The notes under the pieces: generated by a model
Told to the model about the DNA's origin: nothing
The model's input: only the letters and a program-made list of their open reading frames with translations
Database searches by the model: none
Part shown: positions 1-64,000 of the stretch, in pieces
Layout: each line of letters opens with the position of its first letter
Numbering within the stretch: the first letter of the stretch is position 1
Made by a program: the position numbers and the translations under genes
Source: Eubacteriales bacterium
GTDB taxonomy: Bacteria; Bacillota; Clostridia; Eubacteriales; Anaerofustaceae
DNA: 64,000 nucleotides
NCBI GenBank assembly: GCA_024685545.1
Contig: JAIKVR010000009.1
Location: 19,828-83,827, forward strand
Direction: 5' to 3'

Positions 1-203
1 TCGGGGACATCGGAAGACCCTCCGTGGAATTTGGCGAGCATCAGGCCAAGGACAACGAAAAGGAAGACCACCATTATGGTCTCAGTGATAAGTTTCGTGC
101 GGGAAGAGGCGCTCTTCCTTACAGTACGGACTTTTCTAACAGGTGAAGAGACCGTCCTGACCTTATTTCCTTTGCTGTTATTAGCTTTGTTGTCAGACTG
201 CAT
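1..203 (-). CDS. hypothetical membrane-anchored protein, N-terminal fragment (gene runs off the left edge)
   Basis: The ATG at 203-201 lies one nt after the TAA (207-205) of the upstream gene. It reads MQSDNKANNSKGNKVRTVSSPVRKVRTVRKSASSRTKLITETIMVVFLFVVLGLMLAKFHGG..., a basic N-terminus followed by one hydrophobic helix. The frame is open to position 1, so it is absent from the ORF track. Confidence 0.4.
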   Translation of the reverse strand, partial: MQSDNKANNSKGNKVRTVSSPVRKVRTVRKSASSRTKLITETIMVVFLFVVLGLMLAKFHGGSSDVP

Positions 204-204
204 T

Positions 205-882
205 TTATAAAGCCAGATCTCCGTTATATTTGATGAAGGCAGTGTTTATGACCTTGTCGCTTGCCTTAAGCGCATTCAGTGCCTTTTGGCCAGGGAGCTT
301 CTTGAGCTCCATGGTGACCTCGGTAGTGTCGTTATTGAGCGTTATGGACTTGATATTCGAGGAGCTCAGAATCTTCTTTACCATTTCCACCGCAGAAGAG
401 TCGGATAGGCGAATCACTGCAACACAAGGTGAGACTCCCTTGGAAAGATTGGCCAGCAGATCCGCCACGATGATCAGTACTCCTATGAAGATCGAGCCGA
501 CAAGAGCCACCAGGTAGAATCCTATTCCGCAGGTAAGTCCAATGGATACCGCCCAGAACATGAAGGCAATATCTCGGGGATCCTTTACGGCAGTACGGTA
601 GCGCACCATCGACAAAACGCCGCCGGTACCTATTGAAAGTGCAATATTGGAAGATATCGGCATGATGATAAGCGCGGTCACCATAGCTGAAAGGAGCATG
701 GAGATCGCATAGGACGAAGAATAGAGCGCCCCTTTGAAAGTGAGCTTGTACACGACCAGCAGAAACATGACAAGTCCCGCGACGACGGCGAGCGTCACCA
801 GCATGAGCTTTGGTGTGATCTCTGCGTTCACAGTCATGTACTCATCGAATAGTTGTTTGTTGAAGATATCCTTTATCCCCAT
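205..882 (-). CDS. DUF4956 domain-containing membrane protein
   Basis: Preferred start is the internal ATG at 882, with GGAGG 7 nt upstream. The protein has several hydrophobic segments, and its C-terminal soluble part resembles the DUF4956 family that habitually sits next to VTC-domain genes. It overlaps the upstream gene's stop by 10 nt. Confidence 0.65.
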   Translation of the reverse strand: MGIKDIFNKQLFDEYMTVNAEITPKLMLVTLAVVAGLVMFLLVVYKLTFKGALYSSSYAISMLLSAMVTALIIMPISSNIALSIGTGGVLSMVRYRTAVKDPRDIAFMFWAVSIGLTCGIGFYLVALVGSIFIGVLIIVADLLANLSKGVSPCVAVIRLSDSSAVEMVKKILSSSNIKSITLNNDTTEVTMELKKLPGQKALNALKASDKVINTAFIKYNGDLAL

Positions 883-1619
883 TTTTCTACCTCCCAGCCA
901 TTCAAGGCTATATATCTTTTGCAAGCCGTAAACTTTGAAACGGCTATGACTGTCTTATCTACGCAGCTCAGCAGGTCCTTTGCCACCGTGGGCAGCGCCT
1001 CGTCATATTTGACTTCGAGGATCATCTGTGACGGTGAAGTCACCGGCAGCAGAGAGAGCTCGGGAAGGAAGAAGTCGTCGCTCATGAGCCCCGTTGCCAG
1101 ATGCTCGTCAAAGGTTATGCGCACGTTAAAGGGCTCATAGATGAAAGCTTCACGAAAATAATCCGTTATCACGCTTGGACGCAGGACCCTATGCGCATTG
1201 GCAACGTAGATCTCGTTGAGCAGCTCGTTGTCGCTGTCCAGCATGAAACCGTAATTCCCAGAAATCATGCTTTCCGCCTGTTCTCTGGTTATCGTGGTGG
1301 AAAGCTTATACGAAGCGTTATTGACCTTGACTTTCTTTTCAAGCTTGATCAGAGACGGATCGTTGTTGTACATTCTGATGCGGTATTTCTTTCTTTCCAG
1401 TACTCCGGAGAGTTTGGTGAAATAATCCGTATCGTAAACGTCGTCAAAATAAAGGCTGCGTATACCGTACCCGCCACTTTCAAGAGAATATGGGTCACGC
1501 TTGAAGGCAGCAGAAAGACCGCTCTTTAGGACGGCATATTCCTTCAAATCTATGAGATATTTAAGTTCCGTACGGTATCTTAGTTTTCCCAATCTACGAC
1601 CTCTGAGATTATAATACAT
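873..1619 (-). CDS. VTC (polyphosphate polymerase-like, CYTH-like) domain-containing protein
   Basis: The sequence RYRTELKY...IRSLYFDD...KKYRIRMY...KLEKKVK...EVKYDE has the pattern of the VTC/triphosphate-tunnel family. ATG 1619 is preferred because the track's TTG start at 1682 lies inside the tRNA terminator hairpin. Confidence 0.65.
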   Translation of the reverse strand: MYYNLRGRRLGKLRYRTELKYLIDLKEYAVLKSGLSAAFKRDPYSLESGGYGIRSLYFDDVYDTDYFTKLSGVLERKKYRIRMYNNDPSLIKLEKKVKVNNASYKLSTTITREQAESMISGNYGFMLDSDNELLNEIYVANAHRVLRPSVITDYFREAFIYEPFNVRITFDEHLATGLMSDDFFLPELSLLPVTSPSQMILEVKYDEALPTVAKDLLSCVDKTVIAVSKFTACKRYIALNGWEVEKWG

Positions 1620-1680
1620 ATTATTTGCCCATGTAGCAACCGCAAAGACACATTTGTGCCGAATTTTATAAGCGGCGGAC

Positions 1681-1703
1681 AAAAAAACGGCCTTCAGCCG
1701 TTT
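1681..1703 (-). terminator. intrinsic terminator downstream of tRNA-Ser
   Basis: On the minus strand the stem is AAACGGC/GCCGTTT (plus 1685-1691 and 1697-1703) with a 5-nt loop, followed by a run of 7 U (plus A-run 1681-1687). Confidence 0.7.
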
Positions 1704-1714
1704 GTGTGTGATTA

Positions 1715-1806
1715 TGGCGGAGAAGGAGGGATTTGAACCCTCGCACCGCTATTAACGGTCTACACCCTTAGCAGGGGCGCCTCTTCGGCCACTTGAGTAC
1801 TTCTCC
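1715..1806 (-). tRNA. tRNA-Ser (anticodon GCU), CCA encoded
   Basis: The reverse complement reads GGAGAAGTACTCAAGTGGCCGAAGAGGCGCCCCTGCTAAGGGTGTAGACCGTTAATAGCGGTGCGAGGGTTCAAATCCCTCCTTCTCCGCCA. The acceptor stem is GGAGAAG/CTTCTCC and the anticodon loop is CTGCTAA. It has a long variable arm and a T-arm GAGGG-TTCAAAT-CCCTC. Confidence 0.92.
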
Positions 1807-1834
1807 GAATCGTTTCTATCTATAAAGCTCCATG

Positions 1835-2455
<621 letters not shown>

Positions 2456-2466
2456 TTGATATTGTC

Positions 2467-3978
2467 TCATATCTCGCTTATTTCGTCAGCCTTGCTTGCG
2501 AGCTCTATCTCTCTTTCAAAGAAGAGCAGTTCCTTATTATGCTTCGAATAGCTCTCGCAGCCGTAGGAAGCGATATATACTGCGCTGTAGGGGTTTGCGG
2601 TGAGCTCGCTCACAGCCACCAGAATCTCCTGTCCCTCACCGAATACGTCTTCAAGGAAAGCGAACATATTCTCCATCTTGACGCCTACTTCCTTCACGAG
2701 GGCGTTTTTTTCTTCGATTTTTTTGGAGAAAGCGTTGCGAACGGTCTGAAAGCGCGAAGCTTCGTCAGCGAAATTGCCGAAAGAAACCGCCTTCACACAG
2801 TCTTCCATAAACTCCCTTGCGGAAGACAAGGTATCGCTCTCTTCCTTCGTAAGTATCCCGGCCTTGTTGAGCGTCATGACCTTTTCGTTAAGTGAATTGA
2901 TTTTTTCTCCAAGAAGGACGGAAGTTTCACTTCCTGACATAGATGCCTGTCTGATCTCCGTTAGCATCGGATACAGTTCTGAGAGCAGTGTCTTCAGAGA
3001 GGCAAGTTCCCTGCAGCTGGCGGAGATATCATCGATAAGCAGACCCAGAAGAGAGAGCCTTTCGGTGAATTTTGCGCGACGCAGAGTGGATCTTATCGAC
3101 TGGGAGGCATTGCCGGATAGGATCTCTCCCACCCTGTAATCTGCGGAATATTTGCGGTAAAGCTCGTAATAGACGGCAAAATCCTTTGCTGTCTTCTTAT
3201 TCTGTATGTACTGACTGATAAGATCATAGTCCACGGGAATGTCCAAAAGTTCATATAGCTTTATCATATCGGAGAGATCCTCCCAACCTCTGGCGGTCAC
3301 GAAGCTTTTTCCTTCGGGAGTGGATTCGAAGATATAAAAATCCGACTTTCTTACCTCCAGGTATGCCATGACAGAACCGTGCACTGCCTTTTCGTAGGCA
3401 TACTGCTTCCATACATTCAGATCAGCCTCGACATTGATGATTTTAAGACGGTCCAAAGTCACTATGTCGAATTCGCGGACTGAATCGTTATATTCAGGAG
3501 GGTTGCCTGCTGTGACTACCACCCAGCCATCCGGGACCCTGTGACGGCCAAATACCTTATACTGCAGGAACTGCAACATCGCTGGGGCAAGAGTTTCGGA
3601 TACACAGTTGATTTCATCAAGGAAGAGTATGCCCTCCTTCAGACCTGTCTCTTCCATCGCGTCATATACTGAGGCTATGATCTCACTCATCGTGTACTCA
3701 GATACCGAATACTCCCTGCCTCCGTAATTCTTCTTGACGATATAAGGCAGTCCGATGGCGCTCTGCCTGGTGTGGTGGGTCATCGAATAGGTCACAAGGG
3801 CTATGCCCATCTTGCTGGCAGTCTGGCGTACGATAGCTGTCTTGCCGATGCCGGAAGGCCCGACTATAAACAGCGGGCGCTGTTTTTCCGACGGTATCAG
3901 ATACCTGCCGTAGCGATCTTTCCTGAGATATGCGCGTATAGCGTTTTCCACCTGATCCTTTGCCTGTTTGATATTCAT
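2467..3978 (-). CDS. AAA family ATPase (AAA_5/MoxR-like core plus about 300-aa uncharacterised C-terminal region)
   Basis: Walker A GPSGIGKT, Walker B ILFLDEIN, then TAGNPPEYN. AGGGAGG SD upstream of the ATG. The start lies 12 nt after the stop of the LRR gene. Confidence 0.85.
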   Translation of the reverse strand: MNIKQAKDQVENAIRAYLRKDRYGRYLIPSEKQRPLFIVGPSGIGKTAIVRQTASKMGIALVTYSMTHHTRQSAIGLPYIVKKNYGGREYSVSEYTMSEIIASVYDAMEETGLKEGILFLDEINCVSETLAPAMLQFLQYKVFGRHRVPDGWVVVTAGNPPEYNDSVREFDIVTLDRLKIINVEADLNVWKQYAYEKAVHGSVMAYLEVRKSDFYIFESTPEGKSFVTARGWEDLSDMIKLYELLDIPVDYDLISQYIQNKKTAKDFAVYYELYRKYSADYRVGEILSGNASQSIRSTLRRAKFTERLSLLGLLIDDISASCRELASLKTLLSELYPMLTEIRQASMSGSETSVLLGEKINSLNEKVMTLNKAGILTKEESDTLSSAREFMEDCVKAVSFGNFADEASRFQTVRNAFSKKIEEKNALVKEVGVKMENMFAFLEDVFGEGQEILVAVSELTANPYSAVYIASYGCESYSKHNKELLFFEREIELASKADEISEI

Positions 3979-3990
3979 TGTCAGCCTCCC

Positions 3991-5640
3991 TTATAATTCC
4001 ATATCTGCCGTATAGCTTATCCTGTATGCCCTGAGTATATCGGGCAGTCTGTAGCGTGATTTCTGTGAGCCATTCACTATCTGAACGACTCTGCCCCTGA
4101 TATTTTCGTATTTTCCGTCAGCTTCAACGCTGTCCCCGACATGGACCTGAACGGAACTGTTGCATTTGACCGTTTCCATATTGTCGAAGATCACCATCAC
4201 GCAGCATTTGCCCGGAATCATGATATCTTCCTTCAATTCATATACCTCTTTCCCTCTGGCAGCAAGGTGCTTAAGGATAGCTGCGCTTGCCTCCGCCGAG
4301 GAATAGTGAGCAGCCAGTGCCGCATAGCATGCAGGGTCTATGTACCTGCCCCCGTCTTCCAAAAGCGCACATACGCTCTTTGCGTCGTCGATGTATACAG
4401 AGTACCGCATCATGAGATCCTCACATTTTTCTACGGAAGAATCTTCTAGGAACTCCCTCCTATCAAAAAGCTCCAAGAGGATATCCCGTTTCACGGAACT
4501 TTCAGGAAACTGCCAGATATTCTCAGCAAGAGCGTCAAAGTCAAAAAACGGCTCACCGTTCAGATTAAGGAATCTCAGCATTCCTATATCACGCAAGGCG
4601 ACCTGACTGTCATCTGGCATTATCAGTTTCTCCGGACAACAGCCATCGAAAGCGGTGGAGGCAATCCTTTTCAGAGAGAATGGAATATTGATGCTTTTCA
4701 GGTTGACGCATCCGCGGAAAGCATTCTCTCCTATCCGCCTGACGGTGTCAGGCAGATCGATCCTGTGGATGGTGGCACACCCGTCAAAAGCCTCATCACC
4801 GATCTCTTTTATGCCATCAGGGACTTCGTAATACGCTTCCGCTCCATAGTAGGAAAAGACCGTGCCGTTAACGGTCACCAGGCCTCTGTCGTCTCTAAGA
4901 CCTATGCAGTCCTTGAACGCTTTTGAGGATATGCGACAGCCCTCCTCTGGAAGAGAGACCTCCTTGAGTGATACACATCCGGCGAATGCGCCTGGACCGA
5001 TGATCATCGAGGGATTTGTTATCTTCAGGGAAGAGAGCCCAACACAGTCAAAAAACGCCTGGCGGTTAATGAGGGTAAGGGAATGTGGAAATACTGTCCC
5101 GTCCAGTTTGCGGCAGCCTGAAAAACACTCTACACCTATGGTCGTGAGACCTTCCGGTAGATTAACCGCGGAAAGAGACGGGCATCCGTAGAACGCCCTT
5201 TCAGGCAGAGCAGTGACACCTTCGGATACAGTCAGCTGAGTCAGGCCCCTGCAGGCCTCGAAGGCGCTCTTTCCCAATTCCTCAAGGGTTCTGGGAAGAG
5301 TCACGCTTTTGAGACCGCGGCAGTTGTAAAAGGCAAAAGCCCCCAGCTTTTCCAGGTGACGGGGAATATTCATCTCCCTCAATGAGCGGCAGTTGGCGAA
5401 TGCCTCCCTGTATATTTCCTTGACCCCGCTCCATAGCGAGACCCTCTCGAGGTTCTCACAGCCGTTGAATGCCCCTTCGCCTATGATCTCAACGCTTTTT
5501 GCCATCGCTATGCTCGTGAGGGCCCTGTTTCGGCGAAAAGCTTCGGCGGCGATCCCCGTCACACCTTCAGGAATGACTACCGAGGAAGCGGTGCCTGAAT
5601 AGGATACTATGACGCTGCCATTGAAAACGAAATCGCTCAT
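3991..5640 (-). CDS. BspA-type leucine-rich-repeat (LRR_5-like) protein with an unassigned C-terminal domain; no signal peptide
   Basis: About 12 tandem ~23-aa repeats of the form AF.gC..L..v.lP..l..IG..AF..C..L run through about residue 330. The following ~210 aa match no family I recognise. The N-terminus MSDFVFNGSVIVSYSG has no hydrophobic h-region. The ATG overlaps the upstream stop (ATGA at 5637-5640). Confidence 0.8.
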   Translation of the reverse strand: MSDFVFNGSVIVSYSGTASSVVIPEGVTGIAAEAFRRNRALTSIAMAKSVEIIGEGAFNGCENLERVSLWSGVKEIYREAFANCRSLREMNIPRHLEKLGAFAFYNCRGLKSVTLPRTLEELGKSAFEACRGLTQLTVSEGVTALPERAFYGCPSLSAVNLPEGLTTIGVECFSGCRKLDGTVFPHSLTLINRQAFFDCVGLSSLKITNPSMIIGPGAFAGCVSLKEVSLPEEGCRISSKAFKDCIGLRDDRGLVTVNGTVFSYYGAEAYYEVPDGIKEIGDEAFDGCATIHRIDLPDTVRRIGENAFRGCVNLKSINIPFSLKRIASTAFDGCCPEKLIMPDDSQVALRDIGMLRFLNLNGEPFFDFDALAENIWQFPESSVKRDILLELFDRREFLEDSSVEKCEDLMMRYSVYIDDAKSVCALLEDGGRYIDPACYAALAAHYSSAEASAAILKHLAARGKEVYELKEDIMIPGKCCVMVIFDNMETVKCNSSVQVHVGDSVEADGKYENIRGRVVQIVNGSQKSRYRLPDILRAYRISYTADMEL

Positions 5641-7010
5641 CTTAAGTTCGCTATGTCTCCTTCGGTGAGCACAAGTTGCATCGCCCAGGGAGGGACCTCC
5701 GGTTTTTTCTTATTTTCTTCTACAAAGATGAAAGCCACCGGATAAGCAGGCGCCTTCTGAGGGAAGCGGCCTCTGCCATCGGTGAAATATATGAGCCCGT
5801 TGAGGCGTTTGAGCTCTTTGTTTTCAATCATCCTGTCCGTATACTCGAACACAGGACGGAAATCAGTACCTCCGAAACCGGACAGCGGCATATCTCTGAT
5901 ATAGTCATCGAATTCTTTTCTTGAAGTGATCTTGTAATCGTTCTGCACAGCTGCGTCGCATTGAATGATATGGATATTGACTTTTGTGAAAAAGCTTTCG
6001 GTATCCATCAGAATCGAATAGGTCTTGTTGAGGAACTGCTGTACCGTTTTACCGTGACAGCTTCCGGAAGTATCTATGGCGATCACAAATTCGCTGATCT
6101 GATCGATCTCCTTGTATTCCAGCGGTTCTATTAAAGGCATATTCTGATAGAGCTGCAGACCATAGCTGTAAAAGATATAATCAAACTCGTCCTCGTTTAT
6201 CTTCATTCTTTCACGTCTTCGTGCGAATTTCTTTAAAAAAGAGGAGTAATCGACCTTGTCGCGTGTGACCTCTTCTATATTCTGAACGATACCGCCCGCA
6301 GTGTCCCCATACTTATCGCTGTCGCTTTCCAGATCGATCTGAATGCGGCGGCTGATATCCTCCCATTCCTGTTCGGTCAGGCTCGGCATTCCTCCTCCGC
6401 CGGTCTCGTTCTTCTCGCTGCCGCTCCCTTCACTTTTGCTCCGGTCCTCTTCGGGATACCAAAGCTCGTGGGAGTCGCGCGTAAAAAGATCCTCCAGACT
6501 AATCAGTTCGTCCTCAGTGACTGGAGTGGTATGAAAGTAGTCATAAACTTTCTCTGCAGTAATCAGACCAGTAACAGATCTGATCTTCTCCGAAGCGGCT
6601 CTTTCTTCCTCACGTCTCTCGGGCTCATTGTCGTCTATCCCCATTGAGGCAGCGATGGTCTCGGAGGCTATATCGCAGGAAAGGTTCCAAAGCCGACGGT
6701 CTATTGAAGGTGACACGAAGGGGTGCTTAAAAACAAAGTGCAGCACACAGTGCAGATAGTCCGCAGCGACTTTTCCCCTCCCTTTTTTATAAGAAGCAAA
6801 GATATACTCGGGGCTGTAGTGGTAATTAACTCCATCTCCGGCGACGGTATCGGTGAACTCATCGCAAAGGAACTCAAAATTGAATATGGCTATGTCAAGA
6901 TACCTCAGCTTGATAAAGAGGTTGGCACGGCACATATTAAGTATTTCTTCGCAAAGTTTGCGTGTTTTATCCGTAACGTCCATATCTGAAATATTATACC
7001 GCCCGATCAT
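5637..7010 (-). CDS. VWA-like domain protein with N-terminal putative metallopeptidase domain (DUF2201-type)
   Basis: The N-terminal region carries HCVLH (6752-6738) where the family has HExxH. An acidic/Gly-rich linker follows (SEGSGSEKNETGGGG). The C-terminal VWA domain has a MIDAS-like DTSGS (IAIDTSGSC) and the FTDG motif. Confidence 0.8.
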   Translation of the reverse strand: MIGRYNISDMDVTDKTRKLCEEILNMCRANLFIKLRYLDIAIFNFEFLCDEFTDTVAGDGVNYHYSPEYIFASYKKGRGKVAADYLHCVLHFVFKHPFVSPSIDRRLWNLSCDIASETIAASMGIDDNEPERREEERAASEKIRSVTGLITAEKVYDYFHTTPVTEDELISLEDLFTRDSHELWYPEEDRSKSEGSGSEKNETGGGGMPSLTEQEWEDISRRIQIDLESDSDKYGDTAGGIVQNIEEVTRDKVDYSSFLKKFARRRERMKINEDEFDYIFYSYGLQLYQNMPLIEPLEYKEIDQISEFVIAIDTSGSCHGKTVQQFLNKTYSILMDTESFFTKVNIHIIQCDAAVQNDYKITSRKEFDDYIRDMPLSGFGGTDFRPVFEYTDRMIENKELKRLNGLIYFTDGRGRFPQKAPAYPVAFIFVEENKKKPEVPPWAMQLVLTEGDIANLR

Positions 7011-7097
7011 ACCGTTTTCAAGTGTTAGAATTCCTCCACGGGAGCTATGCCGAGTTATTATATAAATAAAAAGAGACGTGTGTGATACAATAATAAT

Positions 7098-8243
7098 ATG
7101 GCAAATCTAGCCGATCTCATCATTAAAAACGGGCTGGTATATACTCCCAACGGATTCGTTAAAAAAGACCTTTGCATAAAGGGAGGAAAGATCGCATCTG
7201 CCGTTACTGACAATGCGGAAATAATCGATGCGAAGGGAGGATACGTCTGCTCGGGTTTTATAGACATACATACCCACGGCGGAGCCGGTGTAGACGTTAA
7301 CTCTGCGGATGAAGAAGGAGCCGGAAAGATACGCCGTTTCTTCGCCTCATCTGGAGTGACCGCCTTTTATGCCAGTATAGCAGCTGACAGTAAGGAAAAC
7401 ACGATGAGAGCCATAGGAGTATGGCGCAATGAAATGAAAAAACCGGGCATCGGTGCAGAAGTGCTCGGCATCCATCTTGAAGGTCCTTTCCTTTCTGCTG
7501 ACCACGCTGGAGCCATCGATACCGGAAACTTAAGAAATCCGGATCAGCAGCTTTTCGAGGAATACCTCAATGCAGGGGAAGGAGCAGTGCGATATGTTAC
7601 CATTGCTCCGGAACTACCCGGTGCGATCAGCCTGATAGAGAGATACTCAGCCCGGCTGACCTTTGCCATCGGGCACAGCGGTGCTGATTACCCAACGGCG
7701 ATAACGGCAAATAAAGCCGGGGCAAAGAGCGTGACCCATCTATTCAACGCAATGGTTCCATTCCGTCACAGAGAACCGGGAATATTAGGAGCAGCCTCGG
7801 ACAGTGACATGACATGTGAGCTTATCTGTGACGGCCGTCATGTTGATCCTTCCGCTGTCAGAATCGCGTTGAAATGCATGGGGTTAGACCGCGTAGCGGC
7901 AGTTACGGACAGTATGCAGGCAGCGGGGATGCAGGACGGCGAATACGTTCTCGCGGGAAGACCCGTTATCGTAAAAGGCCCGGACGCTTTGCTCCATGAC
8001 GGGACAAGGGCAGGCAGCTTATTGACTATGGACAGGGCACTCGCTAATCTCATGAATTTTGCTGGATTGTCACTGAAAGAAGCTCTGCCACTTCTGACAG
8101 CCAACCCTGCGGAAGTCGCACGAGTCGGCAACCGCAAAGGCAGCCTGGAAGAGGGGAAAGACGCGGACATAGTAATACTCCGTAGAGACTGTTCGGTCTA
8201 CGCGACGATTGCATCGGGAATAACGGTATTCCCTCAAATATAA
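7098..8243 (+). CDS. nagA: N-acetylglucosamine-6-phosphate deacetylase
   Basis: 381 aa. The amidohydrolase metal motif GFIDIHTHGG and the overall NagA-family pattern (IKNG.VYTP..., HLEGPFLS, GHSGA, THLFNAM) are present. Confidence 0.9.
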   Translation: MANLADLIIKNGLVYTPNGFVKKDLCIKGGKIASAVTDNAEIIDAKGGYVCSGFIDIHTHGGAGVDVNSADEEGAGKIRRFFASSGVTAFYASIAADSKENTMRAIGVWRNEMKKPGIGAEVLGIHLEGPFLSADHAGAIDTGNLRNPDQQLFEEYLNAGEGAVRYVTIAPELPGAISLIERYSARLTFAIGHSGADYPTAITANKAGAKSVTHLFNAMVPFRHREPGILGAASDSDMTCELICDGRHVDPSAVRIALKCMGLDRVAAVTDSMQAAGMQDGEYVLAGRPVIVKGPDALLHDGTRAGSLLTMDRALANLMNFAGLSLKEALPLLTANPAEVARVGNRKGSLEEGKDADIVILRRDCSVYATIASGITVFPQI

Positions 8244-8261
8244 ATATCACAGGAGGATATT

Positions 8262-9761
8262 ATGGATCTTGAAACAGCCAAAAAAGATTTCCGGGACGTC
8301 GTGGAGAAACTCCACGCATTCCAGCACGCCATGGGCATCATGGAGTATGATGCACTGACCACAGCGCCTTCTGATTCCGCTGAAGGCAGAGGCAAATCGA
8401 TGGGTATACTCTCCCGCTATACCTATGACCTAACGGCCGGAGAGAAGACCCAGCAGGCAGTCGCATATTTGAAAGAACACCTGGACGAACTGGACGAGCT
8501 CACTGCCAGGGAAGTGACTGAATTCGACAAAAGGAATGAATACACAAGGAGCATCCCTGCAGACGAGTACGTGCGCTACCGCATGTTGCTCAACGACGCT
8601 GACGCCGTGTGGCACAAGGCTAAGGAGAACAGCGACTTCGCGTCCTTCGAGCCTCTCCTTCAGGAGATTTTTGATTCCAACAAGCGTTTCGCCACATACT
8701 ACAAGCCCGATGAGGATCCGTACGATGTTCTGCTCGACAGATACGAAAAGGGTATGAACAAAGAGATGCTGGACAAGTTCTTCTCAGGATTGAGAGAAAA
8801 GATCGTTCCGCTGATCAAGCAGATCGCTGAAAAAGAACAGATCGATTCCGATTTTGTCAATCTCCCCTACCCCATCGACAAGCAGAAGGAGTTCTCGTCC
8901 TACCTTATGGACGTGATCGGGATCGACAAGACCCACTGCATTATTGGCGAGACCGAACATCCCTTCACTACAGGATTCAACAGAAAGGACGTCCGCATCA
9001 CCACACATTACCACCTGAATGATTTTACCCGTTCGATGTATTCGGTGATCCATGAAGGAGGCCACGCTCTATATGAACTTCACTCAGGAGCGAAATACGA
9101 CGGTACTGCGATAGCCGGGGGCAGCTCGATGAGCATCCATGAAAGCCAGTCCCGTTTCTATGAGAACCTGATCGGACGAAGCAGAGAGTTTATCGGATAT
9201 ATCTTCCCTAAGCTCCGCGAGATATTCCCAGAACAGACAGCAGGACACACAGCAGAGGACTTTTACAGGGCAATAAACAAAAGCGAGCCCTCTCTCATAA
9301 GGATTTACGCAGACGAGCTGACATATCCGCTGCATATCATGGTGCGCTACGAGATCGAGAAAGCGGTGATGTCCGGAAAGGCTGAAGTAAAGGATCTGCC
9401 GGAGCTCTGGAATGAAAAGATGAAGGAATACCTCGGAGTAGATGTACCGGATGACAGGAACGGCGTTCTGCAGGATTCACACTGGTCTGGAGGCAGCATC
9501 GGTTACTTTCCATCATACGCACTGGGCTCCGCATACGGCGCACAGATGCTCTACCATATGAAGAAAGACTTTGACGTGGCTGCAGATGTGGCAAAGGGAG
9601 ATATTTCCAGAGTGACAGGGTGGCTGACGGAACGCATCTATCAGCACTGCCGCATGTACGATCCCGGAGATCTGCTGAAGATGGCCTGCGGTGAAGAATT
9701 CGACCCCCATTACTTCACCGATTACCTTACGGAAAAATATACCGACCTGTATGACCTTTAA
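8262..9761 (+). CDS. carboxypeptidase M32 (Taq-type metallocarboxypeptidase)
   Basis: Zinc motif HEGGHALYE plus the family motifs HPF, DVRITT, IHESQSRF, IRIYADE and GVLQDSHWS. AGGAGG SD. Confidence 0.9.
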   Translation: MDLETAKKDFRDVVEKLHAFQHAMGIMEYDALTTAPSDSAEGRGKSMGILSRYTYDLTAGEKTQQAVAYLKEHLDELDELTAREVTEFDKRNEYTRSIPADEYVRYRMLLNDADAVWHKAKENSDFASFEPLLQEIFDSNKRFATYYKPDEDPYDVLLDRYEKGMNKEMLDKFFSGLREKIVPLIKQIAEKEQIDSDFVNLPYPIDKQKEFSSYLMDVIGIDKTHCIIGETEHPFTTGFNRKDVRITTHYHLNDFTRSMYSVIHEGGHALYELHSGAKYDGTAIAGGSSMSIHESQSRFYENLIGRSREFIGYIFPKLREIFPEQTAGHTAEDFYRAINKSEPSLIRIYADELTYPLHIMVRYEIEKAVMSGKAEVKDLPELWNEKMKEYLGVDVPDDRNGVLQDSHWSGGSIGYFPSYALGSAYGAQMLYHMKKDFDVAADVAKGDISRVTGWLTERIYQHCRMYDPGDLLKMACGEEFDPHYFTDYLTEKYTDLYDL

Positions 9762-9775
9762 GTTAGCAAAAAAGC

Positions 9776-9803
9776 TTGCTTAGTCATAGAAAAGTGATAT
9801 AAT
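9776..9803 (+). promoter_or_regulatory. promoter of rpsO
   Basis: TTGCTT (9776-9781), a 16-nt spacer, then extended -10 TGaTATAAT (9795-9803). Confidence 0.5.
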
Positions 9804-9885
9804 CTTTAAGCTACCCTGACTTGATTCTGCGCTCCTCCAGCGCGTGTCCGGTCAGCGGCGAATATCTATCCACACAGGAGGAAAC

Positions 9886-10143
9886 ATGATCGATAGACAG
9901 CAGATTGCCGAAAAATACGGCAAGCATGAAGGAGACACAGGCTCCCCCGAGGTCCAGGTAGCTATCCTGACAGCCAGGATCAACCTGCTCAACGGGCACC
10001 TGAAGAAGAATCCCAAGGACAACCATTCCAGAATGGGACTTCTCAAAATGGTCGGAAAAAGGAGAAGGCTTCTCAACTATCTGATGAAACAGGACATCGA
10101 AGCCTACCGTAAGCTCATCGAATCGCTGGGACTCAGAAAGTAG
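9886..10143 (+). CDS. rpsO: 30S ribosomal protein S15
   Basis: [66 protein letters not shown]... is a canonical S15. The ATG at 9886 follows GGAGG (9877-9881). Confidence 0.95.
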
Positions 10144-10217
10144 TTTCGATAATTGTACCTGCATCATAGCAGGAGACAGTAAACCTTTCCGGCAGAATTC
10201 AAAAATGTGTTTAAAGA

Positions 10218-10250
10218 AACGGCGCAACTTCAGTTGCGCCGTTCTCTATT
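10218..10250. terminator. bidirectional intrinsic terminator between convergent rpsO and the LtaS-family gene
   Basis: Stem AACGGCGCAAC/GTTGCGCCGTT (10218-10228 and 10233-10243) with loop TTCA. Both flanks are T-rich (TTTCTTT on the minus side). Confidence 0.7.
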
Positions 10251-10329
10251 GTATGTATTTCCCAAATAATGAAACAGATGAATCCAATAACGGATGCGAT
10301 CGCCTTATTAGCATTTTCCGCCCCTGCTG

Positions 10330-12483
10330 TCATCTCAACACCGGAAAGAATACTCCATTGCGGTTCTTTTCGTCAAAAATACAGTTGTACTGCAGTATCT
10401 CGTACATATTCAGCCACTTTGCTTCAACTTCATCCGCTTCATCAAAATCCAGATAACAACTTGTTACCAGCGAGTAGAAACCGTTTGCGTTGATGGCAGG
10501 AATAACGGTTTCCATCTCAGAGAGGAATTGGTTATACGGCGGAAGACTGATCCCAGCGACATCATAAACATACGTGGACAGGAAATTCAGGCTGACACAA
10601 TCGATATATTCCTCTTCTATTTCATAGTTAGCCCAGATAAAAAACGGAACCTTGTATCTTTTCTGCCGTTCATCCAAGGAATCATCCTGCACCGCACCGA
10701 CAGCCTCGTAAAAGGATTCATCTATTTTGGGCTGGTGATCCCCGAAGAATACAATCACGACATCATCATCCACATTCTCAAAGTACGAAATCAAATACTG
10801 TACTGCCTTGTCGCTTTCATGGATCAGCGACAGATACTGTTCGACATCAGGGAATTCGTCATAATCAACGAGTGAAACAGATTGGGTATAATTACTGCCA
10901 GCATATTTGTAGCCGCCGTGATTCTGCATGGTGACACCAAAAATGAATAATGGATTCTCTTTTTCCGACTCGTATTCTTTAATCAGAAATTCAATCATCT
11001 CCTGATCGCTCACATATTTGCGGACCAGATTCTCTTTTGGAAAATCATCCACAAAATAACACTTGTCGAAACCTAGTTTTGAATAGGCAGCAGGACGGTC
11101 CCATCCACTGGACAGAAATGGATGCATAGCGATACATCTGTAATTATAGCGTGACTTCAAATAGCTGACCATAGAATAGGTGGAAGAGTGCATATACTGT
11201 TGGTATGGAACAGCATTCGGAGAAAGCCATGCCATAGAATTGCCGGTAAGGAATTCGTATTCCGAATTTGCCGTATTTCCCCCATAAACCGAGACCAGAG
11301 CATATCCAGAAACGGCGTTCTTCCTTAGTGAGGATACAAATGGGATTACCTCAGTATCGGTAGAAAAATCACCTAGCACGCTCAGGTCCGAAAAAGCCTC
11401 GTCCACAATGACGAAAATATGGGGACATTTCTTAACATCCAAGGCATCTTCATCCTGAAGGCATCGGTCTGCAAGCTCAGCTATGAATTCCGTGCTATAG
11501 CCATCCGGCTCATTCGCGAAAATCTCTTTGAACTTGGTCACAAAATCCAAAACATAACCATCGAACTTTGCGCCTTCCTTATGCCAATGATATGTTTTGA
11601 GGTCGGATGCATAAAGAAAAACAGCAACGCAGCTTACGGTGCAGAACACCAAAAGTACAAGTCGCTTCCTGATTGGCAGCCTGGATACGTCTATGCACCG
11701 CAAACTATACAGCACAATCATTATGACTGCCAGAATACTCCATCCTATTATGACGTGGTATGGGACAGGGAAAAGACTGTAATTCTCGATGACATTGGCT
11801 ACAGTGCTTGCTGAAAACAGGTCGCCCGGTTCGAACAGGTGGCTCCTGAATTTAAATACGTACACGTTGACAGTCGAAATCAGCATAAACAAGCCTACTC
11901 CTATTCCGATTGAAGGTCTTATCTTTCCAGTTATACAGAACAGGAACAGGATGACAGTCCACACGATCAGCACGCCGTACATGAAATTTACTATCCCCAT
12001 GGAAAATGCCTTAACTTCAATCATAACCTGCGCTAATACAACAGTGATAACAGCAGCCAAGAGACCGAAAAGGATGCTTCCACCGTAACTGTAAATTTTT
12101 AAGGCATCATCAAGAACCTTTACGATTCTAATTAAGACCAAATAGGAGAAATAAAAAGCAGAAATTGCTAGGACGACCGAACCGACAAGAAGCATTGTTT
12201 TAACAGACATATGCAGGAAGGCGGCAATGGAACACAATTTCCGGAAATGCAACCACCGATTGAAAAAAACCACACCTAAATAAGCGAGTATAATTACAAC
12301 TGCCGGTATCAAACCATATCGTTTATTCTTGGATAAATCATTGTATTTTCCTTTATAAACGATCAAGCCAGTACCAAGCATAAACAGCGATGCAACAACA
12401 TAGGCACCCAGTCTATTATGCGGTGTCAATAACACCAACAGCGAACCGAAGGAAATAATATCTAATAATAACTGGAACATCAT
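10330..12483 (-). CDS. LTA synthase family protein (polytopic membrane domain plus sulfatase-type domain)
   Basis: 717 aa. A ~330-aa N-terminal region has many hydrophobic helices. The C-terminal alkaline-phosphatase/sulfatase-type domain carries FVIVDEAFSD, GGNTANSEYEFLTG and FFGDHQP. SD AGGGGA. Confidence 0.85.
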   Translation of the reverse strand: MMFQLLLDIISFGSLLVLLTPHNRLGAYVVASLFMLGTGLIVYKGKYNDLSKNKRYGLIPAVVIILAYLGVVFFNRWLHFRKLCSIAAFLHMSVKTMLLVGSVVLAISAFYFSYLVLIRIVKVLDDALKIYSYGGSILFGLLAAVITVVLAQVMIEVKAFSMGIVNFMYGVLIVWTVILFLFCITGKIRPSIGIGVGLFMLISTVNVYVFKFRSHLFEPGDLFSASTVANVIENYSLFPVPYHVIIGWSILAVIMIVLYSLRCIDVSRLPIRKRLVLLVFCTVSCVAVFLYASDLKTYHWHKEGAKFDGYVLDFVTKFKEIFANEPDGYSTEFIAELADRCLQDEDALDVKKCPHIFVIVDEAFSDLSVLGDFSTDTEVIPFVSSLRKNAVSGYALVSVYGGNTANSEYEFLTGNSMAWLSPNAVPYQQYMHSSTYSMVSYLKSRYNYRCIAMHPFLSSGWDRPAAYSKLGFDKCYFVDDFPKENLVRKYVSDQEMIEFLIKEYESEKENPLFIFGVTMQNHGGYKYAGSNYTQSVSLVDYDEFPDVEQYLSLIHESDKAVQYLISYFENVDDDVVIVFFGDHQPKIDESFYEAVGAVQDDSLDERQKRYKVPFFIWANYEIEEEYIDCVSLNFLSTYVYDVAGISLPPYNQFLSEMETVIPAINANGFYSLVTSCYLDFDEADEVEAKWLNMYEILQYNCIFDEKNRNGVFFPVLR

Positions 12484-12930
12484 TTTCCCCTATATTCATC
12501 TTTACGACATGATCATTTAAAAACTATAATGAATAATATTATGCCATTTCTTCCAATCAAAATCCACAGTTTTCCGCGACAGATCATCATCTTCATAGTG
12601 TGATCTGCTTTATCAGCACGATTCCGTCTAAAAGCTCGGTATTATTACGGAGACAGCCCTGCCTTTCAACGGGACGCAGGCGTTCCCATTTTACCAGACG
12701 CAAATAATGTCTTTCGCATGAGAAGAGAGGATATCATTGTCCTGTGATGTCCTGTCCTGTTGCAGCACTCCACATAGCTCTTTTACTCTTTATATGTGAT
12801 TAATTAGCGGAGAATTCTTCATAAAACAGTATATTAGTGGTAATATTGACGAGTATATATATTTGCTTAAAAGTTGCCCGTATTCAGGTTACGGAAGCCT
12901 CTTTTTAGGTAATCACGGAGGAAAAACAGA

Positions 12931-15120
12931 TTGAAACAAGTATTTAGAACCGACCTTGCGGGAAGACCGCTTGTGGTCGAGACAGGAGAGCTGGCACAGC
13001 TGTGTAACGGAAGTCTGCTGATCTCTTACGGAGATACGAGCGTTCTGGTCACCGCATGTATGTCCAAGACAGCCAGGGAAGGACAGGACTTCTTCCCATT
13101 GACGGTAAACTATGAGGAAAAGCTTTATGCAGCAGGCAAGATCCCCGGAGGGTTCCTCAAAAGGGAGGGCAGAGCCAGCGACAACGCCACACTCAACGCA
13201 CGTCTGATCGACAGAGCCATCCGCCCGCTTTTCGACAAAGGCTTCAGAAACGAAGTCCAGGTCGTGTGCACGATTATGAGCGTGGAATACGACAACCTGC
13301 CGCAGATAGCCGGACTGATCGGTTCATCCATCGCCCTTTGCATATCAGATATTCCTTTCGACGGCCCTGTCGCGGGCGTTAACGTAGGCATGGTAGACGG
13401 TGAATTCGTTCTTATGCCCACCAGTGCACAGAAGGAACAGAGTGTACTGAACCTCACGGTTGCCGGAACTAAAGACGCGGTTCTCATGCTGGAAGCCGGT
13501 GCAAACGAAGTCAGCGAAGATACGATGGTCAAAGCTATCTTCTTTGCTCATGAAGCGATTAAAAAGATCATCGAATTCGAAGAAGAAATCATCGCGGTGG
13601 TCAATAAACCGAAGGCAGAGCTGAAATATTACCGTCCCAGTGAGGAACTGGCGGAAGCAATGCACGACGAGGCAGCAGAGCTGTTTGAAAAGGCACTACA
13701 CGAGCCTGATAAAAAAGCGCGCACAGACACCATCGACGAAGTCAAAGACATACTGAACGAAAAATACTCCGTTCTGTTCCCTGATAACGTCATCGATATA
13801 AACGAGATTGCGGAAAAAATACTGAGGGAACTCGTCAGGAAGCAGATAAATGACGAAGGATTCCGCCCGGACGGACGAACCCCCGAGGAGATCCGCCCAA
13901 TTTCCTGCGAGGTAGGCAAATTGAAGAGGGTCCACGGCTGCGGACTGTTTACCAGAGGCCAGACTCAGGTAATGTCATCACTTACTCTGGGAACTCTGAA
14001 AGAGGATCAGCTTTTGGACGGTCTTACAGAAGAGACCAACAAGAGATTCATACATCATTACAACTTCCCGCCCTTCTCCACAGGTGAGACCGGAGCCTTC
14101 CGTAGTGCAGGCAGAAGGGAGATCGGGCACGGCGCACTAGGGGAGAGAGCACTTCAGCCAGTCATACCTTCCACTGAAGAATTCCCCTATACGATAAGGA
14201 TCGTATCCGAAGTCCTGAGTTCAAACGGTTCCTCTTCCCAGGCTTCGATATGCGGAAGCACCCTGGCGCTAATGGACGCCGGTGTCCCTATTAAGGCACC
14301 TGTGGCGGGAATAGCCATGGGACTGGTAAAGACTGACGAGAAAGTCACCGTGCTCAGCGACATCATGGGAATGGAAGACTTTTACGGAGATATGGATTTC
14401 AAGGTCGCGGGAACAGCGAAAGGCATCACCGCTATCCAGATGGATATCAAGATACACGGCATCGATGCTGACATTCTTACGACAGCCCTGGAAAGAGCAC
14501 GGGAAGGCCGGCTTTATATCCTGGACAAGATGCTCGCAGTTATCGACAAACCCAGAGCCGAGCTCTCCGAATATGCACCGAGGATTACGACCATCACCAT
14601 TCCTGTGGACAAGATCAGGGAAGTTATCGGAAGCGGCGGCAAGGTCATCAACGAGATAATAGCCGAGACCGGAGCGACCATCGATATTGAAGACGACGGT
14701 ACGGTATACGTTGCGTCTTCCGATGCCAAGGCAGCTGCCAAGGCTGTGGAGATGATCGAGAACATAGTGCGGGATATAGAAGTTGGAATGGTATTCACCG
14801 GTAAAGTGACCAGGATACTGCCTATTGGGGCTATGGTAATGATGCCCAACGGTAAGGAAGGACTGGTTCACATCTCCAAGCTCGCAAACGAGAGAGTTGA
14901 AAAGGTGGAAGATGTGGTCAAAGTCGGCGACGAGATAGAGGTCAAGGCAGTCGAAATTGACAAACAGGGCAGAATCAATCTCTCTCGCAAGGCTCTGCTC
15001 CCACAGAAGGCCGGAGTTTCAGCAGATGAAAAGCCAAGGAAAAACAACGTCAACGGGAACCGAAACGACAGCAGAAACAATAACGGCAGAGGAAATACAG
15101 GCAATAAAGGAAATGAATAA
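12931..15120 (+). CDS. pnp: polyribonucleotide nucleotidyltransferase (PNPase)
   Basis: 729 aa with two RNase PH domains, then KH and S1 domains ([29 protein letters not shown]). TTG start with GGAGG 9 nt upstream. The C-terminal tail is rich in Asn/Gly/Arg. Confidence 0.95.
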
Positions 15121-15556
15121 CACTTCGGTGGGGATAGTGAATCTGTCCCCCTACCCCGCCCCCTCATATGCCACCCCAGGCTCTTCGGGGGTCGATCTGA
15201 GGGCCAACATCACAGGTGAGATTGTAATAAATCCGAGTGAAATAACAGCCATTCCAACAGGTATCTTTATAGAGATGCAGGAAGGCATAGAAGCGCAGAT
15301 ACGCTCAAGAAGCGGCATGACACTGAAGCACGGCATTGTCGTTGCCAACGGTATCGGCACCATAGACAGCGACTACCGTGGTGAAATCAGCGTGATCATG
15401 ACGAATATCTCGAATGAGCCTTACACGGTCTCTCCGGGAGAAAAGATCGCCCAAATGGTATTCTGTGAATACGTTAAGGCTGAGTTTACTACCAAAGAAA
15501 CCCTGGACGAGACTGAACGAGGGACCAGAGGTTTCGGTCATACGGGAGACCGATAG
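15113..15556 (+). CDS. dut: dUTP diphosphatase
   Basis: Motifs [22 protein letters not shown] and [13 protein letters not shown] 15113 overlaps the pnp stop (ATGAATAA). The long upstream extension in the ORF track lies inside pnp. Confidence 0.85.
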
Positions 15557-15584
15557 CTTATTTAAAGGAATAATAACTCAAAGT

Positions 15585-15640
15585 ATGGCGGAAATATGCT
15601 TTGCCGAAAAACGAGGAAGGCTTTCCGCCATGTTTCTGCT
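15585..15640 (+). terminator. putative terminator after pnp-dut
   Basis: A 10-bp stem ATGGCGGAAA/TTTCCGCCAT (15585-15594 and 15622-15631) has a large loop and is followed by GTTTCTGCT. The U-tract is weak. Confidence 0.4.
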
Positions 15641-15717
15641 CAAATGATTCCGACAAGGCAATGGAACATCGGAAGAAACAACTTATCTACTGACAAACAA
15701 TACTGAGGGAACTGAAA

Positions 15718-16710
15718 ATGAAATCCATAGTACAGAAATACGGCGGCACGAGCGTAAATACTGCAGAGAAGAGAGCAATGATCGCAAAAAAAGCCAGGGA
15801 TGTCCTTGCACAGGGGATATTACCTGTAATTGTCGTCTCCGCGATGGGGCGCTACCCGTCTCCCTATGCCACAGACTCTCTTTTCTCGATCATAGAGAAA
15901 GAGAAGGCGGACAAACGTTCTTCAGATCTGCTCATCTCGTGCGGGGAAGTGATATCTACAGTCGTGGTAAGCGAGGATCTCAAAGCAAAAGGGATTGACG
16001 CCTATCCGATAACCGGCTTTCAGGCAGGGATTATTACCGACGACAACTTCGGCAACGCCGAAATAATAAGGATCGACACTTCCAGACTGGAAGAATTACT
16101 GAGCCAAGGGAAAGTGCCCGTCGTGGCAGGATTCCAGGGAACGAACGAAAGCGGTGAGATTCTTACTCTGGGCAGAGGCGGCAGCGATACCACTGCAGCA
16201 GCCCTCGGCAGGTATCTAAGCTCTGAAGCCGTGGAGATATACACAGACGTGGATGGCGTGTTCAGTGCGGACCCTAACAGCGTTGAAGGGACCAGACTTC
16301 TCGAACAACTCAGCTATGACGATGTACTCGCCATGGCCAGTGCCGGAGCGAAGGTCCTGCATCCAAGAGCCGTAACGCATGCAAAGCAGGGACAGGTTCC
16401 ACTCTGCGTGATGAATACTGCAAAGGAGAGGAGCGCCTCTCATACAATCATAGGTTCGGAAACGATATCGGATATACCATTCCTCGGAATTTCCAAAGCC
16501 GAAGAGGGAAGCATGACCAGGATAACTTTGTTCGTGCTCCCAGATGCATCGGAAGAAAGCAGTCTAATAGCTTCCACTATCGAAAAAAACGGCATTTCGG
16601 CTGCCGATGTCAGGATAGACGGGATCGCATATTCATTTCTGACTGACAACGCTGGTGGGGCAGACGCTGTCGCCATGCTGCATAAGACAATGATGGAATA
16701 CTACCTTTAA
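15718..16710 (+). CDS. aspartate kinase (short form, reduced regulatory region)
   Basis: Amino-acid-kinase fold with KYGGTSV, VVSAMG, GRGGSDTTAAAL, IYTDVDGVFSADP and VLHPRAV. Only about 85 aa follow the catalytic domain. Confidence 0.8.
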   Translation: MKSIVQKYGGTSVNTAEKRAMIAKKARDVLAQGILPVIVVSAMGRYPSPYATDSLFSIIEKEKADKRSSDLLISCGEVISTVVVSEDLKAKGIDAYPITGFQAGIITDDNFGNAEIIRIDTSRLEELLSQGKVPVVAGFQGTNESGEILTLGRGGSDTTAAALGRYLSSEAVEIYTDVDGVFSADPNSVEGTRLLEQLSYDDVLAMASAGAKVLHPRAVTHAKQGQVPLCVMNTAKERSASHTIIGSETISDIPFLGISKAEEGSMTRITLFVLPDASEESSLIASTIEKNGISAADVRIDGIAYSFLTDNAGGADAVAMLHKTMMEYYL

Positions 16711-16936
16711 TTCTGACACAGGGAAAACAGTCATCAAAAAAAGACTCTATATTATTCAGAAATGGCCTGAACTTCAAATTCATGCCATTTCTTTTTCTCA
16801 GCTGAATGAGTCTTTTCAGGCCATGGCTGCTATGCATTCTCTGAAGGCATTTTTCATTGTTTCAATAAGAAGTCTTGCCTTGTTCCTGACAGTATATACA
16901 TAGCGACATTGTTTATTTCGAACTGCCACGCTTATC

Positions 16937-16964
16937 AAAAGGCCTCCTCTGAAAAGAGGAGACC
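16937..16964 (-). terminator. putative terminator after the DUF523 gene
   Basis: On the minus strand: GGTCTCCTCT-TTTC-AGAGGAGGCC (one mismatch) followed by TTTTGATAAG. Confidence 0.5.
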
Positions 16965-16984
16965 CTACAAACCTGTAAAGACTG

Positions 16985-17425
16985 TCAGTCAGGGATATCT
17001 TCATCGCTGAGAACGCATATTCCCTCTTTCCGGAATATTTCCGCTGCTATCCCGCTTCCTTGGATCTTTACTGAGGAAAACGTTCCGTCATAAATACGGT
17101 GGACACCGCAGGAAGGACTGTTCTCCTTCAATATGCATTCCTTAGCACCGAATGAGCGGATCGCTTCCAGTTCCTTTTCAGCACCTTTATAGTATTCATC
17201 CGTATACTCAATCCCATCGGAGGAATATACGCGACGAACCCCGTCTGTCACCCTGATCTCGCATGGCATGCGAGGAACCGGAAGGCCTCCGCTACACTCG
17301 GGACAGACAGTGATATACTCCTTATCTTCCAGATATTTAAGGACCTTTGCGCTCAGATTGTTTTCACCGGAATACTTGCAGTTGGCTCCAACCAGACATG
17401 CGGAGACCGCTGTCTTTTTTTTCAT
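16985..17425 (-). CDS. DUF523 domain-containing protein (TudS/YbbK-like)
   Basis: MKKKTAVSACLVGANCKYSG...CPECSGGLPVPR...SPSCG shows the Cys pattern of DUF523. The ATG at 17425 follows GGGAGGG. Confidence 0.8.
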   Translation of the reverse strand: MKKKTAVSACLVGANCKYSGENNLSAKVLKYLEDKEYITVCPECSGGLPVPRMPCEIRVTDGVRRVYSSDGIEYTDEYYKGAEKELEAIRSFGAKECILKENSPSCGVHRIYDGTFSSVKIQGSGIAAEIFRKEGICVLSDEDIPD

Positions 17426-17479
17426 GTTCCCTCCCCCCAAAAAAAAACTTCCGCTTGGATTCAAGCGGAAGATGAAAGA

Positions 17480-17659
17480 TCATCTCTTGTTTCTCTTCTT
17501 TCTTGCAGCTTCAGATTTTTTCTTCAATCTGACGCTGGGCTTTTCGTAATGCTCCCTCTTTCTGATCTCGGCCATGATGCCTGCCAATGCAGTCTTCTTT
17601 TTGAACCTTTTGAGAGCGCTTTCCAGAGATTCTCCTTCACGCACTTTGACTTCAGACAC
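17480..17659 (-). CDS. rpsU: 30S ribosomal protein S21
   Basis: (M)[61 protein letters not shown] 17659 is preferred because the SD AGAGGGGG ends 9 nt upstream; the track's start at 17668 abuts the SD. Confidence 0.9.
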
Positions 17660-17711
17660 TTTCAACACCCCCTCTGCATTGGTTTAGCCCTTCTTAGAAG
17701 AAGGACAATTA

Positions 17712-17739
17712 ATTATATCAAACGTTGAAGTTAAGTCAA
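17712..17739 (-). promoter_or_regulatory. promoter of rpsU
   Basis: On the minus strand: TTGACT (17739-17734), a 16-nt spacer, then extended -10 TGaTATAAT (TATAAT at 17717-17712). Confidence 0.5.
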
Positions 17740-17764
17740 TGAATAATTAAAGATATTTAACTTT

Positions 17765-18106
17765 TCAGCCCGCGGGCCATGTCAGGACACGTCCGCCCAT
17801 AAGATGAAAATGCAGATGCTTGACAGACTGCCCGGCATCCTCACCGCAGTTGGTGATGACCCTGAAGCCTGTTTTGTCCACGCCGCATTTTTCAGCAACG
17901 ATCCTGACGGCTTCATTGATTTTTCCCATAATATCATCGTCTGCGGGTACAGATAGAACATTATCGTAATGTTTCTTGGGAATAATTAGCACATGCACAG
18001 GTGCCTGAGGATCGATATCCTTGAAAACAAGAACATATTCATCCTCATATACCTTATCAGAAGGGATCTCACCCGCCACGATCCTGCAGAATAAACAATC
18101 GTCCAT
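17765..18106 (-). CDS. HIT family (histidine triad) protein
   Basis: MDDCLFCRIVAGEIPS...HLHFHLMGG. ATG 18106 with GAGGTG upstream. The track's longer N-terminus is not family-like. Confidence 0.85.
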   Translation of the reverse strand: MDDCLFCRIVAGEIPSDKVYEDEYVLVFKDIDPQAPVHVLIIPKKHYDNVLSVPADDDIMGKINEAVRIVAEKCGVDKTGFRVITNCGEDAGQSVKHLHFHLMGGRVLTWPAG

Positions 18107-18140
18107 AATCCACCTCATTTTCGGTTTATAACCTATTTTA

Positions 18141-19406
18141 TCATACTCTTTCGCAGTAAAGAATCTCGCCTTCAAGATACTTGGCCTTTACAGGAACGAT
18201 CTCGTTTATGCATTCAATCCCTGAAGCAAATGCGCATCGGATATAGTTTTCACTGTATCCCTCATACAGACCGCTGCTGTTGACATATTCCGGAAGGACA
18301 TTCAGCGTTCGTCCAATCAAACCTTTTTTAATCTCTGCGCCTGTTTTTTCCGAAGCTTCCATAAGTCTGAGCACTCTTTCGTGCTTTTGAGCTTTTGTCA
18401 ATTGGGAAGGCATCTTTGCCGCGGGTGTGCCCTTGCGCGAAGAAAACGGGAATACGTGCACGTGAGCGAAGCCTACTTCCTCCACGATACTGACACTGTC
18501 CATGAATTCTTCCTCGCTCTCCCCCGGAAAACCTACGATTATGTCGGTGGTAAAAGTAGCATCCGGGAAATGACTGCGCAGGATGCGGACGCTCTCAAGG
18601 TATTCTTCCCTTGTATATCTGCGGTGCATCCTCCTCAATACATCTGTGTTCCCGCTTTGCAGAGAGAGATGGAAATGAGGGCATAGCTTGCCCGTGGCGG
18701 CAGTTCTCACTGCAAAATCCTCATTCACGAAAGCTGGTTCCAGAGAGCCTAGGCGAATGCGGAGAATAGCCGAGCCGGCGGCTTCCACAACAGCGTCAGT
18801 GAGTGTCCTCCCTGCGGAGGAATATGATGCGATATGAATACCGGTCAGAACGACCTCCTTGAAACCTTCCCCGGCCAGCTGATCACAGGATGTCCTTATC
18901 AGATCGGCATCCATGCTGGAAAGACTGCCTCTGGCGTATGGGATTATACAGTAGGTGCAGTACCGGTTGCATCCGTCCTGTATTTTCAGAGAAGCTCTGA
19001 TACGGGACTGACGGTAGATGCCTTCTCTGTACTGCCCGCCCTCTTCCCCGGGGGTAAAGCCGCGTTCCTTCAGTTTTGCAAGGATGAACGAAGCAGCATC
19101 TTCAGCGTCAGTCTGTTCGAAGAATATATAATCCGGTTCACCACATATCTCTTCTCTTCTACCCACCCTTGTCCAGCATCCGCCGACCGCAATGAGCGCC
19201 TCTGGATTGACAGATATGTAATGCCTGATCGAATTGCGGGATTTCCTTTCGCTTTCCGCAGTTACGGCACAGGTATTGATGATGATGAGGTCCGCTTCCT
19301 CAGGTTTGGTACAGCGATCCATTCCGGCTGAAATCAGACGGGATGCTATCGTTTCGCTGTCGCAGAGGTTGACCTTACAGCCCAATGTAAATATAAAAAA
19401 TCTCAT
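18141..19406 (-). CDS. mtaB: tRNA t6A37 methylthiotransferase MtaB (radical SAM MTTase)
   Basis: MRFFIFTLGCKVNLCDSE is a typical MTTase N-terminus, and the radical-SAM cluster motif CNRYCTYC is present. ATG 19406 lies 1 nt after the ribF stop (TGATATG). The 52-aa extension in the track overlaps ribF. Confidence 0.85.
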   Translation of the reverse strand: MRFFIFTLGCKVNLCDSETIASRLISAGMDRCTKPEEADLIIINTCAVTAESERKSRNSIRHYISVNPEALIAVGGCWTRVGRREEICGEPDYIFFEQTDAEDAASFILAKLKERGFTPGEEGGQYREGIYRQSRIRASLKIQDGCNRYCTYCIIPYARGSLSSMDADLIRTSCDQLAGEGFKEVVLTGIHIASYSSAGRTLTDAVVEAAGSAILRIRLGSLEPAFVNEDFAVRTAATGKLCPHFHLSLQSGNTDVLRRMHRRYTREEYLESVRILRSHFPDATFTTDIIVGFPGESEEEFMDSVSIVEEVGFAHVHVFPFSSRKGTPAAKMPSQLTKAQKHERVLRLMEASEKTGAEIKKGLIGRTLNVLPEYVNSSGLYEGYSENYIRCAFASGIECINEIVPVKAKYLEGEILYCERV

Positions 19407-19407
19407 A

Positions 19408-20310
19408 TCATCTGCTACGGGCAAATGCCTCGTCTTTTTTGAGTTGGTCCTTGAGCTCATCCAGAGAAGCGAACTTCTTTTCCTGACGGATGAGCTCCAT
19501 GAATTCCACTCTGATCGTTTCACCGTAGATATCCTCACCGAAATCGAGGATATGCGTCTCAATTGTCACCGTTTCTCCGGAGACGGTCGGGTTATTCCCG
19601 ATATTGGTTATACTGCGGTACTTTCTTCCATGCACTTCGGTCACGGTATAATAAACGCCCCACCCAGGCACTATCAAGCCTTCCTCAACAACGGTATTGG
19701 CTGTCGGAAAACCTATCGTCCTTCCTATCCGCCGGCCTTCAACGACAGTGCCCTTCAGGTAAAATGGTCTCCCCAGAAGCTTCGCAGCAAAGGAAACGTT
19801 ACCTTCCTGGACGCTTTTTCTGATAAGGCTGCTCGAAACAGGGACTCCGTCGCATTTCACAGGCGGACATATATCGGCTCTGATGCCATACGTGGCGCAG
19901 AGCTCCTTCAGAGTATCGGTGGTTCCTTTACCCTGCGCACCGAAGGTATAATTAAAGCCTGCACAGACGTATCTTACATTATTTCCAACAAGATACTCTC
20001 TGACGAAATCCTCAGGAGAGGTGGCCATCATCTCCTCGCTGAAATCGTATATGAACAGGTATTGTATGCCTGCATCTTCCAGGAATTCAAGTTTGTCAGA
20101 AGCGCTCATAATCTTTTCTGTAATGTTGCCTTCCCCACTGATCACGTCGACAGGGCGCTGGGAAAAAGTTATAAGTGCAGGTGCATAAGGGCTGTCGAGA
20201 ACTGAATCAATGATCTTCATATGCCCGATATGGAAACCGTCAAAATAGCCCAGAGCTGCGCCTATCGGCTCGCTGATGTTATGCTGATTGCAGTCAGTTA
20301 TTATCCTCAT
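19408..20310 (-). CDS. ribF: bifunctional riboflavin kinase / FMN adenylyltransferase
   Basis: GYFDGFHIGH nucleotidyltransferase motif and a GFPTAN riboflavin-kinase motif. 300 aa. Confidence 0.9.
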   Translation of the reverse strand: MRIITDCNQHNISEPIGAALGYFDGFHIGHMKIIDSVLDSPYAPALITFSQRPVDVISGEGNITEKIMSASDKLEFLEDAGIQYLFIYDFSEEMMATSPEDFVREYLVGNNVRYVCAGFNYTFGAQGKGTTDTLKELCATYGIRADICPPVKCDGVPVSSSLIRKSVQEGNVSFAAKLLGRPFYLKGTVVEGRRIGRTIGFPTANTVVEEGLIVPGWGVYYTVTEVHGRKYRSITNIGNNPTVSGETVTIETHILDFGEDIYGETIRVEFMELIRQEKKFASLDELKDQLKKDEAFARSR

Positions 20311-21206
20311 TTGGCATCCACCATCACTTTCTTCGGTTTGATACCGTTTCCCGTCACTATTCCTATCCCGCTGAATCCGCTTTCGGCATAAAGGCGTACG
20401 GCACCGCCTTCAGCAATGCTGCCGCAGCTTACCGTAAATCCGGATATGGGAACCTTGGAACCTGCGAGCATCATCGCTTCGTAGCTGTGGCTGACAACTG
20501 CCTTCGGCAGATGCCTTATCGGGTCATCAGAGCTGAGAAGGAGGTCTCCCGCGGTACCCGAAGATACCGCTACGCTTATTTCCTCCAGAGTATGGGCCTG
20601 GCTTATATCGTATCCACAGCATTTCGTGCGAACAAGAGAGCTCATGACGGCTCCGCACCCTAGTTTTCTGCCGATATCGTCGGCAAGGGTCCGGATATAC
20701 GTGCCTTCAGAACACCTCACTCTTATTACTGCCTCCATTGGAGTGTCGGTGCTTATGAGCTCGATCTGTTCAATGGTCACGGTGCGAACCGGCCTTTGAG
20801 TCTCAACACCCTTGCGGGCGTACTCGTAAAACGGCCTGCCGTTCAGCTTCCTTGCCGAATATGCCGGAGTCTGCTGTTCTATCTCACCGATGAAACTGCG
20901 AAGAACTTCCTCCAGATCTCCGGAGGAAAAAACCGGCCTGCAGGTCTCTATCACTTCTCCCCAAATATCCTGGGTATCGCTGACCATACCGAACCGTATC
21001 CCTGCGATGTATTCCTTGCTGTCCTTCGGAAAGTACTCGATGAGACGCGATGAGGATCCCGTGCAAACTATAAGAACACCGGAGGCATTGGGATCCAGGG
21101 TACCGGCATGGCCTGCCTTCTTCTCTCCCAAAAGTGAGGCTGCACGGCGGCATGCGGAGAAACTGGTCATCCCCGCTGGTTTGTTGAGCACGATCACCGA
21201 GTTCAT
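20307..21206 (-). CDS. truB: tRNA pseudouridine(55) synthase
   Basis: KPAGMTSF...GHAGTLDP catalytic Asp motif. 4-nt overlaps with both neighbours. Confidence 0.9.
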   Translation of the reverse strand: MNSVIVLNKPAGMTSFSACRRAASLLGEKKAGHAGTLDPNASGVLIVCTGSSSRLIEYFPKDSKEYIAGIRFGMVSDTQDIWGEVIETCRPVFSSGDLEEVLRSFIGEIEQQTPAYSARKLNGRPFYEYARKGVETQRPVRTVTIEQIELISTDTPMEAVIRVRCSEGTYIRTLADDIGRKLGCGAVMSSLVRTKCCGYDISQAHTLEEISVAVSSGTAGDLLLSSDDPIRHLPKAVVSHSYEAMMLAGSKVPISGFTVSCGSIAEGGAVRLYAESGFSGIGIVTGNGIKPKKVMVDAK

Positions 21207-22153
21207 AGGGTCTGTGCATATTCGGCAAACACTTTTTCCAGTTCCTTATAGGTACCTAAGAAAGTGCAGCCAGCTGCCTTTATGTGGCCCCCGCCTCCGA
21301 AACGGCTGCAGAACTCGGAGACATCATGTTCGAAATCTGCGCTGCGCATGGAGAGCTTGAAAGCCTCTTCCCCTGTCTGGCGGACGGTGACCGATACGAC
21401 CACACCGTAGATATATTTAATCGTGTTTGTCAGGATATCGGCTTCAGCGTTGATGCTGTCCGAAAAGCCGTCCTCATAAAGAAGAGCTGAGACGACAAGC
21501 TTCCCTTCTCCGTAAAACTTCGTGTTGCCGAAGCCTATCTTTGCCAGTTCGATGACGTCTTTTTCTCTCATGAGCAGTGCTTCGTCGATCAGGTAGAAAT
21601 CATCGTATCTTTCGTAGAGTTCTGAAGCGATAAGATGGCAGTATGCAGTTGTATTAGAATAAGAAAAATTACCTGTATCGGTGTCGATAGCGATATAGAC
21701 AGCGTGGGCGATCTGACGAGTGATTTCGCAGCCCAGGACCTTGAGCAGACTATATATCACTTCAGCAGCGCAGGAGCTTGAAGGATACACTATATTCACA
21801 TCGCCGTATCCGGTATTGGTGCTGTGGTGGTCAAGTACCAGTACCTTCTTTGCTCTGGACAGCTCACTATTTCCGAACAGGTATTCCATGGTAGAGCAGT
21901 CGACCGCTATAGCCAAATCGTACTTTTCGTCCAGCGGACCATTGAAGAAAGAGGTCTCCTCCAGAAGGTTCTCCAGCCCCGACTTATTCCTGTCAGCGAC
22001 ATAGTCGACCTTATGGCCCAGCTGCTTCAGGCCGAGACCCAGTGCCACCATCGAACCGCAGGCATCGCCGTCCTGATTCTCATGGGAAAGTATCAGAATA
22101 TTTGAAGAGCCGCCGATAAGCTCGGCGGCTTCAGTGACATCAATGTGAGTCAT
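21203..22153 (-). CDS. nrnA: DHH family phosphoesterase (NrnA-like oligoribonuclease/pAp phosphatase)
   Basis: Motifs HENQDGDACGS, DHH (LVLDHHSTN) and GGGH (FGGGGHIKAAG) of the DHH/DHHA1 family. Confidence 0.8.
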   Translation of the reverse strand: MTHIDVTEAAELIGGSSNILILSHENQDGDACGSMVALGLGLKQLGHKVDYVADRNKSGLENLLEETSFFNGPLDEKYDLAIAVDCSTMEYLFGNSELSRAKKVLVLDHHSTNTGYGDVNIVYPSSSCAAEVIYSLLKVLGCEITRQIAHAVYIAIDTDTGNFSYSNTTAYCHLIASELYERYDDFYLIDEALLMREKDVIELAKIGFGNTKFYGEGKLVVSALLYEDGFSDSINAEADILTNTIKYIYGVVVSVTVRQTGEEAFKLSMRSADFEHDVSEFCSRFGGGGHIKAAGCTFLGTYKELEKVFAEYAQTL

Positions 22154-22496
22154 TGCCTATCTCCTCGAGAAGCTTTTCTATATGCTCATAATTGTCATAA
22201 GAGTCGTCATGTATCAAAATAAGCTGCGGGGCGTAGCGTGTAGTGAGAGCGTCCGCTACTTTTTTGCGCAGAACACCCTTGGCGTTCTCCAGAACTGCCA
22301 TGATTTCTTCCGACTCTTTCTTATCGGCGTAAATGGTCACATACACCTGACAGTATTTCATGTCAGGTGTTGTATTGACCCTGGATATCCCGATGAGCCT
22401 TCCTTCCAGACGGGGATCCTTCAGGGAAAAAGTTATGGCATTGGATATCTCGTCCTTGATAAGAGCGTTGATTCTGTCGATCCTGTGCTGTGCCAA
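22140..22496 (-). CDS. rbfA: ribosome-binding factor A
   Basis: 118 aa. RIDRINALIKDEISNAI...DPRL...ISRVNTTPDMKYCQVYV is the RbfA pattern. Confidence 0.9.
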   Translation of the reverse strand: MAQHRIDRINALIKDEISNAITFSLKDPRLEGRLIGISRVNTTPDMKYCQVYVTIYADKKESEEIMAVLENAKGVLRKKVADALTTRYAPQLILIHDDSYDNYEHIEKLLEEIGNDSH

Positions 22497-22497
22497 T

Positions 22498-25329
22498 TCA
22501 GTCCTCTTCTTTCAATCTTCTGGAAGAGAATTCCAGTTTATCTCCCACAAGCATTCCGTCAAACTTCTCGATGCCGATGCCGCATTCGTAGCCCTGGGCG
22601 ACTTCCCTGACGTCATCCTTGAAACGCTTCAATGAACCGATCTTTCCCTGGAATATAGTCTCCTCGCCGCGAATGACGCGGATATTGTCGCTTCTCTTGA
22701 CGGAACCTTCCGTGATATAGCTTCCTGCGATAGGACCAAGATCCGGTATGCGGTATACCGCACGGACCTCTCCTTCGCCTGTGACGATCTCCTCGTATTC
22801 GGGTTCCTTCATGCCCTTGAGCATAGCGTTCATATCGTCCAGTATCTCATAGATGATCGAATACGTCTTTATGGAGATGCCTTCCTTGTCAGCCTGGGAC
22901 TGAACGTCGGCACCGGCCTTGACATTGAATGCAATGATCATAGCCTTGGAGGCCGAAGCGAGCATGATGTCGGTCTCTGACACATCGCCAACACCTGAAT
23001 GTATGACCGATATCTTTATTCCGGCGTCGTTTCCTTCAAGGCCGCCAAGCTCCTGTTTGATGGCTTCCATGCTTCCCGCGACGTCGGTCTTGATGATGAT
23101 GTTGATCTCCTTCTGATCGTCCTCTTTTATATGTTCGAACAGATCATCCAAAGATTTCGGCTGAGCAGCCCTGGAAGCCTGAATCGCGATTCTGTCCTTG
23201 CGTCTGGTGACGATATCCTTTGCGGCCTTTTCGTCATCCGCGACGAAGAACCTGTCGCCTGCCGAAGGAACTTCGGGCAGACCGATGATTTCCACTGCCG
23301 TAGCAGGTTCAGCCGAGGTCACCCTCTTTCCAGTCCAGTCCGTCATGGCTCTGATTTTTCCGTAGATTGTATCTATCACGATGAAATCTCCGGTCTTCAG
23401 TGTACCGCAGTTGACGAGCAGAGATGCGGTAACGCCGCGCTGCTTATCGATGCGGGCTTCCAGAATGGTTCCTATCGATTTCCCTGAATAATCAGCTTTA
23501 TAGTTCTCCACTTCCGCCAGAAGGAGGATGTTGTCGAGCAGGTCGTCAATCCCCATACCGGTCTTGGCAGAGACGTTCACGCATATCGTATCGCCTCCCC
23601 ATGCCTCCGGGACGAGCTCGTACTTGGTAAGATCATCCATGACACGCTGCGGGTTGGCACCGGGCTTGTCCATTTTATTGATGGCCACGATTATTGGCAC
23701 CTTGGCCGCCTTGGCGTGATCGATGGCTTCCACCGTCTGCGGCATGACTCCGTCGTCAGCAGCGACTACCAGCACCGCAATATCCGTGACGTCGGCTCCT
23801 CTTGCTCTCATTGCGGTGAATGCTTTATGGCCCGGGGTATCGATGAATGTTATCTTCTTGTCCCTGACGGATACAGTATATGCGCCTATCTTCTGAGTGA
23901 TGCCTCCCTTTTCGCCTTCGAAAACGTTGGTGTTTCTTATGGCGTCGAGAAGAGAGGTCTTTCCGTGGTCGACATGGCCCATGACAGTGACGATGGGCGG
24001 GCGCGGTTCAAGAAGGGTCTCTTCGGCGTTATGTTCGGTGAGCAGTTCCTCGTAATAATCAGGTTCCTTCTCCAGCTCCACCTGGATCCCCAGATCTTCG
24101 CATATGACGGAGACGGTATCAAAGTCCAGCGGCTGGTTCAGCGTCACCATGACGCCGTATTCCATCAGCTTTTTCATGATGTCGCCGGTGGACATGAGTA
24201 TCTTTTCGGAAAGCTCAGCCGCGGAGATAAAATCAGGCAGCACAACGGTGCCCTCAACTCCCGCAGTGGCTCTCTTTTCCCAGCCTTCGAGCTTCTGTTT
24301 TTTATATTCGCTTTTCGTGCCGCGCTTTTTCTTCGCGTTATTCGGGCGCACGTATCCCTTGTCGTCAGAGAAGAAGGTATTTTCAGCTTTGCTCTTCTCG
24401 TTGCTGTAAGCGGCTCTGTTCTTGTACCTGTCGTTCTTCGGCTTTTCCAGCGGTTTTTCTTCGGTGGTTCTATAGGAGGTCCCTCGGTTCTGACTGGTGC
24501 CTCTGCGGGCATTGTTGTTGGAACCTGAGTAAGACCCACCAGTGTTCCTGTTTTGATAGCCGGTCCCGGTGTTGTTCCTGCCCTGATAGCCAGTGCCGGA
24601 ATTATTCCTTCCCTGGTATCCGGTTCCGGTATTGTTTCGACCCTGGTAACCCGTACCGGTGTTGTTACGTCCCTGATAACCGGTGCCGCTGTTCCTGTTC
24701 TGATAGCCGGTATTATTATTGTTTCTTCCTTGATATCCTGTTCCGGAATTATTTCTTCCCTGATAGCCTGAACCGGTGTTGTTACGTCCCTGATAGCCTG
24801 TGCCGCTGTTCCTGTTCTGATAGCCGGTATTATTATTGTTACGTCCCTGATATCCTGTTCCTGTATTGTTACGTCCCTGGTAACCGGTACCGGTATTGTT
24901 ACGTCCCTGGTAGTTGGGATTGCCTGTCCTGTTCTGGCTGTTGCTGTAGTTGCCCTGTCTGCGGGTATCCTGGGCAGGGGCGCTCTGGCGCGCGGGCTTC
25001 TGGTTTCCGGCGGTGTCTGTCTGGGGCTTGGCCGCTGAAGCGGCAGGCTTTTCCTCCTTCTTTGGAGCAGAAGGTTCTGCGGGTTTTGCAGTCGTTTTCT
25101 CCGCAGGTTTTTCTGTAGCCGGATGTTTGGACGGTGCTGCGTTCTCCGCGGATTTAGGCGCTATCTTGCCCTCTATGACAGTAAAATTATTTCGGAAATA
25201 CTTTTCCTGCTGGTCTGTCAGTATGCTCATATGGCTCTTTATTGGTATATTGGCCTGCTGGAGGATACCGACAAAATCCTTGCTCTGCACCCCGTATTCC
25301 TTTGCTAATTCGTATACTTTTTTCGGCAT
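22498..25329 (-). CDS. infB: translation initiation factor IF-2
   Basis: G-domain motifs [17 protein letters not shown] and NKMD, with the conserved C-terminal domains. The long N-terminal region is low-complexity and repetitive. Confidence 0.95.
24541..24927 (-). repeat. in-frame tandem repeat inside infB: 13 copies of a ~10-aa unit ([11 protein letters not shown]), about 30-nt period
   Basis: IF-2 residues ~135-263 read [52 protein letters not shown]... A 117-nt higher-order unit is visible in the DNA: 24657-24745 versus 24774-24862 differ at about six positions by eye. Confidence 0.9.
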
Positions 25330-25617
25330 TTACTCCCCCTGTCTGTTAATAGTTCCTAACTTTATCTGAATATCCTGCATTAATTCATCCAGGCTTTCCT
25401 TGTTTGCCTGTACCGAAAGGGCGGTCGCGAGCTTTTTCATATCCTTGACGCTCTTAAGGCATTCCCCGCTCCTGCAGATATAGGCGCCTCTCCCATTCAT
25501 TTTGCCCGTCGGATCGACCTGCATCCCGCCTTCGGGGACCCTGACTATCCTTAACAGATCTCTTTTCTCCCTTACATTCCTGCATATGACGCAGGTGCGC
25601 ATAGGTACATTCTTCAA
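25330..25617 (-). CDS. YlxR/RnpM family (DUF448) RNA-binding protein
   Basis: PMRTCVICRNVREKRDLLRIVRVPEGGMQVDPTGKMNGRGAYIC is the DUF448 signature. It sits between nusA and infB as in other Firmicutes. Confidence 0.85.
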   Translation of the reverse strand: MKNVPMRTCVICRNVREKRDLLRIVRVPEGGMQVDPTGKMNGRGAYICRSGECLKSVKDMKKLATALSVQANKESLDELMQDIQIKLGTINRQGE

Positions 25618-26816
25618 TCGGCGTTTTCCTCGTTATCCTTAGGTACTCCGGCATCCATGCCGTCTGCTTCACGGTCCTCATCCGCGAAATCCTCAGCGCC
25701 TGCAAAAAGCTCATTCGCTCTGGCAACGGCATCTTCAGGATCGGTGCCTATGTTGGCATACTGTTCCGGAGTCTTTATGTCTATCTTCCAGCCTGTCAGC
25801 CTGGCTGCCAGGCGCACGTTCTGCCCGTCCTTGCCTATCGCGAGCGACAGCTGGCTCTCGTCAACGATGACAGTGGCGACATGTTCCTCTTCGCCGATGA
25901 TGACTTCGAATACCTGCGCGGGACTGATTGCGTTTGAGATAAAGACGACCGGGTCGTCGCTGTACTGTATGACATCGATGCGTTCCGTGCCGATCTCGTT
26001 GAGAACGCCCTGTATCCTGACGCCTTTCTGACCCACACACGCACCGATGGGATCCACGTCCTCATTGGCCGACCACACGGCGACCTTTGTGCGGCTGCCG
26101 GCTTCCCTGGCTATAGCCTTGATCTCCACGGTACCGTCCGCTATCTCAGGGATATCGATCTCCATTAATCGCTTGATGAGCATAGGGTGTGAACGGGAGA
26201 CGTAGATCTGAGAGCCTTTGTTGGTACGCTTCACATCGCTCAGGTAGACCCTTAACCTCATGCCCTGATAATATTGTTCGCCGGGTATCTGGTTGGAGAT
26301 GTTCATTATTCCCTCGCTGCGTCCCAGGCTCACATAGATGTTGTTTCGGTCGGTACGCTGCACCGTGCCCACGACGAGCTCGTCTTTTTTTGCCGAATAC
26401 GTGTCGTAGACGATCTGGCGCTCGCTCTCCTTGATCTGCTGGAGTATGTACTGCTTCGCATTCTGAGTGGCGACCCTTCCGAATTCCGTGGGATCGAGCC
26501 TGAATTCTATGTCGTCACCGACTGAGGCATCAGTCTTGAAGCCTTTCGCTTCATCCAGGGAGATCTGAGTGATTTCATCCTCCGGAGAATCGACTACGGT
26601 GCGGTGGGCATACATTTCTATCTCGCCCGTTGTCCCGTCGATATCGACGCTCACGTTCTGATTGGACCTGTTGTCCTTTTTATACGCGGCAACGAGCGCG
26701 ACCTTCACGGCTTCCAAAACGTCGGCCTTTTTTATCCCCTTGGTCCTTTCTATCTCATCAAGGGCTTCGATGAAACTCCTGAGGTTTTCTTCCCTGCTTA
26801 CGGTTTTCTTTTTCAT
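25614..26816 (-). CDS. nusA: transcription termination/antitermination factor NusA
   Basis: 400 aa with N-terminal, S1 and two KH domains (GACVGQKGVRIQ, AIGKDGQNVRLAARLTGWKIDI). Confidence 0.95.
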   Translation of the reverse strand: MKKKTVSREENLRSFIEALDEIERTKGIKKADVLEAVKVALVAAYKKDNRSNQNVSVDIDGTTGEIEMYAHRTVVDSPEDEITQISLDEAKGFKTDASVGDDIEFRLDPTEFGRVATQNAKQYILQQIKESERQIVYDTYSAKKDELVVGTVQRTDRNNIYVSLGRSEGIMNISNQIPGEQYYQGMRLRVYLSDVKRTNKGSQIYVSRSHPMLIKRLMEIDIPEIADGTVEIKAIAREAGSRTKVAVWSANEDVDPIGACVGQKGVRIQGVLNEIGTERIDVIQYSDDPVVFISNAISPAQVFEVIIGEEEHVATVIVDESQLSLAIGKDGQNVRLAARLTGWKIDIKTPEQYANIGTDPEDAVARANELFAGAEDFADEDREADGMDAGVPKDNEENAD

Positions 26817-26830
26817 TCCAGTTCCTTTTC

Positions 26831-27298
26831 TTAAAAGTCAAAATCAAAATGAAGATTTATCCTGCTCACTTCGCTGTCTTTCAGTTCGACCGCGTTCCCA
26901 TCCGGATCTGTAAACGAGAACACTCCTCCCGAGTGACCGTTAAGGATCAGCACCGGCTTCTTGTCCCCGTTCAATGCCTTGTATAGGGAGACATCCACCT
27001 TGCTGCCGGAAAATCGCTCGTAGTCCTTTTCCTTTTTAAGCACCCTGTTGATCCCGGGAGAGGAGACCTCCAGCGTGTAGTCCTCCTGTCCGTCATCGCC
27101 TCTCTCGTCTATGGCCCTGCTTATCTCCTCACTGACTGCGGCACAGTCGTCCAGGGTAACGGCTCCTTCTGCCTTCTCGATATAAAAACGCAGTATCCTG
27201 ATCGAGCCTTCCTTTACAAATTCGGCATCAGCCATCTCGCAGCCCTTTTCCCTGATGAGTGGCTCGGCGAGTTCAATCATTTCATCGAGAAATCTCAT
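26831..27298 (-). CDS. rimP: ribosome maturation factor RimP
   Basis: MRFLDEMIELAEPLIREKGCEMADAEFVKEG...LEVSSPGINRVLK. ATG 27298 with AAAGGGA SD. Confidence 0.9.
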   Translation of the reverse strand: MRFLDEMIELAEPLIREKGCEMADAEFVKEGSIRILRFYIEKAEGAVTLDDCAAVSEEISRAIDERGDDGQEDYTLEVSSPGINRVLKKEKDYERFSGSKVDVSLYKALNGDKKPVLILNGHSGGVFSFTDPDGNAVELKDSEVSRINLHFDFDF

Positions 27299-27310
27299 AA
27301 ATGTCCCTTT

Positions 27311-27344
27311 CAGAAAGAAATGAGTGGGACAGCCCACTCATTTC
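27311..27344 (-). promoter_or_regulatory. leader hairpin / candidate attenuator immediately upstream of rimP-nusA-infB
   Basis: On the minus strand a perfect 12-bp stem GAAATGAGTGGG-CTGT-CCCACTCATTTC is followed by TTTCTG. It sits between a TTGATT-16-GATAAT promoter (27393-27366) and the rimP SD. Confidence 0.5.
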
Positions 27345-27457
27345 GCAATACAACCTTATCACAGAATTATCCTTTTGTAAAGCAGAAAATCAAAACATTT
27401 GCCGATTTTGTCCTCCCTTAATCCCATTTTAACGCCTATGATGATACAATACACTTG

Positions 27458-31165
<3,708 letters not shown>

Positions 31166-31314
31166 TGTCATCCCCTGAAAATGAAACATTTGCCGAGAGC
31201 AATTACAGAACCGCTCTCCGATAGAACCTGACAATAAAAGCATATTGAAAAATGATCCGTTTTAACTCCATTTAAAGATAGCCAGCTACGATGATGCGTA
31301 GGGAGGATCTTGAT

Positions 31315-31756
31315 ATGGGGATACTGCTTGCAGAAGATGAAAAGCGCTTTCAAAAGCACTTGTAAAGATATTTCAAGAGAATAACTATTCCGTGGATGCG
31401 TTTATGACGGCGAGGATGCGCTCAGCTATCTTGAGGCAGGTTGTTATGACGCTGCCGTACCGGATATCATGATGCCGAAAATGAACGTGATCACGGTTTT
31501 GAAAAAGTTCCGCGCGGCGGGAGATCAAATCCCAGTATTGATGCTGGCCGCGAAATCCGAAATCGAAGACCGCATGCAGGGCCTTGACAGCGGAGCAAAT
31601 AATTATCTTCCCAAGCCCTTTGATACACGCGAACTGCTTGCCCGCATCAGGAGCATCACCAGGACAAAAGCAATTCTTCAGAGAACAGCCCTTCAAACGC
31701 AGGCCAGGACCGTCCATCCTTCTTTCCTGGGAAATAAGGATAGTCGGAGATGCTGA
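31315..31756 (+). pseudogene. OmpR-type response regulator remnant (receiver domain only, two frameshifts, no DNA-binding domain)
   Basis: An AGGGAGGA SD and ATG 31315 give MGILLAEDEK, which stops at 31363-31365. The receiver domain continues in a second frame (ALSKALVKIFQENNYSVDA). It then continues in a third frame (YDGEDALSYLEAGCYDAAVPDIMMPKMN...LPKPFDTRELLARIRSITR). The single-nt losses are near 31339-31344 (an A-run) and near 31400. No winged-helix domain follows. Confidence 0.7.
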
Positions 31757-31843
31757 ATAACGGTATCGTTTATGGGATCTATCCGGTAGCCATGATGACA
31801 GCGCTGATAATCATTAAACATATCAGGCGCAGATAAGAAAAAA

Positions 31844-31890
31844 GCACCGGTGTGTGATGACTGTACGATCATTGCACGCCGGTGTTTTTA
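31844..31890. terminator. bidirectional intrinsic terminator
   Basis: Stem CACCGGTGTG/CACGCCGGTG (one G-U pair), flanked by AAAAAA (31838-31843) and TTTTT (31885-31889). It lies about 80 nt downstream of the pepF-like stop on the minus strand. Confidence 0.8.
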
Positions 31891-31966
31891 ATCCGAAGAC
31901 AGATACTCATAACATTCTTATTCTTCTCATGATCAGCTGCCCTCATGTCCGCTGGTTCTTAAGCCC

Positions 31967-33652
31967 CTATTTTTCCAGTCCCAGCTGTTCATATAGCGGG
32001 GCGATTATCATTTCAAGAGAACCTTCTCTGAAAGGATCCTTAAGTCCGCATTCTGCAAGGGCTTCCCTGTAGAACAGCTTGCCGCCTATATGGCACAGCT
32101 TATCGTAATCCTTCCATGCTTCTTCCCTGTCGCTTATCATCCTGTTACTGAAATCCAGCGCGCTCACACTCGCCAGCGCGTAATCGATATAATAGAAGGG
32201 GTACATGAAAATGTGAAGCTGCCTGAGCCAGTATGTTCCGGACTCTAGGGTCGGATATAGCCCGTCATAATCCCTGTCGGGCTGGTACTTTCTTTCCAGA
32301 GAATGCCAGACTGCCTTCCTTTCGGCAAATGTCAGATCCGGTGATTCATACATCTTTTCCTGGAACTCGTCGACCATGCATTCATATGCGATGGCCATGA
32401 CTGTGCTCGCCAGGTGCGCGTAACGGTAATCTTCCGCGCGTTCACCAAAGAACAGCTCCATATACGGGGAGGTAAAGAATTCCATGGAAGTGGAGTGGAT
32501 CTCGCATGTCTCCATGCCGGCCTCCATCTGAGCTGCAAGCTCGAAATCTCTGACACACCATGCATTATATCCGTGACCGGCTTCGTGGGTCAGCACCTCG
32601 ACGTCGTCCTCTGTTCCGTTGAAGTTTGCGAAAATGAAAGGCAGACCGTAGTTTGCCAATTCGCTGCAGTACCCGCCCTGCGCTTTATTTGGACGGCTCT
32701 CAAGGTCCAGAAGACCGCTGTCAGCCATCATCGAGAACAATTCTCCCGCCGCGGGATTCAGGTCATTGTACATCTTCCTTGCAGTCTCTATCTTTTCCTC
32801 AACGGTTCCTTCCGGCCGCGGGTTGCCCTGCGGGAATTCGAAGGAACTGTCTGTGAACGTTATTTTTTCGACCCCTATCCGCTCAGCCTGTTTCGCCCTG
32901 ATCTTCCCTGTGAGGGGCACGACTTCCTTTACAACCTGATCGCGGAAAGCCTTGACTGCCTCTTTATCGTAATCATACCTGCCTCGAAGAATGTAAGCCA
33001 GCGGCGTATATGTTTCAAAGCCCATCGCTTTCCCCATCTGGGTGCGTACCTTGACCAGCTGGTCGAACAGCTCCCCTACAGGCTCCTCAAGAGAATGCAG
33101 GAAGCCGTCGAAGGCTGTGATGGCGCCTTTGCGGACCTCCCGGTCAGGGTCAGAGAAGAAGCTCATGAGTCCGGGAAGAGTAAGCTTTTCACCGTTGAAT
33201 TCGATCTGGCTCTGGGACATGAGCCTCTGGTATTCGCTTGCCAGCTCATTTTCCTTCTGCATGAAGGGTATCATCGCTTCATCGAAGCTTTTAATTGTAT
33301 ATTCGCAGACAGTGTAAAAGCGTTCTCCCCAGCGCTGTACTACCTGCTCTTTAAAGGGCGAAGCGACAACGGCCTTACAGAATTCCACATAATAACTGAT
33401 AAAGATCGGTTCGACATTGTCATAATAAGCCTGTTCGTCCTTATAGAAATCATCATCGGTATGGCAGCTGTGGCGTATCTGGCACAGACTGCTCATGGTG
33501 GAAAAATCCCTTTCGAGCCTGTCGAACTCGAGGACTGCTGCGGCGAAGCTGTCGAAATCGGTAGCTCCTTTGATGAGCCTGAGGATCCTTTCGGCTTCGT
33601 TTTTCATTTCGCCCTGATCTATATGTCTGTATTCTATCTCGTCAAATCTCAT
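31967..33652 (-). CDS. M3 family oligoendopeptidase (PepF-like)
   Basis: 561 aa. Zinc motif HEAGHGYN and M3B-like overall organisation. AGGAGG SD. Confidence 0.85.
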   Translation of the reverse strand: MRFDEIEYRHIDQGEMKNEAERILRLIKGATDFDSFAAAVLEFDRLERDFSTMSSLCQIRHSCHTDDDFYKDEQAYYDNVEPIFISYYVEFCKAVVASPFKEQVVQRWGERFYTVCEYTIKSFDEAMIPFMQKENELASEYQRLMSQSQIEFNGEKLTLPGLMSFFSDPDREVRKGAITAFDGFLHSLEEPVGELFDQLVKVRTQMGKAMGFETYTPLAYILRGRYDYDKEAVKAFRDQVVKEVVPLTGKIRAKQAERIGVEKITFTDSSFEFPQGNPRPEGTVEEKIETARKMYNDLNPAAGELFSMMADSGLLDLESRPNKAQGGYCSELANYGLPFIFANFNGTEDDVEVLTHEAGHGYNAWCVRDFELAAQMEAGMETCEIHSTSMEFFTSPYMELFFGERAEDYRYAHLASTVMAIAYECMVDEFQEKMYESPDLTFAERKAVWHSLERKYQPDRDYDGLYPTLESGTYWLRQLHIFMYPFYYIDYALASVSALDFSNRMISDREEAWKDYDKLCHIGGKLFYREALAECGLKDPFREGSLEMIIAPLYEQLGLEK

Positions 33653-33737
33653 TTCTGACCTCCTGAAGTGTGTATGATTTATTCTATCACAAGATGTTTT
33701 ATGTTATAATGAGCCATTCCATTTTGAGAGAATTTAA

Positions 33738-34400
33738 GTGAAGGAAATTAAACGGATATCTGCTTTGATCTTGACCATCCTCCTCGCTGCCTCCATTTCG
33801 GGCTGCCTCCCCACCAATCCTCCGGAACCTGACGTTCCGCAGGAGGACCCTGTGGCTTTCGGCATGTGGCAGGGCAATGTCTTTACATCGGAATTCATGG
33901 GGCTGACGTTTACGCTGCCTTCCGGTCTGAGGAGGGCCGAAGCAGAATTTATAGCCCAGAACCCCTCCGATGCAGCAGTATACAATAGGGATACGGTCCT
34001 TACCGAAGATATACTATCAGACAGCGGCAAATACGAATACTACGATATCATGCTCGCGGATAGAGAGAACGCCGTATGTCTGACAATGTACATTGTAGAT
34101 ACCAATAAGAGCCTGAATGCCAAGCTGAGCGCTTCGAACTACGCGCTGAATCTCCGTACGGCGCTGACGGGGAAAGGCTACAGTCTTTCCGACAGCATGC
34201 GTGCTACCATAGCCGAAGAGGATTATATCTTTTTCACCGCTTCCGTGAACAATTACGTCAGTCTCAACTACTATATCGGCAAGAACAGGGACTATATCGT
34301 GGTGTGGATGACCTCGACATATCAGGGACAGCAGCCTGACATCGGTGAATTTCTCGCGAGCATCGCCAAGCTTACGGCAGAGAGTACCGAAACGCAGTGA
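33738..34400 (+). CDS. hypothetical lipoprotein
   Basis: The signal peptide MKEIKRISALILTILLAASISGC has lipobox ISGC. I recognise no family. GTG start. Confidence 0.6.
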   Translation: MKEIKRISALILTILLAASISGCLPTNPPEPDVPQEDPVAFGMWQGNVFTSEFMGLTFTLPSGLRRAEAEFIAQNPSDAAVYNRDTVLTEDILSDSGKYEYYDIMLADRENAVCLTMYIVDTNKSLNAKLSASNYALNLRTALTGKGYSLSDSMRATIAEEDYIFFTASVNNYVSLNYYIGKNRDYIVVWMTSTYQGQQPDIGEFLASIAKLTAESTETQ

Positions 34401-34423
34401 CAGGAGAACTGAAACGTCTCCTT

Positions 34424-34449
34424 GGGAAGCCTCAGGCTTCCTTTTTTTC
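34424..34449 (+). terminator. intrinsic terminator
   Basis: GGAAGCC-TCA-GGCTTCC followed by TTTTTTT. Confidence 0.85.
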
Positions 34450-34585
34450 TGCCCGGTCAGACAGTTTAAGAAAATTTTACCACTGTATTATTTGTCCGGA
34501 TAAAAAAGATATGTTCCCTTGACATGCGGCCGCCGCTGATGTATATACTTATCTCTGCATATACTGAAAAGGATCATTTATTTTT

Positions 34586-35932
34586 ATGGAACACGACGAA
34601 CTGTTTGAAAAGACACCTGTCAGAAAACTGTTTTTCCGGCTGACCATTCCGAGCATGCTCAGCCATATAGCGGGAGGCATCACTGAGATCTTCGAAGGCG
34701 TTTTCGTCGGCAGCAATCTAGGCGCCACAGCGCTGGCTGCGGTCAATCTGGTCGTGCCTATCATAATAATATCCGGTGCTGTGGCTGATATGATTGCTTC
34801 AGGCAGTTCCGTGCATATATCGATAGAGCTCGGGAAAAAGAACGATGAGAAAGCCCGTGGAATATTTACCTCTGCCTGCATAATGATCTTTGCCGTCTCA
34901 CTGCTGGTGGCCGGGTTATTCCTGTTCTTTATAGACGAGATCATCGCAATGATGGGTGCTACGGGAGAACTGGCACGCCAGACAAAGGAATACGCCCTTC
35001 TCTTCGCCGCTATGGCCCCGTTGTCGATGTCATACTACGCCTTTGATGATTATCTGCGCATATGCGGCAAGGTCAGGTATTCCATGGTGGTCAACATCGC
35101 GACCTCATTGCTCACCGCTTTCCTGCTCTGGCTCCTTCTGGAGAAGATGCATCTGGGGCTCTGGGCCTCCGGACTGGTCTACAACGGATGCAGCGTCATC
35201 GGCGCAGTAGCCTCGGCGATACCGCTCCTGTCGAAAAAGCTTAAACTGTACTTTGTCCGACCTGAAACAGACGTAAAGCTCACCTTCAAGATCATCGCCA
35301 GCGGGATCCCGGCATTCACGGGCAATGTCACAGTATCGCTGATTATACTTTTGACAAACACGCTACTGTTAAGGATATCGGGAGAGCTGTCGGTAGCAGC
35401 GCTCTCGGTGTACGGCTATATCGAGAGCGTGCTGAGATGCGCGGTATACGGAATGATAAACGGAGTTAAGCCTGCGATCGGATACAATTACGGAGCTCAT
35501 AATGAGAAGCGCCTCGAGCGCCTCGTCAGGGCGCTGTTTGCCGGGACTTTTATAACATCGTTCATCTGCTACGCGGCTGCCCGGCTGGCGCTGCGTCCCA
35601 TCGTCAGCATCTTCTGTCCTCAGACGGATACGGCTCTTATATCCATGACGATCCGTGCATCCGCGATCTGTATGATATCTATATTGATTACGTGGTTTGG
35701 TTCTTCATGCGGGATGCTGTTTACGTCCCTGAACAGACCGGTATACGCGACCGTCTTGTCTTTTATGCGCACGCTTGTATTTCCCGCCGCTACGATGTAT
35801 ATCCAGGCTGCTTTATGGGGAGTGGACGGAGTATGGTATTCCTTTATAACCTGCGAAGTGCTTTCGGCAGTCCTATCCGGCATTTTCCTGTACCCCACCG
35901 TAAGCTCCGTGAGAAAAGACATGGCTGCCTGA
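34586..35932 (+). CDS. MATE family efflux transporter
   Basis: 448 aa, about 12 TM segments, and a typical MATE N-terminus (PVRKLFFRLTIPSMLS...). A TTGACA-17-TATATA promoter lies about 60 nt upstream. Confidence 0.85.
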   Translation: MEHDELFEKTPVRKLFFRLTIPSMLSHIAGGITEIFEGVFVGSNLGATALAAVNLVVPIIIISGAVADMIASGSSVHISIELGKKNDEKARGIFTSACIMIFAVSLLVAGLFLFFIDEIIAMMGATGELARQTKEYALLFAAMAPLSMSYYAFDDYLRICGKVRYSMVVNIATSLLTAFLLWLLLEKMHLGLWASGLVYNGCSVIGAVASAIPLLSKKLKLYFVRPETDVKLTFKIIASGIPAFTGNVTVSLIILLTNTLLLRISGELSVAALSVYGYIESVLRCAVYGMINGVKPAIGYNYGAHNEKRLERLVRALFAGTFITSFICYAAARLALRPIVSIFCPQTDTALISMTIRASAICMISILITWFGSSCGMLFTSLNRPVYATVLSFMRTLVFPAATMYIQAALWGVDGVWYSFITCEVLSAVLSGIFLYPTVSSVRKDMAA

Positions 35933-36041
35933 TAATTCATCTTATAACAGACTCTGAGATAGAAGGTCAAATCCACCTCGGCTATTTATTATTCCATTAT
36001 TGCCATGTGCGAAAACTGGAAGCTATACTATGCCATAACAA

Positions 36042-36097
36042 AACTGACCTCCTGAAGTTAGATTCTTGGTCTAACCTTTGGGGGTCAGTTCATTTTG
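36042..36097. terminator. putative bidirectional terminator between MATE and PrsW genes
   Basis: An 11-bp stem (AACTGACCTCC/GGGGGTCAGTT, one G-U pair) with a 27-nt loop is flanked by AAAA and CATTTTG. Confidence 0.55.
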
Positions 36098-36149
36098 CAG
36101 TAAACCAGTATCCCTTTTAATTGAAAAGGCTATGTGACTGCTGCTCGCT

Positions 36150-36887
36150 TTACTCGAGCGATGTCATGTTCCCGTCATATGGTCCGTCCTGACCATTGTA
36201 GGACCCGTCATACGGTCCATTGTTAACAATAGGCGGGATACTGTTCGTTTCCTTGATGAGCTTTATCGCTTTGGTGTACAGGTAGATCATAAACGGCACG
36301 AATACCAGCAGCGCCCAGTCGAGATTGAGGAATAAAATGGCATCATAGACACCGTGTGCCGCAACGGGAGCAGCAATCGAGAGCACGGTATAGTAGTTGC
36401 GCTTTTCCGGCACGAACTTTGCCAGAGATAGGAAATACCCCATCAATACACCGAAGATGGCATGACCCGGCACAGAAGTAATTGCACGGACAATGCCTGT
36501 GGTGATGCCGTATTTGCCCACATACGCGATATTTTCCAGAGTCGCGAAGCCCAATGACACGGTCGCACAGTAGATGATCCCGTCATACAGCTCGTCATAG
36601 CTACGTGAATTATAGGCGATGAGCTTATCTGCAACGTACTTGACTCCCTCTTCCATCAGGGCGACCCCGAAAAAGGCCTGAAAGACAAGCCCGACCGCGG
36701 TGTACGGCTCTCCGAAGATCGAGGTATAAAGTGTTTCCAGTATTATTGCCGGAAACGCGGTGATTATGCCGGCAATAAACAGCAGCGCAAGGAGCCACAC
36801 GGGTTCCCTGTTGTAGCGGTCAAAGCTCAGTATAACGAAAATTATAACGACAGTCGGAAGTATCGCTATTAAAAATTCCATTGGCAT
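36150..36887 (-). CDS. PrsW family intramembrane metalloprotease
   Basis: A polytopic protein carrying EEGVKY and HAIFG...HGVYD motifs. Confidence 0.8.
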   Translation of the reverse strand: MPMEFLIAILPTVVIIFVILSFDRYNREPVWLLALLFIAGIITAFPAIILETLYTSIFGEPYTAVGLVFQAFFGVALMEEGVKYVADKLIAYNSRSYDELYDGIIYCATVSLGFATLENIAYVGKYGITTGIVRAITSVPGHAIFGVLMGYFLSLAKFVPEKRNYYTVLSIAAPVAAHGVYDAILFLNLDWALLVFVPFMIYLYTKAIKLIKETNSIPPIVNNGPYDGSYNGQDGPYDGNMTSLE

Positions 36888-37010
36888 GTTTTTTCTCCGA
36901 TCCTTAGGTTTACACTATTTTAACAAACACTGACTCTTTTTTAAATAAGTTTAGCGTAAATAAGCGATGTATATACTATAATTAAAGGTAATTCGGCAAG
37001 GGAGAATAGA

Positions 37011-39932
37011 ATGGAAAACATCAAGGGATACACTTTCATAAAAGAAGAATACATCAGTGAGATCTCCGCTGTCGCACGGCTCTACCAGCACGACAAGAGC
37101 GGTGCCAGAGTGATGACTGTCGAATGCGATGACGAAAACAAAGTATTCTGCGTCTCATTTCTGACTCCTCCGGAAGACAACTGCGGCACGCCTCACATCA
37201 TCGAGCACAGTGTGCTCTGCGGATCTGACAAGTACCCGCTCAAAGAGCCCTTTGTCTATCTGCTCAAGTCCTCCCTGAATACATTCCTGAACGCCATGAC
37301 GTATCCGGACAAGACTATATACCCCGTGGCGAGCATGAACGAGAAGGATTTTGAGAACCTGACCGACGTCTACTGCGACGCCGTATTCAACCCGCTGATC
37401 AGGACAGACGACTTCCCGTTCAGACAGGAAGGGCACCATTACGAATACTACGGTGAGGATATCACCGTCAACGGCGTAGTATATAACGAGATGAAAGGGG
37501 CAACATCCTCGCCTGACGATATGCTCTTCGACGCATCCCAGTCATCGCTCTTCCCGGGCACGGCATACAGCCTCAACTCCGGAGGGGATCCCGATTTCAT
37601 CCCCGAGCTTACCTATGAGAAATACCTGGCTTTCTACAGAAAGCACTATCATCCCTCCAACAGCTATATCTTCATTTACGGCAACACAGACATGTCAAAA
37701 CATCTGGAAAAGCTGGACAGGGATTACCTGAGCAACTTTGACCGCATCGTCCCGCCTGAGGCGGATCTCATCTCTGAGGATTTCAACTCTCAGGAGATCT
37801 TCGTTAAGCAGTATTCGGTCGACGGTGAGGATATATCGAACAGATACTGGTTCGCCGTCAACTGGGCGATGGCCCCCGCTGGGGACAACAGGGATCAGCT
37901 TGCACTGTCCGTCCTTGAGAAGATACTCTTCGACACGGATTCCTCCGTATTGAAAAAAGCCCTCAGCGACGCGGGCATAGGCGAGGAAGTACAGTGTTCG
38001 TTCACCACGGAGGAAGCCACCTCCTTCATGACAGTTTATGTCAAGAACGCGCCACTTGAAAAGCTGGAGCTGTTCAGAAATACCGTAAACGAGACGCTTG
38101 AAAAGATATGTCGCGAGGGTCTGGACGACGAAGTCATCCTTGCATGTGTCAACAGTTCAGAGTTTTCGCTCAGGGAATCCGATATCTCCTCAACGATAAA
38201 AGGCCTTATCTACGCTATCAAAGTCATGGGCGGATGGCTCTACGGAAAGGACCCGTTTGACCAGCTGAAGTACGAAGACCTCATAGAATACCTCAGGGAT
38301 AACCTGAGTTCCGATTTCTATACGGGCCTGATTAAAAAATACATGCTAGACAACCCGCACAAAAGCATAGTCATGCTGGAGCCTGTCAGCGGTCTCTACG
38401 AGAAGAAAGCAGCGGAATTTGCCGAAAAGCTGTCTGATTATAAGTCAACTTTGACACCGGAGGAACTTGACCGGATGCAGAAGGAGACTGAGGAGCTCAA
38501 GGCCAGGCAGGCTGCCCCGGACAAGCCTGAGGACATAGCCAGGATCCCGGTGCTGGAGATCTCGGAGATCTCCCACGACTGCGACAAAGACGAACTGGAA
38601 TGCTATGAGAAGGGGAAGACCCGGGTATTCGTGTTCACCGGGGAAGCCTCCGATATCGTATACACCGACATCAACTTCGATATCTCAGCACTCCCTGCCC
38701 AGGAGCTTCCGAGGCTGAAGCTGCTGCGCTCAATCCTGGGCGTATACGCGACAAAGAATTATTCCGAATACGACCTTGGCAACGTCCAGGGCATTTATCT
38801 GGGCGGCACAGGCAGCGCAGTCAGCGTACAGCAGGATTTCGCTGACATAGACCTTTTCGACCGCAGATTCACGTACTGGTCCAAGGCCCTGTTCTCCAAT
38901 GCGGACAGGCTGTTCAGTCTGGCTGAAGAATCACTTCTCTCTACCAGGTTCGACGACATCGAAAGGCTTAAGGTCACGGTCAAGGAAGAGATCAGCAAGT
39001 TCGAGAACGGTCTGATCAATGAAGCGGAATCCTACACGCTGCTCAGGATGGATGGTTCCTCATCGGCAAAAGGCGCATTCAACTCCGCACTGAGGGGCGA
39101 GGCGTATTACCGCTACCTGCTTTCCGCGGCCGCTCGTCTGGACAGGGGCGACGCGGGAGTGCTCTCGGAGCTGAAAGAGACTGCCGAAAAGATAGTGACG
39201 TCGGCAGGACTGGATATACTCATCACCTGCGACGAGAAAAACAGGGACGCGATAGTGAACAAGGCTTTCGCCTTTGCGTCAAAACTGCCGGACAAGCAGG
39301 CAGGGCAGAAAGTCCTCTTCGTTCCGGAGAAAAAGATCAACGAAGGGATAGCCATTTCCTCAGCCGTTGCCTATACGGGACTGGGCGTGAACCTCGTCAA
39401 GGCAGGAAGCTTCATGCCCAGAGCTTTTGCAGTGACCCGCAAGTTCCTGACAACAGATTACCTTTGGAACAACATCAGGGTCAAGGGCGGTGCCTACGGG
39501 GCGATGATGCGCACCGACAGAGGAGGCGACCTGATGCTGGTGTCCTACAGGGATCCAAACGTGAAGGCAACATATGAAGTATATGAGAAGATACCTGAGA
39601 TACTTAAGGGGCTGGATCTCACGAGAAGAGAGACTGACAATTTCATCCTCGGAACAGTAAGCGATATCGACATGCCGAAGACAATATACTCGAAAGCCAG
39701 GCTTGCATTGGGCTATCTGTACGCGCATTATCCCTATGAGGAACGAAAAGCCACGCGGGAGGCGGTGCTATCGGCGACGCTCGATGACATCAAGAGCTCG
39801 GCAGAACAGTTCGAATGCCTGCTTAAGGAAGGCGTGAAGGTGACATTCGCACCTGCCATGAAGCTCAGAGAATATGAAAACGGCTTTGACCGGATAACCT
39901 CGATCAACAGGAACAGCAAGGATGAGTTCTAA
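37011..39932 (+). CDS. insulinase family (M16, PreP-like) zinc peptidase
   Basis: 973 aa. Inverted zinc motif HIIEH (GTPHIIEHSVLCGS) and a four-domain M16C-like length. Confidence 0.9.
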   Translation: MENIKGYTFIKEEYISEISAVARLYQHDKSGARVMTVECDDENKVFCVSFLTPPEDNCGTPHIIEHSVLCGSDKYPLKEPFVYLLKSSLNTFLNAMTYPDKTIYPVASMNEKDFENLTDVYCDAVFNPLIRTDDFPFRQEGHHYEYYGEDITVNGVVYNEMKGATSSPDDMLFDASQSSLFPGTAYSLNSGGDPDFIPELTYEKYLAFYRKHYHPSNSYIFIYGNTDMSKHLEKLDRDYLSNFDRIVPPEADLISEDFNSQEIFVKQYSVDGEDISNRYWFAVNWAMAPAGDNRDQLALSVLEKILFDTDSSVLKKALSDAGIGEEVQCSFTTEEATSFMTVYVKNAPLEKLELFRNTVNETLEKICREGLDDEVILACVNSSEFSLRESDISSTIKGLIYAIKVMGGWLYGKDPFDQLKYEDLIEYLRDNLSSDFYTGLIKKYMLDNPHKSIVMLEPVSGLYEKKAAEFAEKLSDYKSTLTPEELDRMQKETEELKARQAAPDKPEDIARIPVLEISEISHDCDKDELECYEKGKTRVFVFTGEASDIVYTDINFDISALPAQELPRLKLLRSILGVYATKNYSEYDLGNVQGIYLGGTGSAVSVQQDFADIDLFDRRFTYWSKALFSNADRLFSLAEESLLSTRFDDIERLKVTVKEEISKFENGLINEAESYTLLRMDGSSSAKGAFNSALRGEAYYRYLLSAAARLDRGDAGVLSELKETAEKIVTSAGLDILITCDEKNRDAIVNKAFAFASKLPDKQAGQKVLFVPEKKINEGIAISSAVAYTGLGVNLVKAGSFMPRAFAVTRKFLTTDYLWNNIRVKGGAYGAMMRTDRGGDLMLVSYRDPNVKATYEVYEKIPEILKGLDLTRRETDNFILGTVSDIDMPKTIYSKARLALGYLYAHYPYEERKATREAVLSATLDDIKSSAEQFECLLKEGVKVTFAPAMKLREYENGFDRITSINRNSKDEF

Positions 39933-41292
39933 TAGAAAACTTCTCTTGACAGCGCTGGCTATACTGCTGGCGCTGTCGTTTTGGCAGGGAGAGGCGCGGG
40001 CATCAGACTACGACCTCAGCGGCTATCAGAACGCCGGGATCTATGTGATAGAGCAGAATACGGACACGGTCCTGCTCGAAAACAATGCCGACGAACGGTT
40101 CTATCCGGGAAGCATCACCAAGATACTCACCGCCATGACCGCACTTGACATTACTGACGACCTGAATGAAAAGGTCACGGTTACCAGTGAGATGCTGTCT
40201 CTCGTCAAGCCCAACAGTAGCAGGATCCACCTTTCTGCCGGAGAGATAATCACCTACGGTGACCTGATGAGGGGATCGCTCATACGCTCAGGAAATGACG
40301 CAGCAATTGCGATCGGAGTTTTCTGCGGGTGCAGGCTCACCGGATCATCGGACACTCTTGTTGGCTACAAAGCCTTCATCGAAAAGATGAATGAAAAATC
40401 ATCCTCACTGGGACTGACCGGATCGCACTGGGCCAACACCGACGGATATGATGACAAGGAGAACTATTCCACTCCCAGAGATATAGTCGCACTGGGCATT
40501 GCCGCACAAAATTACCCGTTCATCACCGAGACGGTTATGACTCTGTCATACACGGCAGTCACGAGTGCAGCTGCCAGAGAATTCATGAGCACGAATATTC
40601 TCAAATACACCGAGCTGCCGGATATGCTGGGAGGCGGGCCAAACCCGTACTACAGGGCATCGGTCACGGGAATGAAAACAGGCAATACCGTAATGGGGCA
40701 AAAATGCCTGCTTCTGTCGGCGGAGAACGGGAACATGAGGATCACAGCGGCGATACTCAACATTCCCGACAAGACCAACGAGATTTGGCCGCTGGCGGCA
40801 GGGATAATAGATTACTCCTTTGACGGCCACAGGGTCATAGATCTCATAGATGAGTCAAACAGAAAAGCATCATATAAGATATCCAACCCATCGATTCTGC
40901 AGAAGGGGAACCTCGACGTACAGACTGATGACAGCATTACTCTGTGTCTGGATATCGACGCAGCGAAGGGCTACATCTGTGTGACTGCGCTGAACCAGGA
41001 GAAGGTCCTGGATGTTTACAATGGAGCGCTCAAGCTGGCGTGCGACATCCAAAAAGGCGATGTCATCGGTAAGATGGAATTCCTCTACGATGGCGCGGTC
41101 ATCGCGGAGACGGAAATGAGGGCACTTACAGATTACGATGTATTCAGCAACAGGGATATCATGATCGCTGGCATGCTCGTATGCGCTGTAATCATCCCCA
41201 TAGCCCCTGGAGTCTCCATCATATCAGTGAAGAAAAGAAGAATCAGAGCGAGAAAACGGAAAAATGCAGCAAAAAGTACTGAACGCGCTTGA
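39922..41292 (+). CDS. D-alanyl-D-alanine carboxypeptidase (S11, PBP5-type) with C-terminal membrane anchor
   Basis: Signal peptide, SxxK (SITKIL), SGN (RSGNDAA) and KTG (MKTGNT) motifs, a C-terminal TM segment and a basic tail. Confidence 0.85.
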   Translation: MSSNRKLLLTALAILLALSFWQGEARASDYDLSGYQNAGIYVIEQNTDTVLLENNADERFYPGSITKILTAMTALDITDDLNEKVTVTSEMLSLVKPNSSRIHLSAGEIITYGDLMRGSLIRSGNDAAIAIGVFCGCRLTGSSDTLVGYKAFIEKMNEKSSSLGLTGSHWANTDGYDDKENYSTPRDIVALGIAAQNYPFITETVMTLSYTAVTSAAAREFMSTNILKYTELPDMLGGGPNPYYRASVTGMKTGNTVMGQKCLLLSAENGNMRITAAILNIPDKTNEIWPLAAGIIDYSFDGHRVIDLIDESNRKASYKISNPSILQKGNLDVQTDDSITLCLDIDAAKGYICVTALNQEKVLDVYNGALKLACDIQKGDVIGKMEFLYDGAVIAETEMRALTDYDVFSNRDIMIAGMLVCAVIIPIAPGVSIISVKKRRIRARKRKNAAKSTERA

Positions 41293-43612
41293 ATACGACA
41301 AGATACTCGAGATGATCGCCTCGAGGGCGAACACCTCCGCAGCACAGAACAATATTCGGTCCCTGACACCGGACATGAGCGCCTACTGGATCAATGAAAC
41401 GCTGGATCTCACAGCTGAGGCTGTCGTGACCATCAGCCATAAAGGTGCCCTGCCCTGCAGCGGCTACAAGGAGATTACCCAGTACGTTCTGCACGCCCAG
41501 AAAGGCGGCACCGTTCGCGGAAAAGGGCTGCTCGCAGTTTCTTCTGCGATAAAATACGCTTCCCAGATAAAACGGTTCATCTTCTCCGAGGAATACGGAG
41601 CTCCAAGATGCGAACGGCTCAACGAAACGGCATCCGAGATAACCGACCTCAAGGCTCTGGCCTCATCGATAGATTCGTGTATCCTGAGCGAGGACGAGAT
41701 TGCCGACGGAGCCTCTCCAGCTCTGGCCTCAATCAGGAGAAAGATGAGAAGGCTCAATTCCGGAATAAGAGACAAGCTCTCCTCCTATACGAAAGGCGAC
41801 AGCTCGAAATACCTGCAGGAACAGCTGGTCACGATGAGGAGCGGAAGATATGTCATCCCCGTAAAAAGCGAATTCAGGGGCACCGTAGACGGTATCATCC
41901 ACGACACTTCCGCCAGCGGGCTCACATTATTCGTAGAGCCACAGAGCATCGTCAATATGAACAATGAGCTCAGAGCACTTGAAGCCGATGAGGCCAGGGA
42001 GATCGACGAGATACTCTCTGACTTCTCACGCCAGGTCGAAGGAAAGGCACTGGAACTCCTCGCAAACGAAAAAGCAGTGATCCTTTTGGACGAGGTATTC
42101 GCAAAAGCCTCCTATGCCTATGACAATGGGTATACCAGACCAGCGATAACGGAAGAGAGGTACGTCAGCCTACTTAAGGCACGCCATCCCCTGATAGACA
42201 GAAAGAAGGCGGTGGCCAGCGACATAGTGATAGGAAGAGATTACACACAGATAGTCATCACAGGTCCGAATACCGGCGGAAAGACGGTCGCTCTCAAAAC
42301 CCTCGGCCTGTCTCTGCTCATGGCTCAGAGCGGGCTGTTCGTGCCCGCAGGTGAAGGCAGCTCAGTCTGTCTTTTCGGAGAGGTGTTCGCCGATATCGGT
42401 GACGAACAGAGCATAGAACAGAGCCTGAGCACTTTTTCTTCTCATATGACGAACATTGCGGCTATCCTGAAGGATCTTGACGAAGATTCCATGGTCCTAC
42501 TAGACGAGCTAGGTGCTGGCACAGATCCTTCAGAAGGAGCGGCGCTGGCGAAATCCATACTGAAATATATCCGCGCCTCAGGAGCGATGTGCGTAGCTAC
42601 GACCCATTACAGTGAGATCAAACAGTATGCCCTGACCGAACCGGGGATAGTCAATGCCAATGTAGAGTTCGATGCCGTCAATCTCAAGCCCACCTTCAGG
42701 CTCACAATAGGTCTGCCAGGCAAATCGAATGCCTTTGAGATATCCTCCCGTCTGGGCATCCAGGAGGAAATCATCGAGAATGCAAAGAAGGAAATGACGG
42801 TCTCGGATTCCCGATTCGAGGAACTCATATCATCCCTGACACGGAAGAACAGAGATGCAGAGGATTTCCTGATGAAGGCGAAGACCGCATGGAACGAGGC
42901 AGAGAAGGCAGAGGCAGAGAAACAGGGCGAACTGGAAAGACTTAAGGAAACGAAAAACAGGCTTTACACCGAAGCCGTGGTCGAATCCAAGCAGATCATC
43001 AACAATGCAAAGAAGACCGCCAGGGAGATGATATCCTCGGCAGACAGATATTCCAAAGGAAACGGAGCCATGCGGGAGGAATCTTCCAAGATGGCAAAGG
43101 AAGCGCTGGACGCGCTGAATGCGCTGCTCCCCAAAAGCTCGCTGTTCTCTTCTCTATCGGAAGAGGGTGAAGGCGAGCATGAATTCTCCAAAGGGGACAG
43201 CGTATCGATCCCCGAACTGAAGGCTGAAGGAAGCATCGTGGAGATACGGGGTGAGAGCGCCCTGGTGCAGATCGGTTCGATAAAAACTACGATAGCTCTG
43301 TCGAAGCTGAAGCCCGCTGCAGCGAAAAAAGAGAAGAATTTCGCATATACGGGAATGAAGGCGGCCAGTTTCTCCCCCACCCTTGACATACGCGGGATAA
43401 CCGGGGAAGAAGCCAAGATAGAAGTTGACAAATTTATCGATGATGCCATTCTGGCAGGTTACAAGACACTCACTATCATACATGGCAAAGGTGAAGGAGT
43501 GCTGCGCAGGAAAGTCACCGAAGTGCTAAAATCCAGCGATGTCGTGGAAAGCTTTCGTCTTGGAGGACTTTCGGAAGGAGCTGGCGGGGCAACGATTGTC
43601 TACTTAAAATAG
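41264..43612 (+). CDS. mutS2: endonuclease MutS2
   Basis: Walker A GPNTGGKT, DELGAGTDP, and a C-terminal Smr domain (LDIRGITGEEA...IIHGKGEGVLR). Confidence 0.9.
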   Translation: MQQKVLNALEYDKILEMIASRANTSAAQNNIRSLTPDMSAYWINETLDLTAEAVVTISHKGALPCSGYKEITQYVLHAQKGGTVRGKGLLAVSSAIKYASQIKRFIFSEEYGAPRCERLNETASEITDLKALASSIDSCILSEDEIADGASPALASIRRKMRRLNSGIRDKLSSYTKGDSSKYLQEQLVTMRSGRYVIPVKSEFRGTVDGIIHDTSASGLTLFVEPQSIVNMNNELRALEADEAREIDEILSDFSRQVEGKALELLANEKAVILLDEVFAKASYAYDNGYTRPAITEERYVSLLKARHPLIDRKKAVASDIVIGRDYTQIVITGPNTGGKTVALKTLGLSLLMAQSGLFVPAGEGSSVCLFGEVFADIGDEQSIEQSLSTFSSHMTNIAAILKDLDEDSMVLLDELGAGTDPSEGAALAKSILKYIRASGAMCVATTHYSEIKQYALTEPGIVNANVEFDAVNLKPTFRLTIGLPGKSNAFEISSRLGIQEEIIENAKKEMTVSDSRFEELISSLTRKNRDAEDFLMKAKTAWNEAEKAEAEKQGELERLKETKNRLYTEAVVESKQIINNAKKTAREMISSADRYSKGNGAMREESSKMAKEALDALNALLPKSSLFSSLSEEGEGEHEFSKGDSVSIPELKAEGSIVEIRGESALVQIGSIKTTIALSKLKPAAAKKEKNFAYTGMKAASFSPTLDIRGITGEEAKIEVDKFIDDAILAGYKTLTIIHGKGEGVLRRKVTEVLKSSDVVESFRLGGLSEGAGGATIVYLK

Positions 43613-43641
43613 TTGAATACTATTATTCAATAATATATAAT
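43613..43641 (+). promoter_or_regulatory. promoter of recO-glyQS
   Basis: TTGAAT (43613-43618), a 17-nt spacer, then TATAAT (43636-43641), starting right after the mutS2 stop. A 7-bp inverted repeat TTGAATA/TATTCAA overlaps the -35. Confidence 0.55.
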
Positions 43642-43661
43642 AACGTTTATCCGGCTGAAAA

Positions 43662-44402
43662 ATGAGCAACAAAACCTACAAAGGCATCGTTCTAAGAAGT
43701 GTAAAATACGGAGAGCACGACAGGATACTGACCCTGTTCACCTTGGAGAGGGGCAAGCTGAGTGCGGTCGCCAAGGGGGCGCAGAGCCCGAAATGCAAAT
43801 ATATAGCTTCATGCCAGAGCTATTGTCTGAGCGAATTCGTTCTATCGGAAAACCTGAAGATGCCCTATGTTGTGTCAGCCGACGTGGTGCGAGGCTTTTA
43901 CGGTCTGATAAACGACCCTGCATCGCTTATCGCCGCAGGCTATGCCTCAGAGCTTACAGAGACATGCTTTGAGGAAGACAGTCCAGAAGAGGCAGCATTT
44001 ATGCTGCTGTACCACACATTGAGGATCCTAGAAGAGAATCCGGGTGCCTCTGCGATCACAGCCGCTACTGCATTCGCACTGAAGCTCATGGGGATAAACG
44101 GCACATACCCGGTACTTGACCAATGTGCCAGCTGCGGAAGGAAGAAAGAGAAATACTATTTTTCCCCACAGTCGGGAGGGACCGTCTGCGACGACTGTTC
44201 TTCTCCGGAGGAGACAGAGAGGCTCACATCTTCCGAAGCGATGTATTTATACGACCTGCTCTACAAAAACATAAATGACATTGCAGGCATGGACGCCTTC
44301 GACGGGATGACAAGGAAATATCTGTTCAGGACAGTAAACGAATACTGCGTCTATATATTGGGAAAAAACATAAAAAGCAGCGAATTAATGTACTCATTTT
44401 AG
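43662..44402 (+). CDS. recO: DNA repair protein RecO
   Basis: An OB-fold N-terminus (GIVLRSVKYGEHDRILTLFT...GKLSAVAKGA) and a Cys4 zinc motif (CASCG...CDDC). Confidence 0.9.
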   Translation: MSNKTYKGIVLRSVKYGEHDRILTLFTLERGKLSAVAKGAQSPKCKYIASCQSYCLSEFVLSENLKMPYVVSADVVRGFYGLINDPASLIAAGYASELTETCFEEDSPEEAAFMLLYHTLRILEENPGASAITAATAFALKLMGINGTYPVLDQCASCGRKKEKYYFSPQSGGTVCDDCSSPEETERLTSSEAMYLYDLLYKNINDIAGMDAFDGMTRKYLFRTVNEYCVYILGKNIKSSELMYSF

Positions 44403-44411
44403 GGAGGAAAA

Positions 44412-45800
44412 ATGGAAAGACAGCTTACACTTGACGAGATCATCAGCATAACGAAAATGAGGGGCATCATCTTCCCCGGCAGCGAGATATACGGAGGACT
44501 CGCTAATGCCTGGGATTACGGACCGGTAGGAGTCAAGCTGCTCAATAATATCAAGTCCGCATGGACGAAGAAATTCCTGACGGAGAATCCGATGAACGTA
44601 CAGATCGATTCCGGTATTCTGATGAACAGCCGTACGTGGGAAGCAAGCGGGCATCTGGCAAACTTCAACGATCCGCTCATCGACTGCAAGCAGTGCAAGA
44701 GCCGCTACCGCGCCGACAAGTTGATCGAAGCCGATTTCGCAAAAAAAGGCATCAATGAGGTCTGCGACGGCTGGAGCAATGAACAGCTGGAATCCTACAT
44801 CGCAGACAATGGCATCGTCTGCCCTAAGTGCGGTTCGAAGGAATTCACCTCCATCAGGCAGTTCAACCTGATGTTCAAGACCTTCCAGGGAGTGACGGAA
44901 GATTCCGTGAATACCGTTTATCTCCGCCCGGAGACCTGCCAGGGTATTTTCGTCAATTTCAAAAACGTGCTTCGCACTACACGTAAGAGACTGCCTTTCG
45001 GCATCGGACAGATTGGCAAGAGCTTCCGCAACGAGATCACTCCTGGAAACTTCATTTTCCGCACCAGAGAATTCGAGCAGATGGAGCTGGAGTTCTTCTG
45101 CCTGCCCGAAGAAGAGTTCAAATGGTTCGAATACTGGAAGAATTTCGCGATGGATTTCATGCTCTCGCTGGACATAAACGGAGAGAACCTTCACTTCAGA
45201 GACCATAAAAAGGAGCAGCTCTCACACTATTCCAACGCCACGACGGATATAGAGTACGATTTCCCGTTCGGCAGGAGCGAGCTGTGCGGGATCGCGGACA
45301 GGACGGACTATGACCTGAAGCAGCACGAGAAATTCTCAGGCAAGGATATGAAATACCAGGATCCGATCACCAACGAGAAGTTCTACCCGTACTGCATCGA
45401 ACCGTCCATGGGTGTCGGCCGTTTGATGCTTGCCATCCTTTGCGACAGATACGTATGCGAGACGCTGGATGACGGCAGCGAAAGGAACGTATTCAAAGTC
45501 CATCCGTATCTTGCCCCATTCAAAGCAGCGGTGCTCCCGCTGACAAAGAAGCAGAACGAGGAGGCTAACGAGCTGCACAGCAGGCTCATCAGCGAATTAG
45601 ACTGCGACTACGACGAGACCGGCAACATAGGAAAACGTTACCGCAGGCAGGACGAGATCGGCACACCATACTGCGTGACCGTGGACTTCGATACAGCCGA
45701 GGATGGTTGCGTGACTGTACGCGACAGAGACACTATGGAGCAGAGCAGGGTTAGGATCGAAGAGGTCGGTGCTTTCATTCGTGAGCATACAAAATTTTGA
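44412..45800 (+). CDS. glyQS: glycine--tRNA ligase (homodimeric class II type)
   Basis: [29 protein letters not shown]..., [21 protein letters not shown], and a C-terminal anticodon-binding domain. Confidence 0.95.
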
Positions 45801-45867
45801 ATAGGCATATTGTATTTCCATAAATAGTTATGGTAGAATAGCTGAAAATAATTAAAAGGGAGTAATC

Positions 45868-46518
45868 ATGGCAACATACAAGAAAGGCATACAGACAAAA
45901 GAACGCATCTTCCAGTCAGCAAAGAAGATGTTTTACGAATACGGATATAAAAATGCGACGATAGCGAAGATAGCAGCTGACGCCAAGGTACCGATCGGGC
46001 TGGTGAATTATTATTTCAAGAAGAACGAGATACTTTCCATCGTCTACACACAGTTTCTGCAGAACATCAAGAAGGCCATAGACGAGCAGATCGGTAGTGA
46101 ATTGGAGAACCCTCTCCAGAGACACATAGTGTTCACCAGAATATTCTATTCAATCATGCTGTCCAATGACAAGAATAGAGAACTTTACAAAGAGATATTC
46201 ATCAACGAACTGGTCGAAGCCGACGCCAGCGACCTCGTGGGGCTTGATTTCATGGAGATCGTGCGCACTTTCGACATCGACATAACCGAGAGCATCTTCC
46301 ACAGACTCACAATTGCCGAATACGGTGCGAGAAGGGAACTTCTGCTAGACCGCTACGACAGGCTTGATCCGGAAAAGAGCAAGGACTTCATCGATTTTCT
46401 GGCTACGATATCTGTGCGCCTTGCCGGAGTGGAGATAAAGGAAGTCATGCGCAACTGCAAGAAAGCGGATGAGCTATACAAGAAGGTCGATACCTCTGTC
46501 ATCAAATTCCTCATATGA
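45868..46518 (+). CDS. TetR/AcrR family transcriptional regulator
   Basis: N-terminal HTH KERIFQSAKKMFYEYGYKNATIAKIAADAKVPIGLVNYYF. Confidence 0.85.
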   Translation: MATYKKGIQTKERIFQSAKKMFYEYGYKNATIAKIAADAKVPIGLVNYYFKKNEILSIVYTQFLQNIKKAIDEQIGSELENPLQRHIVFTRIFYSIMLSNDKNRELYKEIFINELVEADASDLVGLDFMEIVRTFDIDITESIFHRLTIAEYGARRELLLDRYDRLDPEKSKDFIDFLATISVRLAGVEIKEVMRNCKKADELYKKVDTSVIKFLI

Positions 46519-46542
46519 CGATACAGACTGACAGGCTTGTTC

Positions 46543-46568
46543 TCCCGCCCTGCTGGGCGGGATTTTTA
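46543..46568 (+). terminator. intrinsic terminator
   Basis: TCCCGCCC-TGCT-GGGCGGGA followed by TTTTT. Confidence 0.85.
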
Positions 46569-46700
46569 CATCCGTACGCCATGAAATGCATGGATGAGAC
46601 AAAAAACAGAACAAACCGCGTAATAATCAAATATTGACACCGCTCTGCGTTTATTTGTACCATATATGCTATAATAAAACATAAACATATGGAGGACGAT

Positions 46701-47447
46701 ATGGACTGCCAAAAAGAGATAGAAAACAGAATAGCATTTATCAGAGATATACTTGCCGACGCTAAAGCAGACGGCATCGTTTTAGGTCTTTCGGGGGGCA
46801 AGGACAGCTCTCTGGTCGCTATACTCTGCAAAAAGGCCTGTGAGAACACGATAGGGCTCATAATGCCCTGTGAATCCTCAGTCAATTACGGTCAGGACAT
46901 GGAAGACGCACTGGCACTCGCCAAACAGTTTGACATCGAGACTCATACGATAGACCTGACCGCAGCCAAGAAAGCCCTTGTGACGGATATCGAGAAGGAA
47001 TTCCCGCTGGAGATCGAAGCAAACTCCAATATTAACCCCAGGCTGCGCATGACGACGCTCTACGCGGTAGCCAGACAGAAGAATCTTATCGTTGCCGGCA
47101 CAGGAAATGCCTGTGAGAGCTATGTCGGATACTTCACAAAATGGGGAGACGGGGCCCACGACTTCAACCCGATAGGGGATCTGTATGTCAGCGAAATCTA
47201 CGAACTTCTTGCATACCTGGGCTGCCCGCAGTCCATCATCGACAAAGCTCCTTCGGCAGGACTTAAGGAAGGACAGACGGACGAAAAAGAACTGGGACTT
47301 ACATACAAACAGATCGAATACTACCTAAAATACGGGCGCAGCGCATTGGATAAAGGCGCTACGAAGCTAGTGGATGCCAAACATCAAGCGGCGCTTCATA
47401 AACTCAACCCGATACCTGTTTATTCGAGGGAAAAATACGAGAAATGA
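46701..47447 (+). CDS. nadE: ammonia-dependent NAD(+) synthetase
   Basis: PP-loop GLSGGKDSS. ATG 46701 is preferred because GGAGGA (46691-46696) lies just upstream; the track's start is 46689. Confidence 0.9.
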   Translation: MDCQKEIENRIAFIRDILADAKADGIVLGLSGGKDSSLVAILCKKACENTIGLIMPCESSVNYGQDMEDALALAKQFDIETHTIDLTAAKKALVTDIEKEFPLEIEANSNINPRLRMTTLYAVARQKNLIVAGTGNACESYVGYFTKWGDGAHDFNPIGDLYVSEIYELLAYLGCPQSIIDKAPSAGLKEGQTDEKELGLTYKQIEYYLKYGRSALDKGATKLVDAKHQAALHKLNPIPVYSREKYEK

Positions 47448-48055
47448 GGGTCCGGTTATTACTTCTCGACACAGTACTCTGCTACCTGATAGGAAGCATC
47501 AACGGCGCATACACGCTGGTAAAACTGCTGTTTAATAAAGACATCCGCGATTACGGAAGCGGAAATCCCGGAAGCACCAATGTCTACCGCGTCTTCGGAT
47601 TGAAGAAAGCTCTTATTTCATTTGCCTTTGACACCCTGAAAGGCTTCCTGGCAATAAAACTGAGCGACCTTATCCTGCCCGGTGATCCGCTGGCGAGGGC
47701 ACTTGCCGCATTGGCGGTTGTGGCAGGACATGATTTTTCATTTATACTGAAACACAATGGAGGAAAAGGGGTCGCCACCAGCTTCGGGATAGGACTTGCG
47801 CTCACCCCCGGTCTGACATGCTGCGGTGCCGCATTGTCTGCCGTGATTCTCATCATAACCAGACTGATGTCGCTGTCCAATATGATAAGCATGGGAGTGA
47901 CAGCAGCCGCTACTTTTATTCTCCGATACCCGACATATATCTCGGTACTTTACACGATCCTCTTTATTGCCAGCTGCATAAGACACAAGAGCAATATACA
48001 AAGGCTGCTCAACGGTACTGAGAACAAGATCGAATTCCCGCATAAGGACAAATAG
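47444..48055 (+). CDS. plsY: glycerol-3-phosphate acyltransferase PlsY
   Basis: GSGNPGSTN motif in a polytopic 203-aa protein. 4-nt overlap with nadE. Confidence 0.9.
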   Translation: MRVRLLLLDTVLCYLIGSINGAYTLVKLLFNKDIRDYGSGNPGSTNVYRVFGLKKALISFAFDTLKGFLAIKLSDLILPGDPLARALAALAVVAGHDFSFILKHNGGKGVATSFGIGLALTPGLTCCGAALSAVILIITRLMSLSNMISMGVTAAATFILRYPTYISVLYTILFIASCIRHKSNIQRLLNGTENKIEFPHKDK

Positions 48056-49387
48056 ATGACAGATATGTTTCAGCTCTCGGCGAAAAAGCAATTGGAGAAT
48101 TCCTCACCTCTCGCCGAACGCATGCGTCCCAGGACGCTGGACGAATTTGTCGGTCAGAAAGAGATATTGGGCGAAGGCAGACTGCTCAGGAGAATGATAA
48201 CCGCCGATAAGATCAGCTCTGTCATTTTTTTCGGGCCTCCGGGAAGCGGTAAGACGACGCTGGCCATGATAATCGCCCGCTCGACCAAGAGTGAATTCAT
48301 CCGTCTCAACGCGGTATCCAGCGGGGTAGCTGAAATAAAGGAGATCATCAGAAAAGCAGAAAACAATCTGGGCATGTATGGACGCAGGACGATCGTCTTT
48401 ATAGACGAGATCCACCGTTTCAACAAATCCCAGCAGGATGCTCTTCTTCCCAGTGTTGAAAGCGGCATGATAATCCTCATCGGCGCAACGACGGAAAATC
48501 CCTATTTTGAGATCAATCCGGCTCTGATATCCCGATCCACTGTCTTCGAACTAAAAAAGCTTACTGAAGATGATATCAAAGAGGTGATTAAACACGCCAT
48601 AAAGGATAAGGAACGCGGGCTAGGAAATTACCCGATAAAGATTACCAAGGATGCTATTAATCATTGGGCGAACGTTGCTAACGGGGACAGCCGCACAGCA
48701 CTCAACGCGTTGGAACTCGCATATCTGACAGCTAAAAGGGATGAAGAGGGCAATATAATCATAGACCTCAAGACCGCTGAAGAATGCATACAGAAGCGCG
48801 CCGTTAACTATGACAAAAAAGGTGACTCGCACTACGACACGATCAGCGCGTTTATAAAAAGCATGCGCGGTTCCTCCCCTGACGCGGCGCTCTATTATCT
48901 CGCCAAAATGCTCTACGGAGGAGAAGACCCGAAATTCATAGCCAGACGAATGGTGATCTTCGCTTCCGAGGATATTTCCAACGCTGATCCCAATGCTCTT
49001 GACGTAGCGGTAAACGTGTTCAGAGCCGTTGAGATCATCGGGATGCCGGAATGTGCAATAAACCTTGCCCAAGGGGTCACGTATCTGGCTTGCGCAAGGA
49101 AGAGCAACGCTTCCTACATGGCTCTCACTGCCGCCCAAAGCGATATCGAGAACAAGCCAACAGCGGAAATACCCATGCATCTGAGAAACGCAGTTTATAA
49201 AGCGCAGAAAGAAGCGGGAGTCGGCAAGGGATATCTTTATCCGCACGACTTCGAGGGACATTGGGTAAAACAGGAATACATGCCGATAGGTATGGAGGGG
49301 ACGCAGTACTATCACCCCGGAGACTTCGGCGCAGAAAAGAGTTTTAAAGAATATTTGGAAGAGATCCAAAAGATGTATAATGATTAA
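48056..49387 (+). CDS. rarA: replication-associated recombination protein A (RarA/MgsA AAA+ ATPase)
   Basis: LAERMRPRTLDEFVGQ, Walker A GPPGSGKTT, Walker B FIDEIHRFNK, and the MgsA C-terminal domain. Confidence 0.9.
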   Translation: MTDMFQLSAKKQLENSSPLAERMRPRTLDEFVGQKEILGEGRLLRRMITADKISSVIFFGPPGSGKTTLAMIIARSTKSEFIRLNAVSSGVAEIKEIIRKAENNLGMYGRRTIVFIDEIHRFNKSQQDALLPSVESGMIILIGATTENPYFEINPALISRSTVFELKKLTEDDIKEVIKHAIKDKERGLGNYPIKITKDAINHWANVANGDSRTALNALELAYLTAKRDEEGNIIIDLKTAEECIQKRAVNYDKKGDSHYDTISAFIKSMRGSSPDAALYYLAKMLYGGEDPKFIARRMVIFASEDISNADPNALDVAVNVFRAVEIIGMPECAINLAQGVTYLACARKSNASYMALTAAQSDIENKPTAEIPMHLRNAVYKAQKEAGVGKGYLYPHDFEGHWVKQEYMPIGMEGTQYYHPGDFGAEKSFKEYLEEIQKMYND

Positions 49388-49438
49388 ATATACGGAAAGA
49401 GTCATTTAATCGGTGACAGGCTCTAACGGAGGTAAACA

Positions 49439-50185
49439 ATGTCAGGACATTCGAAATGGGCAAACATAAAGAATAAAAAAGGCAAGGCTGATGAAGCTAA
49501 GGGCGCCATATACACCAAGCTGGCCAAGTTCATCATGGTAGCTGCCAGGGAAGGCGGAGGTGACCCTGATTACAACTCCAAGCTCAGAGAAGCCATAGCC
49601 AAAGCCAAAGCCGCAAACATGACGAACGACGGTATCGAAAGAGCGATCAAGAAAGGTACTGGCGAAGGCAGTACGGCACAGTGGGAAACAGTCACCTACG
49701 AAGGATATTCCAACGGAGGGGCCGCAGTGATCGTCGAGGCGCTGACAGACAACAAGAACCGCACAGCCGGGGATATCCGCCACATATTCGATAAATTCGG
49801 CGGCAACCTCGGGACGAACGGCTGCGTTGCTTTCATGTTTGACAAGAAGGGTCTCATCGTCATCGACAAGGAAAGCACCGATAAGACAGAGGATGACCTG
49901 ATGGAGCTGGCGCTGGATGCCGGTGCGGAGGATTTCGTGAATAATGAAGACGAAGGAGTCTATGAGATTACGACTTCGCCTGAGGATTTCATTGCGGTCT
50001 CCGACGCGGTGACACAGGCAGGCATAGAGACAATTAATTCTTCGATCACCATGATCCCGCAGAATACCGTCGAGCTTAAAGACAATGATCAGGTCACAAA
50101 ATTCCAGAAGATGCTCGACATGTTCGAGCAGAACGACGACGTACAGGATGTATGGCACAACGCCGAGCTTCCTGATGAAGAATAA
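49439..50185 (+). CDS. YebC/PmpR family DNA-binding transcriptional regulator
   Basis: MSGHSKWANIKNKKGKADEAKG... is the canonical YebC N-terminus. Confidence 0.9.
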   Translation: MSGHSKWANIKNKKGKADEAKGAIYTKLAKFIMVAAREGGGDPDYNSKLREAIAKAKAANMTNDGIERAIKKGTGEGSTAQWETVTYEGYSNGGAAVIVEALTDNKNRTAGDIRHIFDKFGGNLGTNGCVAFMFDKKGLIVIDKESTDKTEDDLMELALDAGAEDFVNNEDEGVYEITTSPEDFIAVSDAVTQAGIETINSSITMIPQNTVELKDNDQVTKFQKMLDMFEQNDDVQDVWHNAELPDEE

Positions 50186-50196
50186 CTCATATATAT

Positions 50197-50232
50197 AAGC
50201 CCGTCCTGATAAAGATCTGGACGGGCTTTTTT
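50197..50232. terminator. bidirectional intrinsic terminator between yebC-like gene and recG
   Basis: AAGCCCGTCC-(11-nt loop)-GGACGGGCTT followed by TTTTTT. The upstream flank is A/T-rich. Confidence 0.85.
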
Positions 50233-52265
50233 CAGTTCATGGTAATACTGCTGAAGTACTTTTTCGATTCTTCTCTGATCCGGTCAAATAATGCGGCCGA
50301 TCTCTCATCATCCGACTCTGACAAGCGGTCAAGAGCTTCCCTGGAAGCCATAAACAGATCCGGGTACTGAACAGCGTATTCGCTTATATCGCCGCTCTTA
50401 CCGCTCTGACGGTATCCGAAAATATCTCCGGAACCGCGCAGGGCCATATCCCGCCTTGCGATTTCAAAGCCGTCGGTCGTATTCTTCAGCACTGACAGTC
50501 TGGTCAGTGCTTCGCTTTTCCCGGAGTCTGTCTGCAGGAAACAGTAGCCCTGGTCATCGCCCCTGCCTACCCGGCCCCTGAGCTGATGAAGCTGGGAAAG
50601 TCCGAAACGTTCAGCGCCTTTGACCCACATGATGACCGCCTTAGGGACGTCAATGCCTACCTCTATGATCGTGGTGGAGACCAGCACAGCTGTATCTCCC
50701 TCTGCAAAAGAAGACATGACTTCCTTTTTTTTCTCTTCGTTCATTTCCCCGGTCATAAAGTCCGTTTTATACGGTGCAAGAGCTTTAACGGCCCTATCAT
50801 ATACTTCATTCACATTCTCCATGTCCTCGGAATCTATCGCGGGACAGACGATAAAGGACTTGAGCCCTTTTGCTGCCGCCTGCCTGACATAGGAATAGGC
50901 TTTTGCATCCTGAGTGGAATTGAACAGGAAAGTAATGACAGGTTTGCGTCCTTTCGGCATCTCGTCTATGATGCTTATGTCAAGATCTCTATAGATGCTC
51001 AGGGCAAGGGTACGGGGAATCGGAGTCGCGCTCATGACGAGCATATGCGGGGATATCCCCTTGTTTTCCAGCAAGGCTCTCTGGGCAACGCCGTACCGAT
51101 GCTGCTCATCTATGGAAATGAAGCCCAGGTCCTTATACTCCACACCGGACGAGAACAGTACGTGGGTGCCGAAAATGATATCCGCTTCACCTGAAGAGAT
51201 CAGCTTTAGCGCAGCATCCTTTTCCTTTTTCTTCATTGTTCCGTACACGACGGTGCATCTCATCCCGAAATGCTCGAAGTATCTTGAATACTTCTCGAAA
51301 TGCTGGCGCGCCAGTATCTCGGTCGGCGCGCAGATCACAGCCTGGACATTGTTTCTCGCTGCCACGTAAGCAGCTGCAACGGCCACAAAGGTCTTTCCAC
51401 TCCCAACGTCGCCCTGAACCAACCTGTTCATGCGTCTTCCCGAGGACATGTCGGACAGTATCTCCGAAAGCGCCCGTTGCTGGGCCCCTGTCAGTTCAAA
51501 AGGAAGGGAAGCCGTAAACTCTGCGGAATAAGATGGATCCATTTTGCGGCCTTTTTCCTCACGGTCAGACTTGGATATATTGATCCCGTAATGAAAAGCC
51601 ATGAACTTTTTCATCAGGAAATACCGCATGCCGTCTCTGGCCTGCTTGAGGCTTTCCGGTTCATGAACGGCTTTATATGAATCAGCCGCGCTCATGAGTG
51701 CATAATCAAGGCTTATCTTAAGCGGGATATCCTCTGTGATGGCAGTTTCCTTAAGAGCCTGCGATATCCATGAAGAGAATTCCTTTTGTTTGATGCCGTT
51801 TTTGACTGGGAGAGCGTAAACCGGATAGACCCCGCTTTTAAGGTACTGCGCCTTGTCTTCCCGTTCAATAACGGGGGCGATAAGTACCTTCGAGCCCTTT
51901 TTTAACCCGGGATAAATCCTGCCATAAAGCCGGTACTCGCTGTTTTCTTTCAGGGATGTCTTGATATACGGCTGATTGTAAAAGACGACAGGAAAAGCTG
52001 TCTCGCCATCGAAAAAATTCAGCGTCCATTTTCCCGCCCTACCGTAACCGCGTACCCCCTCACCGGTATATACAGCCTTTATCAGGGCATAGGCCCCTTC
52101 TACGGTTTCGGAGAACTTGACGAAATCCTCCCGTTCGCGGTAATCCACGGGCAGGAAGTCAAGCAGGTCGCCCAGAGTATTTATCCCCATATGCCGAAGG
52201 GCGTCTGCTTTTTTACTGCCGACGCCCCTCAAGACAGAAATATCATCGTTTGCGAAATAAGTCAT
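50232..52265 (-). CDS. recG: ATP-dependent DNA helicase RecG
   Basis: GDVGSGKT, DEQHRYG and QLHQLRGRVGRG motifs, plus an N-terminal wedge/OB region. Confidence 0.95.
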   Translation of the reverse strand: MTYFANDDISVLRGVGSKKADALRHMGINTLGDLLDFLPVDYREREDFVKFSETVEGAYALIKAVYTGEGVRGYGRAGKWTLNFFDGETAFPVVFYNQPYIKTSLKENSEYRLYGRIYPGLKKGSKVLIAPVIEREDKAQYLKSGVYPVYALPVKNGIKQKEFSSWISQALKETAITEDIPLKISLDYALMSAADSYKAVHEPESLKQARDGMRYFLMKKFMAFHYGINISKSDREEKGRKMDPSYSAEFTASLPFELTGAQQRALSEILSDMSSGRRMNRLVQGDVGSGKTFVAVAAAYVAARNNVQAVICAPTEILARQHFEKYSRYFEHFGMRCTVVYGTMKKKEKDAALKLISSGEADIIFGTHVLFSSGVEYKDLGFISIDEQHRYGVAQRALLENKGISPHMLVMSATPIPRTLALSIYRDLDISIIDEMPKGRKPVITFLFNSTQDAKAYSYVRQAAAKGLKSFIVCPAIDSEDMENVNEVYDRAVKALAPYKTDFMTGEMNEEKKKEVMSSFAEGDTAVLVSTTIIEVGIDVPKAVIMWVKGAERFGLSQLHQLRGRVGRGDDQGYCFLQTDSGKSEALTRLSVLKNTTDGFEIARRDMALRGSGDIFGYRQSGKSGDISEYAVQYPDLFMASREALDRLSESDDERSAALFDRIREESKKYFSSITMN

Positions 52266-52266
52266 C

Positions 52267-53898
52267 TCACTCCGCGCTTATTATGTAATAGTACAGAGGC
52301 TGTCCACCGTCGATCGCTTCAAAATCCACTTCCGGGTATTTTGCCGCGATCCTCGCCTTAAGGGCCTCTGCCTCTTCCGGGGTCACGTTGTCTCCGTAAT
52401 ATAGGGAAACGAGACCAGCAGGCTCTTCAACGAGCTTGTCCACGATCTCGGAAGCCGCTACGTCCACATCCCTGCCTGCGGAGACTATCTCCCCGTCCAT
52501 GATGCCGATCACATCATCCTTGTGTACGTCAACGCCTCCGACAGTGGTATCCCTGACAGCAAAGGTGACCTGGGCGGTCCTTACTAAGGAAAAAGCCTCG
52601 GCCATGTTTGCGATATTGACATCCGCAGCCTGAGATGGATCAAAGCTCATAAGGGCGGTGATTGCCTGCGGCATATTTTTGGTCTCCAGGACGTGTACGT
52701 TCTTTTGGCTGACATCTCTGGCCTGGTTGCATGCCATTATGATGTTTTTATTGTTGGGCAAAAGGATATAATCCTTCGCATTGGTCTTTTCAATGATATC
52801 AATGAACTGCTGGGTAGACGGGTTCATGGTCTGTCCGCCGCTGATAATATAGTTCACGCCCAGATCGCGCAATATCTCATCAAAGCCCTTGCCAGGAGAT
52901 ACCGCGATGATGACGTAATCTGTCGGTGCCTTGTCTGGAGTGACTGACCCTGTGGCGGCCTCATCTTCATTCATCTCGCCGAAGATCTCATTATGCTGTT
53001 CCTTCATATTCTCAATCTTAATGCGTATGAATTCACCGGCTGCACTGGCTGTCTTCATGACGTTCCAGGGCTCGTTGGAATGGACATGGATCTTTATAAT
53101 TCCGCTGTCTTCGATGACAAGAAGGGAATCACCTATCTTCATCAGCTTATCGATGAGCTGCTTGCGGTACTGTTTCTTGCCGTCCGTACGTATAAGCAGT
53201 TCTGTACAGTAGGCAAATTTGATATCGCTGTTGACATTGCTGTCAAACTGAGCGGTGACTCCTGATCCTTCAGCGTTCTTCAATCTCACGGGATTGCCCT
53301 CCAGAGCTGCCAACGCACCTTTCATGATGCACATGAGCCCTGCTCCACCCGCATCCACCACACCTGCTTCCTTCAGGACCGGAAGCATCTCGGGTGTTTC
53401 CGCCAGCGCTTCTTCACCAGCTTTGACCAGCTCTTTCATAAACTCTGCGGGATCAGAGTATTTGTCGACGTTATCTTCAGCGAATTCGCTCATCACGCGG
53501 GCAACGGTGAGTATTGTCCCTTCGGTAGGCTTCATCACAGCATTATAGGCTGCCTCCTTTGCCGTACCGAGAGCCCTGACGAGGACGCTTGGATTCATAT
53601 TGGCACTTCCCATGCAGCCTTTCGCAAAACCTCTGAGGAGTTGCGACAATATGACACCCGAATTACCTCTGGCTCCCATGAGAGCCCCAGAGGAGACCGA
53701 AAGAGCAACCTCTCCTACTCCTCCTGCCGCGTTTTCAGCTTCCCTGACCGCGCTCAGCATTGTGAGAGCCATATTTGTACCGGTATCTCCGTCAGGAACG
53801 GGGAAAACGTTCAGGTCGTTGACGGACTGTTTGTTGTTTTCCAGATTGGCGTATCCGCTTTCCAGCAATTCTTTGAATTTTTTTGAATCTACTGCCAT
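52267..53898 (-). CDS. DAK2 domain-containing protein (YloV-like)
   Basis: DLNVFPVPDGDTGTNM DAK2 motif. 543 aa. Conserved position between the asp23-like gene and recG. Confidence 0.9.
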   Translation of the reverse strand: MAVDSKKFKELLESGYANLENNKQSVNDLNVFPVPDGDTGTNMALTMLSAVREAENAAGGVGEVALSVSSGALMGARGNSGVILSQLLRGFAKGCMGSANMNPSVLVRALGTAKEAAYNAVMKPTEGTILTVARVMSEFAEDNVDKYSDPAEFMKELVKAGEEALAETPEMLPVLKEAGVVDAGGAGLMCIMKGALAALEGNPVRLKNAEGSGVTAQFDSNVNSDIKFAYCTELLIRTDGKKQYRKQLIDKLMKIGDSLLVIEDSGIIKIHVHSNEPWNVMKTASAAGEFIRIKIENMKEQHNEIFGEMNEDEAATGSVTPDKAPTDYVIIAVSPGKGFDEILRDLGVNYIISGGQTMNPSTQQFIDIIEKTNAKDYILLPNNKNIIMACNQARDVSQKNVHVLETKNMPQAITALMSFDPSQAADVNIANMAEAFSLVRTAQVTFAVRDTTVGGVDVHKDDVIGIMDGEIVSAGRDVDVAASEIVDKLVEEPAGLVSLYYGDNVTPEEAEALKARIAAKYPEVDFEAIDGGQPLYYYIISAE

Positions 53899-53908
53899 TT
53901 TTCCGCCT

Positions 53909-54253
53909 CTATATCCTTACGCTCGGTACGTGCACCGTCACCTTGCGAACCTTGTATCCTGTAACAGTTTCCACGTTATATTTCACAGCTTCGGCCAGGT
54001 TTTCCGAAACGGTCTCCATGTTGACCCCGAACTCCATGATAACGTACATATCCACGAGCACCTCTCCCGCCTCATTTACAGCAATCTTGACGCCCTTGGT
54101 CATATCGTTGCTGCCGAGAAGATAAACGATTCCGTCGGCACCGGGGATATTCGCCATGCCGACGACACCAAAACAGGTGTAAGCCGCTTCTCCTGCGACC
54201 CTCTTTATCTCTGCGGCAGTTTTTCTGTTCTCTCTATTTCTATCGAGATCCAT
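53909..54253 (-). CDS. Asp23/Gls24 family envelope stress response protein
   Basis: 114 aa. IAGEAAYTCFGVVGMA-type Asp23 pattern. GGAGGT SD. Confidence 0.9.
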   Translation of the reverse strand: MDLDRNRENRKTAAEIKRVAGEAAYTCFGVVGMANIPGADGIVYLLGSNDMTKGVKIAVNEAGEVLVDMYVIMEFGVNMETVSENLAEAVKYNVETVTGYKVRKVTVHVPSVRI

Positions 54254-54267
54254 ATGCTTACCTCCGC

Positions 54268-54299
54268 ATAAAAAACGAACCGGAGGTTTCCCTCCGGTT
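54268..54299 (-). terminator. intrinsic terminator after the PatB/MalY-type gene
   Basis: On the minus strand: AACCGGAGG-GAAA-CCTCCGGTT followed by CGTTTTTT. Confidence 0.75.
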
Positions 54300-54353
54300 G
54301 CATTATACCATATTATCGCGCGATATGAGTATATTTGCGTTTTTTATGAGCGT

Positions 54354-55520
54354 TCAGGACTTGACGGCCTTGGCGATTCGGTCGAAAGCGGTCTTGACGA
54401 CAGACAGCGGGCATGCCATGTTGACCCTGATGTAGCTGTCGCAGTTGTCGACGAAGCTCCTTCCGGACTCGATGACGACTCCGCCCTGTCCGATCTTCTT
54501 CTCAAGTTCATCATTGGAGTATCCGTAAGCTCCCAGTCCGATCCATGCCAGATAGGTGCCTTCGGGGATAGTGAAGACTGCATCGGGCAGTTCCTTGGCC
54601 AGGAATTCCTTTACATAAGCGAAGTTGCCGTCCAGATACTCTCTGAGCTCATCCAGCCAGTAAGCGCCTTGGGCGTACGCGGCTTTTGTCGCGGCGACGG
54701 ACAGCGGGTTCGATGATCCTCTGCCTCCGTTTGCCTGATAAGCCTTGCGTATCTCTTCATCGCGGATGAAGATGTTCGAATGTCCGTTGCCGGCCAGGTT
54801 GAAGGTCTTGCTGGGGGCCGTGCAGGTGACAATATTCTTGTCATCGGGGAAGAGTGAGGCGATGGGGGTGACCTTCTTGTCGCTTCTTGTGAGGTCAGCA
54901 TGGATCTCGTCAGATACGATAAAGACTCCGTTAGCCTGACAGATTTCATGGATCTTCGTCAGCTCTTCCACTGTCCAGATACGGCCTGTCGGGTTGTGCG
55001 GGTTGCACAGGATGAACATCGTGGTCTTGGGATCCTTGCACTTTTCTTCAAAATCCTCAAAGTCCATGGTGTAATAGCCGTTGGTGTTGATGAGCCTGTT
55101 GTAAAGGGCGTTTCTGCCTTCCGCCTGCTGAATGGCACCGAAGAAAGGTCCGTAGGAAGGAGTGGTGATGATGATATTGTCGCCTTCTTTGGTCAGAGCT
55201 CTTACGAGCACGTTGACGGCGGGAACGACACCGTTGGAGATGACGATCTCTTCTTTTTTGACTTCCAGACCGAAGCGCGTCTTGTACCAGTTGATGATAT
55301 TGTCATAATAACTGTCATCAAAAATACCGGTATAGCCTAGAATCTTTTTTTCGAGTCTTTCGTGCATTGCCTCGAGGATCTCGGGGGCTACCGCGAAGTC
55401 CATATCTGCGATGAACATCGGAATGGCATCGTCGGAAGCGTCGGGATAGAATCTCTTCATTCCGTCAAACTTTACGGAATCAGTTCCTTCCCTTGGAATG
55501 ATCTGGTCAAAATTATACAT
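54354..55520 (-). CDS. MalY/PatB family PLP-dependent C-S lyase (cystathionine beta-lyase type aminotransferase)
   Basis: REGTDSVKFD...MFIADMDFAVAPEI...LCNPHNPTGR...SPSKTFNLAG, with the PLP Lys in SKTFN. A TTGCAT-17-TATCAT promoter lies about 45 nt upstream. Confidence 0.85.
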   Translation of the reverse strand: MYNFDQIIPREGTDSVKFDGMKRFYPDASDDAIPMFIADMDFAVAPEILEAMHERLEKKILGYTGIFDDSYYDNIINWYKTRFGLEVKKEEIVISNGVVPAVNVLVRALTKEGDNIIITTPSYGPFFGAIQQAEGRNALYNRLINTNGYYTMDFEDFEEKCKDPKTTMFILCNPHNPTGRIWTVEELTKIHEICQANGVFIVSDEIHADLTRSDKKVTPIASLFPDDKNIVTCTAPSKTFNLAGNGHSNIFIRDEEIRKAYQANGGRGSSNPLSVAATKAAYAQGAYWLDELREYLDGNFAYVKEFLAKELPDAVFTIPEGTYLAWIGLGAYGYSNDELEKKIGQGGVVIESGRSFVDNCDSYIRVNMACPLSVVKTAFDRIAKAVKS

Positions 55521-55745
55521 TTTTCTCTCCTTTTCAAACGCCCAATGTAAAGCGCTACTATTCTAATGATACTTTTTTACAGCCATTCATGCAATAGAAG
55601 CTTTAAAAAATAAAGCAGTTCATCTAAATTAAATTCAAAAAAAGAATGCCTGCGCTTCGGATAACCCATCCTTGGCACGGGCATTGATCAGAACGGCAAA
55701 AACGGACCGAAATGAGGCGGCTTGTCTGTATTATATGAAGTCTTA

Positions 55746-56507
55746 TCAGTCAGTTATCTCTCCGGGCTCATATACAAATGTCTGCAGAAACTGTTTTGCG
55801 CGTTCTGTAGACGGCTGTGCGAAAAACTCTTCCGGTTCATAGCTCTCCTCGACGATAAGCCCGTTTTCCATGAATACTACACGGTCCGCGATCGCTTTGG
55901 CAAAAGACATTTCATGGGTGACAATAAGCATCGTGCTTCCGGAACGCGCCAAAGACAGCACCACATCGAGGACTTCCCTCACCATCTCGGGATCAAGCGC
56001 AGCGGTTATCTCGTCGAGCAGCATGATCTCGGGATGCATGCATAGGGCTCTTACTATGGCTACGCGCTGCTTCTGTCCTCCGGAAAGCTGCCTCGGATAA
56101 TCATTTCTGCGATCCAAAAGGCCTATTTTCTCAAGAAGAGCTGCCGCTTCCTCCTGAACTTCGGTCTTGGAACGCTTCTGGACTTTTACCGGGGCGAGTG
56201 TTATGTTCTCCATCACTGTCTTATGAGGAAAAAGATCATAGCTCTGGAAGACCATTCCTATCTTCTGCCGCACGAGCGAGATATCCTTCGTGTTTTTCAA
56301 TACCGGTTCCCCGTCAAGAAGGATCTGTCCACCCTGGATACTCTCAAGGGCATTGACACAGCGCAGCAGGGTGCTTTTCCCGCAGCCTGAAGGACCGATG
56401 ATGACGATCACTTCGCCTTTCCGCACGGAGAGGCTGAGATCCCGGATCACCGTATGTTCGCCGTAAGCTTTCCTCAAATGTTCGATCTTCAGTAAAGCAT
56501 CATCCAT
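55746..56507 (-). CDS. amino acid ABC transporter ATP-binding protein
   Basis: Walker A GPSGCGKST, signature LSGGQKQRVAI, Walker B MLLDE. Polar-amino-acid (GlnQ/TcyN-like) type. Confidence 0.9.
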   Translation of the reverse strand: MDDALLKIEHLRKAYGEHTVIRDLSLSVRKGEVIVIIGPSGCGKSTLLRCVNALESIQGGQILLDGEPVLKNTKDISLVRQKIGMVFQSYDLFPHKTVMENITLAPVKVQKRSKTEVQEEAAALLEKIGLLDRRNDYPRQLSGGQKQRVAIVRALCMHPEIMLLDEITAALDPEMVREVLDVVLSLARSGSTMLIVTHEMSFAKAIADRVVFMENGLIVEESYEPEEFFAQPSTERAKQFLQTFVYEPGEITD

Positions 56508-57184
56508 TACTCAGCCCACCTTTTCTCCAGATACGCAGCCGCTCTTCCGATCGGCCAGCAGACAATAAAGTACATCAGGAACACCACGGCGAATACGCCG
56601 AAAGCCGCATTCGGCGAAGTCCGCCTGTTGGCTTCGATGATCTGCTGGGCGACTTTCAGTACTTCAACCATCCCTATCATCATTATCAGGCTGGTCGTTT
56701 TGATAATTCTGGTGATCAGATTAATGGAAAGAGGGATCAACCTCCTCACTGTCTGTGGCAGGATCACATATTGGAACACGCTCTTTTCATCCATTCCCAG
56801 CGCACGCGCGCTGTCGTACTGGATCTTTGGAATGCTGATAAGCGCGCCACGGACCAGATCTCCCATTTCAGCGGTGCCCCAGAAACTGAAGACGATGACA
56901 GCGGCATATTCTGCGGACAGATTCCAGCCGAAGACCCTGGTGGTCCCGAAATAGACGATGAAAAGCAGCACCATCTGCGGCATGATGCGGACGGTCTCAA
57001 GATATACACGGAATATCCCCTGTATTATCCTGTTCTTCCCCGCCATGAGGATCCCCATAAAGATGCCGAGGAGGATGCTTACCGCAGATGAGATTAGGCT
57101 GACACGGGCGGCTACCCATAATCCTTCCAGAAGGCGCGCGAAATTCTTCCCTTTGAACAGAACGTCAATCCCCAAACTCTGCAT
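56507..57184 (-). CDS. amino acid ABC transporter permease
   Basis: HisM/GlnP-like permease with an EAA-type loop (DSARALGM...PQTVRR). ATG 57184 follows GGAGG. Confidence 0.85.
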   Translation of the reverse strand: MQSLGIDVLFKGKNFARLLEGLWVAARVSLISSAVSILLGIFMGILMAGKNRIIQGIFRVYLETVRIMPQMVLLFIVYFGTTRVFGWNLSAEYAAVIVFSFWGTAEMGDLVRGALISIPKIQYDSARALGMDEKSVFQYVILPQTVRRLIPLSINLITRIIKTTSLIMMIGMVEVLKVAQQIIEANRRTSPNAAFGVFAVVFLMYFIVCWPIGRAAAYLEKRWAE

Positions 57185-57824
57185 GCCGGAGCCTCCTTTC
57201 CAAAACATAGCCCAGAAGCGATACGGGCAGCAGCATTATCAGGTAGAAAATGACCAGCAGAGTCAGGCACTCCAGCGTCTTCGCGTACATGCCGATAAGA
57301 TCCTTTGCGGTAAACATGAGATCCATAAGGCTGATCGTTGAAAACACACTGGTCTCCTTCAACAGGAAGATCACATTCGCAAGGATGCCGGGCACGCTGT
57401 ATGTGACTGCCTGCGGGAAAATCACAAATCGGAAAGCCTGATAGCGGTTCATGCCTAGGCTCTCGGCACTCTCTTCCTGTATTTTGGCGACGCTCTCCAG
57501 ACCGCTGCGCAGTGTCTCCGACATATAAGCCCCGCCTAGCAGTCCAAGACCGAGGCTTCCGCAGAATTCAGCGGAGAGTCTGATGCCGATCTTGGGCAGT
57601 GCAAAGTAAATGAAGAAAAGCTGTACGAGAAGAGGCGTATTGCGGAACAGTCCGACATATGCCTTCACTATCGTCCGCAGAACCGGTATTCGGAAACGGA
57701 TGATCATCGCGCAGACCAGCCCTATCGCCAAAGCCAGGAAAACGCCATACCAGCCGATCCGTAACGTAAGAAACAGCGCGTCCCTGTACAGCGGCAGGTA
57801 CTGTCTTATTATTTCCATATCCAT
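57165..57824 (-). CDS. amino acid ABC transporter permease
   Basis: Second HisM/GlnP-like permease (EESAESLGMNRYQAFRFVIFPQA). Confidence 0.85.
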   Translation of the reverse strand: MDMEIIRQYLPLYRDALFLTLRIGWYGVFLALAIGLVCAMIIRFRIPVLRTIVKAYVGLFRNTPLLVQLFFIYFALPKIGIRLSAEFCGSLGLGLLGGAYMSETLRSGLESVAKIQEESAESLGMNRYQAFRFVIFPQAVTYSVPGILANVIFLLKETSVFSTISLMDLMFTAKDLIGMYAKTLECLTLLVIFYLIMLLPVSLLGYVLERRLRHAEFGD

Positions 57825-57871
57825 TGCCGATCATCTCCAATCTTTCATGACAAGCAGCAGTCATGCCTGCT

Positions 57872-57915
57872 TTGCCTATCACTGCTGCCTATAAACGGAC
57901 AGCAGTGACAGGCAA
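57872..57915 (-). promoter_or_regulatory. intercistronic 16-bp stem-loop between the binding-protein and permease genes
   Basis: On the minus strand: TTGCCTGTCACTGCTG-(12-nt loop)-CAGCAGTGATAGGCAA with one G-U pair and no U-tract after it. Confidence 0.6.
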
Positions 57916-57950
57916 AACTAATTTGATTTCAGTATATTCCCTGATCCGGA

Positions 57951-58811
57951 TCACTTGACAACGCCGCCTTCAACAACGAGCGTATCCTCATAGTCTTTAC
58001 CGTAGGTATCCAGCAGGGTCTCTTCGTAATCCTTATGGAAGAAATTCTCTTCGCCCAGAGCTTTTATCTCATCATTCAGCCAGTATAAAAGGCTCTCATT
58101 CCCTTTGGTCACTGCCGGAGCGATAGTATCCTGGCTTCCGAGGGACGGTATCCCCACAACATACCCTTCATTCTCAATGGCGAATGCGATCACTTCCGTA
58201 TTGTCGTTTGCCCAGGCGACACCGTTGCGGTTCTCAAACGCGGTTTTCGCAGCCGCATAGGTATCATATTTCTGAAGCTTAATCTCCGGATAGTTCTTTT
58301 CCAGATATGTTTCTGCCGTTGTCCCGGAGATTACGATCACTTCATCGTCCGGCCCGATCTGATCCAGGCTTTCGATTACCGCGTCCGAGGGAGAGACGAT
58401 GCCAAGCGCCACGTTCATATACGGGAGTGCAAAATCCACTTCTTCTGCCCTTTCCGGTGTAACTGTGAAATTGGCGAGGATTATATCGACTTTCCCTGTC
58501 TGAAGATATTCTATCCGGTTTGCAGCTTCTGTCGAGACAAAATTAATGTCCACTCCGAGATCTTTACCGATCCTATAAGCAAAGTATACATCATAGCCCT
58601 GATAATCCCCATATTCATCTACATATCCAAACGGGCTTTTATCCGAGAAGACACCGATATTGATGACTCCGCTCTTTTTTATCTCATCCACTGTTCTGTA
58701 TGCCGGTGCTGACGGATCGCCGCTTCCGCTGCCGCATCCGGCCAGAAGAACAATGATCAATCCAAAACTCAGTATTGCCGCGCTTACGCGCTTAATTGTA
58801 ATTCTTTTCAT
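57951..58811 (-). CDS. amino acid ABC transporter substrate-binding lipoprotein (family 3 SBP)
   Basis: Signal peptide with lipobox LLAGC and a type-3 SBP pattern (GVFSDKSPFGY...DIILANFTVTPERA). GGAGG SD. Confidence 0.85.
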   Translation of the reverse strand: MKRITIKRVSAAILSFGLIIVLLAGCGSGSGDPSAPAYRTVDEIKKSGVINIGVFSDKSPFGYVDEYGDYQGYDVYFAYRIGKDLGVDINFVSTEAANRIEYLQTGKVDIILANFTVTPERAEEVDFALPYMNVALGIVSPSDAVIESLDQIGPDDEVIVISGTTAETYLEKNYPEIKLQKYDTYAAAKTAFENRNGVAWANDNTEVIAFAIENEGYVVGIPSLGSQDTIAPAVTKGNESLLYWLNDEIKALGEENFFHKDYEETLLDTYGKDYEDTLVVEGGVVK

Positions 58812-59077
58812 AATTTTCCTCCATGATATGATTGCTCAGTGTTTTTCACTGACTGGCCCGACAAGAGCCTGCTGAAAATGATTCCTTGTGACTTATCTTC
58901 CGTATAAACGCTGATTTTCGCATCTGCATCTGAAGACGGGAAATGGCGTTTCCCGATCAGAAAAGTCATCCATACAATACGTTTTCCTGCATAGAACTTA
59001 AGGCAAGGACTATCCATTCACGCGATAAACTGCAATTCCTATGTTTTAGTTTCCGACATATCGCCACCTCAGCTCTA

Positions 59078-59138
59078 ATAATACAAAACTCCCGCCTGTT
59101 AGGATACTGATCAGTCAGTTTCAAAACAGGCGGGAGTT
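59078..59138 (-). terminator. strong intrinsic terminator inside the ABC-operon leader (attenuator candidate)
   Basis: On the minus strand a perfect 14-bp stem AACTCCCGCCTGTT (59138-59125) / AACAGGCGGGAGTT (59100-59087) with a 24-nt loop is followed by TTGTATTATT. Confidence 0.75.
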
Positions 59139-59349
59139 ATCAAAATGATATTGTTTGCTCAGAATCTAGCCGCAAAATCATCCGCCTGTGTCCCCGGGAC
59201 ACAGACAGCACATGTTATGATTATGAACGGAAGACCGGAGACTTACAGAGTTCACAGCGTTATTAAGTCCTTTCAATGGCATATGCGTTTCGATGAATAT
59301 TCCATTTGCCCCAGCTGAAGAAACACACAATTCCTATCAGCTCGGTATG

Positions 59350-59379
59350 AATATACCAATTCCAAGCTGTATTTGTCAA
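59350..59379 (-). promoter_or_regulatory. near-consensus promoter heading the ABC-operon leader
   Basis: On the minus strand: TTGACA (59379-59374), an 18-nt spacer, then extended -10 TGgTATATT (59358-59350). Confidence 0.6.
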
Positions 59380-59538
59380 TAGCAGAGCGCACAATAATTA
59401 ATTATCCGGTTCTGACATATAATGGACCCTGTGGCTTTACAACCATTCTCAGCCATTTCTGTAGGATATCATGGATCACTGAGGCCCTTTATATGACAGG
59501 ACCTTTTCAGATATCCCTTTTCTGATGACTGTTAAGGA

Positions 59539-59952
59539 TTATTTCCTGAATGCGTAGCTTTTCAGTATGGTTATTATCTCCCGCATGGATTTCCTGTCGT
59601 TTTCATCCATTTTCTTGCTGTCGGAAATACTGTATGACTCTTTCCCGGCACCGGAAAAGTATATCGAGAGTTTATTCCTAGGCGCATCGAGAACGATTTC
59701 ATCTGTATAGCCGAGATTGTTCCACTCTCTGTAATTCGATCCGTCAAGCGCTTTCAGCAGTTCTTCCCTTACGTGCTTTCTCCTGGACAGTCTAGCCCTT
59801 TTCCTTCTGATCCTTGAGCCCCAGTAAGCCTGTTTTTCAGCTTTGATTATGCAGGAACCGTTCTCCCTGATTTCAAGGATGATCTCCTCATGTCCGCCGT
59901 CCATCCCGCCGACTTTATTGAACTCCGCCCGCGTCAAAGTCATATCTGCCAT
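59539..59952 (-). CDS. hypothetical protein (137 aa, central Arg/Lys-rich stretch)
   Basis: ATG 59952 follows GGAGGAG. The sequence MADMTLTRAEFNKVGGMDGGHEEIILEIRENGSC...RIRRKRARLSRRKHVREELL... matches no family I recognise. It has its own TGaTATAAT element about 75 nt upstream. Confidence 0.5.
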   Translation of the reverse strand: MADMTLTRAEFNKVGGMDGGHEEIILEIRENGSCIIKAEKQAYWGSRIRRKRARLSRRKHVREELLKALDGSNYREWNNLGYTDEIVLDAPRNKLSIYFSGAGKESYSISDSKKMDENDRKSMREIITILKSYAFRK

Positions 59953-60150
59953 CTTCTCCTCCATGATTTATCAATAACACATGTATGCTCGTAACTACAG
60001 TTATGATTCATTAACATCACTATATTATGATTATATCAAGCAGCCCGATAATCCAGATCATGAAATGAACTCGGTCAAGGGTGCTTACTGTTTACTTAAT
60101 GAGAGATTGAACGAACCGAACCCAACATATGATGATGGAGAAAAGCTGAT

Positions 60151-60189
60151 AATAAACTCTGGTCGGTGTCATAGGAGTACCGATCAGAG
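60151..60189 (-). terminator. putative terminator after the HipA-like gene
   Basis: On the minus strand: CTCTGATCGG-(13-nt loop)-CCGACCAGAG (one mismatch) followed by TTTATT. Confidence 0.5.
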
Positions 60190-60210
60190 TCACCTTCGAT
60201 TTCATCTGCA

Positions 60211-64000: not shown

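Follow-up and report, generated by a model that had tools for sequence, protein, structure and literature searches.

What does a long, apparently gene-free stretch of DNA do directly upstream of an intact ABC transporter operon? In the window (the whole 64,000-nt stretch analysed here, from a clostridial organism known solely as a MAG), the largest gap without ORFs of at least 90 aa spans 730 nt (58812-59541) and the runner-up 447 nt, in agreement with the sequence-only reading that had singled it out as the largest non-coding stretch. That reading took the gap for an unclassified attenuator or riboswitch, or else an sRNA, and the coordinates it gave for the promoter, the terminator and an 8-nt cross-complementarity agree with our check of the minus strand. 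The word 'unclassified' holds, as no curated family covers the leader; the emphasis on a riboswitch or sRNA is not supported, and it overlooked a short ORF led by a Shine-Dalgarno (SD) sequence (59255-59178), with Cys codons in segment 1 of the attenuator. Here we propose, with moderate confidence, that the leader works as a transcription attenuator upstream of a sulfur-amino-acid uptake operon, in which a ribosome translating a leader peptide senses charged tRNA-Cys.

Table 1. Features of the leader and of the genes downstream, in window coordinates.
Feature	Position	Strand	Details
Promoter	59350..59382	-	CTATTGACA, 18-nt spacer, extended -10 TGgTATATT
ATAGGAATTG, copy 1	59328..59337	-	Candidate operator half-site, a little 3' of the -10
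5'-terminal hairpin of leader RNA	59310..59345	-	CCGAGCUGA...UCAGCUGGGG; in MFE and centroid structures
SD of leader ORF	59268..59274	-	GAAAGGA; anti-SD duplex -9.3 kcal/mol
Leader ORF	59178..59255	-	25 codons plus stop, VNSVSLRSSVHNHNMCCLCPGDTGG
Putative regulatory codons	59199..59210	-	UGC UGU CUG UGU (Cys-Cys-Leu-Cys), within 5' arm of hairpin 1
Hairpin 1 (segments 1:2)	59182..59208	-	12 bp, then AUGAUUUUG; terminator-like in scan
Antiterminator (segments 2:3)	59126..59189	-	ACAGGCGG with CCGCCUGU, plus nested helper helix
Intrinsic terminator (segments 3:4)	59076..59138	-	Perfect 14-bp stem and tail UUGUAUUAUUA (59086-59076)
Distal leader	58812..59075	-	Without usable promoter
Second mini-ORF	59039..59059	-	AUG UCG GAA ACU AAA ACA UAG, SD GAGGUGG
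Regulated operon	55746..58811	-	SBP, two permeases, ABC ATPase
SBP_bac_3 lipoprotein gene	57951-58811	-	
Permease genes	57165-57824 and 56507-57208	-	
ABC ATPase gene	55746-56507	-	
PatB C-S lyase gene, after operon	54354-55520		376.8 bits versus cutoff 340

The promoter is close to consensus, as had been read from the letters. With a -35 hexamer TTGACA at 59379-59374 and an extended -10 element at 59358-59350, it agrees with the consensus at 11 of 12 hexamer positions, has the extended TG as well, and is the top promoter-like site in 57800-60400; the predicted transcription start (~59343) lies 88 nt 5' of the GUG of the leader ORF. The motif CTATTGACA is found once in the 64 kb window (59382-59374). 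Of 77 orthologous loci, 46 have it too, at most 600 nt before the SBP gene, and its count in 550 kb of other locus DNA is zero. The promoter region of the window can also be aligned with the promoters of three relatives (loci L009, L026 and L064), which carry TCCTAT-N7-ATAGGAAT at the position equivalent to that of the candidate operator. Judged by the CTATTGACA motif, the window promoter is orthologous to the operon promoter of its relatives.

The gene content downstream, an SBP, two permeases and an ATPase followed by a C-S lyase, is as the sequence-only reading had described it, and the link to sulfur amino acids or cystine that it suggested fits both the PatB-family lyase and the Cys-run leaders of orthologous operons. 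A rescan agreed with the earlier search that there is no usable promoter-like site between the terminator and the SBP start, which supports the view that the operon probably depends on read-through. The distal leader is non-coding, since it tolerates an 11-nt insertion and a 1-nt deletion in strain L081. Within it, the second mini-ORF has a strong SD (-12.3 kcal/mol) and a stop codon inside the second copy of ATAGGAATTG (59042-59033). Two ORFs of 69 and 50 aa in the gap were rejected as genes, as L081 lacks the TTG start at 59330 and has the indels in the 3' part.

Between promoter and terminator, three mutually exclusive pairings, which we checked base by base, bear out the proposed 1:2, 2:3 and 3:4 arrangement of an attenuator. 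The first hairpin had been noticed before, at 59204-59186; this extent was too short, and the hairpin really runs from 59208 to 59182. It consists of 12 pairs, including three G-U pairs, around a CGG loop (-19.8 kcal/mol; 5' arm at 59208-59197), and is a candidate anti-antiterminator and RNA polymerase pause hairpin. In the antiterminator, ACAGGCGG (59189-59182) pairs with CCGCCUGU (59133-59126), and a helper helix is nested inside, formed by AUGAU (59181-59177) and AUCAU (59149-59145). The exactness of the 8-nt complementarity claimed for these arms was verified base by base, ACAGGCGG being the exact complement of CCGCCTGT at 59133-59126; the chance expectation for such cross-complementarity is ~35/4^8 = 5e-4. 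If segment 1 is masked and the RNA stops short of segment 4, the minimum free energy (MFE) fold is the 2:3 structure, at -24.6 kcal/mol. The terminator likewise stands as first described: its arms, AACTCCCGCCTGTT (59138-59125) and AACAGGCGGGAGTT (59100-59087), form 14 perfect pairs, the 24 apical nucleotides fold into a 5-bp hairpin of their own, and the tail UUGUAUUAUU is an interrupted U-tract. The energy of the whole terminator hairpin is -33.2 kcal/mol, compared with about -20 kcal/mol for the 2:3 pairing; the terminator is thus far stabler than the antiterminator, and read-through rests on kinetics.

The leader ORF ties these structures to translation. Its SD is as strong as those of the SBP and patB genes (-9.3 kcal/mol) and is spaced 11-12 nt from a GUG start at 59255, with an in-frame internal AUG at 59213; the ORF region shows no difference in strain L081. 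Clusters of at least three Cys in four codons with an in-frame AUG are rare, numbering only three over the two strands of the window (128 kb), and dinucleotide shuffling of the 205-nt leader yields such a cluster in 1.2% of shuffles (p = 0.012). A second cluster, at 63201, was set aside because it lies out of frame, on the reverse strand of the region where TnpB starts. The UGA stop (59180-59178) directly follows ACAGGCGG, where segment 2 ends. The footprint of a ribosome with UGC in its A site would reach ~59198, which is the whole of segment 1, and that of a ribosome at the stop would be 59195-59168, which is the whole of segment 2. Among 77 loci, 37 also have an SD-led ORF with clustered Cys codons in front of the orthologous SBP gene, as against none of 77 reverse-complement controls. 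The leader peptides gave no matches to Pfam or NCBIfam.

By analogy, this layout matches a trp-type leader peptide rather than a riboswitch. The SD-led ORF, the Cys codons in segment 1 and the stop at the end of segment 2 indicate that the sensor is most likely a translating ribosome and not an aptamer, as does the fact that relatives place Cys-rich leader ORFs before the same operon.

We infer translation of the leader, stalling, termination and read-through as follows. Transcription would begin near 59343, at the conserved promoter of the operon, and the ORF, from GUG (59255) to UGA (59178), would place UGC UGU CUG UGU in the 5' arm of hairpin 1; this hairpin, with the AUGAUUUUG that follows it, may pause the polymerase and let the ribosome catch up. 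When cysteine is ample, the ribosome would reach the stop and cover segment 2 (ACAGGCGG), or hairpin 1:2 would form; with segment 2 thus blocked, segments 3 and 4 would pair into the 14-bp terminator, and a transcript of ~260 nt would end near 59080. The outcome would be the same, with the terminator formed, if the ORF were left untranslated. When Cys-tRNA is scarce, the ribosome would stall on the Cys codons and occupy segment 1, so that the 2:3 antiterminator could form as soon as segment 3 is transcribed, and the polymerase would then go on through the 275 nt that are left and into the genes for the SBP, the permeases and the ATPase.

Several features count against the attenuator. The start is GUG, the SD spacing of 11-12 nt exceeds the usual 7-9 nt, and the internal AUG at 59213 lacks an SD; there are only three Cys codons, which are not consecutive; the terminator is much stabler than the antiterminator; the U-tract is interrupted; the leader comes from a single species, in two near-identical copies, and does not match that of relatives by nhmmer or covariance model; ~130 nt of leader on the 5' side and 275 nt on the 3' side have no role in the model; and the mechanism is rare in Firmicutes. 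Leader-peptide attenuation is considered rare in this group, where T-boxes and riboswitches dominate, and transcription in B. subtilis is of the runaway kind, the polymerase outrunning the ribosomes, although this is apparently not so in C. difficile (PMC2965389; PMC8237595).

The orthologous operons of relatives show what else can precede these genes. A covariance model (R1) matches 47 of the 83 related loci fetched from Lachnospiraceae and Oscillospiraceae, upstream of the orthologous operon. The family it describes, defined in the present analysis as alignment A1/model R1 and referred to here as the CCCRM family, has a conserved, structured leader in which an SD and a Cys-run ORF (...CCCRM...) are accompanied by an antiterminator and a terminator; our searches of Rfam, Pfam, NCBIfam and the searchable literature found no description of it. 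Pairing reaches 94% of cells in the 28-sequence seed, as against 29-49% in slid controls, compensatory change is seen at nine pairs, and members upstream of the SBP gene score 54-159 bits. One such leader precedes the SBP gene of locus L083, whose product is 84% identical; another lies at 2709-2950 of locus L034. The window shares with this family the orthologous operon, the promoter motif CTATTGACA, an SD with a short ORF behind it in which Cys codons cluster ~10-15 codons past the start, and a terminator 5' arm common to an alternative pairing.

The two designs also differ. The CCCRM leader is a two-state device, in which a very stable antiterminator domain (mean -39 kcal/mol) is to be melted by the translating ribosome and a weak terminator (mean -13 kcal/mol) is followed by U7, whereas the window has a strong terminator and a trp-like design of three hairpins. 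An invariant CGA-AUG follows the Cys run in the family and is absent from the window, which reads UGC UGU CUG UGU CCC GGG GAC, with CCCGGG as the tip of a local hairpin; nor does the window have the pairing of the antiterminator arm CUCCCGGGCA with UGCCCGGGAG. A long-range helix closes the CCCRM leader, joining its 5' end to sequence beyond the U-tract (columns 5-15 with 248-258; 90% paired, covariation CG:11, UA:11, UG:6). No equivalent complement exists in the window, where GAUUCUGAGCA-like words stand as direct repeats.

Apart from the near-identical copy in L081, searches by sequence returned no relative of the window leader. Nhmmer with the R1-family profile gave no leader match in the whole window or in the leader alone (a near-match at 30527-30487, within an opposite-strand ORF of 279 aa, was dismissed as chance), and the covariance model, run on the window with filters off, reached at best 6.8 bits, on the wrong strand. 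Blastn at word size 7 against 80 loci likewise found no other homologue, and none turned up in 120 metagenome loci; the pattern of the metagenome scan, ACAGGCGG..CCGCCTGT..ACAGGCGG, picked up a repeat family of a single metagenome that is unrelated, but nothing akin to the leader. When the leader was locally aligned to those of relatives, 31 of 200 shuffles attained the maximum score and 7 of 200 the mean score, a non-significant result. As nhmmer and the covariance model both leave the window leader unmatched, homology is unusable as support. With the promoter motif held in common and the family model failing, the window leader appears to be a lineage-specific rebuild of the same logic.

The leader architectures seen were the two-state R1 type, a double-run subtype 2, the short type of locus L057 and the three-hairpin type of the window. 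Leaders of the ABC operon carry Cys runs; those of genes for Cys/Met PLP enzymes do not. We tentatively suggest, at a little short of even confidence, that in gut and rumen Clostridia (Lachnospiraceae and Oscillospiraceae) a large family of translated leaders, of which we found no description, governs the sulfur-amino-acid ABC operon together with one or more genes for Cys/Met PLP enzymes, that the architecture of these leaders turns over rapidly, and that the window leader is an independent rebuild on the conserved promoter.

An alternative is that the leader is a decayed relic, in which an ancestral Cys-leader was lost by rearrangement beside an accessory region, control passed to a promoter repressor at ATAGGAATTG, and the terminator dampens expression constitutively. 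The upstream neighbourhood, with its orphan ORF of 141 aa, HipA/HTH pair and IS605 TnpB, does look accessory, and the Rrf2 gene that adjoins the operon in 25 relatives is missing in the window. The relic would also account for the weak translation signals of the ORF, the faint, non-significant likeness to pieces of the family leader, and the distribution of ATAGGAATT, which has two copies in the 64 kb window, both in the leader and on the same strand, and the match of the site to the operator-like position in L009, L026 and L064. We nevertheless consider it unlikely. A relic would not be expected to keep the 8-nt 2:3 complementarity, the 14-bp terminator and the stop at the end of segment 2, and a constitutive terminator of -33 kcal/mol with no promoter downstream of it would silence an intact four-gene operon. 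Comparison of strains points the same way: the window leader is known from one species, in two near-identical copies (97% identity with L081), and of the seven differences over 646 aligned nucleotides none falls in the ~210-nt core (59290-59080), so that the core is invariant between the two strains and the flanks are not. The possibility that the leader is a repeated or mobile element was rejected, as no second copy of the terminator arm sequence exists in the window and TnpB lies 3.7 kb off, pointing away.

An undescribed riboswitch, or an attenuator that binds a protein or tRNA through the 130-nt 5' part or hairpin 1, with the ORF incidental, seems to us more doubtful still. The RNA is strongly structured (z = -5.1 for the fold of the 276-nt leader, with 0 of 200 shuffles equally good), and the 5' domain, with its stable hairpin, is otherwise unaccounted for; the two L081 substitutions in this hairpin lie in the loop or preserve pairing (U-G to U-A). 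Known families offer no fit, and the sequence-only reading had likewise matched none by eye. A search of the whole window with Rfam 15 at gathering thresholds returned tRNA only, and at E<=10 the region 58700-59700 gave only sub-threshold, terminator-shaped noise, with AaHKsRNA54 (23.5 bits, threshold 37) and rnk_pseudo (21.3 bits, threshold 55) aligned to the terminator stem alone. No conserved aptamer-like domain is visible, however, and the sequence is common to no relatives. The orthologous operons use leader ORFs, and Rfam searches of 20 related loci, together with one at E<=10 on the leader of L010, gave nothing credible and no riboswitch or T-box in the 20 loci. On this view the Cys codons and the placement of the stop would have to coincide by chance, at a level of about 1%. 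It is very unlikely that the 59379 promoter instead drives an independent trans-acting sRNA of ~260 nt, with the ABC operon served by a weak, unrecognised promoter of its own: a strong promoter and a strong terminator do make a discrete transcript, and attenuator-derived trans-acting sRNAs such as rnTrpL are known (PMC6614838), but the promoter motif is that of the operon in relatives, no downstream promoter was found, the RNA is not conserved outside the species, and a trans function would be compatible with one in cis.

The proposed cysteine attenuator can be compared with several described systems. Like the enterobacterial trpL, hisL, leuL, thrL and pheL leaders (Rfam Trp_leader, His_leader), the window has its regulatory codons in segment 1, three mutually exclusive hairpins, and a stop codon that lets an unstalled ribosome mask segment 2. 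It differs from them in its proposed regulatory amino acid, cysteine, in occurring in a clostridial Firmicute, in preceding genes for an uptake ABC transporter where theirs are biosynthetic, and in having long extra leader on both sides and no similarity in sequence or in Rfam. Polycysteine short ORFs, which are leaderless, have been described in mycobacteria (Canestrari et al., bioRxiv 10.1101/834739), and Cys leader peptides have been predicted in Actinobacteria (PMC1262725). As in our proposal, stalling on clustered Cys codons reports cysteine supply to what lies downstream. The mycobacterial ORFs, however, act on translation by unmasking a downstream ribosome-binding site, without an intrinsic terminator, whereas the window ORF has a 5' UTR and an SD, and its output is an intrinsic terminator lying 275 nt upstream of the SBP gene's ribosome-binding site.

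A further system is the uORFC-8-2 motif upstream of cysS in Rhodobacterales, for which ribosome-mediated attenuation has been proposed (PMC8632094). A uORF with tandem Cys codons lies in its first stem, and a terminator stem and a U run come after it, as in the window; it belongs to Alphaproteobacteria, has two stems and shows no sequence relation to the window leader, which has three Cys codons and an explicit 2:3 antiterminator. Within the same class as the window, Cys-specific T-box leaders precede clostridial cysK, cysP1/2 and ubiG (PMC2940859). There too, termination is relieved when tRNA-Cys is uncharged, before genes for the transport and metabolism of cyst(e)ine, but a T-box binds the uncharged tRNA directly and does not need translation, and the window has neither T-box features nor an Rfam match.

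If the attenuator reading is true, the leader would offer a handle on cysteine sensing in abundant, little-studied gut anaerobes, would indicate functional coupling of transcription and translation in Clostridia, and would imply that the architecture of an attenuator can be quickly replaced while its sensing logic and promoter stay fixed. If the family reading is true as well, such coupling would be routine for amino-acid sensing in this branch of Firmicutes, where T-boxes and riboswitches were thought to act. There is also a correction to annotation to be made, as these leaders currently stand as unannotated intergenic DNA. As for control at the promoter, ATAGGAATTG resembles what we take to be the half-site of B. 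subtilis CymR, a likeness that we offer as a lead. Together with ATAGGAATTG, CCTATTGACA...TAGG makes up a set of candidate sites for the Rrf2 regulator of the relatives.

The leader of the substrate-binding protein (SBP) operon lies in the longest ORF-free gap of the window (58812–59541), and the promoter, the terminator and the 8-nt cross-complementarity reported for it in an earlier, sequence-only reading all sit on the minus strand where that reading had placed them. Hairpin 1 is also present, but is larger than was claimed. The promoter is the top promoter-like site of 57800–60400, and the 276-nt leader RNA folds far better than shuffles (z = −5.1). Within it, ACAGGCGG (59189–59182) is the exact complement of CCGCCUGU (59133–59126), such that the segments can pair as 1:2 (hairpin 1), 2:3 (antiterminator) or 3:4 (terminator); the 24-nt apical part of the terminator folds into a small hairpin of its own. 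Segment 2 with its tail (ACAGGCGGAUGAUUU, 59189–59175) and segment 4 with its tail (ACAGGCGGGAGUUUU, 59099–59085) are direct repeats on the minus strand, 80% identical, a hint that the three-hairpin layout came about by local duplication of a terminator half. Three further claims hold: no usable promoter was found between the terminator and the SBP start codon; the downstream genes encode SBP_bac_3, two permeases, an ABC ATPase and then a PatB-family C-S lyase (above the NCBIfam cutoff); and the element belongs to no Rfam family, as judged from a search of the window that assigned none.

Features of the window and elements of the leader family found in related loci
Feature	Position	Strand	Description
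Promoter	TTGACA 59379–59374; TGgTATATT 59358–59350	minus	18-nt spacer; 11/12 match plus extended TG
Hairpin 1	59208–59182	minus	12 pairs, CGG loop, then AUGAUUUUG
Terminator	arms 59138–59125 and 59100–59087	minus	14 perfect pairs, tail UUGUAUUAUU
Six-codon ORF	59059–59039	minus	MSETKT and stop; directly past terminator
Inverted repeat, 21 nt	59503–59483 and 59428–59408		81% complementary, 54 nt between arms; between 141-aa ORF stop and leader promoter
141-aa ORF, then upstream HipA_C-like kinase and Xre-type HTH protein	59539–61562	minus	
IS605-type TnpB/OrfB gene	63219–64000	plus	PF12323 and PF01385; runs off window end
Family leader, element 1			promoter inside CCTATTGACAaAGTAGG
Family leader, element 2			strong SD AAAGGAG
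Family leader, element 3			invariant ATG
Family leader, element 4			30–40-codon ORF; Cys-codon run, then invariant Arg-Met (CGA-AUG)
Family leader, structured domain			outer helix CUCCCGGGCA with UGCCCGGGAG; 3' arm common to short terminator hairpin, then U7
Family leader, long-range closing helix			5' end with sequence past U-tract

The sequence-only reading overlooked a short ORF, which starts at a GUG (59255) and encodes VNSVSLRSSVHNHNMCCLCPGDTGG up to its stop. Its SD, GAAAGGA (59274–59268), has an anti-SD pairing of −9.3 kcal/mol, the same value as the SDs preceding SBP and patB, at a long spacing of 11–12 nt from the GUG. The codons UGC UGU CUG UGU (59210–59199) form the 5' arm of hairpin 1, and the UGA stop (59180–59178) lies directly 3' of the segment able to pair with the terminator 5' arm. 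Counting both strands of the window together, only three clusters with three or more Cys in a stretch of four codons lie behind an in-frame AUG, and such clusters arise in 1.2% of dinucleotide shuffles of the window leader; an apparent cluster at 63201 (minus) was rejected as merely the reverse strand of the TnpB gene.

At the level of sequence, this leader has all the testable defining features of a classical leader-peptide attenuator, in the same layout as the trp leader. We lean, if only modestly, towards a Cys-codon leader-peptide transcription attenuator, in which translation of the leader ORF, stalling, termination and read-through are presumed. When Cys-tRNA is scarce, a ribosome whose A site holds UGC while it waits would shield the RNA as far as ~59198, that is, the whole of segment 1. 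If segment 1 is masked before segment 4 has been made, the 2:3 antiterminator, aided by a nested AUGAU/AUCAU helix, is the minimum-energy fold (−24.6 kcal/mol). A ribosome at the stop codon would cover 59195–59168 and block segment 2, which hairpin 1:2 (−19.8 kcal/mol) would likewise block if no ribosome were present, and in either case the 3:4 terminator (−33.2 kcal/mol) would form. Hairpin 1 and AUGAUUUUG together resemble a pause signal that could synchronise polymerase and ribosome.

Several features weaken this model: the leader ORF opens with GUG and lies far from its SD, it contains only three Cys codons, the U-tract is interrupted, and terminator and antiterminator differ widely in stability. 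The model has no role for the 130 nt from TSS to SD, the 275 nt past the terminator, the six-codon ORF (whose SD, GAGGUGG, −12.3 kcal/mol, is the strongest of the whole leader) or either ATAGGAATTG copy. Firmicutes are held to use leader-peptide attenuation only rarely (PMC2965389), and translation-based control of transcription reportedly has no effect in B. subtilis; C. difficile appears to be free of runaway transcription (PMC8237595), which makes a leader-peptide mechanism plausible in Clostridia.

Two exact copies of ATAGGAATTG (minus strand), one right after the −10 (59337–59328) and the other past the terminator (59042–59033), contain the only two occurrences of ATAGGAATT in the 64-kb window, and could be the operator of an Rrf2/CymR-like repressor. 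The window has no Rrf2 gene, while in 25 relatives one lies next to the operon; where it stands in relatives, the window has accessory-looking DNA with a 141-aa ORF, for which Pfam and NCBIfam gave no matches, and a toxin–antitoxin-like pair, the kinase and the HTH protein. Such surroundings would suit a relic leader, with control at the promoter level only, but the attenuator geometry is intact and an intact operon would then sit behind a strong terminator, so that we consider this unlikely. A riboswitch or protein-binding attenuator of an undescribed class is more doubtful still, as no conserved aptamer is visible and only coincidence would then account for where the Cys codons and the stop lie. 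Least probable is an independent sRNA: the promoter belongs to the operon, and no other was found downstream. The earlier interpretation is retained for the attenuator and the sulfur link, and probably not for the riboswitch or sRNA. Some relatives have SBP_bac_3 fused to an NlpA/MetQ-like lipoprotein domain (e.g. L010 2980–4635, 551 aa), which fits a sulfur-amino-acid substrate.

The window leader is known from one species alone, represented in the searched collection by the source MAG and two short Logan contigs. Its second copy (L081) is 97% identical, with seven differences, all outside the ~210-nt core (59290–59080); the indels among them in the distal leader rule out coding in that part. 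None of 80 loci whose SBPs are 70–88% identical to that of the window (mostly Lachnospiraceae and Oscillospiraceae MAGs) shares the leader. Over half of them have in common a ~235-nt leader, here termed CCCRM, directly 5' of the SBP gene, and the next relative (L083, SBP identity 84%) already carries it.

The ORF of this family has Cys runs such as ...CCCRM..., SCCRM, CCMCCCRM, MCMCCCCRM and CCCCMCCCRM, its stop codon is maintained across TGA/TAA exchanges, and indels between its ATG and the Cys run are multiples of three. Across 28 sequences, 94% of cells in the structure are paired, versus 29–49% with partners slid, and nine pairs show compensatory changes; one closing-helix pair covaries as CG (11), UA (11) and UG (6). 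A covariance model of the leader core, R1, matches 47 of 83 related loci (the 80 genome loci and L081–L083; e.g. L034 2709–2950, L010 2742–2976), always on the SBP strand and 5' of the SBP. SD-led Cys-cluster ORFs precede the SBP gene in 37/77 loci (0/77 in reverse-complement controls). The leader is absent from Rfam and from the searchable literature, and its peptides gave zero matches in Pfam and NCBIfam. Cys T-boxes and S-boxes are described clostridial devices; the only Cys-run leader ORFs in the searchable literature come from Actinobacteria, mycobacteria among them, and from cysS in Rhodobacterales. The mycobacterial polycysteine sORFs, unlike the window leader, are leaderless and act on translation. 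We regard this family, a by-product, as more notable than the window element.

The window promoter is, on sequence grounds, orthologous to the operon promoter of the relatives: CTATTGACA occurs once in the 64-kb window (59382–59374), 46 of 77 loci have it within 600 nt 5' of the SBP gene, and 550 kb of DNA from elsewhere in the loci lacks it. Past this promoter, the family leader is absent by nhmmer, covariance model (filters off) and local alignment against shuffles. The window element is placed outside the CCCRM family by profile, CGA-AUG and closing helix, all of which fail, the promoter motif alone being common. The designs also differ. In CCCRM leaders the antiterminator domain is very stable (mean −39 kcal/mol) and the terminator, which would form when a translating ribosome melts that domain, is weak (mean −13 kcal/mol), whereas the window leader has the trp-leader layout and a terminator of −33.2 kcal/mol.

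Other leader types precede the same operon in some relatives. Subtype 2 (L009 2685–2975, L026 2690–2975, L064 2580–2870), with which the window promoter and ensuing GATAGGAAT align, carries a pair of Cys runs (..MSCCCM..CRMCCCM) and, after the −10, a palindrome resembling an operator, TCCTAT-N7-ATAGGA. One locus (L057, ~2820–2870) has an SD-led ORF of 14 codons, MRNTCFCCMKGTVY, with no obvious terminator seen in its leader. Two loci carry a second R1-like leader on the opposite strand (L023 954–1089 and L063 2068–2201, both minus), before the gene of a Cys/Met PLP enzyme (PF01053, O-acetylhomoserine-sulfhydrylase-like); the ORF of this leader retains the SD, ATG, CGAATG and TCCCGG, and lacks the Cys run (MKNYFLELLRSNFRFGRMCNSR...).
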